Part shown: positions 1 through 64,000 of the stretch, piece after piece | How positions within the stretch are numbered: position 1 is the first letter of the stretch | How the letters are laid out: each line of letters opens with the position of its first letter | NCBI RefSeq assembly: GCF_000143415.4 | Contig: NW_003314332.1 | Coordinates: forward strand, 744,001-808,000 | Direction: 5' to 3' | Source of the DNA: Selaginella moellendorffii | Taxonomy: Eukaryota; Plantae; Lycopodiophyta | Length of the DNA stretch: 64,000 nt | The notes under the pieces: model-generated | Databases searched by the model: none | Told to the model about the DNA's origin: nothing | What the model saw: the letters and a program-made list of their open reading frames with translations, nothing else | Program-made: the position numbers and the translations under genes

Positions 1-705
1 GATTTGCTTCGAGTCGATGGCCGCGGCTTCAAAAAGTGAGTGGAGGAACGGAAGCTTCCGACGTTCTCGAAGAGGCATGGGTTTGAGAAGCCGAATGATG
101 AGCGAGCCTCGCAGCTAATGGAGCACTACAGGAACACAATGGGATCAGCGATGAGTACAGTTTCATCATTCGCAAGAATTCATGTCAACAAACAAAGTAA
201 GCGCTGTGACCTTACATACTTTTGCTTGCAGCAACGAGCTCATATCGAAGATCGTTTCATTATTCACAGGAACATAAGTATTGCGTTGGTGCAAGTTCTT
301 CCCCAAGAAAAAGCTCAGCACCTGTCTTTGATGCATACCCAACAGATTCAATACTTCGAGACTAACTGGCATGGCGTCAACTGGACTGCAAACGCTGATG
401 CGAACTTCATCAACTACTGTTCTTTGGTTCAAGTCACATCAACAACGTCAACACATGCTTCTGGATGCTGGGACTGGATTCCAGTATGGCCCACAGCAAA
501 CTGAAGGTAGTGAAGATTCATCTCATGATACTGCTGCAGAATGACCATCTTGAATGATTTCCCAGGGAACGAGGTCGATCGACAAGCAGGAGCTCTTACA
601 GTGAACTTCCTGCAAAATACCGCAAAGGACTTGGATTGCTCTTTGCCTCAGCTTATGCCTGTCAAATTGAGAGTCCCTACACCGTGCTCTTTAAATCGTG
701 CCCTG

Positions 706-3143
706 CTACCAGTAGTCTCTGCACGAGCACAGGCCATCTTCAAAGAGATGAGCCCGGCTCCCATCTCTCACACTGATCTTTCGCTGGAACAGCATGGACA
801 CGTACTTGATCACGGCATGGCAGTCAGCACACATCCGGTGCTTGCTACAAATGCGCATCATCGCGTCCCGAGGTAGTTTGATCACACCAAACGCCACAGC
901 CAGCCTCTCGCTGTGGTGTCTCTCGGCTTCCACCTTCCCTCTGATCAATCCCTCGCTGCTAGCCTTGAAAATGTAGCCAACGCTCGTCATCCTCAACCGC
1001 ATTCGCTCCAGGAACCTCTCGAGCTTGCGAGACATGGCGTGCTTCTTCCTCGAGTGGCCTTCGAGAAACCTGTAAACTTTGCCGTGGATCTCGATGAAGC
1101 TCGACTGCCGCTGCTTGTACCGCCTCATCTTGGCGATCATCTCCTCGGCCTTGGCACGCATCCCTTCCTCCACGTACATGTTTGCAAGGATCTCGTAGGG
1201 GAGGTGGTCCTTGCTATCCAGCTTGAGCATCTCCCTCGCCGCTCTCCTTGCTCGCGGGAGATCCTTGTGAACTTCGCTGGCCGTCAGCAAGCTCAGCCAG
1301 TCGAGCCGCCCTGGATGAAACGGCGAGTGATTGACGAGATCCTCCACCTTGGCGACTCGGCCTTGCCGTCCCAGCAGCTGCATCACCATTCTCAGGTGCT
1401 CCACTCGAGGCCGGATGTTAAAGTCGGTGATCATCGAGTGGTACAAGCTCCGGCACTCTCCGAGCCTCCCTTTGTGGCTTGAGCCCGCGAGGAGCGCGGT
1501 GAAGGTCTCAGCATGAGGTAGCAATCCTTCCAAGTTCAAGCTGTGATACAGCTCCGCAGCTCCAGTGACAAAGCCGTGATCGGCAAATGCCGAGATGAGC
1601 GTCGTGTACCTCGTCGTTGTCTTGTACGCCATCCCCTCAATCTTGTCCCTGGCAACCTCCAAGAGCATGCACTTGCCGTAGAAGTTGGCGAGCGCCAGCT
1701 CCAGAACGTCCTTGACTTGGATTGCCGACTTCGCGAGCTCGAGCACCCGGGATCCATACTCGAGAGCCACGAGACCGGCGCAAGCGTCGATGGCTGCCAC
1801 GATCGTAAACTTGTCGGGCGAGGTCCCGTCTTGCACCATCCGCTCGAAGAAGTGGAGGGCCTCGTACGAGTCACCGCGCCTGGCGTAGGCCGTGATGATC
1901 GAGTTCCAAGTGTAGGCGTTCTTGGCGGGGATCCTCTCGAAGAGCCGGGTGGCCGTCTCCATCCGGTTGCACATCGCGTACATGTGAACCACCGCGGTCC
2001 CGGCACAAACATCCGACTCCAGTCCCGCCAGCCGGACCTGCTGGTAGATCACACTCCCGTAGAGCAGCTCCGCCGAGTTTGCGCAAGCGTCGAGAGCAGC
2101 CACCAAGCTCGCTCGATCCTGGACGCCGCCCTCGAGCTGCATCATCCGGTGGAGCACCACTCCTTCCACCGGAGCTCCACTTCGAGTGAACGCGACGATG
2201 AGCTGCGTCCAAGTCACGCTGCTCTTGCAGGCCATGGCCTGGAAGACTCTGGCGGCCGCGTCGAGCTGGTCGAAGGCGTAGTACATCGCGATGAGAGCGT
2301 TCCCCAGGATGGTATCGCGGGTGGCGTAGCCCCGAGACGCGGCCAGCTCGTGGAGAAGCCGCCCGGCTTTGACACTCCTCTTCTGGAGGCTGAGAGCCGC
2401 GACGCTGGCACAGGCATTCACCGCGTGAGTGAAGGTGACGGCGTTTGGTTCTTGGCCATGGAGCAGCATCCTCCGGAAGAGTCGAAGAGTCTCGAGTCCA
2501 AACTCCACTCTTTGGAAGCCGTGAGGGAGGAGCTTGTCCTTGGAGCGCAGCACCAGAGCTCCCAGCATGAAGTTCCAGGCGATCACGTCCTTGCTCTCCA
2601 TTCTCTCAAACACGGCATAGGCCTGCTCGGTGTCCCTGCATTTGCCATACATGTCGATCAGCTGCGTAGCGATTAGAACGTGAGAATCCACACCTGGTTC
2701 TGAGAGTTCTTGCTGGTGGAGCTGGCTTCCTCCCTCCAGATCTCCCTTGCTTGCACAATCTCTCAAGGAGGACATTCGATGCTGGTATTGCTCCACAGTC
2801 ATGTTGAGTTGCTTGAGATCATCCTTGCCTGGTCGTCGGGAAGTGCTGCTGGGTTTTGCAACTTTGGAGATCTCCTTCTTCTCCTGGCTGGGCTTTGCAA
2901 CTTTGGAGATCTCCTTCTTCTCCAGCTCCTTTCTTTTGTTTGCTTTCGAATCAGGTGCTTTCTTCCTGGCTTGTTCTTCCGCAGCATTCCTTCGTTTCAT
3001 CTTCTTTCCTTTGGGCACCACAGGAGCGGCGGGCAATGTGGACAGGGATCCAAACAAGCGCACGACGATCCTGGAAAGATTGTTGAAGTGAAAAAATGTG
3101 AATCGCTAGCGAGCGCGAGCACTTACCTGTGATGCCTGGTCAT
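706..3143 (-). CDS. PLS-E-DYW pentatricopeptide repeat protein (organellar C-to-U editing factor)
   Basis: P/L/S repeats, E domain, and HHSERLA...CADCH...CSCRDYW C-terminus. The ORF track starts at a GTG. The true start is probably ATG 3143 via exon 3143-3127 and GT-AG intron 3126-3071, giving MTRHHRIVVRLFGSLS (transit-peptide-like). Confidence 0.93.
2848..2925. repeat. 39-bp tandem duplication (EKKEISKVAKPS x2) in the PPR N-terminus
   Basis: 2848-2886 and 2887-2925 are near-identical. Confidence 0.9.
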
Positions 3144-3200
3144 GCTCAAACAAAGTCCTCACGGAAGAACCCTAATCCTATTCTCTTGTTCTTGTTTACA

Positions 3201-4541
3201 ATGCATGGACGACCGAGGACGCGGGCCACTGCGGCAGCTGACAAGGAAAGCGAAGCCAAGGCCGAGCGCTTCGAATTGCTTCTCTCTGCGGTACTGAGGA
3301 ATCACCAGCAGCGATGGTAAGATCGGTGAGCCTGGATCGATCGATTGATTTACTCTAGCTTGTTTCTTTCTAGTTACACCAAAGAGGCTCTAGAAGAGAA
3401 CGCCCGGCTGGTGGAGCTCAATCCAGAGGTTTACACTGCTTGGAACTTCCGGAAGCTCGCCCTCAAGAGTCTCTTGGATGCCGAACCCGACGAGGATTCT
3501 CGCAAGGATCTCGTCAAACAAGAGCTCAAAGTGGTATGAAATGAAATCTTTCGTTCCTCCTCTTCGTATGTCTCACGAGAGCCGAGCTTTCTTTTGTAGA
3601 CCGAGAACGCGTTGCGAGCACACATAAAGTCGTATTCTGCGTGGCACCACAGGAAATGGGTGATTGCTCTCGGTCTTTCATCTCTGGACGACGAATTGGA
3701 TCTGCTAGCGCAGCTCTTCAAAGTAGACGCTCGCAACTTCAATGCCTGGAGCTACCGCAGGTTAAAGTGACAACAGTGTCTTTGTCTGGTCTCTCACTCG
3801 CGATCTCTCTCTTTTTTTTCTTCCAACAGGTACATCGTGGGTCTCATGGGCGTTCCCGTGCAACAAGAGCTCGACTATACCATGACGCTACTCAACAAAA
3901 ACTTCAGCAACTATTCCGCTTGGCACAATCGCAGGTTGGTTTTCTCGCTGCAAGCACAGCGTTGATATTCTATGGTTTGCAGTGCGTTGCTGCTGGAGCT
4001 CTTCAAGGAGATAAAAGACGAGCAGGGCAAGGAGTCGATTCTCTCGGAGGAATTTGAGCTTGTGAAGCAGGCCTTATACACAGATCCGTGTGATCAGAGT
4101 GGCTGGTTCTACCATAGCTGGCTCCTGGGCCACTCGTCCAAACAAGATAGGCTCGGGACAGAGATCGATATGTGCAGGGACCTGCTAGAAGCCGAGGAAG
4201 ACGCAAGGTAACTCCAAGCTAGATCTTTGCTCCTTTGAAGTTGACGATCTCTCTCTCTCTCTCTCTCTCTCTCTGGGGTGCAGTGACTGGGCCAGGAACA
4301 CCCTCGGAGAAGAAAGGTGAGTTCTTACCTTCCGTGTTCGCGTGTTCTAAGCCTGTGCTGCAACAGTAAGTTTCCTCGGTTGACACTCGCACGGCTGCTA
4401 AGCTCGGCCCCTGGAGTTGACAAAGCCGAAGTGGTCTCACTCTACGACCGACTGGTGCGAACGGACCCTCCACACGCAGCGTATTACAAAGACATGTTGC
4501 AAAAGAGTCGAACAACAGAGGAAGAAGCTCGTGTCCTGTGA
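3201..4541 (+). CDS. RGTA: Rab geranylgeranyltransferase type II alpha subunit (short form)
   Basis: MHGRPR start. PPTA repeats NPEVYTAWNFRK, KSYSAWHHRKW, DARNFNAWSYRR, NFSNYSAWHNRS and TDPCDQSGWFYHSWL. Six short GT-AG introns. Confidence 0.92.
4248..4274. repeat. (CT)n microsatellite in an intron
   Basis: Direct observation. Confidence 0.9.
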
Positions 4542-4629
4542 TACAACTTCCGAAGAATGTGAGTTACAAAATGGTATCTTTAGTGATCTGTGTTGTCAGA
4601 GCCCTCGGTCGAAGAAGTAACCGGAAGAG

Positions 4630-6426
4630 TTACTTGGGGAGGTTCTCGGAGAGCTGTGTCATGAAGGCACCGACGGATGCCGCGTCTGTTTGGATCCACG
4701 CGGCGTCGAACCCATCCTGCTGGAAATCTACACCCAAGTTGGCTGCCACCGTCTTGAACACGGAGCCAAAGCGGTTCCCCATCTGAGCTCCCAGCCGGAG
4801 CCTGTGTGAGACGCCAACCACGAGTGCCTTGTCCGATTGAGGACAGCGAATGGCGCAGACGAGCGGCTTGCTCCGAGCACCTTGCTCCCGGAGAGCGTCC
4901 ATGACGAAGTAGCAGAGCTTGGTGAGAGCCATGGGACGAGCAAGAAGCTCCACGTCGTGACCATCCTCGAGCTTGAACCACCTGAACATCTTGGTGTTCT
5001 TTACGAATCCCTGCTTTGTCACCGCTAAGCTTCCCTGCCTCAGTATCGCACGCTGGACATTGATGGCTAGTTCCATTCCCTGCTGGAGCTCATGCCATCT
5101 CTTTGGCGCCAGTGCCGAATACGCCCGCATGAACTGGCCGCCGTGGTCATCGCAGCTTGCCTCGAGCAGTGCTGTGAGCCCGTAGACAACATCTGCCGCA
5201 GATACTTCGGAGCTGTATCCGTGAAGCTTCTGGAAACTACGGTAGTACAGGTCGGTCAGGCCAAACTGCGGTGACGACCTCTGGAATTCCTCCTTCATTC
5301 TGCGTCGAGTCTCTCCGCTCATATACTCGTACTTCTGCTGGCCTTCCACCAGCGCAATCCCCATGGTGGCCAGCAGCAACTTGAGCCTCTTAAGCCCCCC
5401 GTCACTCCAGGTCTTGAGCTTGGTGGCCACGTACGAGGAACACAGCATGGAATCATACAGCGTCCACTCTCTGAGCAGCATCAACCGTGGCTCCTCGTCG
5501 TTCGTAATGCGAGACCTGTCTGGCGCCTTAACCACGGTCCCGTCTTTCATGGTCACCTTTGTTACCATCTCCGAGTTGCCGGAGGTCTTGACGTAAGTGT
5601 CCAGCTCCATGACCCCCGACTGATATCTCTCCATGGTGAGCCTTTCGTGAACAAACTGGTCCGTGAGGGAGACGCATGCCAGCCACAGAAGCTCGTGGGT
5701 GTTGATGTGCAAGGCGTGAGAGATATCATACACTTGACGCCCAGCAGCTCTCCCGTGAAACGTCCCTGTTGAGTAGTAGTCTTTCTTCCGTCTCCGCATA
5801 TCTCTCCTCAAGTTGTCCGCGTGATCAGAAGAGTTGTCCCTGTCCCTGCCCCTTTTCCTCATGCTATTGTGCTTGTCACCACCACCATCACCACCACCAT
5901 CGAGTTCCTCCTCATCGTCGGATTCTTCCTCGTCTTCGTCTTCTTCACCATCGCTGGCAGCAGTCATAAATGAGAAATCCGCGAGGGAGCCCACATCAAA
6001 GTCGTAGACAATGTCCCTCTCCATCTCCTCCTCGCGGGCATAGAGCACGGTTACCTGCTGGTTGTGATCACTCCAATTGTTGAGGTGGATGGGCCTGTGA
6101 CTGTCCACCACAAACACAAGAACCCTAGGCCCCAGCTTGAGCTGCCGCCGGAGATCTTGGGTGCCTCCCCAGTTGATGAGCAGCACCACCAGCGGCTCCT
6201 CCGCCTGGATGGCCGCGGCACGGCTGCCCACATCGGCCATCCTCGACACTGGGAACACCGAGTGGCGCACATTGTCCGCGTTGAGGATGGAGCGAAAGAT
6301 CTTGAGCGCGCACACCGAATCGGCGTCCACCGTTGAGGGGAGGATGTGGAGAGGGCAAGAGGAGGCGGCAGAGGCGGCGGATTTGAGGCGCCGGTAGAAG
6401 TGAGCTCCGCTGCTCTCTCGCACCAT
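4630..6426 (-). CDS. CDC45: Cell division control protein 45, intronless
   Basis: DADSVCAL, VVDSHRPIHL, acidic loop, EEPRLMLLREWTLYDSM and SAADVVY motifs. Confidence 0.96.
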   Translation of the reverse strand: MVRESSGAHFYRRLKSAASAASSCPLHILPSTVDADSVCALKIFRSILNADNVRHSVFPVSRMADVGSRAAAIQAEEPLVVLLINWGGTQDLRRQLKLGPRVLVFVVDSHRPIHLNNWSDHNQQVTVLYAREEEMERDIVYDFDVGSLADFSFMTAASDGEEDEDEEESDDEEELDGGGDGGGDKHNSMRKRGRDRDNSSDHADNLRRDMRRRKKDYYSTGTFHGRAAGRQVYDISHALHINTHELLWLACVSLTDQFVHERLTMERYQSGVMELDTYVKTSGNSEMVTKVTMKDGTVVKAPDRSRITNDEEPRLMLLREWTLYDSMLCSSYVATKLKTWSDGGLKRLKLLLATMGIALVEGQQKYEYMSGETRRRMKEEFQRSSPQFGLTDLYYRSFQKLHGYSSEVSAADVVYGLTALLEASCDDHGGQFMRAYSALAPKRWHELQQGMELAINVQRAILRQGSLAVTKQGFVKNTKMFRWFKLEDGHDVELLARPMALTKLCYFVMDALREQGARSKPLVCAIRCPQSDKALVVGVSHRLRLGAQMGNRFGSVFKTVAANLGVDFQQDGFDAAWIQTDAASVGAFMTQLSENLPK

Positions 6427-6545
6427 TCTCCGGCCCCCTCTGTGCTATCTAGCCATGACCGTGGCGGCCAAGATCTGGAGCTCACCTCTCTTCTTGTCGA
6501 TCATGGGATGGGATGGATCTCGCCCGCCCCGGGATCTCTCCCCAA

Positions 6546-6671
6546 AAACCCTAGAATAAGAAATGCCCGGGAAAATGGGCGGGCTGTTCAAATTGAGCCA
6601 CGCTGGCAATGACATTGAAATTTTTAAAAAGCTAACGGTATGCCATTTTCACAGGAACCCTAGTTTGGCGC
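6546..6671. promoter_or_regulatory. Bidirectional promoter for CDC45 and p28 with telo-boxes, E2F sites and an MSA-like element
   Basis: AAACCCTAG 6546-6554, TTTCCCGG (minus) 6567-6574, CTAACGG 6632-6638, AACCCTAG 6656-6663, TTTGGCGC 6664-6671. Confidence 0.65.
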
Positions 6672-6675
6672 GGCC

Positions 6676-7841
6676 ATGGCGAGCTCGGATATGTGGCCGT
6701 CCCTGCTCAAGTATGGGAATGCCAGTGTCATTCTCACCAAGGAAGCCGCAAGCCCCAAGAGAAAGGTATCCTCCCCCTCTCGATAGGGTTCTTACGTCCT
6801 TCCAGGGTTCCAAGCAAGCGCCGGCAGAGCCAAAGCCGCTTGCGACACAGCAAACGGACGACATTCTTGATGCGATTCTACCCCCAAGGTTTGTAGCCTT
6901 TGGGGCATCCCTATCGCATTGATTGATTGGATATTTCTTTCTTACACACAGGCAATGGGTTGAGGAGGGGCAGCAATGGATCCAGAAGGTGTCCAGTACG
7001 CCTGCGACTCGGCTGGACGTTATAAATCTCCAAGTAAGATTTGATGCTCGTGCCGGATTCTAACCTCGAGCTTGCTTTCTTGGCAGGAAAAACTGGATCA
7101 AGAATTGCAACGCCGGCAGGCACGCGAGACTGGCATTTGTCCCATCCGAGAGGAGCTCTATGCTCAGGTTGGTGCTTTTGTTCTCCTTGTATTCTGCGTT
7201 ATGGGGTGCGATTTCGCTCGGCGTGACTATTTTGTGTCTCAAGTTTTTTGCAGTGCTTTGACGAGTTGATCCGGCAAGTGACTGTTAACTGTGCAGAGCG
7301 GGGGCTTCTTTTGCTTCGGATCCGCGACGAGCTCAGGATGGTAAGCTCTCATTTTTTCTGTTCACTTCTTGAAAACAATCGTCTGTGATTTGGCGGCAGA
7401 CTATTGCGGCATATCAAACACTCTACGAGAGCAGTGTTGCCTTCGGATTGAGAAAGTCATTGCAGGCTGAATGCGGCAAAGCCGACATGGAGAATCGCAT
7501 TCAGCAAGTAAGATATCTATCTACGCACTGCAAGGCGCTGAGACGCATCCATGCGCTGACTCAAACGTTATCTTTCTATAGCTCGAAGGAGAGCTCAAAG
7601 AACTCGATCGTCAAGTGGCCGAGTGGAAGGTGCGGATGATCAAATTTTCACGTTCATCAGATTTATTTATTTGTTTCTTTTAACTTTCTCCCAGAACAAG
7701 TGTGAGATGACCGAGAAGCAAAACGCCGAGAAGAAAGCTTACGACGATAAGAAGCATGCCGAGGAAGTGGCGTACTACACTCGCTCGAACAAGCAACTCA
7801 AGGCCCAGCTTGAGGCCTTCCTTGCTCCGGCCAAGAAATGA
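6676..7841 (+). CDS. DNALI1: Axonemal inner-arm dynein light chain p28
   Basis: Spliced product contains DILDAILPPR, VSSTPATRLDVINLQEKLD, QARETGICPIREELY, FDELIRQVTVNCAERGLLLLRIRDE and YQTLYESSVAFGLRK. About seven introns. Confidence 0.95.
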
Positions 7842-7999
7842 AACTCCCACAGCTTCTTCTTCTTCTTCTTCCACCAGTGTTCAGCGAACTACCTAAAAGT
7901 GCTTCTGGAATGAAACACTCAAAAAACAAATGCGCTGTGTGTGGAGATCGGGGGTGGGAACTTAGGAAGTCGAAGATGGTGGCGGTCTGTGCGATCAAG

Positions 8000-8464
8000 T
8001 CATGGGACTGGGAAGGATTTTCCGTGGCACATACATCGATAGGTGGAAGGGCAAGCCTCCGAGTCTCGCGACTCGAGGCACATAAAGCTGATGGTAACTC
8101 TGAGACACGGCGAGCAAGGGCCACAGGCGTGAGAGCAGTCTGGGAGCGCCGAGCCAGCCATCATCGACAGCTCCTTGGATCTGTTCCGAGGGACCTGGGG
8201 GCAGCAATGGTCGCGTTAGAAACAGGAAAGCAGTGCTCGACCACATTCTACCTCTTCCGCGGTGCTGTTGATGGTGATTTGTGCTTGGATGGTTTTGCTC
8301 TCGTCGGGCACTGCTTGGCAATGAACGAGAAGCATGAGCTCATAGGGAACAGGAACATGAACTTAGACAAAGAACTTACGAGGCCGATGTGTGGAAGAGA
8401 GCGGCAAGGTTGCGACGAGGACGATGAGGACGAGCAACAAGTGTAGAGGCGATGGTTGGACCAT
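8000..8464 (-). CDS. EPF1/2: EPIDERMAL PATTERNING FACTOR 1/2-like secreted Cys-rich peptide
   Basis: Exons 8464-8380, 8313-8252 and 8194-8000. Signal peptide MVQPSPLHLLLVLIVLVATLPLSS. Mature region GSALPDCSHACGPCSPCLRVTISFMCLESRDSEACPSTYRCMCHGKSFPVP has 8 Cys. Not in the ORF track. Confidence 0.93.
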
Positions 8465-8819
8465 CGTCTCGCAAAACGGAAAAGCTTGCTTTGAGCGATC
8501 CAACCCTAGTCGAGCGGAAAAAGCGATGGAAAGCTTAAATACTCAAGCAAGTACATTATGCTCTTCACAGATGGGGAGCTCCCGCTATAAACGCGAGAGA
8601 ATTTGTGCACAAGCGGCATAGCGGGTATCATAAACCGAAAAAGGAATCTCATTATTATTCGTTTTTATAGTGGTTACGACGAGGGAGCGTTCGTGATCTT
8701 GTTTGTCCGATTTTACTGTTTGATAGACAGTTATGTATCTGCCATGTATAAGCATTGATAACACAATCGCTCTCACATGAAACCAGCCAAATCATTCAAT
8801 TCATCGGGACTGCTTAAAC

Positions 8820-10356
8820 TTAGATCCGGGAATGCTGTGGCGAAGAAGTGGTCACTCGCTCCTCCTCCTCGTCATTATCAGTCGTCATGCTTAATGGCTC
8901 GTACTTGGCGCCAATGGAGGAGAACTCGGGATCTTGGAGCAACTTGTTCATCAAAGCCTTGTCCAGCTGCAAGTAGACCACAAACCCATCGCCCTTGCTC
9001 GCATTTGGAAGGAAGAGCAAGAATTGCGGGACGAGCCTGGGAACCGGGGGGTTGATCCCCGCGAAGCAAGGCCCGCCATAGCCAAACTCGACGTCGTAGA
9101 GCCCCACCCTGGCGCAGCTGGAGATGGCCATAGCGCGCTCCTTGCTGGGTGGTCCTCTTCCCGCGTAGGCCACGAACGCCCGGAAGTAGGCCTCGTCGGC
9201 CCCTTTGACCGCCTCGTGGACCGGCGAGACCGAGTTGGCCAGGGGCCCGTCAACGAAGTCCGCGCGGGGCATGACCACGGCCTTTGGGAGCGCCAAGTTG
9301 CCGGCAAACGTGGCGGCGTCGAAACAGGCGCGGAAGTCGACCATGAGCACGAACTTGGCCATGGCGTCGCTGTCGTCGAGCTTCATCACGTTGCGCACCA
9401 CGAAGGCGGTGACGGCCTCGAAGGAAGTGGTGCCCGGAGGAGCCATGGCCTTGAGCTCCCGCAGTGCCTCCTTGTCGTAAACCAGCCCTTCGATGCAGGA
9501 CTCGCCAAAGTCGTCCTCCACACTGGATTCGCCACTGTCGCTTGCTGGTGCTGGTGTCGAATGACATGATTTGGTTCCGACAATGGCAGCCGGAGGAGCT
9601 GCCGATGGATTCGAGCCAGTAGAGGCGCTTGAGACGCTGGCGCCGGTGGTGGCGGCCACGAAAGCCGACCTGTCGTGGATGGGATCCTGGGACAGGGTCT
9701 TTCCTCGCGTCAGCTGTGACCACGCCTGCATGAACATGGAGACGGCGTGTGCGTCCCCGCATTGGTGGTGGAAGCTGCAACCAAGCGCCACAGCGCCGCA
9801 TCTAAAGCGCGTCACCTACACCAGCAATGCGTCAACTTAGCCTCGATCGGGAGCCGAGAGATGGAAACTTTACCTGGACGGAGAGAGCTGCGACGGGAGG
9901 AGCATCCTCTCGAGGGACCGCATTCAATCGAGGGGCCAGCAGCCGGAGCTGCAAGCACGGCCGGCAGAAGACCGTCTTGCGCAGCTCCTCGTCCACATGA
10001 ACCACTCTAAACTCGGCACCTCCGTTGTCACAGTGGAGATCCCACGACTGCGTCTCCGGGTTCTTCTTGAGCCTTCCAGCCCAGGGGTAGTACGGGACGA
10101 GCACTTTGGCCAGCGAGTGGCGGACCTTGTCCACGAACGAGTCGAAGCAGTCGGCTGAAATAGCATCGTAGATGAAGTAGACTGGTATATAGATCGGCAA
10201 GATGAACTTGTCCAGGACAGACAGCGAAATCCACCTCTCCTCTTGGGCCTCCTCCGGAACTACAACCCAAAAGGAATCCTTCTCTTCCTCCTGCCCCTCG
10301 TCCTTGACTAGAGATCGAGCACTTTGTCTACATATCTGTATAGAATATGGAGTCAT
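8820..10356 (-). CDS. BAHD acyltransferase
   Basis: YYPWAGRL, VQ|VTRFRCG with the conserved intron (9873-9816), HHQCGD (HxxxD) and EFGYG (DFGWG-like). The 5' end is uncertain and may extend past 10390. Confidence 0.9.
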
Positions 10357-10595
10357 TGTATATATCAGTCAAGTTTTGCGAACTACCTTCACGGCTGTCG
10401 AGTCTGCGGATGTAGTGCTCGGCGATACCACGGGGTTTGTGGCATGGAGTTCGGATGCATGAGGAGGAATCCTGCGAAACAATTAAAGACACGAAGACTG
10501 AGGAAAATTTCTGTGCAGCCTAGAGCCATGAAACAAGATGCTGCTTGCCATTGCCAATCATCGCAACAACAAAAGAAAAGAAGCCATGACTTGCC

Positions 10596-10862
10596 TCTGT
10601 TGCTGTGCTCCGGGATCCATATGGTATTCCGGTAAAACGTACAGGAGAGGCACTCCTTTTGAGAGCAGCTGCTAATCTCTTTGCACCGCTTGCACCGCCA
10701 GAATTTCACCTATTTACAAGCAATATCAGTTCGTCAATCTCATGTCTTCGTTCCAGAAAGTCAAGTACTTGGCTTTGCTGGACCCCATGAAAGGTCGCTC
10801 TTGAACACACCTTTAGCGGGACCGTCCTCCGCCCGCCGAACAAGCGAAGAATTCCTTGTGGT
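10596..10862 (-). other. Possible exons encoding a RanBP2-like CxxC-x10-CxxC motif upstream of the BAHD gene
   Basis: WRCKRCKEISSCSQKECLSC follows a plausible TAG acceptor. Confidence 0.25.
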
Positions 10863-11588
10863 CTAGGACACAAGAGAGGAACACACTGTCACAAGGATAA
10901 GTATCAGCCTGAAAGCTCATTGATATCCGGCGAGCAAACTAATTCAGTCAGGTATGAGGATTAGTATCGTATCGCTTGCGTTTTCTTGTCAACCAACGGT
11001 GGCATAATCGCGGGCAATTAGTTTAGCTTCGTACACTCCACGACGACGACGCTGTGCATCTCGTGACAATTCCTGAGCAGCAGCGTGTGTGGTCCAGTCG
11101 GGTCGGGCAGCCTCCGCCAGAGACAAATCTCTCGCTTCTGTGCATACGAGCTGTTTCCATTCCAAAAGGCTACACTTTGGAGGAAAAGAAAACCATCCAT
11201 AAAGAAAGCGAGAGCTCTGCCAAAGGTGAAAACAATAAACAAGAAAAGATGCCAACCGCTGGGACCAAACGTTCTTCCGGGACTTGCAAGTCTGGCCGCA
11301 AGAGAAATGAGAGTGACTCTCACAGCGAGCTCCAGGATGTACGCACGTACCCGATCAAGGCAGCCTGTTTTTATCACGGACACATGCCCATTGCTGGCAT
11401 ATGCAGCAAGCCACGAGGATCTATACACCGTAGCTCAACGCTAAACGTGCTTTCCATCTCGTCACCTCAACGCTGTAAGCTTGTTCCTCCCACACACACA
11501 TCTCATCTCAGGGTCACACCATCACGGTCGTGGCGGAGGCAAAGACTCGGATCTCTCATCCCAGCAAAAGAGTCAGTCACAATAGTGG

Positions 11589-14500
11589 CTACAAACGCCC
11601 ACTGTGGCTGACGAGGGGGGTGTCGTCCGCCACCGACAGTGGCTGCGACGAGGCGCACGACTCGGCCTCGTAGCTGTAGTAGCCCCGCTCCCTCGCCGAG
11701 AGCAGCATCCGGACCACCTGACGCATGGATGGCCGCTCCAAGGGCTGGAAGTTGGTGCAAAACAGCGCAACCTTGAGCACCAGGACCATCTCGTCTACAA
11801 CCGACTGGTCGGACAGATCTAGTCGCGTGTCCAGCAGCTCCGCCGCCGAGCACTGCGTCCCTCGCCTCACCCATGTCACCAGGTCCCCGCCCAGTTCCAG
11901 CGGCTGGATGGGACGCCGCCCCGTTACCAGCTCCAGCAACACCACGCCAAAGCTGTAGATGTCACACTTCTCCGTCACGATCATCGTGTAGGCAAACTCT
12001 GGAGATCCACACCAAGTAAGTGTCACTGTTGTAGGTGTGCGTAGCTTACCGGGGGCAATGTAACCGTATGATCCAGCCACCGCCGTCGTGGACCTCCCCT
12101 CGGGTTCGTCCAAGAGCTTGGCCAGCCCGAAGTCTCCGACGTGAGCCTCAAAGTTCTCGTCCAGCAGGATGTTGTTGGACTTGATGTCTCTATGCACCAC
12201 CAGCGGCTTGCAGTCGTGATGGAGATACGCCAACCCCTCCGCGGCTCCCACGGCGATGTTGTAGCGCCGGTTCCAGTCGAGAGGGCAGTCGCTCCTGTGA
12301 AGCAGCTCACCGAGGCTGCCATTGGACATGTACTCGTAGAGCAAGAGATTGCAGCCTTGGTGGCGGCAGAAGCCCATGAGCTTGACGATGTTGCAGTGGC
12401 GGACCTGGCCCAGCGTGGACAGCTCCGTGTTGAAGCTGTTTAGAAAGCTCGAGTGGGCTCCGTCGCTCTGGGTCATGATCTTCTTCACAGCCACCACCTC
12501 GCCGGTGCCCGGCACCACCGCCTTGTACACCGTCCCGGACGCGCCACTCCCAAGCACGTAGCTCTCGGCGAAGTCGTGCGTCGCCGCCACGATGTCGGCG
12601 TACGTGAAGCTCGACTTGGCCACCTGGAACTTGTCGCTGCTGTCGCCGCCGCTGAAGTACCTGCTGCTGCTGGGATCGTCCAACGGATTGAGCGGCGTGG
12701 GCCGCCGGGAGCAAAACCAAAGGGAGCCCGCCGCGATGAACACCACCGCGCCGCCAAGGATCCCAAACACCACGCCCAGCACGAGCTTGACGGGCACCGC
12801 CTGCCTGGACGACGCTAGGATGCCCCCGCCACCACCCGGAGTGGCGGAGTTTGGACCGCTGCCCACACTGGTCTGGCACAGCTGGAACAAGGGAGCTCCA
12901 CAGAGGCCACTGTTGTCCGCAAAGTTGGTGGCGTCCATGTTTGCGAAGGCCGGAGCGCCGGGCAGCGGTCCGGCGAGCTGATTGTGGGAGACGTTGAAGA
13001 CGATGAGGCTGCGAAGCCTGACGAAGGAGGCCGGGATGGAGCCCGACAGCATGTTGTTGGAGAGGTAGAGGTACTCCAGGAGGATGAGGTTTCCCAGCTC
13101 CTCGGGTATGGGCCCCGAGAGATAGTTGTGGCTGAGGTTGAGCATGATCTGGAGGCTCGTCAGGTTCCCCAGCTCGGGCGGTATCAAACCAGAGAGCCTG
13201 TTTCCTCCAAGGTGGACCTCCGTCAACCTCAAGCTGCCACCCAGGGCCGCCGGAACTTGACCCTGGAGCTGGTTGTCCGACAGCCTCAATCGGTCCAGTG
13301 ACTTGAGCGAGCCGATCCTGTCCGGTATGCCACCCGTGAACAGGTTCTTGCTGAGATCCAGCAGCTGCAAGTTGGTGCAGTTTGTGATGGACGCTGGAAT
13401 CTCACCCGTCAGCCTGTTGCTCGAGACGTTGAGCACGACAAGCTGCGAGAGTCTGCCAATGTCCGGTGGCAGCGTTCCCATGAGATCGTTGTTGTTGAGG
13501 AGTAGCCTTGACAGGCTCGTGCTCGGCGAGGGGATCCCTCCGGTGAATCGGTTCCCATAGAGCTCCAGCGACGTGAGGTTGACGAAGCGGCTGAGCTCCA
13601 CGGGTATGGTCCCTTTGAACATGTTGTCGCCGAGGCGGAGCTGGACAAGGGAGTTGCAACTCCGCACCGCCCAAGGGATCTGGCCGCTGAGCCCGTTGCT
13701 GTAGAGGTTTAGCCAGATGAGGCCACCGTTCCAGCACACGTACTTTGGTATGCCACCCACGAGATTGTTCTCGGACAAGTCGAGAACCGCCAGCCTGCTG
13801 TTCTTACCCATGAGCGGAGGGATGCTGCCCGTTATGTTGTTCTCGAAGAGATGGAAGCGCTCCAGCGTTGGGATGTCTTGCAGCACCGGCGGGATGTCTC
13901 CACTCAGGCTGTTCATCGAGAAATCCAGCACCTTGAGACGCTTGAACTGTCCAAACTCCGCGGGCACGGGTCCGCTCAGCCGGTTCTCAAACAGGTGGAG
14001 AAGCTCCAGGGTGTCGATCCTTGCGAGGTCCCCGGGTATGGCACCCGTCAGCTGATTCTCCGATACGTCGATCTCCTTCGCCATGCTGCAGTTGCCGAGC
14101 TCCGCCGGGATGCTCCCGGTTAGCGAGTTGGAGTAGATGTAGAGGTACTCGAGGCTCGCCAACTTTCCAAGCGAGGGCGGGATGGAGCCCTGTAGCTGGT
14201 TCTTGTAGAGGGCGAGCATGGTCAGGTTGGATAGCTGGCCCAGCTGCGGAGGGATACTCCCGGTGAGGCAGTTTTGCCAGAGGACCAAGCTTTGGAGGTT
14301 GCGCATGGAGCCAATCTGGGGAGGGATGGCGCCTGAGATGGAGTTTTGCGCGAGGCCCAGGAAGGTCATGCTGCTGCAGTTGCTGATCTCGGGAGGGATG
14401 GAGCCGGAGAAGCTGTTCTGACCGGCCCGGATGATCTCGAGGTTTTGGAGGCGGCCAAGGCTGGCGGGGATTGGGCCCGTGAGATTGTTGGTGTAGAGCA

Positions 14501-15038
14501 CCAGCTGCTGCAACGAGGCGAGGCCTCCGAAAGAGTCGGGGATGTTGTCGGTGAGGAAATTGTTGTAGAGGAAGAGCTGGCGGAGGGACGCGAGAGATCC
14601 CAGCTCGGCCGGGATAGGACCCCCGAACGCGTTGCTGCTGAGGTCCAGGGTCTGGAGGCGCCTGCATCGCGACAGCTGCCAGGGGATGGATCCATGGAGC
14701 TTGTTCTTGGAGAGGACGAGCGTCTCGAGCCGGGTGAGGTTACCGATGGACGCTGGCAATGTCCCGGAGATGTTGTGAGCGTCAAGATCCAGCACCGCGA
14801 CGCGGCTCGAGTTGCCGGCACAAGTGACCCCTTTCCAAGAACATACCGTGCCGTTGCCTGACCCACTGCTATACTTACTCGCACTCGCGGATGACCAGGA
14901 CCACGACCGAAGAGCGTCGCCGGGGAGCACCCAGCTGCGCTTTACCTCTGCTAGAACTGCCGCATCATCCACTTCCGGATCGCTCACCACCAAAGTCAAA
15001 AACCCCACAACCAGGATGGTGGATAGCCAGCTTCTCAT
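11589..15038 (-). CDS. LRR receptor-like kinase, subfamily XI (PSY-receptor-like)
   Basis: Signal peptide, about 25 LRRs, TM and an RD kinase (HRDIKSNNILL, DFGLAK, GSYGYIAP|EFAY). The single in-frame 51-nt intron 12049-11999 is read through in the ORF track. Confidence 0.93.
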   Translation of the reverse strand: MRSWLSTILVVGFLTLVVSDPEVDDAAVLAEVKRSWVLPGDALRSWSWSSASASKYSSGSGNGTVCSWKGVTCAGNSSRVAVLDLDAHNISGTLPASIGNLTRLETLVLSKNKLHGSIPWQLSRCRRLQTLDLSSNAFGGPIPAELGSLASLRQLFLYNNFLTDNIPDSFGGLASLQQLVLYTNNLTGPIPASLGRLQNLEIIRAGQNSFSGSIPPEISNCSSMTFLGLAQNSISGAIPPQIGSMRNLQSLVLWQNCLTGSIPPQLGQLSNLTMLALYKNQLQGSIPPSLGKLASLEYLYIYSNSLTGSIPAELGNCSMAKEIDVSENQLTGAIPGDLARIDTLELLHLFENRLSGPVPAEFGQFKRLKVLDFSMNSLSGDIPPVLQDIPTLERFHLFENNITGSIPPLMGKNSRLAVLDLSENNLVGGIPKYVCWNGGLIWLNLYSNGLSGQIPWAVRSCNSLVQLRLGDNMFKGTIPVELSRFVNLTSLELYGNRFTGGIPSPSTSLSRLLLNNNDLMGTLPPDIGRLSQLVVLNVSSNRLTGEIPASITNCTNLQLLDLSKNLFTGGIPDRIGSLKSLDRLRLSDNQLQGQVPAALGGSLRLTEVHLGGNRLSGLIPPELGNLTSLQIMLNLSHNYLSGPIPEELGNLILLEYLYLSNNMLSGSIPASFVRLRSLIVFNVSHNQLAGPLPGAPAFANMDATNFADNSGLCGAPLFQLCQTSVGSGPNSATPGGGGGILASSRQAVPVKLVLGVVFGILGGAVVFIAAGSLWFCSRRPTPLNPLDDPSSSRYFSGGDSSDKFQVAKSSFTYADIVAATHDFAESYVLGSGASGTVYKAVVPGTGEVVAVKKIMTQSDGAHSSFLNSFNTELSTLGQVRHCNIVKLMGFCRHQGCNLLLYEYMSNGSLGELLHRSDCPLDWNRRYNIAVGAAEGLAYLHHDCKPLVVHRDIKSNNILLDENFEAHVGDFGLAKLLDEPEGRSTTAVAGSYGYIAPGKLRTPTTVTLTWCGSPEFAYTMIVTEKCDIYSFGVVLLELVTGRRPIQPLELGGDLVTWVRRGTQCSAAELLDTRLDLSDQSVVDEMVLVLKVALFCTNFQPLERPSMRQVVRMLLSARERGYYSYEAESCASSQPLSVADDTPLVSHSGRL

Positions 15039-16789
15039 CCTCCTTGGGTGGACGATCGCCAGCAGCAGGAAGAAACGAGCACGACTCCCTACAACACCAC
15101 ATTCTGATCCCCCCGATCGATCATCACCGCCGGATCATGAGCTGCTAGCACAAAGGGGCTTTGAGAGGCTGTCCAGTTCTAGAATCCTCAATCCTCATCC
15201 TTCCCCTGCCACTGCTCTAAATTCCCAGCGGATCCAGAGGCTCCTTCCTGCATTGCCTGATACCCCTGGAACTAATATATACCAGCCAGCCTGAGCCACT
15301 ACAAGATCGAGTGAAAACTCTTGCCTTGAGATCCTGGAGAGATGAAGAAAACAGAGGTGGGCGCAATCATTCCAGCGCCATAGCCAAGTCTAGCTAAAAG
15401 ATTTACCAGCGATCTTCGAGAATCGTCCATCCTTCGCTATCCGTCCATCCCTTCCTCCGTTGTCACGCCAGAGATCTTCCTTTTCGAAACGACTGTGACA
15501 GACCTTTGCTTGTGGGCTTGTGCTCCACAAAGCGGAAAAAAAAGTAAAAAGAAGAAAGAAATTAAAGTTCAAATTGCGGGGCATATGGAGAGAATATGCT
15601 GCCACTTGGCGGTGACGTGGACGGTTGGCTCGTGACGTGTGTCCACTAACGTTGTTGAAATATTCGCCGGTTATGATCAAATTTGCTCGTGCCTGCTGTG
15701 ACGTTATAACTGGTAGGAGGTCGGAATCAAAGCATACGAGATCGAGATCAGAGGAGAAGATGGAAGATGGAAGATGGAATCTCATGATTTATCCGCCAAA
15801 TCATCTAAAAGTATCTGGTGAGGAAGAACCACCACACCCGCAACCGCGCGCGAAAATTCCTTTGATTCTGGGTGACGAGATTCCCTTGGATACCCCTGTG
15901 ATTATTGGTGATGTCATGGATTTGCTAAGTCCTCGCACGTCGTGCGCAACGTTTTCCAAGCGCTGCCACATTATAATTTGTCTAGTGCTTTCCGGGTCAG
16001 CCGTGCCCATGTTCGTGAATCGTCTCCTACTTTTTTAACACACAGAAGATAAACCCCGGCTGGCTCAAACTTGTTTCCTGTCTGTGACAACTCTCTTCGG
16101 GCTTATCTAATGTTATTCCATGTCGATCTTATGTGTGGGCTCAATTTATATATGCCTTGTATTGGACGGATCGAGTGTGGTCCAGATAGGCTTTCAGTCA
16201 AATTTTGGCACCCACGATCGTTGATGCCGTGTTGTGGCCGTTTAGACGCTAGGTAGCTTGGTATGGCATTTCTTTATTGGTTGTTTTTCCACGTTTACTT
16301 CACCATTTCTTTTCTTTGAAATTGCAAGTGTGATGCCATGGCCAAAGTTGGAAACAGCAAGATCACGGGACAAATGAAAAATAATAATAATTTCTGCTCC
16401 GTTGCAGCAGCAACGTGGTTTTCTTTTTTTCTTATTTATTTAAAATTCAATTGAGAAAATAGTTTAACATTGGAATATTCTAATATGTGAAGTTATGAGC
16501 CTTATTATGATCTTCAAATGTAAGTTCTCTAGTGCCATGTTCATAGAAGAGAACAGAGACTTTCTGCTCTTAATTTGCAGCATTATACAGACTAGTTATT
16601 TTTTGTTACAATAGTTAAATGACAATTTTTTATCTCACATCAACTATTACATTGGCAACTCAATTTATTTTTTTATTGTATTTGATGACCCTAATAGGTG
16701 AAAGTGGCCACAGCCTTTTTAGCAAATGTCACCATCGGGAGAAGCTAACAAAATTAACCACCTTAGGCACCATCTTTTCCCCCAAAGCT

Positions 16790-19440
16790 CTCAGCTTATC
16801 ACACTTAAAATGAAGCGTATAACCACACACTTGAGATTGTCAACCAGTGGGTTGATAAAGTGAAACTCTGCCAGCTCTATGACAGCCATCGGAGCCTTGT
16901 CCAGTGCTACGATCTGAAAAAGACGTCTCTTTGAATCAACAAAGAGCCATAAAGTTGTATGCTGTGAATGGATACCTTCTCTACCGACTGGCAACCTTCC
17001 CCAAGGCGATCGAGGAAGACATCATAGCCGGAATGAGGATCCCAACCAGCAGCCTATAGCAAAAGCCACTGGAAACTGATGACACCCTTGGCTCTGCAGT
17101 ATTCGAAAGCAACCATCCAGCAGGCAAGTAGCAGCCCACATAAGCTCCAACGACTTCCTTGTTGCCACCTGTCCTGTCATCCAAGGCCAAAAAGCCCCGG
17201 AATCTGTCTACTGCCACAAACATGTCGTTGGATCTGCCGTTCAGTTCAGTGGACATGACGAAGTAGGGGCCATACTCCTTCTGTTTAAAAAAGGCCGCAT
17301 AGCACTAAGCATAGCACTTACCACCAATAGATCGTATATGGACCTTGTCCCGGCTACTACACTGGTGTCTTGCAACTTTCACAATGCTGATGAGAGGCAT
17401 TTCTCTATGAGCTGCGTGAAATCCTTCCACCTGAGATCAAACAGCAACATACTCGGTAGGTCTCTGAACACAGGTACAAATGTGATGCTCGTGTGCATCA
17501 ACGGGAATGGGTATGTCAGCTCAAGGAAATTATCCATGAACATCATCTGTTCGCTGGACAGTGTGAGCACACTGGCCCAATCGATTGCAATAAGGTTCAT
17601 TTAATCAATTCCAAATCCTCACAGAAAGCTTATTGCAGTCCACCAAAATTCTATGCATTCCAGCTAGAGATCACAAACTAGAGAAAGGAAAATGTCGTCA
17701 GAGAAGTTAAGCTCACCAGATATTACAACCAGACACCAACAGTGAGACGGGATATGCATGCAATGAACTAGAGAAAGAAAAATGTTGTTAGAGAAATTAT
17801 GCGATTATAAACAGATGCCAACATCAACCAAAGCATACGTATTACAGAGCTGGGCAGTCACTTTGCTAGTCAGCCAATTTTACCACGAACAATACACCAA
17901 ACGAAAAGAACGCCACACAGCCAGACATAGAAAATAAGTATCACCCGTTCAAACAAACAAAACACCATAAGTCAGAGACTACATGGAAGGACATCAAGTA
18001 TAGAAGATCAAAATGAGGCTTTTCAACCAGCCACAGATACAGGCAGAAAACTGGGAGAGCCACAATGTAAACATGGCCTGTGTGATGCAGCATGAAACCA
18101 ACAGGAGAGCAATAGATGTAACAATGACAAAAGATCAACTACAGATCCAAAGTGACCAACTCAGAATGCATGGCTAGCATCAACCAAGAGAGCTATAGCT
18201 TCAGCGCCAATCACAAATAGACGCATGGCACAAGGGTACCAGGGATGGGGACAACAACACCAGACTACATGAAAGCAAAGAGAGCAAAGAGTACACCAAC
18301 AAACAATTACAAACCTCAAAATCGCAATCAGGCAGACTACAAAATAGTGGCCAATAGCCCAACAAGAGAACACTAACGAGGCCAGGAACAATCATAGCCA
18401 CCACCAACCACACTTATCAAAGCAAATAGCACACAAAAGAGGAACATGAAGTGTGGTTCTCAATGTTGTATTACTCTGGCTGCCACACATCGAGTATAGA
18501 CAGCTCTCAGGCCCAGAGCAAAAGACTCGAGACCGAAAAGAGATGCGTTCAATCTCTCATATACCATGCACAGAAAATGCTTACAGGATCAATGGAGCTT
18601 GTTCTCACAAACAGAGAAAAAAAAGGGATGAAAGGCCCACCACATGCCATAGCGAGAAACTAGAACCACAAACCAAAATCATGGCTATTATGTCAGCAGG
18701 CGAGCACAAATGGCACACTATGACATACTAACAATCCAACAGCATGAGAGCAAGATCACAATGTACTCAGATCTCATAGTACAAACGTCAACTTATAAAC
18801 AAACCCCACAAGAGTATCAAGTAAATGAATGCTTACCTGGTGCAGCCTGAAGAGCGACTGCAGCACATAAAAAGTTGTCAATACAGTTTTTGATGTAGTT
18901 CAAAACTACATCAAAAAACACCAGAAAACACCAGTAAATAAGAGGTAAAAGGGATAGTAACAAAATAAAAAATAGCAAACAGCACACAACGACATAGCCA
19001 ACCACAACACAACATCTTGTCGTAAACAACCGGAAAACACCTGAGTACAGGCTAATACAAAATCATCCAGCCCAACAAGCAAAGTTCACAAGGCCACAAA
19101 CAAATGCCTGATGCCATAGCCACATTAAATCAAACAACACAATGGCCTAAAACAACTAAGAGCAGACTAGCCAAAACACAAGCCACGCTATAGCCACCAA
19201 AAAACAAATAGGAACAAATTCGCCCAAACTGACAAGACTGGCCTCTCCAAGCTCTATCTAGCCATACCAAGAAATCCGATCACATAAAAAAACTAAGATC
19301 CCCAAATTCATATTTAATCCAACCCCAAATCTAATCTATTTATAATTTGCTCTTACTCAAGAGATTGCGGAATAGCCAAATGCCAAAGAGGAAAGCTAGC
19401 TTACTTGAGTTTGCCCACGCAGCTCGATCACAATCTTTGG
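16790..19440 (-). pseudogene. Decayed gene sharing header exons with the 20.5-23.1 kb NTPase gene
   Basis: Micro-exon 18857-18837 (ALQAAP) and a DWASVLTL exon whose acceptor AG is mutated to AA at 17585. In-frame stops follow downstream. Confidence 0.5.
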
Positions 19441-20760
19441 TTTTTGAGTTTCAAGTTTAGAGTTTTTGAGTGCCCTGCCCCACAATTTTCTTCTTGCTCG
19501 GGTGGTACTGGGTGTTGCCTGCACCGGGCCTCTACGAATACTCTTCTCTTCTGAAATGAATATGCATCGCTTCTTGTTGGGGCTTAGATTTTATTGTAGA
19601 GCCAGATCTTGAGCAGTGTATCTTGAGCCGGGAGCCCATAGACATAGAATTAGACAGTATTAATTCTCCTGGCTTGTCTATAGTTCAGATTGTGGTGCAT
19701 TCTGGTTTCTATAAATCAATCCCAGAAACATTGTATCCCTTGATGTGATCCCTGTACAGTGTGTCTGAGAGACAAGCCAGGAGAGAATGTTTTCTAGTTT
19801 AGTGCATTTTCCAATCGTGAAACTTCCTGCAAGAAATCTTGGTGATCTGATCTCACAATTTCGTTGCTATTAGTTAGCAAGATGAATGGGCCAATGATAA
19901 CTCATACATGTTCACATAACAAGGCATGAAATGGATCATTTGCAAAGGCATCTAGGATTTTCTTTATTCTTTTTACCATGATCACTCTTTTGCCGCCGAA
20001 GATGCCATTGGGGTCCGACACTGTGAGAGACTAGTGCCGCGGACAGCATCCTCCAGCCCCCACTCTGCTTGCCCAAACTACTCACCATCACCTCGACACC
20101 ACCAATCAATTAAGGGATTGTTCAATTGAGTTGGATCTGATATCTTGTGTGTCTTCCATGATCTGTGTTTGTCTGGGTTGTTTCAGGCTATGGTATTCTT
20201 CTGTTGCTTGTTTGACCTGCGGCGCTCATTTGGGCGAGTTTGTTTCTATTTGGCCATGGCGTGGGTTATGTTTTGGCTATGGCATCTGTGCTTTGGGTTG
20301 TTTCAGGCTATGGCGCCGTGTGCTGTTTGATGAAGTGGCTATGGCATCAGGCTTTTGTTCGTGGCCGTTTGCTTGTTGGGCTGGATGTTTTTGTATCAGC
20401 CACGATTTTGTAGTCTGCCTGATTGCGATTGTGCTCATTGCTTTCATGTAGTCTGAAGTTTTCCGGTTGTTGTCCCTGCATGCGTCTATTTGTGTTTGGT
20501 GCGGCTCTGGTGTTTTTCTATGTAGTTGTGAACTGTACTGACAACTTTTTGTGTGCTGCAGTGCCCTCTGCGACAGCTCTTCAGGCTGCACCAGGTAAGC
20601 ATCCATTCTTGTATACTCTTGTGGGTTTGTAAGTTGACGTTTGAGGTACGAGATCTGAGTATGTGTGTGATCTTGCTCTCGTGCTGTTGGATTCTTGGTA
20701 TTCTGCGATCTTTTGGAACTGATTGAATGGACCTTATTGCAGTCGATTGGGCCAGTGTGG
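17566..20760. repeat. Long degenerate inverted repeat
   Basis: Reverse-complement-similar blocks: 17566-17614/20712-20760, 18205-18345/20405-20505, 18733-18890/20531-20692 and 19050-19229/20229-20401. Confidence 0.85.
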
Positions 20761-23106
20761 TCACACTATGTTGGCTATGTTGCTCACTCCTGTTCTTGTC
20801 TGAAACAGAAACAAAAACAACCATAACAGGATCAGTCCTGTTACAGGCGTGTGATACTTCCATCTCCACGAAATCGCGGTTCATATCTCGGTTGGCTCCT
20901 CACGAGTCGGGTTATAAGGCGAAATTTCCCTCGGCCCGGACACTCATGTGCGCGCTTAGTAACCTGCCATGCCTTCTATGGGAAGGCGTAGGAGATGGAC
21001 TTGTGGAGCTCGACAATCGGTTTGCGCAGAGGTTGTCAGAACGTCAAGTCACCGTGCTATTGGCTCCCAGCGGTTCAGGAAAAACGAGAATGTTAATCGA
21101 ACTTGCCTGCAGTAGATTCACGTTGTTTCTCACGGGTAAGCGTCCGATGGTTGGATTTGGAGGAGGATCGGATGATGTAGATAGGGTTGCCAGGTGGATG
21201 GAGACTCGGTTGCCCGGAGGTGAACACGATCTCGATCCGAATCATGCAGTGGTGCGGTTTGGTGTTGGGATTTTGATTCTTGTCCGGTTGAAATATTTGA
21301 AGTTGCTGAAAGCGCTGAAACCTGGGCTTCATCCTCGTGATTGGGCTTTTTTCCAGTTGGAGTACCCGGCAGTTGATGATGTCTTCCATGCTGCTGTTGA
21401 AGCCTTGATCGATTGTGTTCCAGTGGATCAGCAACTGCCTTCGGATCAGCTAAAGGAGGTTATAAGGAATCTTGTAGATGACATTGGCTGGAAGGAGGGG
21501 GTGGTTGTCCTTGATGAGGCTCACATGCTGCTTCATTGTATGAAAGGTCGATTCAAGTCTGAACTCACTCCTACGAAAGGGCAGCCGTTGTTGAACCCCA
21601 TGTTACTGGCTCTGAAGTCGTACGGTTTCTTGAAGAGCTGCTTGTTTGTTGCGGGCACCGGCACGGGTATGCTTAAGGTTCGGGAAAGACTTCTGGGAGG
21701 GACAGTGAAGCCTTTCGATGTAACCGAAATTTATAGCTTACCTGGCTTTGACGACACCAACATTCCAGCCTTTCTCCAACGGTTTATAGATATCAGCAGG
21801 CTGGACATGCCCGCGATTACTTCCATGTACACTGGAAGAAGGCGACTTTTGAGCACGGCGATTGAGAAGTACGTTGTGCAGGACAAACCACCAGAGGATT
21901 GGTTCCAAGTTTTCTTCTTGGAGTTGATCAACAAGACTGGGGTGGAGCCTGGACTTTTTCGGTCTTTAAGGGATGAAGCAGAGCGGGTGTGGGATGATCC
22001 AGAGACGGCACAAATGATTGAGGACATTCTGTTCACGTATTATCTTACAGGTATGTGTCGCTGATTCTTTACAGATATATTCCTCATGCTGGTTTTTTCC
22101 AGGTTTTGGTCATGTTATTGTGCAGCAGAAGAGGAGTGTCATGACCTTAGTTGATTGTGGCTTTGCAACACTGCTTGAGAGTGACGCCAGTGCCGGACCT
22201 TTTGCACCGATTATTCCACACATAAGAGGGGTGAGGGGTGATGAAGCCGGACCTGGTTCTTCAGGTCCGGCTGACGTGCGATACGTGATCCTTCAAGAGC
22301 TGATGATTGCAGAAGCACTCTGGGACCATATGCCTGCTGGTACAGTAATGGAGCGAGTCATCAGCACAGCTGCAAACGCATCAGCCTTTGGCATTACCTT
22401 TGAGCGGTTTGCATGCATCATTGGGGAGGCATTTGACAACAAGCTACCAGCTGAGGTTTTGGGTTTGCAGGAAACAGATGTGGTCTACAAGGAGGAGTTT
22501 GAAGTTGTAAAGCCAAGAGGGCACTCGGGGGTGCTGGTTCAGGAGATTCGGACTGAAGAACAGTTGAACCTGTGGCTTGAAGCTGTTGAGGCTGGTGCAT
22601 CGTTTGCTACTTATGCATGGCTTGGATCATTCCAAGAAGGTGGACTAGATGGGATGTTTCTTCTCAGAAGCAAAAAGTCGCACAAGATGATGCCTGTGTT
22701 TCTAGAGTTCAGGACCGGATCTGGGCTGGGTGTGACTCAAGCTTTTTCTTCACTCGACATCATGAAGATTGACAAGATGCTGCATTCAGGAGGAGCCTCT
22801 CGAAAACTAAAACAGTGGTGCTGGACTGGCAATCCTAGGCTGGTTGTTTCACCGAACCCACATCCAAAGGTAGGAAAGGTGGCCTTAGGAGATGTGAGGC
22901 GGAGTGGGCGAGCGAGAAAGGGGCGCAAAGAAATCCCCCTGGTAAGGCATATTTCATTTGATCTTTGACATGTTTATTTTCTCCTTCAGGTTTCACCTCT
23001 ATCGGCTGTTTGGGCTGGTCGGAAACTTCGGGGGATCGTCAACCAGGAATTGCTGGATGCTGTGGAAGAGGTGAAGGAAGGTTTGCAGAAACGGAAAAGG
23101 GGGTGA
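20562..23106 (+). CDS. P-loop NTPase + restriction-endonuclease-fold protein (Crinkler/CR-like), 5'-partial model
   Basis: Exons 20562-20594, 20743-22050, 22103-22941 and 22990-23106 are open throughout. Walker A APSGSGKT 21063-21086, Walker B VVVLDEAH 21501-21524, then AGTG and TGRRR. C-terminal GITFE...GLDGMFLL...VFLEFR and a terminal KRKR. Confidence 0.7.
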
Positions 23107-23629
23107 AGCGCTTTGCTACGTCTTCGGGCCACTCACAGTTCTCCCCTGTGTCCTTGATCTTCTGTTTTGGGAAGGGTTTGAAGAGTTTTTCAGGGACCAC
23201 ATCAATGAATCTCACTTTGTGAAACCGTTGCAGCAAGTCTTCCACATAATCCATGATTGCTGCCTTATGGTTTCCGCTTCCCATGCTATTTGCGTGCTAA
23301 ACCATAGGTTTTAACTTATAGAACACGTTTCTAGAATATTCAGAGTATTATAGTTTTAAATTTATAGAAGTTCCTAGAATATTCAGAGTGTATATTATGA
23401 ACTTCATAGAGTTTGCAAGCAAGAACGTAGGTGCACTGCAACTATTGTGTGGAGTAATTGGTGGTGGTGGTGTTTGTCAAAGAGTGGTTGGTTGATACCA
23501 CCTGGCAAATGAAGAATAGCTCGCCCTTTACTTCTATCTTTTGCTTTTTGTTTGGGGAATAACGTCCACCGCTTAGCAAGTAAAAACACACATATAATTA
23601 AGTAAAACACACATACAAATAAGCAAGTT

Positions 23630-24540
23630 TTACCTTTGTAAGTGTTAAAACATGCCTGATCCAAGTCTTGTTTATGAGGAAGGACAGCTCTTAATAAACC
23701 ATTCTCTGAAGCCAAGGTTTGGAGCCTCTCCAAACCTGCATCCTCAATTTTCTTTCCTTCCAAACTGAGTAGATCAGTAGAATCTAACGCATCAGTAATC
23801 CCACCTTGAGTGCCAGCAGGCCTTTTTTACTGCATTTGTAACACACAAGGGATGAGCCGACTCTTCTGCCCAGAGTACCCAAGAAAAAGATGGCATCTGG
23901 TCCGTTACCTGTCGTCAATATATTTTTTCGAAGTGTAGCACCTGCTGTGGTGAACATGCTTTTCCATGCAGATTGTCACCTCCATGTCTACAAGAGTGCA
24001 TGGTCTCTCAAGCTTTGCAGTCTCAAAGTAGATGCCGGGAACTTTGAAAGTGTCATTGCGTAACAGCACCTTGTTCTCTTGGTGAAGGAACTGCCTCACA
24101 AACTCTGCTGGCACCTTCCCATCTAGTTCCTGAGCTTCCCCAAAAGCAGCCAGCTTCTCTAAGCCCAGACCGATCTTTGAGTGATCACCTTGTCCTTTGC
24201 TGGTAAGCATGTCTTGACAGGAGTCCGAGTCGGTCATAAAATGGTGATAGAGCACTCTGAGTACAGCAGGTTCCTCAAGCCTTATCCAGCGTTCTTTGCG
24301 GCCTGAGAAGAAGTCATCAATGTTCTTGAGTTCCAATTGGCTTTTATTCGTCAACCAGGCTAAACCATATTCCACCAACTGAAGCGATGGGTCCTTGATG
24401 CTGATGAGAGTCGAAGAAGATCCAGAAATTTCGTGGTAAAGTATCACCTTCAACTCTTGCATGGCAGCTCAGGTAACACTGACGCCTGCTCCGAGAGAAT
24501 CCTGAGTGCAAATTCTTTCGAAGAACTCGACATTCCGGTC
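23630..24540 (-). pseudogene. Truncated, frameshifted paralog of the NTPase-REase gene (C-terminal half)
   Basis: LVEYGLAWL, RLEEPAVL, IGLGLEKL and DGKVPAE align with the intact gene. GPDAIFFL lies at 23903-23880, followed by a frameshifted LIPCVLQMQ*. Confidence 0.65.
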
Positions 24541-25990
24541 AATATTCTCTTAAGGTCAGATCGTTAAAAAATTGCATAACATGTTAGTCTTTGACTTGAA
24601 AATTCAAAAGCGGGGGTGGATTCTTCTCTTTAGGTCAGATCGTTAAAAAATTGAGCTGTTCGTAAATGGAGGACTTTGATCATCCATGAGCAAAAATTTC
24701 TAAAGATCCTACAGGTAAGTAGGTATTTTTTATTGTGTTCATGAGATCTCTTATATTCTACATTCATAGGCCACCATGCTCTCATAAAATGCGAATGGTG
24801 CTTGGAAGCTCATAAAGACAATCAGTTCACTCAATCAGTTCCAGCTCCATGCACTGAATGTCTATGCAAAGTCCAACAGTCACAAGGAGGCCAAGCAAAT
24901 TTGCAAAGCCAATAAGCTTAGAAGGGAGCTGCAAAGAGGTTCCATGGATGATGCACTAGACCGACAGAGAGATCAACATGAAGAGCGAATAGTGCAAGTG
25001 ATGAAGCTTGTCCATCATCTCATTTTGGCAAATCTTCCGCTTAACTTAATCGGATCTGAAGTTCAGAACTACATTTACCAAGGAGCACCAAATTTCCCTC
25101 AAGCTGGAGACTACTCAGCTTGTGTGAATCCAGTCTCAGCTCGTGAGTTTCTTCAAGCGACTAAGTTTGTGGGGAGCAGAAGCTAGTTTCAGAGATTCAA
25201 GCCAGCCCATTCTTCTCAGGCTAGTGGATGAGAACACTGATCACACGTCCAAACAGCACCTGATTGTGTGCATCATCTATCTGCGTGATGGAAAGGAGTT
25301 CGTCAAACTGATTCCAGTCCATGATGGTACATCAAATTCTATTTTCACAGCTCTCCAGTCTTTGCTATTCACCACTATGGAACTAGACTAGTTGCTTTCT
25401 GGTCAGATGGTGCTTCAAGCATGGTTGGCCGTCACGCAGGTGTGCTTCAGAGGCTCAGAGAGTCACATCGAGAGTCACTTGCGCTTTTGCAAGTTTTCCG
25501 TGGATCTTCTCTGCAATCAACAAGTTAGCTAGGAATATCAGGACCTGGCTTGGGAAAAGCTCTCTGCGCCACAAGGAGTTAAAGGAGCTTCAAGCCTCGT
25601 ACAACTTCAAGCATGTGAACAATGAAGATGCTCTCTCTTCATGACGTTCGCTGGTTATACCTAGGGGAAGTGATGGATCGGCTTGTTGTTGTCATGCTTT
25701 CATGGAGCAGTGGAAAGCACTTGACAAAGCAAGGTAGTAAGCTTACAACGTTTCAGATCCGATTCTTCTTAAATCTCATTGCTTGTGTCCTCCACGAGGA
25801 ACTAAATTTTCGATGGCTGTTTGTTCAACAATCTCAGACTACTTGCATAGTACCATAGCAAAACTCAAGGTATACAAACAAGAATCCACTAGACTTCGGT
25901 TCTGCATGAAGTAAGAGGTTTTTGGAAGAGCAAATGCTAGATTACATTGCAAGGCTTTTTTCGGAAGAGCAAATGCTAAATTACATTGCA
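24541..25990 (+). mobile_element. Degenerate hAT-superfamily transposase (ZNF862/DUF4371-like) remnant
   Basis: KCEWC, LVDENTD...HLIVCIIY, SDGASSMVGRHAGV (about 25403-25445) and DVRWL. Many stops and frameshifts. Short direct repeats at 24551/24630 and 25922/25963. Confidence 0.75.
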
Positions 25991-26431
25991 GATTTACAAA
26001 GCCTTTTTACAAATCCAATGAAGGCATTCATTAAATAATGGAGTAATCAATTGTTGATCCAAAGATTAACATTGCGCGTGAAAAGAGGAGAAAAGAAGAA
26101 ACCCTATGAAAACTTTGAAGATTTAGACATGACAAATGTGAAAATGTATCAGCCCAAACCCTTGATGGAGTTGGATGTAAACCAAATTTCTGGATCAATT
26201 CAAAAAGCTTAACGACAAGTTGCGCGGTGTGCCGTAAAACGCGGTTCCGCTCAATTCGTTAGATTCTATCTGCCCCAAAAGAGGCAAACAAAACTTGTAG
26301 CAGCTACCAATGCGCGCACCTTGGCTATGTTCTGCACCATGCCCTAAGTCCATGACGACACAACCAAGGGAGCTGCAGGCAGCTAGCTTCGTTTACAGAT
26401 TTGGAGTGAACTTTGGGTAATTGCCTGCAAT

Positions 26432-26920
26432 ATGGACGAGGGTCATGGTTCACACGCACCTGCGGGCAGCGATGGCGGATCATCCTCCATGTCTCCGAGT
26501 ATGGGTCACGTCGCTGGATTCGAAGCTCAATTAATGCCGATGCAAAGCAGTTTTTACTGGGGTAAGGACATGACGCTCTTGTTTTCGAGCTGGGTAACAA
26601 GAAATCCGGTTCACTACGCACTCGTTGTCCTGGCTGTTTTTATCTTTGCAATCGCCCACCAGTTTCTGGGATACATCCACAAGCTCTACAACGGAAGCAG
26701 CAGCAGTGGCAGCAGCAAACACAAACACGCATGGCTCGAGATGTTGGTGGGGGTGGTTTTGTATGGCGCCCACACAACCACGGGCTACTTGCTCATGCTC
26801 ATCGTCATGAGCTTCAACGGAGGTGTCTTCGTTGCCGTCATATCTGGGCTGTGCCTGGGATTCTTGATATTCCAAGCCATTGAGAGGGCTATGAATGTGA
26901 ATGGTATTGGTGCAGAGTAA
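26432..26920 (+). CDS. COPT: Ctr/COPT copper transporter
   Basis: Met/His-rich N-terminus, MQSSFYWG, YLLMLIVMSFNGGVF (MxxxM) and GxxxG. Confidence 0.95.
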   Translation: MDEGHGSHAPAGSDGGSSSMSPSMGHVAGFEAQLMPMQSSFYWGKDMTLLFSSWVTRNPVHYALVVLAVFIFAIAHQFLGYIHKLYNGSSSSGSSKHKHAWLEMLVGVVLYGAHTTTGYLLMLIVMSFNGGVFVAVISGLCLGFLIFQAIERAMNVNGIGAE

Positions 26921-26971
26921 GATAATATATTCAAAACAAATCATTCTAAGTTATCATAGGATGAAGTCCAC

Positions 26972-27466
26972 TCACGGTTGTGTAGAGCAAGTGTCGTGTT
27001 GGTGTTGGTGATCAGCGGCAGTGGTTTTGTTCGATCCAAGCTTGAATGGAAAGACGAGGATGCCCAAGCAAAGCCCCAAGACAACAGCGATAAACACCCC
27101 CACGTTGAAGCTCATGACAATGAGCATGAGCAAGTAACTGGTGGAAACATAGGCAGCGTACAAGACGAGGGCGATGGCTGCCTGGCCGCGGCCTGAAATG
27201 GAGTAGAACATGTCGCTGCGGCCCCTGAGATAGCACAGAAACTGGTGGAGAATCGCAAAGCAGACGACGGCCAAGAGCGTTAGAGAGTACTCGACCCAGT
27301 TGCTGGTGGTCCAGCCCGAGAACAAAAGCGTTACATTCTTGCTCCAGATGAAGCTCATCTGCATCATCATCATATTATGCATCCCCATCCCCGTCCCCAT
27401 CCCCATGGAAGGATTCGAGGGCGCTGCTGCCTGATCATGGTCGTGACCACCGTGATCCATATCCAT
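26972..27466 (-). CDS. COPT: Ctr/COPT copper transporter
   Basis: ATG 27466. MDMDHGGHDHD, MMMMQMSFIWS, YLLMLIVMSFNVGVF and a His/Cys C-terminal tail. Confidence 0.95.
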   Translation of the reverse strand: MDMDHGGHDHDQAAAPSNPSMGMGTGMGMHNMMMMQMSFIWSKNVTLLFSGWTTSNWVEYSLTLLAVVCFAILHQFLCYLRGRSDMFYSISGRGQAAIALVLYAAYVSTSYLLMLIVMSFNVGVFIAVVLGLCLGILVFPFKLGSNKTTAADHQHQHDTCSTQP

Positions 27467-27573
27467 CTTCGATCGATCCGCCAATCAATTCCCTTCGAGG
27501 GAGGAAGAGCCGTGAAGAGGCTTTTGGTCGGCCTAAAACGCTGCCACTTAAACAGCCATGCATTCCTGCCCAA

Positions 27574-27695
27574 GTACAAGTACTGCACAGCAATTTAGTA
27601 CTAGCATACAAATTCAACGTTGTTTTTGAGGACGTACTTTAGTTTTTTGTGAAATGGAATGTGTGATCTCATCTGAGCCCCACATCTACACGTAC
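27574..27695. promoter_or_regulatory. Cluster of five GTAC copper-response cores (SPL7/CRR1-type)
   Basis: GTAC at 27574, 27580, 27598, 27634 and 27692, upstream of the minus-strand COPT. Confidence 0.7.
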
Positions 27696-27896
27696 ATTCC
27701 GGTTGGCTGCTTTACCAGTATAGCGCCATGGATTAATCGCCAGCTAGCAGCTAGGTCGAATCGAAGGCGCTGCGCTTTGCGTTGGACAGTTGGACTTGGA
27801 AGAAAGAAAGAACGATGTTACTTAGGTGAGAGCGTGCGTCCATTCCACTACCTAGTGCTTGTAATCAAGGGGAGCATCATATCGAAATATCTGGTC

Positions 27897-29638
27897 ATGG
27901 AGGCACTGTCGTCGAGGGCGCTGGTGCTCGAGCACCACCATGTCAATCACAATGTCTTGCTGTGGCAACAACGGCCATGGAGGGCGCCTCAATCGGCGGC
28001 CCTGCTATCCGTGGCGCACTCGGCATTGAGGCGCACAAAAGCCAGGCTATGGCGATGGCCATCGTCGTCGTGCCGGGTGAGTAACTTGTTTTGCTGCTTA
28101 CAAGACTTCATAGATTTGATCTCAACTCTAGAGACGACACAATTGGACAGGATTTGCTTGTCGCAGCTGCCACCAGTGCGTCTTGCTTGGCCTCCGCTTC
28201 TTCTTCTTCTTCCACAGCCGAGTTTGGTGACCAAAACCACCAAAGCCATGATGCAGCAGCGCCGCCATCGCAGCGGCAATCGGAGCTAGGAGAGAGTGCT
28301 GCCGACCTGCAAACTTCGAAGGAGTCGCAAACTGCCCCGCAAAAGATGTGAGTCTCCTCGACTTTTGTTTGTGGAGCTCTAAGCTCTGAAATGCATGCAC
28401 AGGGTGTAACGATTATATGATGTCTCGGCACTGGCAGGCCGACCAGAAACCTTCAAGCCGCGGGGATCATCTCGGGAATCACACTCGTGGGAACAATAGC
28501 CGCCGTTTCCTTCACGCTCGCCAGCGGAGGTCCGGCCGCGCTTGCCGCAGCGATCTCCAAGTCGGGATTCTATGCTGCGTTTGCGTTGATTTTTGTGTCG
28601 GAGATTGGCGATAAGGCAAGTTTTCTTCTTTCGGGTGCGCAGGATTCTGAGCTGGTTGCGTTGTGCACAGACGTTCTTCATCGCCGCATTGCTGGCCATG
28701 AGACACTCTCGAGGACTGGTGAGTTTAATTGATCAGAGAGTGTTTGTATGATATGATTGAGTGAGAACTTGTATGTGATCGATCAGGTGCTGCTGGGCTC
28801 AATGGGTGCGCTTAGCCTCATGACCGTCATCTCGGTTGTCATCGGGAGGCTTTTCCAACGCGTGCCGGCACAACTACAGACTTGTAAGCCTCTTCTCTCG
28901 CTCTCTCGTGTTTATGTTTTGGATTTCATTCGCGAGTGATCCCGGCCAGCTTTGCCAATTGGTGAGTATGCCGCTGTGGCGCTCCTCATCCTCTTTGGCC
29001 TGAAAGCAATCAAAGAGGCGTGGGAGCTACCGTCAGCCCCCGCTGATGCACCGGATGCGGCAGCTGACTCGGGCGAGCTTGCAGAAGCGGAACAAGTTGT
29101 CAAGCAAGTCCAGGTGTGTAAACTTCCTCTCGGCTCTCTGGGATTCTAACCTTTCAACTCGGAGTAGTGCAGGCTGACAAGAAGTTGAGCACTCCGCTGA
29201 CAATACTCGGAGAAACATTCAGCCTGGTCTTCCTAGCCGTGAGTTTTGGTTTCTCTGATTAAGCTCCCCCGGGACTTACGTGCATGCATGTCTCAGGAAT
29301 GGGGGGATCGATCGATGCTGGCCACAGTCGCCCTGGGTGCCGCTCAAGTAAGTGTGGCGTGATCTTCATGTACTCAAAAGTGTTTGCTTGCTTGCACAAC
29401 AGTCTCCGTGGGGCGTGGCGTCGGGCGCAATCCTGGGACATACGCTCGCAACGTTGCTGGCTGTGCTTGGCGGCGCACTTCTAGCTCGATATATCTCCGA
29501 GAAAGTGGTACGTTTTTGGTGTGGCTAGACGAAGATCTCAGCTCACTAGCGTGTGGGCTTGTGACACACCAGGTTGGCTACACGGGCGGAGTCCTCTTTC
29601 TTGTGTTTGCGGCCGCGACTCTGCTGGGAGCATTCTAG
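27897..29638 (+). CDS. CMT1: Chloroplast GDT1/UPF0016 Mn2+ transporter, CMT1/PAM71-HL type
   Basis: Transit peptide, SEIGDK|TFFIAAL (GC-AG intron 28616-28670), EWGDRSMLATVALGAAQSPWGVASG and VGYTGGVLFLVFAAAT. Confidence 0.9.
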
Positions 29639-29758
29639 CCCGAAAGTTTTGTTTTGTACTCCCTTTCTCCCTTTGAATCACAATGAGAATTATTTAGGGC
29701 TCATCAGTCACTGTTTCTAGGGCGCAGCAAAGGCAGATCCATTGTGGAGGTACTCGAG

Positions 29759-32700
29759 ATGAGTAGAAGCAGTGATGTGGGAGCTCGATCTCCTCCTCTT
29801 CCCTTCAATCCATACCAGCAGCAGCAGCAGCGCTATCCCCCAATGGCGCCACCAGCTGCTGATTTCCCACCACCTCAATTCTTTGCCAGGCCGCCGCTCT
29901 CCAATCCTCCTCTAGATCCTACTCCGCCGCCACCACCACCACAGCAGCTCTATTCCAGGCCGCCATCCTCGATGCTCTCCACTCCACCTCCTCCGATCCC
30001 ATCCAAGGCACCGCCCTTCGCATCGCCTCCTCCATTTGCAGCGCCCCACCAATTCCAAGGACTCCAAGGACCTCCTCCTTCTCATCCTCCTCCTCCTCCT
30101 CCCCAGGCTCCCTACTTTGGTGGATCACCAGCGTACCAGCAGCAGCAGCAGCAGCCATTGCCACCGCCATCCCAGGGATACTTCGCAGGGATAGCGCCAC
30201 CACTTCCTGGCGTTGCTGCTCCTCCAGGCCATGACATTGCCGACGAGTTCGAGTCTCTATCCATCTCATCAGCTCCTGGAACTGCTGCCGACGTCAAAGT
30301 AGAAGCGCTTCCCAGGCCTCCTCCGGATTCGTGTGACACCTTTGCGCAACCGGCTTGGTCGAATTGTCACCCGAGGTACTTTGAGCTCACCACCAACGCC
30401 ATCCCGGCATCACACTCGCTTGCTGCTCGCTGGCACCTTCCCCTGGGAGCTGTGATTCATCCACTCGCCGAGGCACCTCCCGAGGTAATAGACAAAGTTT
30501 CCTTTTTTTCTCTCTCTTGCTCTCTCTTTCTCTCGCTCTCTCATTCTCCTTTCTCTCGTCTCTAACCAACGTAGAAGCTGTGCAAAACTAGGAACAAGTG
30601 CCCGTCGTTGATTTTGGAACGTCTGGTATTGTGAGGTGCCGCAGGTGCCGGACTTACATCAACCCGTATGACAAGTTTACTGATGGCGGCAAGTATTTCC
30701 GCTGTGCGATATGCAACCTTCTCAACGACGGTAAAGCAGGCGTTTCATTCTCACAAAGGAATCTCATGTTGTTGCTTGTGTTTCCAGTGCCCATGGACTA
30801 CGTGTGTGCCCTGGATGAACAAGGAAAAAGGAGGGATGCTATGGATCGGCCAGAGCTCAGTCAGGGCAGTGTTGACTTCGTTGCCCCGATGGAGTATATG
30901 GTCCGTCCACCAATGCCCCCGGTCTACTTTTTCCTGATTGATGTGTCGGTCGCGGCAGTGAGATCGGGCATTCTACAGGTATTATACCTTGCAGCAGCAC
31001 AGACTATTTACCAAATCCTTCTTCTCCAGATCGCTGCCGATACAATCAAATCTTGTCTTGACAAGCTTCCAGGCTACCCGAGGACTCAAATAGGCTTTTT
31101 GACGTTCGATAGTACTCTTCATTTCTACAGTCTCAAGGTAAGCACGTTTCTGTGGCGTCTTTGTTAGTTTAACTTGGTTTTGCAGTCTTCGCTTACTCAA
31201 CCTCAAATGGTGGTTTTGGCACAAGTGGACGACCCGTTTTTACCAATGCCCGACGACCTTCTCGTCAACTTATCTGAATCTCGCCTTGTAGTTGAAGCTC
31301 TGCTGGATAGTTTGCCATCTATTTTTGCCAACAATGAAAACGTGGAGTCTGCCCTTGGTCCTGCTCTGGAGGCTACCACATCGATAATGGTTCGCCCCTT
31401 TGATTTTGTTGTCTATTGCTAACTAGGCCGATGGTATCTGTCAGAGTGAAATTGGAGGAAAGCTGCTTATCTTTCAGAGCACGCTGCCCTCTCTTGGCGT
31501 TGGCCGCCTAAAGCTCAGAGGACAAGAAGCTCATGTCTATCAAACGGACCGCGAGCCCGCTTTGCGGGTGGCAGAGGACTCGTTTTACAAGCAAATGGCG
31601 GCCAAGTGCTCCAAGCTGCAAATCGGTGTGAATGTGTATGCATTCTCGGAGAAGTACACCGATGTGGCGTCCTTGGGTAAAAACGTTGTCTTGTCTGGTT
31701 GCTCAACCATAAGTCGTACTTGTTCCACAGGTACTCTTGCAAAGTACACCGGCGGTCAGGTTTGCTATTACCCGGGATTCCACGCAGCCGTCGACGGAGA
31801 GAAGCTGACGTACGATCTCTCAAGGGACTTGACGAGAGAAACGGCTTGGGAAGCCGTGATGCGGATTCGTTGTGGAAAAGGTAATGCCTTATGTCGCTGT
31901 TTTACATGGTCTCATCTTGGTTTTGCTACAGGAATAAAGTATTCCGTGTTTCATGGCCACTTCATGCTCCGGAGCTCCGACTTGCTAGCTCTTCCGGCCG
32001 TGGACTGTGACAAGGCCTTCTCGGTGCAGTTTGCTTTGGAAGACACTTTGCTGACGTCCCAGCTGGCATACTTTCAAGTCGCTCTGCTGTAAGCTCGAAT
32101 CTCTTGTGCGTGTGATATCATACTCAGCTCCTTTGGTGCTTTACAGGTACACGTCGTCCTCGGGAGAACGGCGAATAAGAGTGCACACGGCTGCCGTTCC
32201 AATTGTGCAGGAGCTGAGCGTCATGTATAAAGAGGCGAACATTGGTGCTGTTGTTGGGGTGCTCAGCAGACTTGGTAAGCGCCGGCATACGTTTCGAGCT
32301 AAAACAATGTGCTGTTTTGTTGCAGCCGTGGAGAAATCACTGAATGATAAGCTGGAGAATGCTCGGCAATACGTGCATGTAAAGATGGTGAATGCGCTGC
32401 GGGAGTACAAGAACATGTATGCGGTGAAGCATTCACTCATTGGCCGCATCATCTTCCCCGAGTCACTCAAGCTACTGCCTCTCTACGTGCTGGCCTTGTC
32501 CAAGTCCTTGCCTTTGCGAGGTGGATTCATGGATGCTACACCTGACGAGCGCTCCGCTGCTGGATACCAGATGATGACAATGTCCCGACCCTCCCTCTTG
32601 AAACTTCTCTACCCCGCGCTGATTCGGCTCGACGAGTATCTCCTACAGGTAATGAGTTGCGTTGATTGGATCGCCAAGAATGAGACAATTGTTTATGCGC

Positions 32701-33197
32701 AGGGAAGCCGAGGTGGAGGTGTGGACAGTCCACCGCAGCTGCCACTGACGGCCGAAGTTTTGGATCCCCGCGGTGCGTTCGTCACCTCGGACGGCCAGCG
32801 CTTTGTACTGTGGCTGGGAAACGTGCTCCAACCCGAGTTCGTTGCTGCGATCCTTGGGCCGCAGGTAGCTCACAGCTCCGACCTGAGAAAGGTGCGCGCG
32901 TGTGCTTTTGTTGCTTGCTCTTGGAGCCATATTGACATGATGCTTGTTTCTTCCATACTCCAGGTCCCGGTTGTGGAGCAAGACAACGACTTGTCGAAAC
33001 GCTTCCATGCGCTGCTTGCAAAGTTGCGCAAGCAAAACCGGTGGTGCCACCAACAGTGCGTGGTGGTGCGGCAGGGGGAGTCGGGCCGGGAGCTCCAGCT
33101 CGTTCACTCCAACATGGTGGAGGACCGTGGCGCTGGATTTCCTTCCTACATGGAGTGGATGGTCCAGATCCACAGGCAAGTCCAGCAGAAGATCTAA
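29759..33197 (+). CDS. SEC24: COPII coat protein Sec24 (SEC24A-like)
   Basis: Pro/Gln-rich N-terminus, RCRRCRTYINP zinc finger, EYMVRPPMPP trunk, GERRIRVHT and gelsolin tail. Confidence 0.96.
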
Positions 33198-33267
33198 AGT
33201 AACAAAACACTAAGTTAAAAGCTTTGCGTCCATTCAAGAAAAAGCGAGCGAGACTTTCAAGTGTAAA

Positions 33268-33325
33268 GAATATCCACGCGGATGCTCCATGTATTCGAAT
33301 ATCCGTAGATGCCCGGCGGATATTC
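33268..33325. promoter_or_regulatory. Three P1BS (GNATATNC) PHR1-binding sites
   Basis: GAATATCC 33268, GAATATCC 33297 and GGATATTC 33318, about 180-240 bp upstream of the SPX ATG. Confidence 0.85.
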
Positions 33326-33506
33326 TCGGCCTTTTGGTTGAAAGAAACGACTGCCCTAGCGAACAAGGACGGAGGTTTATCATTTTCCGCGCACCAAATC
33401 TGTGAGAGAGCGTTGTTTAGATCGATCGGGAATGGTGGCGCGCTGCATTGGTCCCTGTAGTGACAGCTAGATCACAAGTAGCTGTGTGTAGCTCTAGAGC
33501 AGCAGT

Positions 33507-34540
33507 ATGAAATTCGGGAAGCGGTTAGCTAGCCAGATGGAGGAGACGCTACCCGAGTGGAGGGACAAGTTCCTGTCCTACAAGCAGCTCAAGAAGCGTC
33601 TCAAGCTCATATCGGCGCCGGATTGCTTCACCCAGGCGGCGTTTGAATCCGGCGGTACCAGCCCCGTTCGGGAGGAGAGCGGGACATCTGCCGTGGATGT
33701 TGCCGTGGACGAGCTCAAGAGATCCGGAGGCGCTGCTGTTGCTGCCATCAAGAGCGAAGGCCTTGAACACGCGGAGGAGCAGCCACAGCAGCAGCAGCAG
33801 CAGCAACAAGAAGAGTCCGAGTTCACAAGCTTGCTGGAAGTGGAGCTGGACAAGTTCAACACCTTCTTCATGGAGAAGGAGGAGGAGTATGTGATCCGGC
33901 TACAGGCAAGTCTCTCTTTCTTCTCGTCCAAGGATACCTTCATCTTGCTTATGCTTGCCGTGGTCGCTTCCGAGCAGGAGTTGAAAGATCGCATCGAGAA
34001 GCTCAAGTCCAAGCCTGACGTGACGGGCCTCGATCTGGAACAGCACGAGGAGCTCATCCAGATAAGGAAGGACATTGTTACGTTCCATGGCGAGATGGTG
34101 CTGCTCTTTAACTACAGCTCGCTCAACTACACAGGTAAATCCATTCATACGCGAGTGACACTTGTAACACTTGCATGGACACTATAGGCCTGGTGAAGAT
34201 CCTGAAAAAGTATGACAAGCGCACGGGGATGTCTCTCCGCTTGCCCTTCATCCAGGGGGTGCTGCAACAGCCCTTTTTCACGACGGAGCTTCTGTCCAAG
34301 TTGGTGGAGGAGTGCGAGAGAAATCTGCAAAGCATCTTCCCAGCAGACGAACTCGCGGCCATTACCAAGGCTCCCGAGCAGCCGGAGCTCACAACCGACG
34401 CCGAGGAATGCGATCCGGAGCAAGTGGAGGGCATCTACAGGAGCACCATGGCTGCGCTGCAAACCATCAAGGACTTGCGCAAGGGAAGTTCCACCTACAG
34501 CGCCTTGTCCTTGCCACCGCTCGGCAACAGCGACTCGTGA
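33507..34540 (+). CDS. SPX1: SPX-only phosphate-signalling protein
   Basis: MKFGK...FLSYKQLKK, LNYTGLVKILKKYDKRTG and GSSTYSALSLPPL. Introns 33906-33977 (GC-AG) and 34135-34187. Confidence 0.95.
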
Positions 34541-35511
34541 CATAGACACATATATATCATATGATACTCTCCACACCTTGTGTGTGTGTGTGTGTATAAC
34601 CATCTTACAATGTCGTCTAATCTAGAGCAAGTTCTCAAAAGCCACAGAGTGTCTCTCGGAGCCACTCAGCATGTAGCATCCATGAACTTCTGCAAAGCAC
34701 CGCCCAACGTAGTAACACTCGCAGCTCACCATGTCTCCAACCTTGCAAGTCACGTTCCTGATGACAGGAATGGGGCACGGCGGCGGGCTTTGGCAAACTG
34801 GAACATATAGACTCAGTCACAAACCATGATCATTCCAGGAAAAACGATGACTTACACTCGGTAGATTGCAACAATTGCCTGCTCGTGGGAGCCTGCGCCA
34901 AGCGTGGAATCAGCGACAAGGAAATATATTATTCACTTCTAGTTACCTGTGCTGGATCGAGCTTACAGATTCTGCGTCCATGCTTGATCGTGAGCTTGCG
35001 ATTTTTACTCACGCTTACTTAACCTGTCAACCCTGAGCAGCACAGTCCTACCAGATTTGCCAGCACTGCCATTGCCACCCGCAGCAGTGCCATAACTCTA
35101 GATTGATTGAGTGCCCAATGTGGTTTCAATGCGGCCGAGTTTTTCAAGCATACTCGACCCCCCGGGTGCCTTGTGGAAGCGCAAACACCGTGCTCTTGAC
35201 CTCTCAATCAGGCGTGGAGGCGAGTCCCGCGTATCTTTGGCCACTCACAGGCATTCTTCACTCCACCTGGGAAACATGATATCCAAGAATCGAGTGAAAT
35301 TATATTACCTCACGAATGAATGGTTTTAAACAGAGAGCAGTAGAAGCTAGGCTACAACATTCTCGTTCTTTCTTTTCGATGTCTCAGACACTAGGAATGC
35401 CTCGCCCACATTTGCTGTGATTCCAATCTACCATGAAGTTGTATATAGTCTAGTAGAGTAGAACACCACGAGACGAAAGAAGTGACGATGCCACAGCAAT
35501 CTCTTTGATGT

Positions 35512-36342
35512 TTACAAGCCAAGAGCACCAAGAGGTGTCAAGCCCTGTCCCGCCTCAAAGTAGAAGATAAGCATGGCGACCATGGCGAGTCTGGCGTGCT
35601 TGATCTCGGCAAGCTGAAGCCTCTGGAGCTTGTCAAAGTCGGGAACGTAGTCCCCGCCCTTCATGCTCCCGGCTAGCCGCAGCGGATCAAAGAACTTGCC
35701 GCCGGGATAGCCTTGCAGCCCGGTCGAGTTTGCAAAGTTGACGGCCGTTCGCGACCAGGGCGTTGCCCACTCCACCGCCTGCGTGTTGGGCTCGAAGAAA
35801 TCCACGTACCTCTTGGACTCCACCCAGCCCATGAGCAGGAGCTGCGTCCCCAGCAGGCTGCCAAACGAGAAGGGGGCCACGGCACCCGGCGCAGCACCAG
35901 CCTCGAACCATGGGATTCCAGACCACGCCTGACCCACGAAGATGCCCACCACCGCCGCCATCGCCCACCTCCCGTGGATGAGCTCCGCTTCTCTGTACCA
36001 CTTGAGGAAGGCCGGGTCCTTGCCCAGCCCAAGGGGATCAAAACCATAGTCGCCAGGGAGCCTGCATTCATCATTCCTCAATACGAGACTAGAAAAGGAT
36101 AACAAGACTTACGATCCATCCAGCCACTCGGGATCCACCAGGTCGCCACCTCCTCTCACCCCGGGAAGCCACGACTTCTTGCCGGATGCCGGCTTGGCGG
36201 ATATCTTCCTGGTGGCCATCGCCATGACTCGGGCTCCATTGCTGGGGCAGTGCGACAGGAGGGCGTTGCTCCCGCTCACAAACGAGGAGCTCGCGAGCTG
36301 CGAAATTGCGGCGCTGGCTGCGCTTGTGCTTGCCACGGCCAT
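35512..36342 (-). CDS. LHCB6: Photosystem II minor antenna CP24
   Basis: [23 protein letters not shown]|[34 protein letters not shown]...TPLGALGL. Intron 36112-36062. Confidence 0.97.
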
Positions 36343-36442
36343 CTCTCCTCTCACCTCTCTCCTCGGCTCTCCTAGCTTCGCAGGATTCTGATCGAAAAAA
36401 AGTAGGAAAAAAATGTGTGGTAGATAGAGGCCCCGGATCTGG

Positions 36443-38230
36443 TTAGCCAATGGGACGCATTCGCGGCAAAATACCAGCCAATGGCTGCCGAGGAAACGGA
36501 TTAAGCGTTGGAGGCTGGGCTTGAACCTTGGACCAGCCACTTGATTTTGCGCTGTTTAGCAAGCATCTCCATTGGAAGCCGTCCGGCTCAAATGGCATGC
36601 TTTGTATCAAATCCTTGGCGTCTTGGACATGCCCGGCACGCCCCAGCATGTCAACCAGGCAGCAGTAGTGCTCTCTCGTGGCCGCAATCCCGCAATCGCA
36701 CACCATCACGTCGAAGCAGCGCCTTCCCGTGGTGGACTTCCCAGTGTGGCTGCAAGCAATGAACACGGAGACGAAGCACCCTTGATCCACAGCCATGCCG
36801 GCCGCCATCATCTCGTGAAGCACACGAAACGCTCCACTGGGCTGTCCATTGCGGGCATAAGCCGAGAGTGTCGCACTCCATGATGCAGCATTGCATTGAG
36901 GCATGGAATCAAACACACGGCGTGCTGTCTCCACTTGCCCGTTCTGGGCATGTGCAGCTAAGATAGAGTTCCACGACACCACGTCCCTGTGGGGCATACT
37001 GCCGAACAGGGAAACAGCCTCCGCTAAATACCCACCCTGAAAGAAAGCAGCCAACATTGCGTTCCAAGCCACCGCATCCCTCTGTGGCATTGTGTCAAAC
37101 GTGAACTTTGCTGCCTCTACAAGACTTCTGGAACCATATGCTGCAAGCATGGTTGTCCACGATACCATGTCCCTCTCCGGCATCCCATGACTAAACAAGA
37201 GCTCAACAATGGTCACTCGTCGAGCTGCTGCCGCTCGCAACATCAACATTGCATTGAGTGATACCAAATTTGTCACTGGCATCTCCTCGAATAAGCGCTC
37301 GGCAGAGTCAACATTCCCCGCCTGGGCGTAAGCTACTAGCATGGCAGTCCACGACACCACGTCTCGCTGAGGCATCATATCGAACACCTTCCTGGCTTGT
37401 GAAATATCACCACTTTGGCTATATGTCACCAGTAGTGTCGTCCACGACACAAGATCCCTCTCGGGCATCTGCGGGAAGAGGATGGCGGGCTCTGAGGATG
37501 CCGTTAGCATTGCATTCCATGCAACCAGATTGGTTTCGGGCATGAGCCACTGAAAAAAGTGCGCCGCTTGGCTTGGTTCACCCAGATGCAAGTACGCGGA
37601 CAACATTGTTGTCCACGATACAATGTCTCGCACTGGCGCTCCATCAAACACCGCCTTGGCTCGCTCCAACTCCCCGTTGCGGCCATACACATCCAACATG
37701 GAGTTCCAGGACACAAGGTCCGGCTTTGGCATGCAATCGAACAGCGTCGCAGCAGCCTGCACGAGCCCGCCGCGCGCAAGGGCCGTGAGCATTGTGTTCC
37801 AAGAGGTCTGGTTTCGCTGGGGCATGCTATCAAACAAGAGTTTTGCATCTGCAAGCCATCCATTCCGGGCGTACGCTGCGAGCATTGCATTCCAGGAGAC
37901 GACGTCCCGCTGCAGCATGGCATCAAAGAGCTGTTTTGCTTGACCCACAAGGCCATACTGGATGTAAACGCTCATCATGGCGTTCCAAGCAACTACGCTC
38001 TTATCCGGCATCCTTTCAAACAGCTCTATCGCATGCTGCAGTTGCCCGTTCCGGGCAAACGCACACAACATCAACACCCAGGTAAAGCAGTTCTTGTGCT
38101 CGGCGGCTTGAAATGTTTCTTGAGCATCCGCCAGCCTTCCAGACTTCCCATGCATTTCAATGAGCTTGTTGGTCACAAATGTAGATTCTGGTTCTCCGCA
38201 GCTGCCGGAGGTACCTTGAGGTCCAAGCAT
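36443..38230 (-). CDS. PLS-E PPR protein (S-repeat rich)
   Basis: About 14 MPxRDvvSW repeats and [13 protein letters not shown]...MPFEP. No DYW domain. Confidence 0.85.
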
Positions 38231-38232
38231 GC

Positions 38233-39330
38233 CTACGATGATGCATCATCAAAGGCAAACTGCATGTAGAGATTGGATAGCTGGACGTAAGGAAATGAGT
38301 CCTCCAGCGCTAGTGGATCGTCACTTTCCATAATGGCAGAAATGGCATAGTCCACCGCTCCGATAGCGTCGCCCTGCGTGTTACTGGCCGCAAGCATCGC
38401 CTTCCACGCGACAACGTTGGGCTCAAATGGCATTGTGTGGAGCAGCTCCTGCGCATCTTTCAAGAGGCCGGCGCGGCTTAAAGCGTCAGCCACGCAGAAG
38501 TAGTGGGCTGCGGAAGGCTGGACGCTGCCACTATGGAAACAAACAGCTGCCGGGCAATCTCTGCGGCGCCCATTCGGCTGCATGCCATCATTGCGAAACC
38601 TCGTCGGTGATCCAGCCTTCCAGGCCCATCTCCCCAAACAACTACAACGCGTCCTCTCCATATACGCAGCCCAGTTCCTTGACATAACCCTGCCGGGCAC
38701 ACAGCACCGTGTTCCAGGACACTAGAGCCGTTTCTGGCATCGCAACAACCATGCTCTCCACAGCAAGAACGCTGTTGAAACCATCCTCATTGCAGTGATA
38801 GTTTACATGTGGATTGAGAAGTGCATTGAAGCAGCACAAACTGTGCTGTGGCAAGCAGTCAAAGAGGGCTTTAGTCGTTTGCAAGTCCCTAACACGGGCA
38901 AAAGCGGACATGAGAACAATCCACCAACAATGTCCTTCTGCAGCATCTTGTTGAACAGCATACTTATCTCACCAAGATCTTCATTCCGAGCATGACAGTC
39001 TCACATTGTCGTCCATGAAACGGCCGTGGGGCACGGGAGCATGTCAAGCAAAGCTTGGGCGGCTTGCATTTGTCCGGCCTGGGAAAATCTAAAAATTAAA
39101 ATCATAGCGTTCCAGAATCCCTCTCGGGCATTTGCTCAAACGCCTTCTCTGCGTCCAGGACATGAGAGAAAATGCGCAAGCCAACGCAGTCCACGTCCAT
39201 ATATCTCTCTGAGACCAGCAATCAAACAGGTGTTGCAGGCATTTGCTTCCAGAAGAATGAGAAGACGTTGGGTTGTTGTATGGTTATATGCGTGTGTTCT
39301 CCAAGCTGCCACTTGCCATACATGTCAACA
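38233..39330 (-). pseudogene. Frameshifted PLS-E PPR pseudogene
   Basis: HYFCVADALSRAG...MPFEPNVVAW...YVQLSNLY plus broken repeats in several frames. Confidence 0.8.
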
Positions 39331-39660
39331 AACACCAACAAGATGCACTAACATCATCTTCGTCAAGACTCACAAAACAAAATATCAATATTTGATTATA
39401 GCTGAAAGATTGGTCTTGGCATATTCCACTAAGCCAGAATGGTTTAGATTGTCTTTCCATGTAGGAAGGAATTCTCTCTTTTCTGTTTCTCCCCATTACT
39501 TCGTGTTTCTTCATCTCCCTCGTTTCTCCTCTTTCCTGGCGCAAATCAGTCGTGTTTCCCACATATCTTAATATTTGGCCTTTTCTCTAGGACTTCCTCG
39601 ACAAATGCAACTAACTCGGGTTGATGGTGTAGTAAAATTTTTGAGCATGAAGGTATTGAT

Positions 39661-40070
39661 CTCTCATCATAACATTGAGTGTGTAATTTGTAATTTATCT
39701 TATGAAACTAGGATGTGGGAAAAAAGTTATGATGGTGGAAACATTCCTTATATTAAAAGAAGAATTTAATTCCCACTTAGAGTCCATTGTTGGGATTAGA
39801 GTGTACAACTGAAGAGATCTCGAAATCATTTTTGATTTGGCAAACAAAGGAAGTGTGGAGGAGCAACACTCTCCAGTACTACTAATTTAGTTTTTGCACG
39901 TTGGCAATTTTAATGCCTGCTTTGATGTCTGCCCCCAGGGTCATCACCTTCTTCATCTAAGTGGGAGTTGAATTCTTCCTTTAAGATGAGCAATGCTTCC
40001 ATCATCAAAACTTACTCTCACATCTTAGTTTTGCAAGACTGCACATCTTGTAACTTAATGTTATCATGAG
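39661..40070. repeat. Imperfect inverted repeat (arms about 120 bp)
   Basis: 39661-39781 resembles the reverse complement of 39956-40070. Confidence 0.7.
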
Positions 40071-40412
40071 AAATATGTTTCAAGTCCATTCCTTCAATAT
40101 CTTCATTTGCGATGATTTCATCATGTTCCGAGCCAGCTGTGTTCAACATGCTCGGTGATCTCATCCATACCTATAGCCATTGCCATTGCCATTGAAAACA
40201 TTACCCTAAAATACAATCTGATCTTGGAGACAATATTCAAGATCAAATGCAACCACCTGAAACTGATGCTGTCATGCATTCCTCTTGCTGCTCATGAAGG
40301 CTAGCCTTCCATTTGTTGATCAAACCATTGAGCATTTCAAACAGAAGCTCATCCAAATGAAGGCATTAATAGATCGTTCTTAGATGCAGCGTACACTGGG
40401 GTTATGAAGATG

Positions 40413-41036
40413 TCGATGCCCGTGGAACCTCGTGTCATGGAACACCTTGCTCCAGGCGGTGGTGGCGACGAAGATAATTGCCAGGAGCGAGATCGCGGTG
40501 GACTGGTAGCAGCACAGCGCCTGTTCGACGCAATCATTCCGATCGTAACAGTCTAACATTGTCGTCCATGAAACGCCCGTGGGGCACGGGAGCTTGTCAA
40601 GCAAAGCTTGGGCGGCTTGCACTAACAAAAGCTAAAATCATAACATTCCACAACACGGAATCCCTTTCGGGCATTTGCTCTCTGCGTCCAGGACACGGGA
40701 CCCGGACTGAATAAATGTGCAAACCAACGCGGTCCACGTCCATGCATCTCGCTCAGGCAAGCGATCAAATAGGAGCTTTGTCTCTTCAAGCTGCCCGTTG
40801 TGGGCATTTGCTTCCAGAAAAATGTTCCACGAGAAGACGTTGGGGCGTTGTATGATTGCAAACACAGTGCGCACATTCTCCAAACTGCTGCACTTGCCAT
40901 GCATGTCAACAAGGAGATTGGACAAATATCTGTCCAACAACACATTCCACCAAGCGCGATGGCATCTTCCGAGCTCTTGGTATTTCCAGCGTTTCGGATC
41001 AGGCGAGTTATGTGACACATAAGAATCTGCTCTCAT
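40413..41036 (-). pseudogene. Chimeric PPR pseudogene
   Basis: LLVDMHGKCSSL...PNVFSWN...LPERDAWTW with frameshifts. 40557-40693 duplicates 39005-39160. 40413-40531 (+) copies 42843-42984. Confidence 0.8.
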
Positions 41037-41089
41037 TTGATTATTTATTTATTACCATCTGCCTACTTAGTTGTACAGGCAATTCAATT

Positions 41090-42125
41090 TTATGTCGCTT
41101 TGATCGGTTTCAGGTCTGCTTCTACGAAGAGCAAACACAGAGGCCTCAGTTGTTTCTCAATCACCTGCAAGGTGAGAAGATTAAGATTGATTTGCAGTGA
41201 TTACAACCCACCTGATTATAGCCCGGACTATTATAAAATTGTGCTACAGCATTCTCTGGAAAGTGTTCAAGTTATGTTATAATGTGCAAGAAGGTTTCTA
41301 GTTTACCTGATGCCAGGCGCGCAACAAATGCATGAGAATAAAGAACGTCTCGGTCATAAAGATTTTTGCCTAGACCAAATCCAAGATACCAGTGTTAGAA
41401 CGACTACTTGTACGTAAGATTTTCTCAACTCACCAACTGTTGTTTGCAAGACAATTGAAGGCATGGATACAGATAGACCCTTCAAGGATTCAAGCACACT
41501 TTGAATCTGTGCATGGCTTACGCCCAGATTAAATCTGAACATAGCCATGTGGATGATCTCGTTTGGAAAGTTCTGCACAAATACAAATTGCATGTCAGAT
41601 ATTAATGACATTGAAAACCTTCCTGCCTGAGCTGAATCGCCATTTACAACCGTGTTGTAGTCCACACTGTCTTCACCCTGCAAATATCACAAGTAAGGAA
41701 CAAAACATGAGGCGCACAGCTAGCCTACCCGAAGATAAGGGATCTGAGGCAGCACGGCCAATGCGAACTGTTTCGAGAAGTAGTATTGCAGCAAGGTTCC
41801 TTGATCCGGGAAGCGAGCAAAGAGACCATGGGTGAACCCGTCGACATCTTTGAGTAGTCGGCCTGCAAAATAGAAGAAGAGAACTTAGTGGGGAGGAGCC
41901 GAAAGATGTGGGCCTCGAATTGCTACCTGTGAAGAGTGTAATCACCCCCGGAAATGTCCTGAGACTGTCCAAACTGTTGAGCACCTTCGCCTCGGCAGAA
42001 GTGTTGGATTTGAGACCAGGCATCTTGAACAAGACAGGGTGGTCCAATAGGCCACTTGAACTCGTTGCAAAACCGATCAGCAACATAAGCAACGAAGCCA
42101 GGAGCTTAGTCATGACAAGATCCAT
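41090..42125 (-). CDS. Stress-responsive A/B barrel (two Dabb domains) protein with signal peptide
   Basis: HPVLFK...GFTHGLFARF and IIHMAMFRF...YSHAFVARL. About seven exons, including a probable GC-AG intron 41626-41573. Confidence 0.78.
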
Positions 42126-42262
42126 TGTTGTGATAGCACTGAGCTCCAAGTACCTACACAAGCAAGAAACGGGACGAGACACAGAAAAGTCGCCTTTCTG
42201 GCATTGTTAGGTGAGCAAACAAGTAGAACTCGTTAGAGAGATGGCTTGATGAGGCACGCCGA

Positions 42263-44017
42263 ATGTCGACCTTGTCCACAGTTGCACGTACTGCGCAGCT
42301 GCTCCGGAATGCGTCGAGTGTGTCAGAAGTGAAGCGCATTGCCGACATGGCGCAGAGCGGCGACAATGCGTGGTCGGAGGAGAGTCGAACCTACCTGGCC
42401 AACCTCGCCGTCCACATGCACGCCAAGCTGGGAAGCACAGAGGATGCCGCGCAGGCATTTGCCGGAATCAGGCAGCCCAATGTCTTCTCCTGCAACATGA
42501 TGCTCGCAGCATACGCCCGCAATGGCCAAGTTGAGCCCGCGCGGCAAATGTACGAGTGGATGCATGAGAGAGGTGTTGCGCCGGACGTGGTGTCCGGCTC
42601 CTGCCTGGTGCGTGCTGCTGCCCAGGCCGGGGATGTGGAGCAAGCCAAGCGCTTGTTTGACTCGTTGCCTGCTTGGGACATGGTCACCTGGAACGTCCTG
42701 CTTGCTGCATATGGCGACTGCGGCCACTGCAGCGACGCCAAGCGCCTCTTTGACACCATGCCCAGCCGCGACATTGTGTCGTGGACCACCCTCCTCCATG
42801 CTTTTGCCCAGCACGGGGACCTGGCGGCAGCGCAGGCCCTGTTCGATGCCATGCCCGCGCGGAACCTCGTGTCGTGGAACACCTTGCTCCAGGCGGTGGT
42901 GGCGGCAACACTTGACGAAGATGATTGCGAGGAGCGAGATCGTGGTGGTGCTGCACTGGTAGCAGCACAGCGCCTGTTCGACGCCATGCCTGCCATGGAC
43001 GCAGTGTCCAGCACGGCCCTTATCTCGGCCTATGGCTCTGTAGGCGACCTGGCAAGCGCACGAGCTGTGTTCGATGCCATGCCCGTGTTGCACCGGGACG
43101 TGGTCGCCTGGAATGCCATCATTTCCGCGCATGCCCGCATTAACGACCTTCCCACCGCCCGCCGTCTCTTTGATTCCATGCCACACCGCGACACTGCGTC
43201 TCACAACACGATGGTGATGGCATATGCCGCAACTGGGCATGTGGAGGAGGCCAAGAACATGTTTGATACCGCTCTTCTTGTGAACATGGTGTCATGGAAC
43301 TCCATGCTGCAAACGTATGCAACGCACTTGGACCTCGCGGACGTTCTCTCGCTCTTTAAGCGCCTCCCCACCCGCGACGTTGTGTCGTGGACCATACTTG
43401 TTGCAGCAATTGCCCGAAGCGGGGATATGCAGTGGTCGCAGGGCGTCGTGTTTAGCGCCATGCCCGCCCGAGCACTCGTGTCGTGGAACGCGTTGCTGGC
43501 GGGGTATGCGCAGGCGGGGCGCGTGGAGCGCGTGAATGCATTGTTTGCCACTTTGCCCGAAGCCGACGTTGTCACCTGGAGCGTGGCCATGGCCGCCAAC
43601 GCAAACTCCCCAGACCACACTGGCGACTCGTGCCGGCTGCTGCACACCATGGCGTGCCACGGCCTGCAACCCAACGCTTGCAGCTTCCTGGCCCTCCTCA
43701 CAGCCTACTCCAACCTCGCGCTCCTCCGCCCCGCCTGGAGGCTTTTCCTGTCCATGGTGGCCGACTTCCGCGCCCCGGCGGCGAGGGAGCACTACTGCGC
43801 CATGGTGGCGCTCCTGGCGCGGGCGGGGCGGCTTGACCAGGCGGAGGAGTTGATGGAGAGCATGCCGTTCGTGCCCGACGCGTCCGGGTGGGGCGCCCTG
43901 GTGTGGAGCTACAGGGCGGAGGCGAGGCGCGGCGCCGGTGGAGCAGCGAAGGCTTTGCTGCTTGGCGAGGAGGCCGAAGCGCTGGCCCTCGCCTCGCAAA
44001 TGCTGGCGCCGTGCTAG
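42263..44017 (+). CDS. PLS-E PPR protein
   Basis: MPSRDIVSW-type repeats and EHYCAMVALLARAG...MPFVPD. Short E domain. Confidence 0.88.
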   Translation: MSTLSTVARTAQLLRNASSVSEVKRIADMAQSGDNAWSEESRTYLANLAVHMHAKLGSTEDAAQAFAGIRQPNVFSCNMMLAAYARNGQVEPARQMYEWMHERGVAPDVVSGSCLVRAAAQAGDVEQAKRLFDSLPAWDMVTWNVLLAAYGDCGHCSDAKRLFDTMPSRDIVSWTTLLHAFAQHGDLAAAQALFDAMPARNLVSWNTLLQAVVAATLDEDDCEERDRGGAALVAAQRLFDAMPAMDAVSSTALISAYGSVGDLASARAVFDAMPVLHRDVVAWNAIISAHARINDLPTARRLFDSMPHRDTASHNTMVMAYAATGHVEEAKNMFDTALLVNMVSWNSMLQTYATHLDLADVLSLFKRLPTRDVVSWTILVAAIARSGDMQWSQGVVFSAMPARALVSWNALLAGYAQAGRVERVNALFATLPEADVVTWSVAMAANANSPDHTGDSCRLLHTMACHGLQPNACSFLALLTAYSNLALLRPAWRLFLSMVADFRAPAAREHYCAMVALLARAGRLDQAEELMESMPFVPDASGWGALVWSYRAEARRGAGGAAKALLLGEEAEALALASQMLAPC

Positions 44018-44230
44018 AAATGACTGACTGACGGAGCGCCGTTAGGGTTTCCAGGCGCGAAGGGAAAGGGTTGGGCGACCTTGGCCCAGCGCGGCATTGG
44101 GTAGGGCGGCATCGCCATCGGCATTGTCGCCATTGTCAAGGGCAGTCGTGCGCATCGCATCGCATCGCATCAGGTGCTTGTTGCTTGACCGAGCTTGGTT
44201 GCGAATCGGGATGCCCTGACTCTCTCCGAG

Positions 44231-46509
44231 ATGTGCATTCTGTGTGTGGCGTCGAGGTGGTCACGGCGCATCGTCACTATGCTGCCGTGGCTCATCTTCC
44301 CGCTCGTGCTGGTGTGGACGCTCTCGCAGCTCCTGCCACCCGGGCTGAGGTTCGAGATCACGTCCCCCCGGCTGGCGTGCGTGGGCGTGCTGCTGCTCAG
44401 CCTCGCCTGGTACGAGTTCTTCATGCCCCGGCTGTCCGAGTGGCGCACCCGCCGGAGCCTGGTGCTCCACGAGAAGAGGAAGATCGAGGCGCAGGAGGCG
44501 GCCAAGTGGAGGAAGGAGGCGGTGCGAAAGTGTAGGAACTGCTTCATGGCCTACAAGGACCAGAAGCCACAGCTGGGCGGCAAGTTCATGTGTACCTTCT
44601 GCGGCCACCTCTCCAAGCGCCCCGCTCTCGACGTCCCCGCGGGGGGCATGCCCGTCAACCGCTACATTGGCAGCGGCAGGAAGGAGTTGAGGATGCAAGG
44701 GAGGCGGAGCTGGAGCCAGGACGTGTGGCCCGGCGTATGGATGTCCGCCAGCGACAAGTGTGTCATCGGCGCCCAGACCTCGGGGCTGCTCATCGTCTTC
44801 CGCCTCGTCTCCTTCGTCGGCTACTGCCTGTGGTGGGCGCTCTCCAGGCTGTGGAGTGGGGGGATTATGTCCGACGCGGACAGCTCCCGGACGGACAGGA
44901 AAGCCGGGCACCGGAAAGGCGACGATGGGAGTGGCCAGGAGAGCAAAGTTGACAGGGTGAGGCGCAAGGCGGAAGAGAAGCGGCTGGCTAGGCTAGAGAA
45001 GGAACAGATGGAGGCCGAGGAGAGAATGCAACGGGAGGAAGTAGCCAGGCTTGTAGACGAGCGCAGAAGGCAGAGGGCCGATGCTCAGAAAGACAACAAG
45101 ATGGCTGACGAGGTCGGGAGTAGTGACGAGCAGGCCCAACGTCGGAAGCAGGAGAAAGCCGGTGGCGACAGAGGCAAAGACTCGTGGAAGTCAAGGAGCG
45201 GGGCTGTTGCTCTCGAGGATCCAAGAAAGGCCAGGGACAAGAACAAGAGAGACAAGAGGCCCGATGCTGCCAGGCCCGTCGTCGTCGTCGAGCCTGGGCT
45301 GGCCAAGACTGAGACGATCAAAGCAGTGAAGTCATCCGTGGCCGTAGCCAAGCCGGTTGTTGTTTGCCCGGTCACGAAGCAGCAGTTGATGAAAGTCAAG
45401 GCGTCGGTGTTGAAAAAGCAGGACAAGCATGTTGTGTCCGCGACGGCAATAGCTGGTACCACCTCGTCAAGCAAAGCGAACGCAAATGAAGGAGTGGCGC
45501 GTAAGCCATCCGCGTGGAACCGGATCTCTTGGGCGTGGGGTAAAGGAAGTGGCACAAGGATGACCAAGCACCACCAGAGTATCAGTGAGGTTCGTAACCT
45601 GTTCTTCACTCCGTTGCTTTCAAGTGACACGGGTAATCGTTGTCTGCTCAGGTCCAAGGCTTGGATGCTTCAACTAGCACATCTCCTGACGTCGACGGCG
45701 TCCCGCCATCGCCATCACCATCACCTGCTCTAGTTGAGGCTGATCTGCAAGCGCTTCACGACAGCGCCTCCTTGGCTAGTCCCCGCGCGTGCAAGAACGA
45801 AACCGCCGGCCTGTCACCAGTCGACGATTGCCCTCCTCCTCCTTCCCCGTCCCAGTCCGTCTACTCGACGTTCATGGCCAGTGTTCCAGATGCACAACCG
45901 GCTTATGACAGATGGGTGGCTAGTGACTTGGCTCCCAAGTCGACGTGGAAAATGTGGGAGGCACCCAACCTCGATCTTCCGAGGCTTACTCAGTGCATCA
46001 ACGGCGTGGGTCCAGTGTCGTCCCAGCCCAGCGGTGACCTGGCATCGTCATTCCTAACCAGCGGCCCGGTCGGCATCGTCCCGAGCGTCCCCATCACCAA
46101 TAACCTGTGGTCCAACTATCATGCATTCGAGTCTGCAAGACGGATATGGGAGGATGACTTGCAGTCGGAGGTGACTCCGCCCGAGTTTGTGGATTGTATC
46201 ACGCAAGAGGTTATGAAGGACCCAGTTATTGCGGCCGATGGGCATTCTTACGAGCGCTCAGCGATCGAAGCGTGGCTCAAGTAAGTCTTGTTCTTCCTTT
46301 GTTGGTGCTGTACTAACGCTCCAAAGGGACGTCTTCTTTTGGTCGCCAGGACGCATGATACATCCCCCAAGACGGGAGAAGTGTTACCTTCTCTAGGCAG
46401 CAGCGGCGGCGGAGTTGATAAGTCATTGCGGCCGAACCACAACCTGAGGGGCCAAATCATCGAGTACAAAGAATGCATGCAACGAGGGTATGGTGCATTG
46501 TTTTGGTGA
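44231..46509 (+). CDS. NST1-like membrane/coiled-coil protein with a C-terminal U-box
   Basis: MCILCV..WSRR..TMLPWL...[12 protein letters not shown]...CRNC...FMCTFCGH N-terminus. Introns 45590-45651 and 46281-46349 join in frame to [43 protein letters not shown]...LRPNHNLR. Confidence 0.85.
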
Positions 46510-46694
46510 TCTCAACTTGGCTTATTCGTGTCCTCCACCCAGGTTAGTGCCTGCCGCCAGTGGTGCTGCCGGGTGGCAGCAGCCGGCCGCCACAGAAGCG
46601 GTGAGAAAGGGTCATGTTGGGGGCCTCTACACACCTCCTCCTGGGCTGGGATCAGTGTGGGCATATAGCAGCACCACCAATATCTCCTAGCCTG

Positions 46695-46722
46695 CCTTGG
46701 CCTGGCCTGGCCTGGCCTGGCC
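46695..46722. repeat. (GGCCT)n pentanucleotide repeat
   Basis: Direct observation. Confidence 0.85.
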
Positions 46723-46797
46723 GTAAACTCTTCTACCTAATAAGCTAAGTCTTTGTTTCCTCGTCTCTCCTTTGCTAGGCCTAGGTTGTGTCATGCC

Positions 46798-48521
46798 ATG
46801 CGGCTGCTTGGCTTCCTCGCGTCTGTTGCCGCTGCTGCGTCGTTCGGCCGAGGGCGAGGGCGAGGGCGATGGCAAGGAGGGGAATGTGGCTTGTATGTGC
46901 ACGCCAGCACCCCGTCGCCCACGACCTGTTGGAGCCGGGGGATCAGCGTGCTCAACTACATCGTCCCCAAGAAGAAGAAAGGCGTCAGGCCTCGCTTCTG
47001 CCTCACGCGGCTCAAGAAGAGGAGGATCATCGGCAACCTGGTGAAGCGGTCCAAGAGGCATACGTGGACGAGCAAGAGGAGGCTGGCGATGGAAGTGGAT
47101 GCCGTCAAACAGGTGGAGGAGGAGGAGAAGAGGAGGAGGAGGGCCGTAGAGGACAGGCCCCTGCTGCTGCAGCTGAGAAGGCAGCAGCAGAGGGCGGGCC
47201 GGGTGCGGAGGATTCTGGGCGAGCAAAGGACCTTTGCAGACAAGGCCGCCGACGTGTATGCCGAGCTCATTCGCCTGAGAGCAGCAGGCAAGCCATTGTC
47301 CCAGCTGAGCTACGACGGCATTGAGAGGTGGTTCAAGAGTGACACCGCTGCTTTCGCGGGCCAGAGGAGTGCGGAACCCGGCAGGGCACAAGTTGCGTCG
47401 GCACTGGAATCCAACGGGAGCGTGTTTCATGGCCTGGGGTGGCTGGGCAGGGGAAGGTGGAACGTTCACACCACGACGATAGACGATGCTGGAGTGTGCC
47501 GGAGGTGTCACGAGCAGCTGTCCACGTACAAGACCGACGCACAAGAGGCGGACAAGTTCGCCCGTCACATGGTGAACCTCGCCTCCAAGAGCGTCCATCG
47601 CTTGCATTTCGACATGTTCTCGGTGAGCCAGCTTCCTCTCCCCACCCCTGTCTGTGAGTGACGACGCTCTTTTCCAAAGGATTGGATGCACCTCACCTCG
47701 TACGACGCCATCCTGGACGGTCTAAGCTTGCGACGCTGCAACGTTGACTCGCGCCTCAAGCTCGTCAGGAGCGCAACCTTCCACGACATTGTGCGTTACG
47801 TTACAGAAAGAGTGTCGCTCCTGCTGCTCACTGGCCCATGTCTGCCTTGCAGTTGAAATCAGCGGTGGAGGAGCTGCGAATGCGGTCCCTCAAGTTCTTG
47901 GTTGTGCTCGACACCGAGGGAGCTCATGCAAACGGGAACTCACCGGTGGCTGGGGATCCCAAGCTGTTTCTGTACCAGCTGAAACAAGACAAGGAGCTCT
48001 ACACGGTGCCCAAGGGAGTGGACTCGACCTGGTAGTGGTACCTTCCAGCCTTTTATTTCAGTGGTTGTTATGTTCTTTGCTCCCCAAGGCTTGCCCTCTA
48101 TGCTGCCATGAAGCACGGATGCATGCTGCTCACCAACGACACCCTGGAGAAGCCGAGAAAGCTATACCCAGGCATGTTCTTACCCAAGTGGATGGAGAGG
48201 CATCAGGTTTGTCTTTCATTCATGCTGATTTTTTATCGTCTGCTCCATTTGCGCTTGCAGGTTCGTTTTGATCTTCCAATTCAGTTGTCATGGCCGCCAG
48301 CTTATTCGGTGGCGATCCAGGTTGGTTTGCCTGCAATTGTTTCATTTCACCGCCATTTATCCGAGTCTGCTTTTTTCTTCCAGGAGTCTCTGGAGGGCTC
48401 GTGGCATGTTCCCAGCTACAGCGCTCATGATCTGACACAACCTAGGCCGTGGCTATGCATCACGCGGCCAAGAAAGCTGGTCTACGAAAATAACACAACG
48501 CGGGTGGTAACCATCTCCTAA
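46798..48521 (+). CDS. PRORP-like (protein-only RNase P family) with degenerate NYN active site
   Basis: GVCRRC, YDAILDG, LYTVPKG..W..LYAA, LLTND, KWMERHQVRF, PPAYSVAIQES..GSWHVP and WLCITR. Five introns. Confidence 0.85.
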
Positions 48522-48534
48522 CCTTTGAAGCTAG

Positions 48535-50223
48535 ATGCTTGACAGGGCCAGCGAAGACAAGCTTGCTGTTGCGATTGCATCGTGCGTCCAAGTTGACACG
48601 CTGAAGCAAGTGCACTTGCGTATCTGCCAGGAGTTCCCTCGGACCCCTTACCTGTTGAACTTGGTCGTGCAAATGTACGCTAAGCTGGGCGATCTGGAGT
48701 CCGCGTATCAGACTTTTACATGTATCAAAGAGCCCAACCTTTACTCCTGGAGCCTCATGTTAGCCGCATACACTCAGCACGGACAGATGCAGCAAGCAAG
48801 GCACCTGTTCGACAAAATGCCCGAGAGAAATGTCGTCGTGTGGACATCCATGATAACAGGATACTCTCAAGCCGGGAATGTTGAGGAGGCCCGGTGCATT
48901 TTCGACGTGATGCCTGAGAGGAATATCGTGTCTTGGAGTGCCATGCTGCAGGGATACGCCCAAAATGGGCACGTTGACGAAGCTAAAGACGTGTTTGACA
49001 GAATGCCTAGGGTGAACGTCGTGTCTTGGACTGCCATGGTTCAGACTTATGCTGAGAACGGGCATCTTGTAAAGGCCAAGGTAATGTTTGACCAAATGCC
49101 CGAGCGAAATCTCATAACCTGGACTGTTATGCTTTTGGCATATGCCAATGGTGGGCTTGTGCATGAGGCAAGGGTGACGCTGGAGAGGATGCCCGAGTTC
49201 TCGTTTCTCTCTTGGAACATCATGCTTTCGGCGTATGCACAGCAAGGTGATCACAACAATGCAACGCGTACGTTTGATGCTATGCGAGAGAGGACTGTGA
49301 CCAGCTGGAACGCTCTCATTTTCTCGTGTGCTCAGAATGAGTCCATCAAGCAGGCCGAACACCTCTTCGAAACGATGCCCGAGAGAAGCCTGGTGTCTTG
49401 GACCTCAATGATTTCGGCATACGTAAGTGTTGGTTGCTTGGAGGGATCGAAGTGCGTCTTTGACCGTATGCCGGAGCGGGATATAGTCGCTTACAACACC
49501 ATCCTGCAGGCGTATGTCCAGTCGGGGCATTTGGACTATGCAGAGACATTGTGTGAGAAAATGGCGAGGCACGACGTTGTAACGTGGACAACTATGATGG
49601 TAGGCTACGCCAAAGACATGAACCTGTGTGCGTGCAAGGCTATGTTCTACCTCCTGCCAGACCGCAACTGCATGTCGTGGAACGCTGTTCTTGCAGCCAT
49701 TGCCCAGAACGGGCATCTGGTAGCTGCGAGGCAAATGTTTCAAGAGATGCCAGAGCGTAACATTGCCTCCTGGAACACTATGATCGCCGCCTCCTCGCAT
49801 GCTGGACAACCCGCCGCAGCAGTAATGCTCTTCCACTTTCTCCAGGCGGAAGGCCTTGCTCCTTCGGACATATCATTCACGAGCCTCTTGCATGCCACAA
49901 GCCACGGGGGTGACTTGTCCGAAGGCTTGCTATACTTCAGGTCGATGGTTGCTGATTATGGTCAATCGCCTCTGAGAGATCACTTTTGTAACATGGTCGA
50001 CATCCTTGGACGAGCCGGCTACACTCAAGAAGCCGAGGAACTTGTTAACTGCATGCCATTCCTTCCGAAAGAGGTGGAATGGGGAGCCTTGCTTGGTGCC
50101 TGTAGGATCCACATTGATGTCACCCCTGCCGCTCGAGCAGCCGAGCATATTCTCGAGCTGGATCCAGACCACGGCTCCGCGCGTCTCTTGCTGGAAAGCA
50201 TCTACGCCGGTCTGCGAGATTAG
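48535..50223 (+). CDS. PLS-E PPR protein (S-repeat rich)
   Basis: MPERNxxSW repeats, DHFCNMVDILGRAG and WGALLGACRIH. Confidence 0.92.
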   Translation: MLDRASEDKLAVAIASCVQVDTLKQVHLRICQEFPRTPYLLNLVVQMYAKLGDLESAYQTFTCIKEPNLYSWSLMLAAYTQHGQMQQARHLFDKMPERNVVVWTSMITGYSQAGNVEEARCIFDVMPERNIVSWSAMLQGYAQNGHVDEAKDVFDRMPRVNVVSWTAMVQTYAENGHLVKAKVMFDQMPERNLITWTVMLLAYANGGLVHEARVTLERMPEFSFLSWNIMLSAYAQQGDHNNATRTFDAMRERTVTSWNALIFSCAQNESIKQAEHLFETMPERSLVSWTSMISAYVSVGCLEGSKCVFDRMPERDIVAYNTILQAYVQSGHLDYAETLCEKMARHDVVTWTTMMVGYAKDMNLCACKAMFYLLPDRNCMSWNAVLAAIAQNGHLVAARQMFQEMPERNIASWNTMIAASSHAGQPAAAVMLFHFLQAEGLAPSDISFTSLLHATSHGGDLSEGLLYFRSMVADYGQSPLRDHFCNMVDILGRAGYTQEAEELVNCMPFLPKEVEWGALLGACRIHIDVTPAARAAEHILELDPDHGSARLLLESIYAGLRD

Positions 50224-50352
50224 TGTACTCTACGTACCTACTGTACTGCACACTGTGCCCTGAATGGAAGGAAGGTGGCTCATGCCAGATGCATGGTGTT
50301 TGTGCGTCTCTTTCTTGTGCCAACGCAGGGCTTGCTCGAGTGTGCCTTTGTG

Positions 50353-50360
50353 TATATAAA
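50353..50360 (+). promoter_or_regulatory. TATA box of the nsLTP gene
   Basis: TATATAAA about 70 bp upstream of the ATG. Confidence 0.6.
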
Positions 50361-50427
50361 GCTCACATTTGATCGCCATAAACATCCGCCCGTCTCGCTT
50401 TCTCTCCTGTGTCATCTTTTACCACCC

Positions 50428-50748
50428 ATGGAGGCGCCTCTCAAGTTTCTTAGCTTCGCTGCCATCGTAGCCTTTCTGGTGGCAACAACGGCACCAAGCG
50501 TCGTGGATGGTGCGACGTGCACCTTCGAGTCCACATTGCCCGACCTTGCCGACTGCCGCCCCTACGTATCGACTGGGAGCACCCAGACCGATCCCACCGC
50601 CGCCTGCTGCTCCGAGCTCCGCAATGTCGGCCACTCCTGCCTCTGCGATCTTCTCAGAGACACCAAGGTTCCCTCGGACATTGATATCAACAGGGCCGTT
50701 GCACTGCCTGGCAAATGCAGCCTTCCCGGCGCCGATTCCTGCAGCTAA
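50428..50748 (+). CDS. Non-specific lipid transfer protein (8-Cys motif)
   Basis: Signal peptide and C-C-CC-CxC-C-C pattern. Probable 3'UTR intron 50771-50819. Confidence 0.92.
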   Translation: MEAPLKFLSFAAIVAFLVATTAPSVVDGATCTFESTLPDLADCRPYVSTGSTQTDPTAACCSELRNVGHSCLCDLLRDTKVPSDIDINRAVALPGKCSLPGADSCS

Positions 50749-51100
50749 GCATGGACGCTGACGACACGAGGTAAACTTCTCTGTGGTCATACCTGGGTTA
50801 CCTCACGCATTTCTTGCAGGGTGCCATGCGTCCCTTTTGTTTCAGAAAATAAGTCACAGTAGTTTTGCGTTCTCACAATAATTGTCTGGTGACCGTTGAC
50901 ACCGTATGTTTTTTTCCTTTAACTGAGGCGCTGATTATCAAGTTTTTATCATGTTTTTTTGAGCGTGGGGTGGGGATAAGATATGTAGGCTTTAAATTTA
51001 GCTCTCCCCTGTATTAAAACTCTCCGGCTCGCCCCTTTCGCCTTCCAGAAGGAACAAGCCACCAGGTACAGAGAACGACTAACTGTGTTCAGGTGCAGGG

Positions 51101-51281
51101 ATGGAGCGATCATCGTTGATTGTCGCGTTTGGCGAGATGTTGATTGATTTTGTTCCCACTGTTGGTGGATTGTCGCTAGCGGATGCCCCGGCCTTCAAGA
51201 AGGCGCCAGGTGGCGCGCCAGCCAACGTTGCTGTGGCCGTGTCCCGCCTTGGTGGGCACTCGGCATTCATCGGGAAGGTGT

Positions 51282-51322
<41 letters not shown>

Positions 51323-52487
51323 GTTGGTTCCTGTTTTCAACTCCCTTGCGGATCCTGAATCAGGTTGGCGAGGATGAGTTTGGGTATATGCTGGCCGAGA
51401 TACTCAAGCAGAACAAGGTTGAGGACAGGGGCATGAGGTTCGACCCCCATGCTCGCACGGCCCTCGCCTTCGTTACGCTGAAAGAAGATGGGGAGAGGGA
51501 GTTTATGTTCTACAGGAATCCAAGTGCTGATATGCTTCTCAGGCCTGATGAGCTCGACGAGGAGCTTATTAGCAAGGTGAGTGAGGCATGACTTCAGCTG
51601 GCTGACTATTTTGATGGCTAGGCGTCGGTGCTCCACTATGGGTCCATCAGCCTCATCTCGGAGCCATGCAGATCGGCACACCTGGCAGCCATGGACGTGG
51701 CAAGCAAAGCAGGCGTGCTACTGTCATACGATCCCAATTTGAGGCTGCCACTGTGGCCTTCGGCTGAGGAAGCTCGCAAAGGAATCTTAAGCATATGGGA
51801 CAGGGCCGATCTCATCAAGGTAAATCTAACAATTTCAAGTAAGCAAGTATTACAAGTGTTACAGGTGAGTGAAGAGGAGCTCCAGTTTCTGACTGGCAAA
51901 GATCCATTTTCGGACGAAGCAGCCCTGTCCGTATGGCATTCAAACCTCAAGCTCTTACTCGTAACTGAGGGTCATCGGGGTTGCCGCTACTATACGAGCG
52001 TAAGCAGTTCCGTCCTGGGATCATACACTCATACATGTTTATAACAGGATTTCCACGGGAGAGTGGACGGTATCAAAGTGCAAGCCGTAGACACCACCGG
52101 TGCTGGGGATGCCTTCGTGGGAGGCCTTCTGAGCCAGCTTGTGGGCGATTTGTCGCTCTACAAGGTATGCATATATGTAGCCTCAGGACATGCATGATGT
52201 GTGTGGGCTTTCCAACAGGACGAGCAGAGATTGAGAGCAGCTCTCAAGTTTGCCAATGCATGCGGAGCAATAACGACGACGGAAAGAGGTGCAATCCCTG
52301 CATTGCCTGACAGGGACACGGTGCTGCGGCTCATAGGTACGCTCTTTTTATCATTCCCTGCAGTAACAAACAAATTGACGCAGACGAGATCCCCAAATCT
52401 CGGATGCCCCGGGCGCCTTCGTGGTCCAACATCACGCGCTGGCGACTTGAAGATCACGAGCACGAGGGAGCAGTTCCAGCAGCGTGA
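51101..52487 (+). CDS. FRK: Fructokinase (pfkB family)
   Basis: [40 protein letters not shown] and [10 protein letters not shown]. The last exon is uncertain (stop 52487 or 52521). Confidence 0.95.
51286..51318. repeat. (CT)n microsatellite in an intron
   Basis: Direct observation. Confidence 0.9.
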
Positions 52488-52597
52488 ATCCAATCATATG
52501 ATCACTATGCTCCAATTGTGAATAAACGGAGGATGAATCCCGTATCAAGACTAATTCTTCTTTTCCAATCTGAGTAAAGCACACATATCACAAGAGA

Positions 52598-52843
52598 TCA
52601 CACGAGCCTCGAGTACTCCCAAAGGATCTGGACTAGCCTCCGGAACTCGGCAATAACGAAGTCGAGCCTGTGGCGTCTCCACAGGCAGAAGAAGAGAATG
52701 CAGCCCAGGAGCAGGATGAGACAGACGGCTAGCACCACCGTCCCAACCCAGGCCGCTGTGGACGGGGCAGAGAGGGAGAGGAGAGAGGATCCTGCATTCT
52801 CGAGCCCCGGAAGCTCCCACATGACCATGGCGCTGAAGGACAT
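52598..52843 (-). CDS. Possible small single-pass membrane protein
   Basis: Hydrophobic stretch WVGTVVLAVCLILLLGCILFFCLW followed by RRHR. No recognised homology. Confidence 0.35.
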   Translation of the reverse strand: MSFSAMVMWELPGLENAGSSLLSLSAPSTAAWVGTVVLAVCLILLLGCILFFCLWRRHRLDFVIAEFRRLVQILWEYSRLV

Positions 52844-53160
52844 ATATAATTTTTAGGGCGGGGCGGACATTAGAATCGAACCTTGGCTTGAAATTGAGTG
52901 CCCTGGGTGGACTTTCCTTCCGACTTGTTCACTTTGTAGCTATGGTGGCTTTGTCCAGGAGCTGCTGGGAAATGCCCCAGGCTACCTAGGGTTTGCGCCA
53001 TGCCCAAAGGCGCAGCTCACTTGAGCTGCTACGAGGTAGGTAAAAGATTGATTGCTTCTCTCCTTCGACGAGCCCCTCTTAGATTTGGCATTTTTGTCGT
53101 ATTTCTTCACATCATTCATCCAGTGATTTTTAACTCTAGTTTGATGGCAAGGGATGAGAC

Positions 53161-55108
53161 ATGTCCACTAGGACAAGACACTGGGACTCCCTCCGGGCAA
53201 AGCTCCATGCTGCTTGTTTGCTAGACGAGACGGGTCTCGATCCAAAGTCCCGTGAAGGCTTGCTTGCCAAGGTGAATCCAGATTTCTGACAAACACGGCC
53301 GCGATTCGATATATAATTGTAGCTGGCAGGATTGCTGCTGTTCCAGTGAAATGGAGTGTGGACATACACAAGATACATCTCGGCTGGAAGCACGTAACAG
53401 ATGGAGGCGGCTCAAGAACACAGTGGCTTTTGCGGCTGCCATCAAATCCTCTCTGGCCCATGATCTGCTCGAGGACAAACTTCACGTCGATCCCGTAAAA
53501 GGCAATGACAGTGTTGCTACCGGTGCAGCAGCTCAGGCTTCGATGCCAGTTAAAGCCAAAGGAAGGAAAGGAATGGAAGGCCTTGTGGTCCAGCAAGACA
53601 GAGGTTACATGTCTTGCTTCCAAGATTTTTATGTCGCCTGCCTCAAGGTACTTCACTCGCGTAGCTTTTTTATCATAGCATGGTGCCGCACTCACCCGAA
53701 GCACGTTTTTGTCTTACGCAGCTGCCAGTCGTTCACTTCTTTATTGGAGTTTTCCTGGCTCCAGTTGCTTTGGCCTCGATCTTCACGCCACTCTATCTAT
53801 CGGATGCCAAGGGGCTCAAGCTCGTCGAGTCGCAAGAAGCGGGTTCGTCGTGCGACTCATCCAAGATATGGAGCTGCTTGAATGTTTTTCTCTACTCGTA
53901 CGTACGTATATCAGATGTGGCCATGCTACTTAGTGGCTCTTTGCAGGCTATCCTTGTCAACAACCTTCGGTGGCTCGCCAATCTCTGCAATCTCGCCATT
54001 CTGTCTACTTGTTGCGAATCTTCACACGCTCATGGCTCAGTTCTTGTTTGTGTTTCTGAGTGGTGCCGGTAAGACGGTAGAGATGGCTGAAATTCGGTCT
54101 CGTAGCTCATGTCGTGAGAGGTTGCTGTTTGGTGCAGTTTTCGCTCGTATGTCACAGCCAGCGCATCCCATAAGGTGCTCCAAGAAAGCCATAATAAAAA
54201 ACAATGACTTCGGGACATCAGATGACGAAGATGGCAGATCCAAGTATAAAGGATTCATCTCTCCTGCGCCCTCTTGACTCACTCGTCGTGCGTTTTGTGT
54301 GTCACGCAGAGTCTTTGTTATACGGCTGGTACTGACGGGGCCTCCTCCCTGCGAGCTCGTGGATGCAAAGATACGCCTCACATTTCGCATTTATGTGAGG
54401 CTGCCGTCCGGGTCGATGTTCTGCTCGACACAGGATTTGGACCTGGTGCGTTCAGAAGTACGTACACACGCACATATATACGTCTGGACTTGGGTTACCT
54501 GAGCTTAGTGATCTCATCTAACATTGTCGTCTAAGCGGTGCAGGTTGCATACCTAAGATATGGACTGACAGTACGCCACGTAATAAACTCCAAGAGTCCG
54601 ATTAGCGGGCACACTTTGGACACTCTTGCTCAGGGAGATGCGTCCTTCTCGCTGACGATAATGGGTGTGGAGCGCAGCTCCATGCAGCCCATCTTCCATG
54701 TGGAGGTGAGCCTTGACTTCTCCACACCAGTTTAATCCGAGGCCAAGTGTGGTGTGTGACAGGATTACTTCATATGTGATGGAGACGTGATATGGGATGG
54801 GGAGTACCTCGACTTCGTAGGAGTGAACGACAAGGGCCTGAGAGTACTAGACCATTCCAAGATAGACATGTTGAAACCATTCAAGGTTCTCTCTCTCTTG
54901 ATAGTTTTCACTCCTGAAGAGATTTCCTTCTCAGGTGGCGGGAGTTGTAACACAAGCCATAGCAAGAATGGAAGGCGAAGTTGCAAGACACAAAGCTGAA
55001 GCGGATCTAAAGGAAGAGAAAAACCACGAACCACTTTCGGAATCAGATTGGAAGACAAGCGGTGTGAGAATCAGGAAACTATGGAAAACAATATCTGGTT
55101 CGAAGTAA
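53161..55108 (+). CDS. Inward-rectifier (Kir/IRK) family channel with atypical filter
   Basis: Nine exons: 53161-53271, 53330-53647, 53722-53897, 53947-54068, 54138-54243, 54310-54457, 54544-54705, 54763-54885, 54935-55108. Slide helix FQDFY, M1, FLYSLSLSTTFGGS, M2 ending GAVFARMSQP...CSKKAII, and cytoplasmic LTVRHVINSKSPI...LTIMGVE...DVIWDGEY. Confidence 0.85.
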
Positions 55109-55136
55109 AATAGAAAATAATTTCTAGCAGCCTGGG

Positions 55137-55149
55137 TAGGGTTTGGGCC
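55137..55149. promoter_or_regulatory. Telo-box plus site II motif
   Basis: TAGGGTTT 55137-55144 and TGGGCC 55144-55149. Confidence 0.5.
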
Positions 55150-55537
55150 ATGGGGAAGAGCAGGAAGCGGCAAGCGGCAAAGCGGATGATGGACATTGAC
55201 CATGATCAAGGTAAACAAACATCCATCTATTTCTTCTCCATTGTTCCGATGCTGCTCCTGAATAGAGGCACAGGGCATGGATGTAGACGAGCCCAAATCC
55301 ACATCCAACCCACCCAATGGGTAGGTGTTATTTGTTTTCTTGAAGCTGCCCAATGCTCTCTTGCACGGCAGGCTGTCCAAGGAATCCAAATTGATCGCAA
55401 AGCGGCGTCGTGCCGTGAATGTACGCAAGAAGGCGGCGGCTGACAAGGCGCTGGCGATGCTGGAGAAGAAACAGCAAAAGGCTCAGACGGATCTGGCAAA
55501 GGTGTGTCGCAAGAATCTACTCAAGAAGCTGTACTAG
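55150..55537 (+). CDS. Small basic protein (possible ribosome-biogenesis/Alb1-like)
   Basis: Three exons with GT-AG introns: MGKSRKR...MDVDEP...NVRKKAAADKALA...LKKLY. Confidence 0.65.
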
Positions 55538-55561
55538 GTAGTGGAAAGAGGTAGGGTTGCA

Positions 55562-55933
55562 ATGGAGAGTCATCATGCCCGGCTGCTAGCCTTCGATTTT
55601 GTGAGGAAACAGGTTGGCCGTCGTGTAGAGATGGTGGGGGTGGCGGTGAGCGTGGAGCGCAAGCCCAAGTACGTGCGCTTTGCTGTGGACGACGGCACGG
55701 GCTGCATATCTTGCATCTTGTGGACCAACCAGAGTGGCGCCCCCCAGCAGCAGGCAGCGGCAGACATGGCGCGGCTTGTCACTCTGGGGGGCCTGCTCGC
55801 GGTGCACGGCCGCGTCTCCCGCTACCACCACCACCCGCAGCTCACCGTTTCGTCTCTCCTGCCACAGCCGGATGCCAATGCCGAGGTTTACCACTGGATG
55901 GAGTGTATCAAGCTTGCGCTAGATTGCTATTAG
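55562..55933 (+). CDS. STN1: CST complex subunit STN1 (single OB fold)
   Basis: HARLLAFDF...RVEMVG...RFAVDDGTGCISCILW...DANAEVYHWMECIKLA. Intronless. Confidence 0.9.
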   Translation: MESHHARLLAFDFVRKQVGRRVEMVGVAVSVERKPKYVRFAVDDGTGCISCILWTNQSGAPQQQAAADMARLVTLGGLLAVHGRVSRYHHHPQLTVSSLLPQPDANAEVYHWMECIKLALDCY

Positions 55934-56084
55934 TTCTCCAAATTGTGGCCCTCCCTGTTAAATACAAGTTAGCCTAAAGGGAAACGATAAAAAGGCGCTG
56001 CGCAGGGCAAGAGGGCGAGGGATTGATAGCCCTCTGAATCCCATGTCCAGTTGATCCATAGCATATAACAAGGTAGAGCAATCC

Positions 56085-58105
<2,021 letters not shown>

Positions 58106-58446
58106 AGTGAATTAAAACAAATTGCAACTCAAGTGATTTCTTGATATACCTTAGTGCTATGTTGAGAAGCATATTACATTGAATGTAACTACTAGAGTAG
58201 CCACTCATTCTCCACATAACACTTATATGGGCTTGATAAGGTGGGGTTGCTAAGTTTTAATTTTCTTCTTTATTTTAAAAAATATTTTTGCTTTTGTTTG
58301 ATATTTTAGAAATCTTGGACTTAGCCCAAAAATTTTAGTTTATATATAGGAGTGAGTGATCTAAATTGAAACTAATTTAATGATTATTAAAATTCCATTA
58401 TGCTAATATTAGTATACAGCATCATAACTGTACACTTGAACCTCAC

Positions 58447-61048
58447 ACCATCCCTTCCTTTCAAAAGGATAGAATGCAGTTAAGGTTCTTTGGTTGATAG
58501 GATAAGATTTAATGGATTTGTAGGTGGTGTTAATTATTTTTAATCTCTTTGTATGAAGTGTTTTAGTTGCTGTATATGCACAAGTTTTGGAGGATTGATC
58601 TGTTGAATGTTATACTGAACCTCATAAACTTGTGGTCTAACTTGTTATAACACCTAATATAGTCCCTTCCATTGAGCAAGGAGCCCTTTAAATAAACCAT
58701 GTACCATAAGATTAAGAAAATAGATTAACACTAAGTCATCTATTTTGTACTCCGTAAGTAGACGATGATAGGAGTTGTCGTATTGTTGTTGTCCCACTTA
58801 TACGTTGCCCAAGTGTTTAGTAAACTCCACTCAGACAAGTGGAAGAATATTTATTAAATATTGATCCCAAGACCTAGCATCGACAGTTCGTAGTAATTAT
58901 GAAAGTAAACTTAACTTTGTTGGCAGTATCATATCATGATAATATAGGAGTTTATATAGTGAAACACTAACTAAATTTAGTATCTTTATTACATATGCAT
59001 ACTAAAGAGATGACAAATAACCATCTTAATCGAAATGCTGAAAATTCACGTAATTTGCAATCATCTTTGAATAAGCCATTCCACCAAGCCATTTATTTAT
59101 GGATGATAAACACTCGTGAAAGTGTGGCATATCCCTTAACTAAAACATTAAAATGTAAAATGCCTCAACTATAAATATGGGACCATTATCCAAAAGAATT
59201 TGCTCCAAACAAAAATATTGACATTATAATGAGAATTTCTTTGTAGCCAATCCTCCTTTTTGTTCTTTAGTTTTTGGTTTGAGGAGAAAGTATTTAATAG
59301 CACTTGCAAACACACTAACAAAAGCACAGACTTCCACCACACAAGTTAAATAGTCAAAGGCAATAATAATATATTAACTGTTAGTAGTCAACCATGGGAA
59401 ATGCCCCATCAAATCAAATGCCACCAAACAAGAAATTGCAATTGACTCCAATTGTCCTTCCATAACATGAGGGGAGTATTACGAGTTTAGCACCAAACAC
59501 AACTATACAACAACTAGATATTATCACATCACATCTTTGGCTAATAGAAAGACTTATACAACTTTTTAGTCATCTATTGATGTCGTATATGCCTACTTAG
59601 AATAAAAGAGTCATGATAAGTATGGAAAAAGCATGCAATAAATATCAAAGGCACCACTAACTATAAATGATCATCCCTTGTTAGCACCTTCATCAACATG
59701 TTTGCTAACTTAAGGTTGAGATGTAGATTTGAGAGAACATTTTGAAGCACTTGGAGTCTTTCCATCGAGCTGAGATACTCAACATCAGCTATAGAACTCC
59801 TCAAATGATGAACAATCGCAAAATCATATATTTGAAGCTTTAGAGCCTTATTGAATAGTATGACTAACTAAGTTCTTTTGCTTCAATAATGAAGTAATTA
59901 TAGCATGATCACCTTCTAGTAATATCTAAAAACCATATAAATATGCATAAAACTTCTCAAAACCCCAAACTTTTACTAAACACTCCTCTATTCTGGAGTA
60001 ATTTATCTTTGTTGGTTGTAATGTACGGTTGATGTATGCAATGAGATAACACTAACTAGGCACACTTAAGCTCTCTTACATCAATACACCTTCAAGATCG
60101 ATATCAAAAGCATCCACGTGTAAAATGAAGGGTTAAATGTAATTAGGATACACCAAAATTAAAGGAGTTGTCAACAACTTTTTGAGATCTATAAATGCTT
60201 ACTCATAGTCAATAGACTAGATGAAAGACAATGTTGATGACTTTAGCAATACTTATAATGGTGCAATATGAATAGAAAGATGATCAATGAAATAATTGAG
60301 ATATTGCACTTTGCTTGTATTGCACATTATTCACACACTTTGGAGTAGGGAATTTTAAAACAATTATAAATTTGTTAAGATCAATTTGCAAACTTTTATG
60401 AGAAATATAATACCCAAGATAAGTTATGTTCTTGGACCCAAATATGCATTTTGACCACTTCAACTTTAAACCAACTTTCAGCAACCGATCCAACTTCTTA
60501 CAAATATTACAGATGTACTCTTCTAAGTGGATCAAGATATCATCAATGAAGTTAGTAATCATCTCCGACATATCACAAAAAACCTTGACCATTATCTGTT
60601 GAAAAGTCATGGGAGCATTGTTTAAACCAAATGGCATCACCAAGAATTTGTACAAAAAAAATGGTATATGAAAAGGAGTCTTGGGAACATCTTCCTCAGC
60701 CATTGGCATTTGCCAGTACTCAAAAGCAAAATTTAACTTGGTGAACCAATGACTTCTTCCCAAATTATGCAAGAGACCAGCAATATGAAGAAAAGGGTGC
60801 ATATCTGGAATAATCATTTTGTATAATGGATGATAATCAATATAGAAGTGAATACTTCTATTAAGCTTCATTATAAGATAAGATTCATACACCCAAAGAC
60901 TTTGATGTGATAGACAAATCCCAGAGCCCCAAAAGTGGAGTTGAAAGGGTGCCATGTGATAATGGCCGAAGTGGAAGCTAAATAAGAGTAACATGTTTGG
61001 ATTTAAAGTTCCGACTTGAAAAGTCGAGAGTGGGAGTGAAATTGTCAA
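58447..61048 (-). mobile_element. Degenerate Ty3/Gypsy LTR retrotransposon (RT-RNaseH-integrase)
   Basis: RT VMPFGLNNAPMTFQ...FIDDILI (60284-61048), RNaseH HVDAFD/IAYINRTL (about 59980-60120), integrase remnant (about 58900-59460). Putative PPT GAAAGGAAGGGATGG 58462-58448 is followed by TG. Confidence 0.85.
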
Positions 61049-61151
61049 CGAAGTGCTTAAGGAATGAGCACGAAGTGAGCAATAAGTGAGTCTCTAGAAA
61101 ATGGATACAAAAAGACCAACACATGACACGTGGAAGTGTTAAGATAAACTT

Positions 61152-61380
61152 AAGATGGAATCTGAGATGGACCTGAAATGGAGTTTGAGATGGAGTCTAA
61201 GATGGACCCAAGATGGAGTCCTAGATGGAGTTTGAGATAAAGTTCGAGATGGACCTGAGATGGAGTTTGAGATGGACCCAAGATGGAGTCCAAGATGGAA
61301 CTGAAACCGAGACCAAGACTGAGATTGAGACTAAGATTGAGACTAAGACCAAGATCGAGACTAAGACCAAGTCCGAGTCC
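61152..61380. repeat. Tandem array of 12-bp (GAGATGGAnnnn) units grading into 6-bp (GAGACT/AAGACC) units
   Basis: Direct observation. Confidence 0.9.
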
Positions 61381-62309
61381 AATTCTGAATACTAATACAA
61401 GCTATTGGGTGAAAGCCCAAAGTGATCATCCCTTGGGGGGGGGGGGTATAGGGGGTTCCAAAAGTATAGTAGGGAGAGTGTGGGGGTTGGATTCTAGTGG
61501 AACCAATTTGGGTAGGAAAGGTCAATTTAGCCTAGGAAGGTTATACCCATGTGTTGAGTGATGATAAGAAGTACAATTTAATAGAGTTAAAATGGTATAT
61601 ACCATTGAATTCCATTCTTTTTTCTAATCATGACTATGTGAGTTTTGATGCGAGCCTTTTTACTGCCATCCGCCTTTGGGTGCCCTAGCCAGGTGGCTAG
61701 AACGAGGTTCCAATGAGCCACGCCAAATATCCAAATAGGTAGTGCCACCCACACTTGGACCGGGAGCATTGACTATTCAATCTCTCGGGGGAGCTAAAGC
61801 TACCTCTTGAACAGTTCACTAAGCTACCCCACTTGTCTATCTATATTCACTTTAGCTTTGGACTTCCCAGTGGTTATCTTGCTACAAAGCATAATGTTAC
61901 CAAAAAAAGGCATAAAGTTCACCTTTCTAGAAAAGTACAATAACTAGGACATCCTATTTAGGGTTTAAGATGTCCCCCAAGCTTGTGAAGCATGTAAGGC
62001 AACTTAAAAATGAGGGGGGCCCTTTGACAAGCATCACTGAAGCAGCAGAAGTGTGCAAGGAGAGCTTGATGTCACTAGTAGTAGGAGATGCTGGAGACGC
62101 AGTGTTGGAAGAATGAGATCAAGTATCCCCAGGCACAGAGGTGGTGCTAGAATAGCATGCACATGGTGTGGAATCACTCAGCCGTGCTTTGGACGTATCT
62201 CTGGAGCTTGCTGTGGATGTATGAGTTTCTGGGCCCATGGATTCTAGGTATGTCCCAGCCACCCCAAGTCACTGGTCAACGATCGGTCAACCCTCGGCCT
62301 ACTGTAAAA

Positions 62310-62667
62310 ATGGAATATTCCTGAATATTCTCTGAAAGTCAGACCGTTGACCGAGTCAACTTCGCCTATACCATTCCATTCCACATCTCTTTCCGATTGG
62401 GACTACATTTATTTCATCTCCTAACACTAGACGTGACACCTTGGAAAACATGCGAATTGTTATAATGGTGCCATCGATGACACATGCAACATCGATGACA
62501 ATGTGACTGAAGGACCTCAGGTATGCACCAGTCACTCCAGGCCACCTCCCTCTCGAGTCAACTATCGGTCAACGAGAAGTCAACGGTCAGAATAGAATAT
62601 TCTTGAATATTCCCTAACAGTCAGATTGTTGACGGAGTCAAAGCGGCATATACCATTGGATTCCACA
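62310..62667. repeat. About 75-bp direct repeat with GAATATTC palindromes (TE subterminal-like)
   Basis: 62310-62385 resembles 62592-62667. Confidence 0.75.
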
Positions 62668-63019
62668 CTTTCTTCAGGTCATCACAGTTGTGGTGAATGA
62701 AAAGCCTTGACAGGAGGACTGCCCTCAAACAGGTCTTGAGGGATGAAACAGGAATTGATACAGCCTCTGCAGTGTGTCAGACACAACCAACAGGTCCCGA
62801 GAGCGATCAGCAGTAGGAGAATCGGAACAGATGCCGAAAGACAGGTCCACTGCACCACAATCTCGTATAAGCAACACATCTTTCCGGATCTAGAGATGTC
62901 GAATAGAATCAAAAGACAGGGCTTGCTGATTCTCATCAATGAAAGAATCTCTCTAGAACCAAGAGACTGCTCTAGACCATGCCACAAAAGACTCGGTTGC
63001 CAACCTCTTGGAACTTGTA

Positions 63020-63690
63020 GCTGGCAATACCACATGGAAGAGGATGACAACAAGCCGATTCTGGAGCATGCAGTTGGGTACGTGGTTTCATTTCTTTACT
63101 ATCTTACAATATATTTATTTTTCAGAACCAAAATCGGCTGGAAACCCAGGAAGGACCTGACTATCAAGCTGATGAAGAAGAAGCCTAAGAAGGTGCCAAG
63201 GACACCACCCCTCAGACAAAGTTGCAGGCATGCGAGACTTTTTTTAACTTCTTTAACCCCCTTGAAATCCCAGAAAACGAGGAGGAGATTGATCCTGAAG
63301 AGGTACGATCTTTTATCATCTCTTCTAAAAGGTGTGCATAACTTCTTTCTTTAGGCCGAGGAGCTTCACATGGAACAAGACTATGACGTGGGGTAAGAAC
63401 TATAGTCGGGATCAAAGTTTCGCAACCATGCTAACAACAACCTGAATTTGCAGTGCCACAATTTGCGACAAGATTGTTCCTCATGCCATCTCGTGGTTCA
63501 CTAGCAAAGCAGTGGAATTTGATGATGAGGCGGGAGACGATGAGGAAGATGAAGATGAGGACGACAAGGTGACTGATGATAAGGAGGAATTTGATGCTAA
63601 GGTACATCACTTGGGTTTTTCCCTTCCCTTACTCATTACTTTAATTCGTTTCCTGTCAGGAGGAAGCCAAGCAAACCATGCCAAAGCTGA
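63020..63690 (+). pseudogene. NAP1: Intron-retaining, frameshifted fragment of nucleosome assembly protein 1
   Basis: YHMEEDDNKPILEHAVG|TKIGW...KKKPKK, FFNFFNP, AEELHMEQDYDVG|, DKIVPHAISWFT and an acidic tail. The 5' half is missing. Confidence 0.85.
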
Positions 63691-64000
63691 GCAGTAATCC
63701 TTTTTGATCCTGTCCTTGCTTCTGAATAGTTCCTTGTTTCTGGTCTTTGGCAGGAGTACCTTGAGGTGTTGGTCATGGGATCGGACACGTGGAGCACTTG
63801 GACCAAGGGCAAAGGTTGAGTGGCATGGATGCCATTCTCAGGGCTGGCAAGCCCCAAGTCCTAACTGGGACTTATGGAGGTTGTGAATGAGACTCCTCCA
63901 AGTGGTCGGAGGTGCAATTAAGTGACTAAAGTAAAATGGAAAAATTAGTCGCTTACAATTTACTACCATGACACTAAGCTCGAAATATGTCACGTGACTC

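What the first reader, a model, noticed from the sequence alone, without database searches (positions are those of the whole stretch)
53161..55108. Land-plant Kir/IRK-family channel whose TxGYG selectivity filter is replaced by TTFGGS
Seen: the hand-spliced nine-exon gene is intact and has the full Kir topology (slide helix, M1-pore-M2, beta-rich cytoplasmic domain with HVINSKSP), but the filter position (53960-53977) reads TTFGGS. Known: Kir/KirBac channels use TIGYG/TVGYG, and angiosperm K+ channels are Shaker/TPK types rather than true Kir. Inference: this is a retained ancestral or horizontally acquired channel with altered ion selectivity, which GYG-motif surveys would miss. It may belong to the toolkit of flagellate-sperm plants. 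The ORF track shows only fragments.
Basis: partly seen in the sequence, partly recalled or inferred. Interest (0 to 1): 0.85.

Follow-up and report, generated by a model that had tools for sequence, protein, structure and literature searches.

The report
Kir-fold plant channel without potassium filter
This spikemoss gene is intact, transcribed and encodes a protein built like an inward-rectifier potassium channel, but its potassium-selecting loop is replaced by a different, strongly conserved motif. It belongs to an unstudied family seen from streptophyte algae to conifers and not in flowering plants.

Summary
A nine-exon GT-AG gene (53161-55108, + strand) gives an intact 479-aa protein. All eight coding introns appear as spliced joints in contigs of four runs from four studies. 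The window is Selaginella moellendorffii. The database protein SELMODRAFT_123397 equals residues 45-479, so it lacks the conserved first exon.

A profile of 49 relatives matches KirBac1.1 at E=1.6e-23, from the slide helix to the end of the cytoplasmic domain. An AlphaFold model matches KirBac structures (Foldseek E~5e-23, target TM 0.67-0.84). Gap-free alignments place TTFGGS on KirBac's A-T-V-G-Y-G.

The motif is not decay. LSLSTTFGG(S/A)P recurs across mosses, liverworts, lycophytes, ferns, Ginkgo and conifers. This copy keeps 128 of 136 highly conserved clade positions. Seven of its eight introns match Marchantia's in position and phase, so inheritance is vertical, not recent transfer.

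Conifers, which lack swimming sperm, carry the family, so the flagellate-sperm idea is not supported. No angiosperm, chlorophyte or bacterial member was found. Pfam IRK and IRK_C scores for this protein fall below their cut-offs.

Function is untested; a tetrameric cation pore without K+ selectivity is my best inference. The scan had already noted this family on other DNA of the same genome.

The parts
53036..53151 (+). Intron in the 5' leader. The upstream leader exon ends at 53035. The leader carries short uORFs starting at 52942, 52972, 53000 and 53154, and an in-frame stop at 53155-53157.
   Evidence: GT..AG joint in all four runs; uORFs and stop read from the spliced leader.
53161..53271 (+). 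Exon 1, residues 1-37. It holds the conserved N-terminal motif (W-D-S-L-R ... L-D-E-T-G-L-D) and is missing from the database model.
   Evidence: Model; joint to exon 2; motif conserved in the paralogue, Cryptomeria, Marchantia and Ceratopteris.
53330..53647 (+). Exon 2, residues 38-143. It holds the basic helix ARNRWRRLK, the GRKGMEG N-terminal strand and the slide helix QDFYVACLK (53621-53647).
   Evidence: slide helix aligned to KirBac1.1 WRDLYYWALK.
53722..53897 (+). Exon 3, residues 144-202 (the last codon is split). It holds M1 (about 53728-53799), a long turret and the start of the pore helix.
   Evidence: helices from the AlphaFold model.
53947..54068 (+). Exon 4. It holds the end of the pore helix (LSLS), the filter-position loop and most of M2.
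   Evidence: 70-85% identical to relatives in the exhaustive search.
53960..53977 (+). Codons for T207-T-F-G-G-S212, the positional equivalent of KirBac1.1 A109-T-V-G-Y-G114.
   Evidence: Gap-free HMMER alignment and a separate MAFFT alignment with two TVGYG KirBac homologues.
54138..54243 (+). Exon 5. It holds the end of M2 with the conserved gate Phe (F244, 54140-54142) and the FARMSQP...RCSKKAII linker.
   Evidence: F, R and P align with KirBac1.1 F146, R148 and P152.
54310..54457 (+). Exon 6, first strands of the cytoplasmic beta-rich domain.
54544..54705 (+). Exon 7, core of the cytoplasmic domain, including HVINSKSP (54580-54603).
   Evidence: On its own this piece hits KirBac1.1 (E=0.016) and IRK_C (E=0.039).
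54763..54885 (+). Exon 8, end of the cytoplasmic domain (DYF..DGDV.WD, RVLDHSK).
54935..55108 (+). Exon 9. It holds a C-terminal helix and a tail with the conserved R-K-L-W-K motif; the stop codon is at 55106-55108.

Best explanation
This is an intact, transcribed S. moellendorffii gene. It belongs to a conserved, streptophyte-wide family that is homologous to Kir/KirBac channels from the N-terminal strand and slide helix through M1, pore helix, M2 and the cytoplasmic beta-rich domain. In this family the K+ signature T-x-G-Y-G is replaced by the family's own motif, LSLSTTFGGSP in this clade.

Shown here:
- The gene model and its expression.
- Homology and fold.
- Conservation of the new motif.
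- Vertical inheritance.

Inferred, at about 45-50%: the protein forms a tetrameric pore gated at the conserved M2 phenylalanine by its cytoplasmic domain. Because the Tyr-Gly half of the filter is gone, it passes cations without K+ selectivity, as the NaK and CNG channel pores do, rather than acting as a classical inward-rectifier K+ channel.
For: Gene and expression:
- The 479-aa frame is open and all introns are GT-AG.
- All eight joints are present in four runs from four studies.

Homology and fold:
- The family profile matches KirBac1.1 at E=1.6e-23 over profile positions 110-413. All 45 PDB hits are Kir or KirBac.
- The AlphaFold model has mean pLDDT 81.6, and every 10-residue block across the pore helix, filter loop and M2 averages 92 or more.
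- The top Foldseek hits are KirBac3.1 and KirBac1.1, with E about 5e-23, about 300 aligned columns and target TM 0.67-0.84.

Constraint on the motif:
- LSLSTTFGG(S/A)P(V/I) occurs in about 60 fetched family proteins.
- The pore exon is 70-85% identical across 50%-identity cluster representatives.
- This copy keeps 128 of 136 clade-conserved columns.

Retained channel parts: the filter Thr and first Gly, and the equivalents of KirBac1.1 G143, F146 (gate), R148 and P152.

Selectivity inference: from established work on NaK and its NaK2K/NaK2CNG variants (my own knowledge), four contiguous sites are needed for K+ selectivity and loss of the upper sites gives non-selective cation conduction.
Against: - No functional data exist, and no tetramer was modelled.
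- Pfam IRK and IRK_C scores for this protein are below the gathering cut-offs.
- The residue at the Kir2.1 D172 / KirBac1.1 I138 cavity position is an invariant Phe, and the hinge Gly is Ala. The inner pore is therefore very hydrophobic and might not conduct.
- This copy has a long terminal branch (0.86 against a median of 0.23) and replaces a near-invariant M2 Asn with His.
- An alternative alignment to Kir6.2 (FGG on FGG, with a two-residue gap) is possible, so the exact register of the loop is not certain.
Confidence: 0.5

Rival explanations
1. The protein keeps the Kir fold but no longer conducts ions. It would act as a sensor, a scaffold or a modulatory subunit, possibly co-assembling with other family members.
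For: GYG is lost in all three clades. Clade C even has a pore loop one residue shorter. Invariant Phe residues sit at the cavity and gate positions. Several paralogues exist per genome, which would allow hetero-oligomers.
Against: The pore helix, loop and M2 are the most conserved parts of the protein. That is what one expects if the pore itself is under selection.
Confidence: 0.2
2. It is still a K+-selective channel that uses an unconventional filter.
For: The filter Thr, the first Gly and the loop length are kept. Carbonyl-based sites do not depend on side chains.
Against: The Tyr/Phe that braces the filter and the second Gly are replaced by Gly-Ser-Pro, and the pore-helix Glu is Ser. To my knowledge no characterised K+-selective channel has such a sequence.
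Confidence: 0.12
3. It forms a pore for something other than monovalent cations, such as divalent cations, anions or small solutes.
For: The motif differs from every characterised filter. No direct evidence was obtained here.
Against: No ring of basic residues at the loop in this clade. This does not decide the question.
Confidence: 0.1
4. It is a decaying duplicate or an annotation artefact whose odd filter is just drift.
For: The terminal branch is long. Loose ends in two runs hint at an alternative acceptor 7 nt upstream in intron 1, which would shift the frame from M1.
Against: The frame is open and the in-frame splice form is present in four studies. 128 of 136 conserved columns are kept. 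The same motif is present in orthologues across land plants.
Confidence: 0.03

Closest known systems
Prokaryotic KirBac channels (KirBac1.1, PDB 1p7b/2wll; KirBac3.1, PDB 1xl4 and others)
   Same: They share a collinear architecture: N-terminal strand, slide helix, M1, pore helix, M2 and a cytoplasmic beta-rich domain. They give the best profile scores (86 and 71 bits) and the best fold matches. The G143, F146, R148 and P152 equivalents and the H-x-I-D/N-x-x-S-P motif are shared.
   Different: T-V-G-Y-G is replaced by T-F-G-G-S followed by P. The pore-helix Glu is Ser, the turret is longer, and there are conserved N- and C-terminal extensions. The gene is eukaryotic and intron-rich. No bacterial genome carried the family motifs.
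Animal Kir channels (Kir2, Kir3, Kir4, Kir6, Kir7)
   Same: Same superfamily and fold. They match the family profile at E between 6e-9 and 9e-3, and Foldseek gives E about 1e-18.
   Different: The similarity is weaker than to KirBac. There is no GYG or GFG, no acidic residue at the D172 'rectification controller' position (Phe instead), and no match to the IRK_N domain.
Non-selective tetrameric cation channels with shortened filters (NaK TVGDG; CNG TIGET-P)
   Same: The resemblance is in how it may work: the lower half of the filter (T-x-G) is kept and the upper half is replaced, here followed by Pro as in CNG pores. This is recalled from my own knowledge, so it is a lead and not a test.
   Different: Not close relatives. 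The only hint was a non-significant hit (E=0.64) of the pore segment to a bacterial 'Ion transport 2 domain protein', 5cbf.
Plant 'Kir-like' KCO3 / TPK family
   Same: Only the name and the two-helix pore topology.
   Different: KCO3 is a one-pore derivative of the TPK channels and keeps a GYG filter (PMC8619664). It has no Kir cytoplasmic domain. This family is unrelated to it.
Plant BK/SLO channels
   Same: The reported phyletic pattern is the same: green algae to gymnosperms, absent from the angiosperms examined (bioRxiv 10.1101/2021.06.01.446568).
   Different: A different channel family with a canonical K+ filter.

Membership tests
Kir/KirBac superfamily (homology and fold) | Significant sequence-profile match to solved Kir/KirBac channels across both the transmembrane and the cytoplasmic domain | tested here: met
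   The family profile matches KirBac1.1 at E=1.6e-23 (profile 110-413, chain 45-314). All 45 hits are Kir or KirBac. tblastn of the protein alone hits a Caballeronia KirBac gene at E=2e-9.
Kir/KirBac superfamily (homology and fold) | Kir fold: slide helix, M1, pore helix, M2 and an Ig-like beta-rich C-domain | tested here: met
   The AlphaFold model has mean pLDDT 81.6. Foldseek against the PDB puts KirBac first, with E about 5e-23 and target TM 0.67-0.84. Atlas fold matches point to bacterial IRK/IRK_C clusters with TM 0.75-0.86.
Pfam IRK (PF01007) and IRK_C (PF17655) | Score at or above the curated gathering cut-off | tested here: not met
   This protein scores 11.8 for IRK (cut-off 22.7) and 15.2 for IRK_C (cut-off 22.5). 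Both hits are collinear with the profiles. Relatives in other clades do pass IRK_C (30-37 bits).
Inward-rectifier K+ channel (functional class) | K+ selectivity signature T-x-G-Y/F-G | tested here: not met
   T-F-G-G-S occupies that position in two separately built alignments. No family member fetched has GYG or GFG there.
Inward-rectifier K+ channel (functional class) | Acidic pore-lining M2 residue for polyamine/Mg2+ block (Kir2.1 D172 position) | tested here: not met
   The aligned residue is an invariant Phe. The position mapping rests on KirBac1.1 I138 being equivalent to Kir2.1 D172, which is from my own knowledge. Weak rectifiers also lack this residue.
Inward-rectifier K+ channel (functional class) | Tetrameric assembly, ion conduction, inward rectification | not testable with these tools
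   Only monomer prediction was available, and there is no electrophysiology.
Streptophyte GYG-less Kir-like family (clade A, defined here) | The motifs LSLSTTFGG(S/A)P, Q-F-L-F-V-F-L-S-G-A-V-F-A-R-M-S-Q-P and S-M-Q-P-(I/V)-F-H, plus the shared intron positions | tested here: met
   All motifs are present. 128 of 136 conserved columns are kept. The gene lies inside the land-plant clade with SH-aLRT 98. Seven of eight introns are shared with Marchantia.

The most novel reading that the evidence does not exclude
The family is a so far undescribed class of plant ion channel. It would be a Kir-fold, cytoplasmic-domain-gated pore whose conserved TTFGGSP loop gives non-K+-selective, possibly Ca2+-permeable, cation conduction. 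It would have been present in the streptophyte ancestor, diversified into three clades with different pore loops, been kept through gymnosperms and been lost in angiosperms.
Probability: 0.4. Interest if true: 0.8.

Novelty: new variant of a known kind. Interest (0 to 1): 0.62.

Why it matters
Textbook and review inventories of plant K+ channels list Shaker, TPK and the TPK-derived 'Kir-like' KCO3. The published S. moellendorffii survey checked completeness by searching for G-Y-G (PMC3410407), so this family was invisible to it.

A deeply conserved Kir-fold family with its own pore signature adds an uncharacterised conductance, or an uncharacterised regulator, to the electrical toolkit of non-flowering plants. 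It is present in every non-flowering streptophyte lineage sampled, and no flowering-plant member was found. It gives a second example of the algae-to-gymnosperm pattern reported for plant BK channels.

It also offers a natural experiment on what the Kir scaffold does once the K+ filter is rewritten. Single-copy orthologues in Marchantia (Mp1g10960) and Physcomitrium make this directly testable.

Tried and rejected
- Pfam on the eight separate exon translations gave only a weak IRK_C hit for exon 7.
- The 98-aa read-through piece (exon 4, in-frame intron 4, exon 5) found no Kir in the PDB. It did work as the entry point for the exhaustive protein search.
- The full 479-aa spliced protein has no reference, so it was not handed to any database or fold tool. 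I used the stored protein P0086 (residues 45-479) instead, and the full model only in local scripts.
- The genome-contig scan with the family alignment found no bacterial or archaeal relative carrying the family motifs.
- Three word-index searches never reached chlorophyte, diatom, oomycete or canonical Kir proteins. The Atlas look-up hints that such relatives exist, but a rooted deep phylogeny could not be built. Only two plasmid-borne KirBac homologues were obtained, and they were used for alignment only.
- The look-up of encoding contigs had no record for P0055 or P0138.
- Six literature searches and four paper look-ups found no paper on this family.
- Recent horizontal transfer was considered and rejected on intron conservation and phyletic spread.
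- The pseudogene reading was rejected on conservation and in-frame mRNA.

Full report
**Gene model and expression.** I read 52800-55500 and joined the nine candidate exons at GT..AG sites. The exons are 53161-53271, 53330-53647, 53722-53897, 53947-54068, 54138-54243, 54310-54457, 54544-54705, 54763-54885 and 54935-55108. The result is a 1440-nt frame encoding 479 aa plus stop. HVINSKSP is residues 340-347.

Contigs of four public runs from four studies were laid on 52700-55700. All eight coding introns appear as GT..AG joints in every run, which shows the contigs derive from spliced RNA. There is one more intron in the 5' leader (53036-53151). No joint that would create a different pore exon was listed.

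The spliced leader has four short uORFs and an in-frame stop at 53155-53157, so 53161 is the first possible start of the long frame. Loose ends in two runs hint at a minor acceptor 7 nt upstream (53323). That acceptor would truncate the frame from M1 and leave M45 as the start.

**Identity of the locus.** An exhaustive HMMER search with the stop-free read-through piece (exon 4, intron 4, exon 5) found 65 proteins. The pore exon was 70-85% identical in the best of them. A follow-up search returned SELMODRAFT_123397 of Selaginella moellendorffii (435 aa). It is 100% identical to residues 45-479 of my model.

The database model therefore lacks exon 1. The exon-1 peptide is nevertheless conserved in the Selaginella paralogue, Cryptomeria, Marchantia and Ceratopteris, so the nine-exon model with M1 is the better one.

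**Is it a Kir?** The evidence is as follows.
- Pfam is weak on the single protein: IRK_C scores 15.2 bits against a cut-off of 22.5, and IRK scores 11.8 against 22.7. Both hits are collinear with the profiles. Relatives in other clades do pass IRK_C.
- A profile of 49 family members (A1) matches KirBac1.1 at E=1.6e-23 over profile positions 110-413 and chain residues 45-314. That span runs from the slide helix to the end of the cytoplasmic domain.
- The same profile gives KirBac3.1 about 1e-18 and animal Kir channels between 6e-9 and 9e-3. All 45 hits are Kir or KirBac.
- An AlphaFold model built on this alignment has mean pLDDT 81.6. Every 10-residue block across the pore helix, loop and M2 averages 92 or more.
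- Foldseek puts KirBac3.1 and KirBac1.1 first, with E about 5e-23, about 300 aligned columns and target TM 0.67-0.84.
- Atlas look-ups agree.

Homology and fold are therefore established.

**The filter position.** The HMMER alignment is gap-free here. It puts T-T-F-G-G-S on KirBac1.1 A109-T110-V111-G112-Y113-G114. A separate MAFFT alignment with two plasmid-borne KirBac homologues that carry TVGYG gives the same register.
- Kept: the filter Thr, the first Gly, and the equivalents of G143, the F146 gate, R148 and P152.
- Changed: Tyr to Gly, the second Gly to Ser, Asp to Pro, and the pore-helix Glu to Ser.
- Further changes: the hinge Gly is Ala, and the cavity position (KirBac1.1 I138) is an invariant Phe.

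A pairwise hit to Kir6.2 offers another register, FGG on FGG with a two-residue gap. Either way there is no K+ signature.

**Conservation, not decay.** LSLSTTFGG(S/A)P(V/I) occurs in about 60 of the fetched family proteins. The family splits into three clades.
- Clade A is the land-plant group of this gene (SH-aLRT 98), with LSLSTTFGGSP.
- Clade B has TTFGG-x-RVEA.
- Clade C has a loop one residue shorter, STGL-QPEL.

This gene has a long terminal branch (0.86 against a median of 0.23) and is 59% identical to its Selaginella paralogue. It still keeps 128 of 136 columns that are at least 94% conserved in the other 32 clade-A proteins. The paralogue keeps 134 of 139.

**Origin and distribution.** Named members come from these groups.
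- Streptophyte algae: Chlorokybus, Klebsormidium, Mesotaenium, Spirogloea and Closterium.
- Liverworts: Marchantia, Riccia and Calypogeia.
- Mosses: Sphagnum, Physcomitrium and Ceratodon.
- Hornwort: Nothoceros.
- Lycophytes: Selaginella and Diphasiastrum.
- Ferns: Adiantum and Ceratopteris.
- Gymnosperms: Ginkgo and the conifers Cryptomeria and Taxus.

No angiosperm, chlorophyte or bacterium appeared among the named hits. A scan of 185,579 prokaryotic genomes for the family motifs found nothing.

Seven of the eight introns coincide in alignment column and phase with those of Marchantia Mp1g10960, and five exons have identical lengths. Two introns coincide with those of a Klebsormidium clade-B gene. 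This points to vertical descent from the streptophyte ancestor, not recent transfer.

Conifers lack swimming sperm yet keep short-branched copies. The link to flagellate sperm is therefore not supported. The pattern equals the one reported for plant BK channels.

**Mechanism.**
- Shown: an expressed, constrained Kir-fold protein whose most conserved parts are the pore helix, loop and M2.
- Inferred: a tetramer with a central pore, gated at the conserved M2 Phe by the cytoplasmic domain.

Work on NaK and its engineered variants (my own knowledge) shows that K+ selectivity needs four contiguous sites. Loss of the Tyr-Gly half should therefore give non-selective cation conduction, and the T-F-G-G-S-P loop resembles the CNG T-I-G-E-T-P loop. 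I put this at about 45-50%. The rivals are a non-conducting role (0.2), retained K+ selectivity (0.12), another permeant (0.1) and decay (0.03).

**Literature and earlier notes.** No paper in the held library describes this family. Gomez-Porras et al. 2012 screened the S. moellendorffii genome for G-Y-G to check that their channel list was complete (PMC3410407). That explains why the family was missed. UniProt names some members automatically as 'Inward rectifier potassium channel C-terminal domain-containing protein'.

Earlier notes of this scan describe the same family on other pieces of this genome. I re-derived the family range and fold independently. Unlike the earlier-described shortened copies, this copy is a clade-A member with an in-frame main mRNA.

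**Limits.**
- The 479-aa protein could not be given to database tools because it has no reference. Residues 45-479 were used instead.
- Only contigs were available, not raw reads, so expression level and tissue are unknown.
- No tetramer model was made and no rooted deep tree was built.

Noticed in passing
window 53161-53271 against the database protein SELMODRAFT_123397: The public gene model starts at M45 (53351) and omits exon 1. The exon-1 peptide is conserved across land plants, so the annotation is N-terminally truncated.
   Followed up: yes
window 53272-53329 (intron 1): Loose contig ends in runs X1 and X7 fit an alternative acceptor at 53323, 7 nt upstream. It would shift the frame after residue 37 and stop at 53344-53346, just before the M45 ATG. 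A 435-aa isoform from M45 is therefore possible.
   Followed up: partly
window 52882-53160 (5' leader): The spliced leader holds four upstream ATGs with short uORFs, starting at 52942, 52972, 53000 and 53154. The last one overlaps the main start. This suggests translational control.
   Followed up: partly
window 52833-52881: A joint with CT..AC ends, which is an intron of minus-strand type, is present in runs X2 and X3 but not in X1 or X7. It lies in contigs that also carry the plus-strand gene. An overlapping antisense or neighbouring transcript may lie here.
   Followed up: no
window 55150 to beyond 55933, + strand: The next gene starts only 42 nt after the stop codon, with introns at about 55209-55263 and 55320-55370. 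It encodes an OB-fold protein (tRNA_anti-codon OB, E=5e-7) with a weak Stn1 match. Contigs run through both genes.
   Followed up: partly
window 52201-52521, + strand: The ORF ends with the C-terminal motif of a pfkB-family carbohydrate kinase (weak Pfam hit, E=0.0035), so it is probably the last exon of the upstream gene.
   Followed up: partly
family proteins P0055, P0057, P0054, P0059, P0061 (clade C): A sister clade, with two further Selaginella genes, has a pore loop one residue shorter (LSLSTGL-QPEL or -EPEL). A third clade has TTFGG-x-RVEA. The family thus carries three distinct conserved pore signatures.
   Followed up: partly
P0086 residues 140-206 against PDB 5cbf: The pore segment's best single-sequence PDB hit is a bacterial 'Ion transport 2 domain protein' (5cbf), not a Kir. 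The hit is not significant (E=0.64).
   Followed up: no
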